DNA of 11,783 nucleotides from Candidatus Latescibacterota bacterium (GTDB lineage: Bacteria > Latescibacterota > UBA2968), in the NCBI GenBank assembly GCA_038279365.1, contig JAYODI010000125.1, positions 1-11,783 of the forward strand, written 5' to 3'. The notes beneath the pieces are model-generated. The model had not been told where the DNA came from. It searched no databases and saw only the letters and a program-made list of their open reading frames with translations. Below, piece after piece: positions 1-11,783 of this stretch (positions within the stretch are counted from its first letter, which is position 1; each line of letters starts with the position of its first letter). Both the position numbers and the translations under genes were made by a program.

Positions 1-50
1 TCCACTTTGAGAGGCATTACAGCGGTCTCATGGGCGCCGTTTTATTTTTT
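1..50 (+). promoter_or_regulatory. Probable leader terminator/attenuator upstream of urtA, truncated by the window edge
   Basis: TCCA(1-4) pairs with TGGG(31-34) and TGAGA(8-12) with TCTCA(26-30). These are followed by CGCCGTT and the T-tract TTTTATTTTTT (40-50), about 90 nt before the urtA ATG. Confidence 0.5.
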
Positions 51-139
51 ATATCAGAAAGGAGGTTGCCAAATACCTCTTTATAAAATAGACAGTTTTT
101 AATGATAGACCAAACCACCATTTTTGTAGGAGATCCATT

Positions 140-1396
140 ATGTTTAAACGTTTTATGCTTTTCACCTGCGCATTGTTATTGGCAACTTCTGCCGTTCAAG
201 CGCAAAAAACAGCCAAAGTCGGCATCTTGCACTCTCTGAGTGGCACCATGGCCATTTCCGAAGTTTCCCTTAAAGATGTTGTGATGATGGCCATTGACGA
301 AATCAACGCATCGGGTGGTGTATTGGGCAAAAAGCTCGAACCCGTTGTTGTTGACCCTGCTTCCGACTGGGATCTCTTTGCCGAAAAAGCAAAGGAATTG
401 CTTGAAAAAGAAAAAGTGGATGTCACATTTGGTTGTTGGACATCCGTTTCTCGCAAATCTGTTTTGCCCGTCTATGAAGAAAAAAAGGGACTGCTCTTCT
501 ACCCTGTGCAATATGAAGGTGAAGAATGCTCACGCAACATCATCTACACAGGTGCAACCCCCAACCAACAGCTCATCCCTGCTGCAGAATATTTGATGAG
601 CAAAGACGGTGGTGGCTTTAAAAAGTTTTATCTCTTGGGCACAGACTATGTCTTCCCACGCACCGCCAACAAAATCTTACGTGCCTTCTTGTTGCACAGT
701 GGCGTGCCTGAAGAAAACATCATGGAAGAATACACACCCTTCCACCACCAAGACTATCAAACCATTGTGCAAAAAATCAAACGTTTTGCAGCCGATGGTG
801 ATGCCGCAGTGCTCTCCACCATCAATGGTGACTCCAATGTGCCATTCTACAAAGAGTTTGCCAACCAAGGTTTGACCTCTGCCATGTGTCCCATTATGGC
901 CTTCTCTGTCGCCGAAGATGAACTGCGCTCCATGGACACCGAATTTCTCGTGGGTCACTTGGCTGCTTGGAACTACTTCCAATCCATTAACACACCAGAA
1001 AACAAAGCCTTTGTGAAAAAGTTTAAAGACTACTGTGCAAAAATGGGCTTGCCTGGTGGTGCACAACGCGTCACAGATGATCCCATCGTGTGGTCTTATG
1101 TGGGTGTTTATTTGTGGAAAAAAGCAGTTGAAAAAGCCGGCTCTTTCGATGTAGACAAAGTACGTCCCGCACTTTACAGCCTCAAATTTGACGGCCCAGG
1201 CGGCACCGTGATGATGGACGGCATGAACCACCACTTGCACAAACCCGTTCTCATCGGTGAAATTCGCAAAGACGGCCAATTCAAAATCGTTTATGAAACC
1301 AAAGGGTTGGTTGCGCCCGATCCTTGGGACGACATCACCAGTGCAGACAAAGACTGTGACCACGTCAACTACATGGGCACATATACCGTTAAGTAA
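140..1396 (+). CDS. urtA: Urea ABC transporter periplasmic substrate-binding protein
   Basis: 418 aa with a signal peptide ending AVQA. UrtA-type motifs: VGILHSLSGTMAISE, FGCWTSVSRK, YPVQYEG, GTDYVFPRTAN, TINGDSN, HLAAWNYF. RBS AGGAG at 128-132. Heads a urt-ure cluster. Confidence 0.95.
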   Translation: MFKRFMLFTCALLLATSAVQAQKTAKVGILHSLSGTMAISEVSLKDVVMMAIDEINASGGVLGKKLEPVVVDPASDWDLFAEKAKELLEKEKVDVTFGCWTSVSRKSVLPVYEEKKGLLFYPVQYEGEECSRNIIYTGATPNQQLIPAAEYLMSKDGGGFKKFYLLGTDYVFPRTANKILRAFLLHSGVPEENIMEEYTPFHHQDYQTIVQKIKRFAADGDAAVLSTINGDSNVPFYKEFANQGLTSAMCPIMAFSVAEDELRSMDTEFLVGHLAAWNYFQSINTPENKAFVKKFKDYCAKMGLPGGAQRVTDDPIVWSYVGVYLWKKAVEKAGSFDVDKVRPALYSLKFDGPGGTVMMDGMNHHLHKPVLIGEIRKDGQFKIVYETKGLVAPDPWDDITSADKDCDHVNYMGTYTVK

Positions 1397-1407
1397 ATCA
1401 GGTTTTA

Positions 1408-1435
1408 TGCGGAGCGTCGAGAGAGACGCTCCGCA
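1408..1435 (+). terminator. Perfect 11-bp stem-loop after urtA (mRNA stabiliser or leaky terminator)
   Basis: TGCGGAGCGTC-gagaga-GACGCTCCGCA. No immediate U-tract follows (acctatcaatttt). Confidence 0.6.
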
Positions 1436-1470
1436 ACCTATCAATTTTAAATTAATTTATGGAGAAAAAG

Positions 1471-2367
1471 ATGAAAAAATGGATAATGAGTATTGCCGCA
1501 GCAGCTTTATTTGCAACACCATCGTTTGCACAAATCAAAGTGACAGATAATTTAAGTGTTACGGGTTTCTTCGACATGTCAACCACCTACAACACAGGCT
1601 CCAAAACCAACACCCTGTCCTTTGACCAATTTGAAATTGATTTCATGTATGAATACGGCATGTTTACCGGACAAGCCGATTTCAACAGCCTCGGCGGGGG
1701 TTCGGTCGATCTTGAACAAGCCTTTGTCACCTATACCTCACCCGGTGGTTTTAGCTTAACAGGTGGTAAATTCCTCAGTTGCTCAGGTTGGGAAACAGCC
1801 GAACCCACAGGTTTGTATCAATACTCTTATTCTGCAACGCTCGTATATGGTGGCTATCAAAACGGTGTAGCTGCAAGCTTTGGCAATGACAAAGTGGGCT
1901 TTTACGGTGCCGTCGTCAGCAGCGTTTGGAATGGTGCCGACACCAGCATGGACGATATGGGTTTTGAAGCACAAATTTCATTTATGCCCGCAGAAGGTAT
2001 TACCGCCAAGGTCGCTTATCTTTGGGAAGACATGGGTGCATTTAATCAATCACTCATCAATGCCTGGGGTATGTATGCCAAAGGTCCTATCACATTGGCC
2101 GCAGAATACAATCACCTCTTAGACTGGGGTGCCAAAGGCAACAACGGTTATGGTTGGATTTTGATGGGCAACATGGGCTTGTCTGACAAAGTTGCCGCCA
2201 CCGTGCGTTACAGTGGTCTCGACACAGACACCACCACAAAATTCACAGAAATCACCTTCAGCCCCAGCTATGTGGTCTCAGACAATGTGGGCATGTTGGC
2301 CGAAATTCGTCGCGACATCGACGCCAAAGTGACCTCATTTGCATTTGAAACCATCCTCTCGTTCTAA
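1471..2367 (+). CDS. Putative outer-membrane beta-barrel porin (BBP2/DUF1597-like), probable urea channel
   Basis: Signal peptide MKKWIMSIAAAALFATPSFA, alternating amphipathic strands, LEQAFVTY and GKFLS..GWE..EP motifs, and a C-terminal Phe. Start placed at 1471 because GGAG (1461-1464) is a well-spaced RBS; the ORF track starts at 1459. Confidence 0.8.
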   Translation: MKKWIMSIAAAALFATPSFAQIKVTDNLSVTGFFDMSTTYNTGSKTNTLSFDQFEIDFMYEYGMFTGQADFNSLGGGSVDLEQAFVTYTSPGGFSLTGGKFLSCSGWETAEPTGLYQYSYSATLVYGGYQNGVAASFGNDKVGFYGAVVSSVWNGADTSMDDMGFEAQISFMPAEGITAKVAYLWEDMGAFNQSLINAWGMYAKGPITLAAEYNHLLDWGAKGNNGYGWILMGNMGLSDKVAATVRYSGLDTDTTTKFTEITFSPSYVVSDNVGMLAEIRRDIDAKVTSFAFETILSF

Positions 2368-2368
2368 A

Positions 2369-2493
2369 TGAATAGACGAATGGACGCACAGCCGCAGGCT
2401 ACAACGAGCGTAGCGAGTAATAGACGCTCTTAGATGATAGGATTCGTTTGATTCGCAGTTTCGCTGATTCGCAGTTTCGCAGTTTCGCAGTTT
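2369..2493. repeat. Convergent octamer tandem arrays, locus 1
   Basis: Left units TGAATAGA, CGAATGGA and an interrupted CG/AATAGA (2369-2426). Right units TTCGCAGT x4 plus TTCGCTGA (2452-2491). Confidence 0.85.
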
Positions 2494-2496
2494 TTT

Positions 2497-2553
2497 TGGG
2501 GGGTGGCCATCCTGATGAGTGCCGGGTTTCCGGTCAGAAACGGTCATCCCCCA
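2497..2553 (+). ncRNA. Structured RNA hairpin carrying hammerhead-core-like sequences (CUGAUGA...GAAAC), no stem I
   Basis: 12-bp outer stem (2497-2508 with 2542-2553, two G-U), CTGATGA at 2512-2518, inner stem GCCGG-gttt-CCGGT (2521-2534), GAAAC at 2537-2541. The hairpin is clear; ribozyme status is not. Confidence 0.4.
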
Positions 2554-2599
2554 TAATTTGTTCTCTCTTTTCCTTGGCGGGGACGGAGTGAATACCTTC

Positions 2600-2633
2600 G
2601 TAGGAATCCTCGTGAGTGTTTCACGCACGAGGA
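2600..2633 (+). repeat. GTAG-type REP-like palindrome
   Basis: GTAG (2600-2603) followed by TCCTCGTG-a-GTG-ttt-CAC-g-CACGAGGA (2607-2633). Confidence 0.5.
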
Positions 2634-2674
2634 CCATATCTAACCATTAAAGCCCAACGCCACGAGATGTGACC

Positions 2675-4321
2675 ATGAAACCACTGATGTATAGTCTCTT
2701 ACTTCTTTTTTTGTCGTTTAATGCTCAAGCACAAGACGGTGCTTTTGACCAACAACAACTATCACTGCTGCGCAGCAATGATGAAGACAATATCGAAGCA
2801 GCTGTTAAAGCCATTGGTCAAAGCGGGCAAATAGCATATTACGACCTAATGAAAGCCTTATTTGGAGGTGAATTATACCTCACCGAACAAGGTCAGTTGG
2901 TTGTTGCTGGCAACACACGTAAAAACGATTATGGCGATACCATTTCGCAACTCAACTCGGCTTATCCTCAAAATACACCCTTGCTCGATGAAACAGGCAA
3001 ACCCATTGAGGTCAACCTTTATGACCTCATCGAAGTAGAAAGCAATCGCCGCATTCGCGCCATTATTCAGCCCTACCTTATACAGATGGAAATTTTTAAT
3101 CCCGATCCGATAAAACGCCGCGTTGCCGCCGAAACATTGGGCAACCAAGGCAACATCAATGCCATACCTACCCTTACCCAAGCCATCGAAAAAGAAACCA
3201 ATAAAGACATCAAAACCTTTATGCAAGTGGCACGTGCCAAATTACAATTGGCCCATACAGATACAAATGTTCGACTCGAAGCAGTCACTGCTTTAGGAGA
3301 ACTAAACGACACATTTGTCTTACCACTATTAGAAACACACGCCAAAACCGAAACCGATCCAGCCGTAAACACGGCGCTCACAGCCTCTATTCAATGGCTC
3401 AAAGAATTTACAGTCATCATGATGGCCGTACAAACAGCCTTTGTAGGTTTAAGTCTCGGTTCCATTCTCATCTTGGTCGCATTGGGTTTGGCCGTTATTT
3501 ACGGGCAAATGGGTGTCATCAATATGGCACACGGCGAATTTATGATGACGGGTGCCTACACCACCTATGTCATTCAAAACATTTGCTTCGCACTCTTGCC
3601 TGCTGCTTACATCGACGTCTTTTTTCCCATCTCCTTGCCACTTGCTTTTGTCATCTCAGGCAGTTTTGGTTTGCTTATCGAACGCCTCATCATTCGCCAT
3701 CTCTACAGTCGCCCACTCGAAAGCTTGCTTGCCACTTGGGGTGTTAGCCTTGTTTTGGTTCAATTGGCACGTAGCATCTTTGGCGATCTTACAGCAGTTA
3801 AGCTGCCCCAATGGCTTAGCGGTGGGTATGCTTTGGCCCCACAAGTTTTATTGCCTTACAACCGCCTCTTTATCATCGTTTTTACACTGCTCATAGTCGT
3901 GGGCCTCATTGCCTTCTTTTACAAAACCAACTTTGGCCTGCGATTACGCGCCGTTACACAAAACCGCAACATGAGTGCCTGCATGGGTGTACCCGTGCGC
4001 AGAGTGGACTCCCTCACCTTTTTTATTGGCACAGGCATTGCCGGTGTGGCCGGCTGGGCGATGACACTCATTGGCAACGTGGTACCTAACATGGGGCAAA
4101 CCTACATTGTTGATGCATTTCTCGTTGTGGTCGTAGGTGGTGTGGGCAAAATCATAGGCACCATTGTTGCCGGATTGGGCATTGGTATTTCCAACAAAGT
4201 GCTCGAACCCTTTGTGGAAGCGGTGTATGCCAAAGTGCTCATACTCGGTTTAATCATCATGTTTTTACAAGCAAACCCCACCGGCATCTTTCCTGCCAAA
4301 GGGAGAAACGAAGACCAATGA
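2675..4321 (+). CDS. urtB: Urea ABC transporter permease with N-terminal HEAT-like repeat periplasmic domain
   Basis: Signal peptide ending AQA, helical repeats (RRVAAETLG, VRLEAVTALG), then the permease motifs GLSLGSILILVALGLAVIYGQMGVINMAHGEF, LYSRPLESLLATWG and YIVDAFLVVVVGGVG. ATG 2675 preferred; in-frame GTG at 2669 is the alternative. Confidence 0.93.
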   Translation: MKPLMYSLLLLFLSFNAQAQDGAFDQQQLSLLRSNDEDNIEAAVKAIGQSGQIAYYDLMKALFGGELYLTEQGQLVVAGNTRKNDYGDTISQLNSAYPQNTPLLDETGKPIEVNLYDLIEVESNRRIRAIIQPYLIQMEIFNPDPIKRRVAAETLGNQGNINAIPTLTQAIEKETNKDIKTFMQVARAKLQLAHTDTNVRLEAVTALGELNDTFVLPLLETHAKTETDPAVNTALTASIQWLKEFTVIMMAVQTAFVGLSLGSILILVALGLAVIYGQMGVINMAHGEFMMTGAYTTYVIQNICFALLPAAYIDVFFPISLPLAFVISGSFGLLIERLIIRHLYSRPLESLLATWGVSLVLVQLARSIFGDLTAVKLPQWLSGGYALAPQVLLPYNRLFIIVFTLLIVVGLIAFFYKTNFGLRLRAVTQNRNMSACMGVPVRRVDSLTFFIGTGIAGVAGWAMTLIGNVVPNMGQTYIVDAFLVVVVGGVGKIIGTIVAGLGIGISNKVLEPFVEAVYAKVLILGLIIMFLQANPTGIFPAKGRNEDQ

Positions 4322-5406
4322 AAAACGCCACCAAACCACTCGTCATTTTTTGTCTATTCGGCATACTGGTTCCTATCCTCAATCACTTTGGCATTGTTTC
4401 AGACAACACCCTCAACCTGTGGGGGCGCTATTGCTGTTTTGCCATTGCGGCCTTAGGAGTTGATCTCATTTGGGGGTATACTGGTATCCTCTCGCTGTGC
4501 CAAGCCTTTTTCTTTTGTTTGGGCGGGTATGCCATTGGCATGCACATGTTGCTCAAAACAGGTACCAAAGGGGTTTATGGCAGTGCCCTACCTGACTTTA
4601 TGGTTTGGAACCAAGTTGAAAATTTGCCCTTATTTTGGGAGCCCTTTCACACCTTTCCCATATCACTTATGATGGTCATTGTCATCCCCGCGCTCATAGC
4701 CTTGGTATTTGGCTATCTCGCATTTCGCAGTCGTCTCAAAGGCGTCTACTTTGCCATCATTACCCAAGCACTTGCATTGGCCATGTGGCTCATCTTTTTG
4801 CGCAACGAAACCATGTTGGGTGGCACAAATGGTCTCACCGACTTTAAAACATTACTCGGTTTTGAACTGTCCGACCCAGCAACCAAACGTGGGCTCTACC
4901 TGGTTGCTTTACTCACACTCTTTGGGGCCTATTATTTTAGCAGATTTATCACCCAATCAAAATTGGGCCGCATCTTGGTGGCCATTCGCGATGGTGAAAT
5001 GCGTTTGCGCTTTATTGGCTATCCCATCACCCATTACAAAGTCTTCATCTTCATGATTGCCAGTATCATGGCGGCCGTTGGGGGCATGCTTTACGTGCCT
5101 CAAACTGGCATCATCACCCCAGGACGCATGGATGTGCAAGCCTCCATCGAAATGGTTGTTTGGACAGCCGTTGGGGGGCGCGGTACACTCATTGGTCCCA
5201 TCATTGGCGCCATCCTCATCAACCTCTTATACAGCTTCTTAACAGGGGCATTTCCTGGCACGTGGTTATACTTTTTAGGCTTTCTCTTTATCGGTGTGGT
5301 GCTCTTTTTTCCCGATGGCGTAACAGGCCTTTGGGCACGTGCAAAAGCGCTTTGGGCTTCCAAAACGAATGAAACCACCAAATCAGAACCCGCATTGGAA
5401 AAATAA
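4318..5406 (+). CDS. urtC: Urea ABC transporter permease
   Basis: Motifs DLIWGYTGILSL, LPDFMVWN, FRSRLKGVYFAIITQA, GGTNGLTDFK, SIEMVVWTAVGGRGTL. ATGA overlap with the urtB stop indicates translational coupling. Confidence 0.95.
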   Translation: MKNATKPLVIFCLFGILVPILNHFGIVSDNTLNLWGRYCCFAIAALGVDLIWGYTGILSLCQAFFFCLGGYAIGMHMLLKTGTKGVYGSALPDFMVWNQVENLPLFWEPFHTFPISLMMVIVIPALIALVFGYLAFRSRLKGVYFAIITQALALAMWLIFLRNETMLGGTNGLTDFKTLLGFELSDPATKRGLYLVALLTLFGAYYFSRFITQSKLGRILVAIRDGEMRLRFIGYPITHYKVFIFMIASIMAAVGGMLYVPQTGIITPGRMDVQASIEMVVWTAVGGRGTLIGPIIGAILINLLYSFLTGAFPGTWLYFLGFLFIGVVLFFPDGVTGLWARAKALWASKTNETTKSEPALEK

Positions 5407-5445
5407 TCGCCACAAACCATCATTGACCATCAATTTGGAAACGCC

Positions 5446-6192
5446 ATGACAGAAGTACTCTTACATGTAAAAGACCTCACCGTCTCCTTCGAAGGATTTG
5501 TAGCCCTTAACTTGAGTGAGTTTTCTTTGCGAGAAAATGAACTGCGCGTGGTCATTGGTCCCAATGGCGCAGGAAAAACCACCTTTCTCGACGTCATTTG
5601 TGGCAAAACAAAACCCGATAGTGGACGCGTTCGTTTTCAAAACATTGAAATATCTCGCCTCCCTGAAAATGAAATTGTAGACATTGGCATTGGACGCAAA
5701 TTTCAAACCCCATCGGTCTTCACATCGCTCTCCGTGTACGAAAACCTCATGCTCGCCATGAAAACCGACCGCAGCGTCATAGCATCACTCTTTGCCAAAA
5801 TCAGCAACGAAGATCGCACCCACATCGAAAAGGTTGCCGAGCAAACGGGTCTTCACGAATACCTACAAAAAGAAGCCGGTTCTCTCTCACACGGCCAAAA
5901 ACAATGGCTCGAAATTGCCATGGTCATCTTACAAGACCCCAAACTCTTTCTCGTAGATGAACCCGCCGCTGGCATGACCGACGAAGAAACCTATAAAACC
6001 GGCGAACTCCTCGAACGCCTGTCTGAAGACCGCGCCATTATTGTCATTGAACACGACATGGAATTTGTGCGTCAAATAGCCCGCACCGTTACCGTGCTTC
6101 ACGAAGGCCAGTTGCTCGTTGAAGGCCCCATGCAACAAGTCCAAAACGATCCCCGTGTGATTGAGTGTTATTTGGGCAGTGCACAACATTAA
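5446..6192 (+). CDS. urtD: Urea ABC transporter ATP-binding protein
   Basis: Walker A GPNGAGKTT, GIGRKFQTPSVF, signature LSHGQKQWLEI, Walker B VDEP, TVLHEG. Confidence 0.95.
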   Translation: MTEVLLHVKDLTVSFEGFVALNLSEFSLRENELRVVIGPNGAGKTTFLDVICGKTKPDSGRVRFQNIEISRLPENEIVDIGIGRKFQTPSVFTSLSVYENLMLAMKTDRSVIASLFAKISNEDRTHIEKVAEQTGLHEYLQKEAGSLSHGQKQWLEIAMVILQDPKLFLVDEPAAGMTDEETYKTGELLERLSEDRAIIVIEHDMEFVRQIARTVTVLHEGQLLVEGPMQQVQNDPRVIECYLGSAQH

Positions 6193-6196
6193 AGGC

Positions 6197-6311
6197 CGAA
6201 TAGGAGAATAGGCGAATAGACGAATATACGAAAACCTTGCAACATACTTTGAGTAGAAGGATTCGCAGTTTCGTTGATTCGCAGTTTCGCAGTTTCGCAG
6301 TTTCGCAGTTT
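6197..6311. repeat. Convergent octamer tandem arrays, locus 2
   Basis: Left units CGAATAGG AGAATAGG CGAATAGA CGAATATA CGAAAACC (6197-6236). Right units TTCGCAGT x5 plus TTCGTTGA (6262-6309). 6260-6303 matches 2450-2493 at 43 of 44 nt. Confidence 0.9.
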
Positions 6312-6337
6312 CCTTTTTCCATTTCTTCGAGGTTTCC

Positions 6338-7060
6338 ATGAACGCCACCGCAAATAAAACCCTCCTCACTGTAGAAGACTTAGATGTCTATTACGGTGAA
6401 AGTCGCATCTTACGCGATGTCAAACTCGACATCACACAAGGTTCTATTATTGCCGTGATGGGCCGCAATGGCGTAGGCAAAACAACCCTCATGAAAGCCA
6501 TTATGGGTTTGTTGCCTGCGCGCAAAGGACACATCCATCTCAATGGCGAGAACATCACCCAATGGACACCTGATCTAAGAGCCCGAGCAGGCATTGGCAT
6601 TGTGCCACAAGGCCGCGAAATCTTCTCCAAATTATCAGTGCTCGAAAATCTACAGATAGGTCTTGAAGCACGCACCGATGGCCTCAAAACCATCCCCGAA
6701 GATTTGATCTACAGTCTCTTTCCTGTATTATCCGACATGAAACACAGAGCGGGTGGCAACCTCAGTGGGGGGCAACAACAACAACTCGCCATTGCACGTG
6801 CCCTTGTGGGTGATCCAGACATCCTCATCCTCGACGAGCCCACCGAAGGCATTCAACCTTCGATCATTCTTGAAATTGAAAAAATACTCTTGCGTCTCAA
6901 AGACGAAAGTGACCTCACCATCATTCTCGTTGAACAATATTTCGACTTTGCCCGACAAATTGCCGACTACTTTTATCTTATGGATCGTGGCAGCATAGCC
7001 CTACATGGCGCAGCAGAAGACTTGTCGGATGAAAGCATCAAAAAATACCTCACCTTTTAA
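6338..7060 (+). CDS. urtE: Urea ABC transporter ATP-binding protein
   Basis: Walker A GRNGVGKTT, VPQGREIF, signature LSGGQQQQLAIARAL, LDEPTEGIQPSII, LVEQYFDFA. RBS GAGG upstream. Confidence 0.95.
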   Translation: MNATANKTLLTVEDLDVYYGESRILRDVKLDITQGSIIAVMGRNGVGKTTLMKAIMGLLPARKGHIHLNGENITQWTPDLRARAGIGIVPQGREIFSKLSVLENLQIGLEARTDGLKTIPEDLIYSLFPVLSDMKHRAGGNLSGGQQQQLAIARALVGDPDILILDEPTEGIQPSIILEIEKILLRLKDESDLTIILVEQYFDFARQIADYFYLMDRGSIALHGAAEDLSDESIKKYLTF

Positions 7061-7078
7061 AATCGTTTACAAGACGCC

Positions 7079-7153
7079 CACGAAGGTAGAAGAGCGTTCC
7101 ATGATCAGTATTTCTTTTTGAGCTGATGATAGAACGCTATTTCTGCTTGTGTG
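7079..7153 (+). other. Long imperfect stem-loop between urtE and the urease genes
   Basis: 7079-7109 pairs with 7122-7153: 28 pairs by hand count (5 G-U), 3 mismatches, 1 bulge, 12-nt loop. Confidence 0.7.
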
Positions 7154-7228
7154 AAACCAAAATTTCACAAAAACGAAACCACTGCGAAACACATGACCTG
7201 TATCTTGGTCACCATTAAAATTCTCAAA

Positions 7229-7245
7229 CGCGCACAACAAAGGAC
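7229..7245 (+). promoter_or_regulatory. 17-bp RBS-containing block, copy 1
   Basis: CGCGCACAACAAAGGAC ends 8 nt before the ATG at 7254. Identical to 10642-10658. Confidence 0.75.
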
Positions 7246-7253
7246 GACGCATT

Positions 7254-8003
7254 ATGCGCCTCTCGCCCAAAGAAATTGACAAACTCATCTTGCACAATGC
7301 TGGTTTTCTCGCCCAAAAGCGATATGCCCGAGGGCTCAAGCTCAACTACCCAGAAGCCACGGCTCTCATTGCCGCACAATTGCTCGAATTTATTCGCGAT
7401 GGTGAATCGGTAGCCACCCTCATGAACAAAGGCAAACAACTACTGGGCACCAACGACGTCTTACCTGGCGTACCGGAAATGGTTCACGAAGTACAAATAG
7501 AAGGCACCTTTCCCGACGGCACAAAACTTGTTACCGTGCACAACCCCATTTGCCGCGAAAATGGCGAGACAGAACTAGCTCTCTATGGCTCGGGCCTCAC
7601 ACGCACCCAAGCACCGTGGTCACCCGACAACATCTCTGCCAACACACCAGGCAAAACCACAGTAACAGACGAACCCATCACACTCAATACCGATCGCGAC
7701 ACGCTCACACTACCAGTCACAAACACGGGAGATCGTCCCATTCAGGTCGGTTCACACTACACCTTCTTCGAAGTTAACCCTGCCCTCTCCTTTGATCGCG
7801 AAAAGGCTTATGGTTATCGACTCAACATTGCCTCAGGCACGGCCGTGCGCTTTGAACCTGGAGAAACCAAATCTGTCGAACTGGTTGCCATCACAGGCAA
7901 CCGCATCGTCTACGGCGGCAATGCACTCATCTCTGGCGCATTAGACAAAAACAAAGAACAGGCCCTTAAAAACGCCACCGAAAGCGGATTTAAATCTGCA
8001 TAG
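7254..8003 (+). CDS. ureAB: Fused urease gamma/beta subunit
   Basis: Gamma domain ([38 protein letters not shown]) is joined in one ORF to the beta domain ([31 protein letters not shown]). Confidence 0.95.
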
Positions 8004-8064
8004 TTTCTTTAAAAAAATCTGTCTCTATCTGTGGTTTCAAAATATTTTCTTAAAAAGGTTTTTC

Positions 8065-9768
8065 ATGGCACAAATTGATCGCAACGCATATGCCGACATG
8101 TATGGCCCCACAACAGGCGACAAACTCCAATTGGGCGATACCAACCTCATCATAGAAGTGGAAAAAGACCACACCATCTACGGAGATGAATGCAAATTTG
8201 GCGGCGGTAAAGTACTGCGTGATGGCATGGGACAAGCCACAGGTGTGTCACAAAAAGACGCGCTGGATCTCGTTATCACCAACGCGCTCATCATCGACTA
8301 CACAGGCATCTACAAAGCCGACATCGGCATCAAAAATGGCCGCATCATTGGCATTGGCAAAGCAGGCAATCCCGACATCATGTCGGGTGTCAACAAAAAC
8401 ATGATCGTCGGTGTCACCACCGAAGTCATCGCAGGTGAAGGGCACATCATCACCGCAGGTGCACTCGACGTACACATCCACTTCATCTGTCCCCAACAAA
8501 TTGACGAAGCCATTGCCTCAGGCATTACCACCATGCTCGGAGGCGGCACAGGCCCCGCCACAGGCACCAATGCCACCACCTGCACACCCGGTGCCACACA
8601 CATTCGCCTGATGTTACAAGCCACCGACACCTACCCGCTCAACTTCGGTTTTTTAGGCAAAGGCAATTCCTCCTTACCCCAAGGCCTTACCGAACAAATT
8701 GAAGGCGGTGCCTGTGGCCTCAAACTGCACGAAGACTGGGGCACCACACCGGCCACCATCGACACCTGTTTGGCCATAGCCGATGACTATGACATACAAG
8801 TCTGCATACACACCGACACCCTCAACGAATCGGGCTTTGTAGAACAATCGGCCGCGGCCTTCAAAGGCCGCACCATTCATACCTATCACACCGAAGGCGC
8901 TGGCGGTGGGCACGCACCCGACATTATGCGTCTGTGTGCCGAAGCCAATGTCTTACCCTCATCCACCAACCCCACCCGCCCCTTTACCGTCAACACCATC
9001 GACGAACACTTAGACATGCTCATGGTGTGTCACCACTTAGACAAAAACATTCCCGAAGACGTCGCCTTTGCCGAAAGCCGCATTCGCCAAGAAACCATTG
9101 CGGCCGAAGACATCCTACACGACTTAGGTGCCCTCTCCATTATCGCCTCCGACAGCCAAGCCATGGGTCGCATTGGCGAAGTCATTTGCCGCACCTGGCA
9201 AACCGCACACAAAATGAAAATGCAACGTGGCTACTTGTTGGGAGACAGCAACAACGACAACCAACGCGTCAAACGCTACATTGCCAAATACACCATCAAC
9301 CCTGCCATAGCACACGGTCTCAACACAGACATCGGCTCTGTTGAAGTTGGCAAACTCGCCGACCTCGTCTTGTGGAAACCCGCTTTTTTTGGTGCCAAAC
9401 CCGAAATGATCATCAAAGGCGGCATCATTGCCCATGCCCAAATGGGTGACCCCAACGCCTCTATTCCCACACCCCAGCCCGTTTACCCACGCCCCATGTT
9501 TGGATCATTTGGCACAGCCGTAGGCCCCACATCACTCGCCTTTGTCTCCAATGCATCGCTCAACACAGTGGCCACCTATGGCCTATCCAAAAAAGCCGTT
9601 GCCGTACAAAACTGCCGCAACATTGGCAAAAAAGACATGCAACACAACACCCTCACACCCAACATACACATCGACCCAGAAACCTATCGCGTCACTGTCG
9701 ATGGTGAATTACTCACATGTGAGCCCGCAGTCAAGCTTCCATTGGCGCAACTTTATAACTTATTTTAA
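8065..9768 (+). CDS. ureC: Urease alpha (catalytic) subunit
   Basis: 567 aa with all active-site motifs intact: [22 protein letters not shown] (carbamylated Lys), [21 protein letters not shown], flap [16 protein letters not shown]. Confidence 0.98.
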
Positions 9769-9775
9769 GAAGGCA

Positions 9776-9949
9776 GTGAAACGCCAAATGTAGAATCTTT
9801 AAAATCTGTGAAATGCCAAACGTGAAACGCCAAATGTAAAACCTTTAAAATCAAAAAACAAAACCCCCAATATAGCACGCAATTAATAACCTGGTTGATT
9901 CGTTTGCCGTTTACCGTTTGCCGTTTACCGTTTGCCGTTTGCCATTTAT
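9776..9949. repeat. Convergent heptamer tandem arrays, locus 3, including a 31-bp direct repeat
   Basis: Left units of GTGAAAC/GCCAAAT type; 9776-9806 and 9822-9852 match at 29 of 31 nt. Right units CGTTTRC x6 (9901-9942) plus CATTTAT. Confidence 0.9.
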
Positions 9950-9971
9950 TTTAACTTGAGACCTCCAACCG

Positions 9972-10634
9972 ATGCTCTTCGACCTCCTCACACTCGCCGA
10001 CAGCAACTTACCCGTTGGCAGTTATGCCTTTTCCAATGGCTTAGAAGCGGCCAGCCACTTAGGCCTTTTATCCAGTACCGATCATTTACATGACTACATG
10101 ACAACCGCTATTTATAACACCGCCCAAAGTGAACTACCCTTTATACAGTCGTGTTATACAGCAAACACCTCTCTTTTAGACGACATATTACTTACTTACG
10201 ACGCCATGCTCACCACCCAAACCATGGCCCAAGCCAGTGCCGTACAGGGGCGCAACCTCATCCGCATCATGAACACCCTCTACCCATCTGATGCCATGAC
10301 TCAACTGCGCCAGACACTCATCAAACAAACCGTGCCCACGCATTACACCATTGTCTATGGCACCACATTTCACATCGCAGGGCTGGCTCTATTGCAAACC
10401 CAACAAATCTTCATGTATCAAATGTTACGTGACCAAATCAGTGCCGCGGTGCGCTTGGGCATCATCGGACCAATGGAAGCCGCCCAATTACAAAAACACC
10501 ACCATCAAACATGTGAAATGGCCATAGAGCAAACAACAGACACACCGTATACACATGCCACACGCAGTGCACCCCAAATAGACATCACCCAAAGCTTTCA
10601 CCAACACCTCTATTCACGCCTCTTTCAAAGCTAA
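9972..10634 (+). CDS. ureF: Urease accessory protein UreF
   Basis: N-terminal [32 protein letters not shown], and C-terminal [11 protein letters not shown]. Lies between ureC and ureG. Confidence 0.92.
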
Positions 10635-10641
10635 ATTTTGT

Positions 10642-10658
10642 CGCGCACAACAAAGGAC
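10642..10658 (+). promoter_or_regulatory. 17-bp RBS-containing block, copy 2
   Basis: CGCGCACAACAAAGGAC ends 5 nt before the ureG ATG. Identical to 7229-7245. Confidence 0.75.
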
Positions 10659-10663
10659 AAAAC

Positions 10664-11404
10664 ATGCACAATCACGATCACGACCATCACAGCCATGACC
10701 ACACCCACCCGCACACCCACGAACACCTCGACTCACCCGGTGACTTCACCCACCGCGACCCCATGCTTAAAAATCGCGACTTCACGCAACGTGCATTCAC
10801 CGTTGGCATTGGTGGCCCAGTTGGCTCAGGCAAGACCGCCCTCATGCGCGTCTTATGCGAAGCCCTACGCAACAAATACAGCCTCGGAGCTGTCACCAAT
10901 GACATCTTCACCCGAGAAGACGCCGAATTTTTATTGCGACACAAAGCCCTCGAAGCCGACCGCATCATTGGCGTTGAAACCGGTGGATGCCCACACGCCG
11001 CCATTCGCGAAGACATCTCCCTCAACCTCAACGCCCTCGAAGACCTCATGCTTCGCTTTGACAACAACATCGACCTCCTCTTGGTCGAAAGCGGTGGCGA
11101 CAACTTGGCAGCACACTTCAGCAAAGAACTCGTCGACTACGCCATCTACGTCATCGACGTCTCAGCAGGCGACAAAATCCCACGCAAAGGTGGCCCCGGC
11201 ATCACCCAATCGGACCTCCTCATCATCAACAAAACCGACCTTGCCGAACTCGTTGGCGCAGACCTCAGCGTCATGGAACACGACGCCCGCATGATGCGCG
11301 GCGAAGGCCCCACCATCTTCGCCTGCCTCAAACATAAATTTGGCCTCGACGAAATTATCGAACAAATATTCATCGCCCGCGATGCCGCCCTTGCGACGGC
11401 CTGA
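10664..11404 (+). CDS. ureG: Urease accessory GTPase UreG with His-rich N-terminal extension
   Basis: P-loop [18 protein letters not shown], metal-binding [31 protein letters not shown]-terminus is [21 protein letters not shown]. Confidence 0.97.
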
Positions 11405-11439
11405 TGCACCGAATTATGGAAATAAAAACAAATCGATCA

Positions 11440-11484
11440 GCACCGGAATAAATTCCGGTGCGAAGGTTGAAATGTCCTACGGAC
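11440..11484. repeat. REP-like double palindrome after ureG
   Basis: GCACCGGAAT-aa-ATTCCGGTGC (11440-11461) and GTCC-tac-GGAC (11474-11484), the latter reading GTCCGTAGGAC on the minus strand. Confidence 0.6.
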
Positions 11485-11730
11485 TTAAGATCAAAACATT
11501 GCCGGTTTATTGAAATAATATCCATCATTCCATTACTATGTTTGAAAAATCCTAAGGACGACATCCTTAAAACTTATCACATAAAAAAACACATCACACA
11601 CACAAAACCCATCACGCCAAACCATCATGATTTTCCGCGCCATTCCGTCTATCTCTTAATATTCTAAAAACGATAACGGTAGCAGGCCATTCATCCTCTT
11701 GTGCCCTCAAAAGGTATTTGCGGAAAATCA

Positions 11731-11762
11731 GCCCCCCCGGCACTTGAGGGGCGGCATTTTTT
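11731..11762 (+). terminator. Probable intrinsic terminator, possibly bidirectional
   Basis: GCCCCCCCGG-cac-TTGAGGGGCGGC is followed by ATTTTTT. GAAAATCA precedes the stem and gives a T-tract on the minus strand. Confidence 0.6.
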
Positions 11763-11783
11763 GCTTACTTTTTGTTGCTGTTG

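Follow-up and report, generated by a model that had tools for sequence, protein, structure and literature searches.

How many chains the original urease had, and how the single-chain enzyme of eukaryotes arose, are presented as unanswered questions in a 2018 review (PMC6077230), which describes two-chain ureases as known so far only in Helicobacter and as not being intermediates. Does a bacterial operon with a fused gamma-beta subunit and a separate alpha subunit belong with Helicobacter, or is it akin to the eukaryotic system? The question is raised by a stretch of 11,783 nucleotides (the window), which makes up a whole contig from a Latescibacterota genome. A first-pass annotation had placed its urease in a lineage close to the source of the eukaryotic enzyme and had suggested a possible intermediate in subunit fusion. 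One co-directional cluster was found, covering urea uptake (urtA, porin, urtBCDE) and hydrolysis (ureAB, ureC, ureF, ureG), with the following features:

140..1396, + strand: urtA, urea ABC transporter substrate-binding protein (TIGR03407, 589 bits, cut-off 492.75; Pfam Peripla_BP_5)
1459..2367, + strand: outer-membrane beta-barrel porin (BBP2/OmpL-like) within the urt cluster (Pfam PF07642, E 2.7e-8)
2669..4321, + strand: urtB permease, extended at the N-terminus by ~250 aa with HEAT repeats (TIGR03409, 396 bits, cut-off 250.3, residues 255-546; HEAT_2/HEAT_PBS, residues 150-240)
4318..5406, + strand: urtC permease (Pfam BPD_transp_2; named from its position in the urt cluster)
5446..6192, + strand: urtD ATPase (Pfam ABC_tran and BCA_ABC_TP_C)
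6338..7060, + strand: urtE ATPase (Pfam ABC_tran)
7254..8003, + strand: ureAB, fused gamma-beta urease subunit, 249 aa, one ORF (NF009671, 335 bits, cut-off 243; top PDB match jack bean urease 1-246)
7254..7550, + strand: gamma domain, residues 1-99 (Pfam PF00547, Urease_gamma, 1-99)
7551..7646, + strand: gamma-beta linker of eukaryote type, residues 100-131 (unbroken alignment to the jack bean and pigeon pea linker)
7647..7937, + strand: beta domain, residues 132-228 (Pfam PF00699, Urease_beta, 132-228)
7938..8003, + strand: C-terminal tail of UreAB, residues 229-249, and stop codon (aligns to jack bean residues up to 246)
8065..9768, + strand: ureC, alpha (catalytic) subunit, 567 aa (TIGR01792, 957 bits, cut-off 680; Pfam Urease_alpha, PF00449, and Amidohydro_1, PF01979)
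9769..9971, no strand: spacer between ureC and ureF, containing short repeats, both tandem and paired (31-nt pair at 9776/9822; 7-nt units at 9901-9949)
9972..10634, + strand: ureF, accessory protein, 220 aa (Pfam PF01730, E 3e-22)
10664..11404, + strand: ureG, GTPase, 246 aa (TIGR00101, 292 bits, residues 46-235)
10664..10792, + strand: N-terminal extension of UreG, residues 1-43 (His-rich run and conserved H-x-H-x-H-E ... S-P-G-x-F ... R-D-F-x-x-R motif)
11405..11783, no strand: non-coding up to the contig end, without ureD (in relatives, ureD overlaps the ureG stop)

The uptake genes are those of a Urt transporter, with UrtA and UrtB above their equivalog cut-offs, two permeases and two ATPases. 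The position of the porin gene suggests that its product may have a role in urea entry. A promoter and terminator scan of the window gave counts that were not above those of shuffled sequences, so no transcription units are claimed.

The occurrence of Urease_gamma (1-99) and Urease_beta (132-228) in one ORF indicates that the fusion, with its linker of ~32 residues, is real. The strings quoted earlier for UreAB, UreG and UreF were all recovered at their positions in the table-11 translations. The jack bean strings with which the fused subunit had been compared, LHNAGYLAQKR and HDPISRENGELQEALFGS, both appear in the alignment of PDB 3LA4 to UreAB. This alignment runs as a single stretch, from residues 1-244 to 1-246 (E 7e-84). 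It had also been stated that three-chain gamma subunits stop near this point, and the 100-aa gamma chains of the PDB indeed match query residues 1-99 only. Plant ureases were the top solved-structure matches of UreAB, with a score of 284 bits over a single stretch, as compared with 233 bits over two stretches for H. pylori UreA. The linker could be aligned with six eukaryotes and 13 two-chain bacteria, and it reads GSGLTR...PWSPDN where eukaryotes have GSFLPVP. The C-terminal tail matches the start of the eukaryotic beta-alpha connector, and a G-F motif is common to both. Among the 120 longer matches listed for UreAB, every named protein was eukaryotic, with 53-60% identity over 92-100% of the query. 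Many of the representatives P0121-P0270 would be eukaryotic fragments, judging from their targeting-like N-termini and abrupt ends only. In an exhaustive search of 1.84 billion representatives, the best matches of UreAB were linker-bearing proteins.

Across all 231 profile positions, UreAB scores above the cut-off of NF009671 (PRK13192, "bifunctional urease subunit gamma/beta"), so fused gamma-beta proteins are already catalogued. The operon could accordingly be an ordinary bacterial fusion, or a Helicobacter-type two-chain urease, with no special tie to eukaryotes. H. pylori UreA/UreB (PDB 1E9Z) is likewise a nickel urease composed of a gamma-beta fusion and an alpha chain. However, its UreA linker is short and unrelated; the alignment falls into two stretches, with chain residue 107 at query residue 131, and nothing matches across the linker. 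The Helicobacter equivalogs failed as well, NF010592 (UreA) with 273 against 353 bits and NF010591 (UreB) with 904.8 against 1083 bits. None of 15 fused representatives scanned reached a Helicobacter equivalog cut-off, the comparison with Helicobacter being made by PDB scores and NCBIfam cut-offs only. The NF009671 profile has no room for the long linker of UreAB, and the family name is silent on kinship with eukaryotes. Nine short-linker fused proteins from the representative search, eight of them with linkers of 5-14 aa, also pass NF009671 and lie far from the window's group. When they were added to a gamma+beta-only tree, the eukaryotes and the long-linker two-chain rows still clustered together (SH-aLRT 99), with the short-linker proteins placed elsewhere. 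An ordinary or Helicobacter-type fusion is consequently regarded as very improbable.

The matches to PF00547, PF00699, PF00449 and PF01979 were all far above the cut-offs, and the gamma, beta, alpha N-terminal and amidohydrolase domains are all present. For UreC, the top PDB match was jack bean urease 274-840 (874 bits), with Klebsiella at 835, Sporosarcina pasteurii at 820 and H. pylori at 817 bits. The identity of UreC to each of 21 eukaryotic ureases lies in the range 64-72%. In a neighbour search with UreC, all 120 matches listed were bacterial UreCs with at least 80% identity, and no eukaryote was found among the matches listed. The UreC translation, read by eye, retains the usual metal-site motifs including SDSQAMGR, which would, by comparison with Klebsiella urease, comprise the nickel ligands and the flap. 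Domains and catalytic motifs are the same as in the three-chain ureases with UreDEFG (Klebsiella aerogenes, Sporosarcina pasteurii). The latter differ in that separate genes encode gamma and beta and no extension is present on UreG. The gene content suggests that the window encodes a two-chain nickel urease, composed of UreAB and UreC.

In the eukaryotic single-chain urease (jack bean 3LA4, pigeon pea 4G7E), gamma, linker, beta, tail and alpha are colinear with the parts found in the window. Unlike the eukaryotic enzyme, the window has two polypeptides, whose genes share an operon with those of a urea ABC transporter. Gamma, beta and alpha do not occur in one polypeptide: the ureAB stop codon lies at 8001-8003 and ureC starts at 8065, 61 nt on, in another frame. 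The gap is just 4-9 nt in six relatives, and in seven genomes ureAB and ureC share a frame and are separated by one or two stop codons. Since both the linker and the C-terminal tail have homologous counterparts in the eukaryotic connectors, the two-chain form has the architecture expected of an intermediate. The suggestion of a fusion intermediate holds in this respect; the direction of transfer and the root are matters that we infer.

A plant-like string had been pointed out in UreG, and it was found that Lupinus UreG (P0502) shows APHSHEPIYSPGFFTRRAPPLLNRDFNERAFTIGIGGPVG. The N-terminal extension of UreG is also carried by 13 other UreGs of two-chain operons, six further bacterial UreGs and 15 eukaryotic UreGs, and by none of the 16 UreGs of three-chain operons. 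H. pylori UreG (199 aa) matches from query residue 46 only and is without the extension. According to a report on Cryptococcus Ure7, His-to-Ala changes at a conserved N-terminal His site abolish urease activity (PMC3663189). By analogy with what is reported for fungal Ure7, the His-rich extension of the window's UreG is expected to bind nickel itself. An Atlas look-up of UreG returned a mixed list of Verrucomicrobiota, Myxococcota and Eukaryota, which hints at similar UreGs in the first two, both unsampled phyla, and is a lead rather than evidence.

The three-chain systems of Klebsiella aerogenes and Sporosarcina pasteurii have UreE, and Helicobacter uses it too. UreE_C and UreE_N (PF05194, PF02814) were found neither in the window's genome (G000) nor in the other two-chain genomes searched (G001-G005 and G126), a negative that weighs less where a genome is incomplete; the UreE profiles did match in control genomes. 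Plants and fungi are described as being without UreE in the same report (PMC3663189). The window's urease is probably matured without UreE, as far as gene content can indicate. No UreD was detected in the window's assembly (98.5% complete, 199 contigs), either by Pfam family or with the UreD of a relative, and G080, a genome of the same genus, likewise gave none. It may accordingly be that the enzyme cannot be activated in this organism, or that ureD sits in unassembled DNA.

UreF of the window is 20-28% identical to UreFs of three-chain operons and 30-61% identical to those of two-chain operons. Its ending, LYSRLFQS, had been cited as a eukaryote-like trait. The ending is present, but 11 of the 13 UreFs compared from three-chain operons also end in LY(S/T)RL(F/Y)xS; the other two, both cyanobacterial, read KLSRRLFAS. 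It was rejected as a lineage marker because it is generic.

Concerning distribution, fused gamma-beta was found in 20 of 80 related genome loci, all of them from Latescibacterota or Planctomycetota; in 59 of the 80 the gamma and beta matches were in separate ORFs or one match was missing. The fused form was present in 32 of the 121 Latescibacterota genomes sampled, in at least 14 of 251 Planctomycetota genomes and in 1 of 251 Bacteroidota genomes. In a second Bacteroidota genome UreC and UreF are clade-like, and the contig that carries them is not long enough to reveal the gamma-beta arrangement. A set of Planctomycetota loci (clade B: L018, L095, L099, L101, L102, L132-L134) has the same two-chain architecture and UreG extension, again with no UreE found. 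Compared with the window, their UreC is 72-75% identical and their gamma domain 60-75%. Their linkers bear the eukaryotic LALYGSFLPVP motif, unlike that of the window, and several of the loci have ureD upstream of ureAB. As far as found, the Planctomycetota two-chain ureases are undescribed in print.

A ranking of prokaryotic UreCs by bit score against eukaryotic urease was discarded as too coarse, cyanobacteria scoring like Latescibacterota, and trees were therefore needed. Matches reading through from beta to alpha inflate some UreC bit scores. Identity alone separates the groups poorly: that of the alpha chain to Klebsormidium was 68-72% for Latescibacterota, up to 71% for Cyanobacteriota and up to 69% for Pseudomonadota. 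Maximum-likelihood trees were built with the linker and extension columns excluded. Seven phyla were sampled, with no Helicobacter, archaeal, Verrucomicrobiota or Myxococcota sequence, and the root was assumed. The two-chain rows came from Latescibacterota, Planctomycetota and one Bacteroidota genome. The 29 three-chain rows were the author's choice, partly picked by peptide patterns of the query. Genomes of Pseudomonadota (401), Cyanobacteriota (151), Bacillota (301) and Bacteroidota (251) were compared with a eukaryotic urease, and the sequences that matched it best are among these rows. Two further proteins, P0271 and the 817-aa P0151, whose alpha part is only 36% identical, were examined and kept out.

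The structural tree (gamma+beta+alpha, 67 rows x 785 columns, LG+C20+F+G4 PMSF) separated the 29 three-chain rows from 20 eukaryotes and 18 two-chain rows with support of 100/100. Within the latter, clade A contains the window's lineage (99/96) and adjoins clade B, in which the Planctomycetota two-chain rows are grouped with all eukaryotes (100/99). In the UreG core tree (51 rows), 16 three-chain rows were separated from the other 35 by a branch of length 0.69 (100/100). In the UreD tree (40 rows, one eukaryote), 25 three-chain rows were separated from 15 (100/99); the window's genome, which shows no UreD, is not part of this result. The sole eukaryotic UreD, from Closterium, fell inside the Planctomycetota clade B (98/95). 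The window's system thus shares with eukaryotes a homologous linker, the absence of a detectable UreE, the UreG N-terminal motif and the side of the main branch. A grouping with ordinary three-chain ureases, which would have counted against a eukaryotic tie, was not seen, and the Helicobacter equivalog cut-offs were not reached. A position directly sister to eukaryotes had been expected and was not obtained: clade B is closer, and an exclusive clade of Latescibacterota and eukaryotes was rejected (lnL -95.9, p-AU 1.9e-5). The proposed nearness to the source of eukaryotic urease is accordingly upheld for the urease, UreG and UreD of such operons, and has to be corrected for Latescibacterota as the direct sister.

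The main branch could still be an artefact of sampling or model, caused by the limited choice of three-chain sequences or by shared slow evolution. An unsampled three-chain lineage would then be the true relative, and the fusions separate. The small identity differences, the absence of whole phyla and all archaea from the trees and the partial selection of three-chain rows by query patterns are all in line with this. On the other hand, even the three-chain rows that best match eukaryotes stayed across the 100/100 branch under a site-heterogeneous model. The same split is marked by the linker and the UreG extension, which were not used in the trees, and the exhaustive UreAB search put linker-bearing proteins on top. 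An artefact is hence considered rather unlikely.

A reverse direction was also weighed, in which a eukaryotic single-chain urease and its accessory genes entered bacteria, where the enzyme gene was cut into ureAB and ureC and an operon was assembled from the four genes. The backbone of clade B is weak (support 56-82), and four Planctomycetota rows stand among the eukaryotes, which were not recovered as a single clade in any of 200 bootstrap trees. In the UreG tree the eukaryotes form a group together with three Planctomycetota rows (98/96), and no tree used here infers the root. Eukaryote monophyly is nevertheless not rejected (p-AU 0.198). With the root among the three-chain rows, clade A and the earliest branches of clade B (L095/L133, L018/L099) are all bacterial, and the result agrees across three separate genes. 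In fungi, the genes for urease, UreG and UreD are unlinked; the bacterial two-chain genes are in tight operons on complete chromosomes, beside urt genes. A split precisely at the domain border followed by re-clustering would take many more steps, and transfer from eukaryotes to bacteria is judged improbable.

We consider it likely that the window's operon represents a "eukaryote-type" urease lineage, and that a fused bacterial two-chain operon was ancestral to the eukaryotic system via a clade B-like version. Under this proposal, in its most parsimonious form, a single gamma-beta fusion event would have taken place in a bacterium, after which the two-chain, UreE-less operon would have spread among Latescibacterota, Planctomycetota and some Bacteroidota. 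A Planctomycetota-like version would then have given rise to the eukaryotic system, beta-alpha joining leading to the single chain. As a member of the sister clade A, the copy in the window would stand one step further out than clade B. On balance we also lean towards inheritance of the eukaryotic system (enzyme, UreD, UreF and a nickel-binding UreG replacing UreE) as a block from a Planctomycetota-type two-chain operon. The number of chains would have gone from three to two to one, with a gamma-beta fusion older than eukaryotes. The window's operon may plausibly be a surviving intermediate between the three-chain and the single-chain forms of urease.

A full-text literature search found no publication of a two-chain bacterial urease akin to that of eukaryotes. 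At the level of gene content, the operon shows a second, widespread two-chain urease form, whose linker, tail, UreG extension and lack of UreE appear to match the eukaryotic system. The proposed course from three chains to two to one, if true, would amend the published view of two-chain ureases as Helicobacter-only non-intermediates. The donor lineage of eukaryotic urease can be narrowed by denser sampling. The last step, beta-alpha joining, could be reproduced in the laboratory, since in some natural operons both genes share a frame and are separated by a single stop codon. Such operons would also provide a simple bacterial model of UreE-independent nickel delivery through a His-rich UreG, as in plants and fungi.

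The stretch corresponds to an entire contig (C163) of an assembly of 6.03 Mb in 199 contigs, which is 98.5% complete. Its closest kin among named records are Candidatus Latescibacterota MAGs, and one of these (L001) coincides with the contig of a same-genus genome. Every gene of the window is carried by the + strand, in the following arrangement.

Features of the window
140-1396, +, urtA
1459-2367, +, BBP2-type porin
2669-4321, +, urtB with a HEAT-repeat N-terminal extension
4318-5406, +, urtC
5446-6192, +, urtD
6338-7060, +, urtE
7254-8003, +, ureAB (fused gamma-beta)
8065-9768, +, ureC (alpha)
9972-10634, +, ureF
10664-11404, +, ureG
11405-11783, non-coding 3' stretch of about 380 bases, from ureG to the contig end

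UrtB residues 1-250 (window 2669-3430) form an extension of about 250 residues N-terminal to the permease domain; its start is signal-like, and it contains HEAT/PBS-lyase repeats. Several intergenic repeats were observed. Tandem 8-nt units (GATTCGCA / GTTTCGCA) make up two mutually near-identical arrays, one preceding urtB (2434-2509) and the other between urtD and urtE (6252-6335). Between ureC and ureF lie a 31-nt pair with 46 nt spacing (9776-9852) and a run of the 7-nt units CGTTTGC / CGTTTAC (9901-9949). A 24-nt stretch directly 5' of the ureAB start (7229-7252) is repeated 5' of ureG (10642-10665) with 88% identity.

UreAB is encoded by one ORF of 249 aa. The Pfam domains Urease_gamma and Urease_beta were located at residues 1-99 and 132-228, so that about 32 residues connect them. 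The top solved-structure match was jack bean urease (PDB 3LA4), aligned in a single stretch (1-244 to 1-246, E 7e-84). The first-pass annotation had described this gamma-beta linker as jack bean-like; the residue-by-residue alignment with 3LA4 bears it out, and each of the protein strings quoted there was found in the window translations. In contrast, H. pylori UreA aligned to UreAB in two stretches, leaving the linker unmatched. Three-chain gamma subunits had been said to stop before the linker, and the gamma chains from Klebsiella and Sporosarcina, each 100 residues long, indeed end at UreAB residue 99. For UreC, the best solved-structure matches were plant ureases (874 bits), with Klebsiella at 835 and H. 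pylori at 817.

The distribution of the fused form was evaluated in 80 related loci, drawn at one genome per species. The long-linker gamma-beta fusion was found in 20 of them (18 Latescibacterota, 2 Planctomycetota); one further locus begins inside beta, and the remaining 59 have gamma and beta in separate ORFs or lack one of the matches. When UreAB was compared with 1.84 billion cluster representatives, the best matches were mostly linker-bearing. Many of these are of unusual length and resemble pieces of eukaryotic genes. Among the 120 longer UreAB matches listed, all named proteins were eukaryotic, with 53-60% identity over 92-100% of UreAB, and came from corals, a sea anemone, a sea urchin, Vitrella, oomycetes, fungi and plants (Klebsormidium to angiosperms).

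A reciprocal search took the Klebsormidium urease (P0356) as query and covered sampled prokaryotic genomes of seven phyla.

Table. Matches of P0356 by phylum: genomes matched, E threshold of the search, identity and score of alpha. The higher scores of several phyla are not comparable, because of read-through across adjoining beta and alpha genes.
Latescibacterota: 32/121; E 1e-30; alpha 68-72%, 880-921 bits
Planctomycetota: 16/251; E 1e-30; two-chain forms, alpha 69-75%, 888-974 bits
Bacteroidota: 3/251; E 1e-258; alpha 71% in two genomes, 931-937 bits
Cyanobacteriota: 38/151; E 1e-258; alpha up to 71%, 907 bits
Pseudomonadota: 119/401; E 1e-240; alpha up to 69%, 891 bits
Bacillota: 1/301; E 1e-258; alpha 65%, 863 bits
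Actinomycetota: no match in 301 genomes at E 1e-258

The Latescibacterota matches fell in two families (20/28 genomes in f1 and 11/41 in f3), and gamma and beta were in one piece wherever the N-terminal part of P0356 was matched. The best Planctomycetota forms reached 62-67% identity in gamma-beta. Two Bacteroidota genomes reached 71%; a two-chain form was seen in one, and the contig of the other is not long enough to reveal gamma-beta. The remaining Bacteroidota match is a read-through of beta and alpha. Three Planctomycetota genomes (G296, G313 and G330) each carry a second, ordinary urease beside the two-chain one, with alpha 61-62% identical to P0356. The P0356 scores alone fail to part the groups, and trees were therefore required.

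For the trees, the gamma segment, beta with its tail and the alpha segments were aligned and then joined, with the linker excluded. A first quick tree (47 rows) placed 19 three-chain rows apart from eukaryotes and two-chain bacteria (SH-aLRT 100). The final unrooted tree (67 rows, 785 columns; LG+C20+F+G4 PMSF, ultrafast bootstrap and SH-aLRT) comprised 20 eukaryotes (19 from the 120 longer UreAB matches listed plus the representative P0130), 18 two-chain and 29 three-chain rows, the latter taking in the best P0356 matches of Pseudomonadota, Cyanobacteriota, Bacillota and Bacteroidota. The row set omits many near-duplicates from Pasteurellaceae and Latescibacterota, second loci from genomes already represented, and the partial locus L116. 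The 29 three-chain rows were split from all others with supports of 100/100. Clade A (99/96) consisted of 7 Latescibacterota rows (100/98), the fused Bacteroidota locus and 2 Planctomycetota rows, and clade B (100/99) of all 20 eukaryotes and 8 Planctomycetota rows. The inner order of clade B was weakly supported: the loci L095/L133 and L018/L099 branched earliest, and four Planctomycetota rows fell among the eukaryotes (support 56-82). Constraining the eukaryotes to one group cost 10.9 lnL and was not rejected by the AU test (p 0.198). An exclusive group of Latescibacterota and eukaryotes cost 95.9 lnL and was rejected (p 1.9e-5). The kinship with eukaryotic urease proposed in the first-pass annotation stands in substance, given the 100/100 split, but the window operon is not the direct sister of the eukaryotes.

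In a quick tree of gamma and beta (74 rows), which included nine short-linker fused proteins, all passing NCBIfam NF009671, the eukaryotes and the long-linker two-chain rows stayed grouped (SH-aLRT 99). The short-linker fusions are considered separate events, since they were placed elsewhere, on long branches. The other possible two-chain architecture was seen in L113 (G604, Pseudomonadota) and L055 (Neisseria dentiae), which have beta-alpha in one open frame (687 and 691 aa, respectively) and a separate gamma; L113 was placed in the three-chain part of the structural tree.

The junctions were aligned for 14 two-chain pairs and six eukaryotic ureases. The gamma-beta linker was common to all of them, reading ...PWSPDN in clade A and LALYGSFLPVP in clade B and eukaryotes. 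The C-terminal tail of UreAB aligned to the start of the eukaryotic beta-alpha connector, as far as a common G-F-x-H motif. In six relatives merely 4-9 nt separate the ureAB stop from the ureC start, and in six Latescibacterota and one Planctomycetota genomes both genes are in-frame with one or two stops between, P0356 matching across both (residues 1 to 838). These in-frame loci are L088-L094 (G076, G072, G086, G057, G071, G099 and G296). In the window, ureC is in another frame than ureAB and lies 61 nt beyond its stop.

The accessory proteins were analyzed in a similar way. In all two-chain operons examined, UreG has an N-terminal extension that combines a His-rich stretch with a conserved motif, H-x-H-x-H-E ... 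(D/E)-S-P-G-x-F ...; the UreGs of 16 three-chain operons start just ahead of the P-loop. Eukaryotic UreGs were reached with a 150-aa part of the window UreG, searched against proteins of at least 264 aa. At 53-72% identity, and nearly always over its whole length, this fragment matched named UreGs of fungi, oomycetes, plants and bivalves, which have the same N-terminal motif; UreGs of Fibrobacterota MAGs were matched as well. The plant form of the motif, quoted in the earlier annotation, was recovered in retrieved sequences (e.g. Lupinus P0502). A UreG core tree without the extension (51 rows, 194 columns) separated 15 eukaryotes, 14 two-chain-operon and 6 further bacterial rows from 16 three-chain rows (100/100). 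Latescibacterota lay near the base of the former group, and the eukaryotes joined three clade-B Planctomycetota rows (98/96). Two UreGs from Fibrobacterota MAGs (P0423 and P0436) share the N-terminal motif and branch between clades A and B in this tree, and an Atlas look-up hints at carriers in Verrucomicrobiota and Myxococcota too.

Searches for UreE_C and UreE_N gave no match in the window's genome or in six further genomes with the two-chain form; control genomes were matched. UreE is reported to be missing from plants and fungi, and the Cryptococcus UreG homologue Ure7 to bind nickel via its His-rich N-terminus, with mutation of a conserved His site abolishing urease activity (PMC3663189). 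That site may correspond to the H-x-H-x-H-E motif of the UreG extension.

No ureD was detected in the window's assembly, either by Pfam family or with a relative's protein, and none was found in the same-genus genome G080. In other Latescibacterota genera ureD overlaps the ureG stop; its lack here reflects either a genus-level loss or an assembly gap. The UreD tree (40 rows) had as sole eukaryote the UreD part of P0363, a Closterium gene model of 1629 aa in which a UreD domain (residues 1394-1578) comes after an entire urease, which suggests adjoining urease and UreD genes in Closterium or a merged gene model. Two-chain rows and Closterium were separated from 25 three-chain UreDs (100/99), Closterium falling within clade-B Planctomycetota (98/95) on a long branch (1.51), and clade A was again separate (94/94). 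The window UreF showed 20-28% identity to three-chain-operon UreFs and 30-61% to two-chain ones. Its ending, previously listed with the eukaryote-like features, is present but generic, as LY(S/T)RL(F/Y)xS occurs in 11 of the 13 three-chain-operon UreFs listed.

Judging from homology, urea would enter through the porin and then the Urt transporter, to be hydrolyzed by a two-chain nickel urease. Maturation would proceed via UreF and UreG, plus UreD in relatives, and the UreG extension may act as nickel carrier in place of UreE.

According to a 2018 review (PMC6077230), two-subunit ureases are so far known from Helicobacter alone; it cites a phylogenetic study for a change from three chains to one that did not pass through the Helicobacter two-chain form, and treats the primitive chain state as an unanswered question. 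An NCBIfam 'bifunctional gamma/beta' family exists, and fused subunits outside Helicobacter were therefore already catalogued. A full-text literature search (subscription journals outside its scope) returned no work connecting eukaryotic urease with the two-chain ureases of bacteria.

Taken together, the window probably belongs to clade A of a eukaryote-type lineage of two-chain ureases, one node off the eukaryote-containing group, a reading held with good but not full confidence because of sampling gaps and unrooted trees. The root was placed among three-chain ureases by assumption, because this form was seen in most phyla sampled. Given such a root, gamma and beta would have been fused, UreE lost and the UreG extension acquired once, in bacteria. 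Transfer in the reverse direction, with a eukaryotic urease splitting into the bacterial two-chain form, appears very unlikely, as it requires the gene to break at the domain border and four genes to be brought back into one cluster. With a bacterial origin of the two-chain form, eukaryotic urease would have derived within or beside the Planctomycetota-type clade B, and its single chain may have been completed by the joining of beta and alpha.
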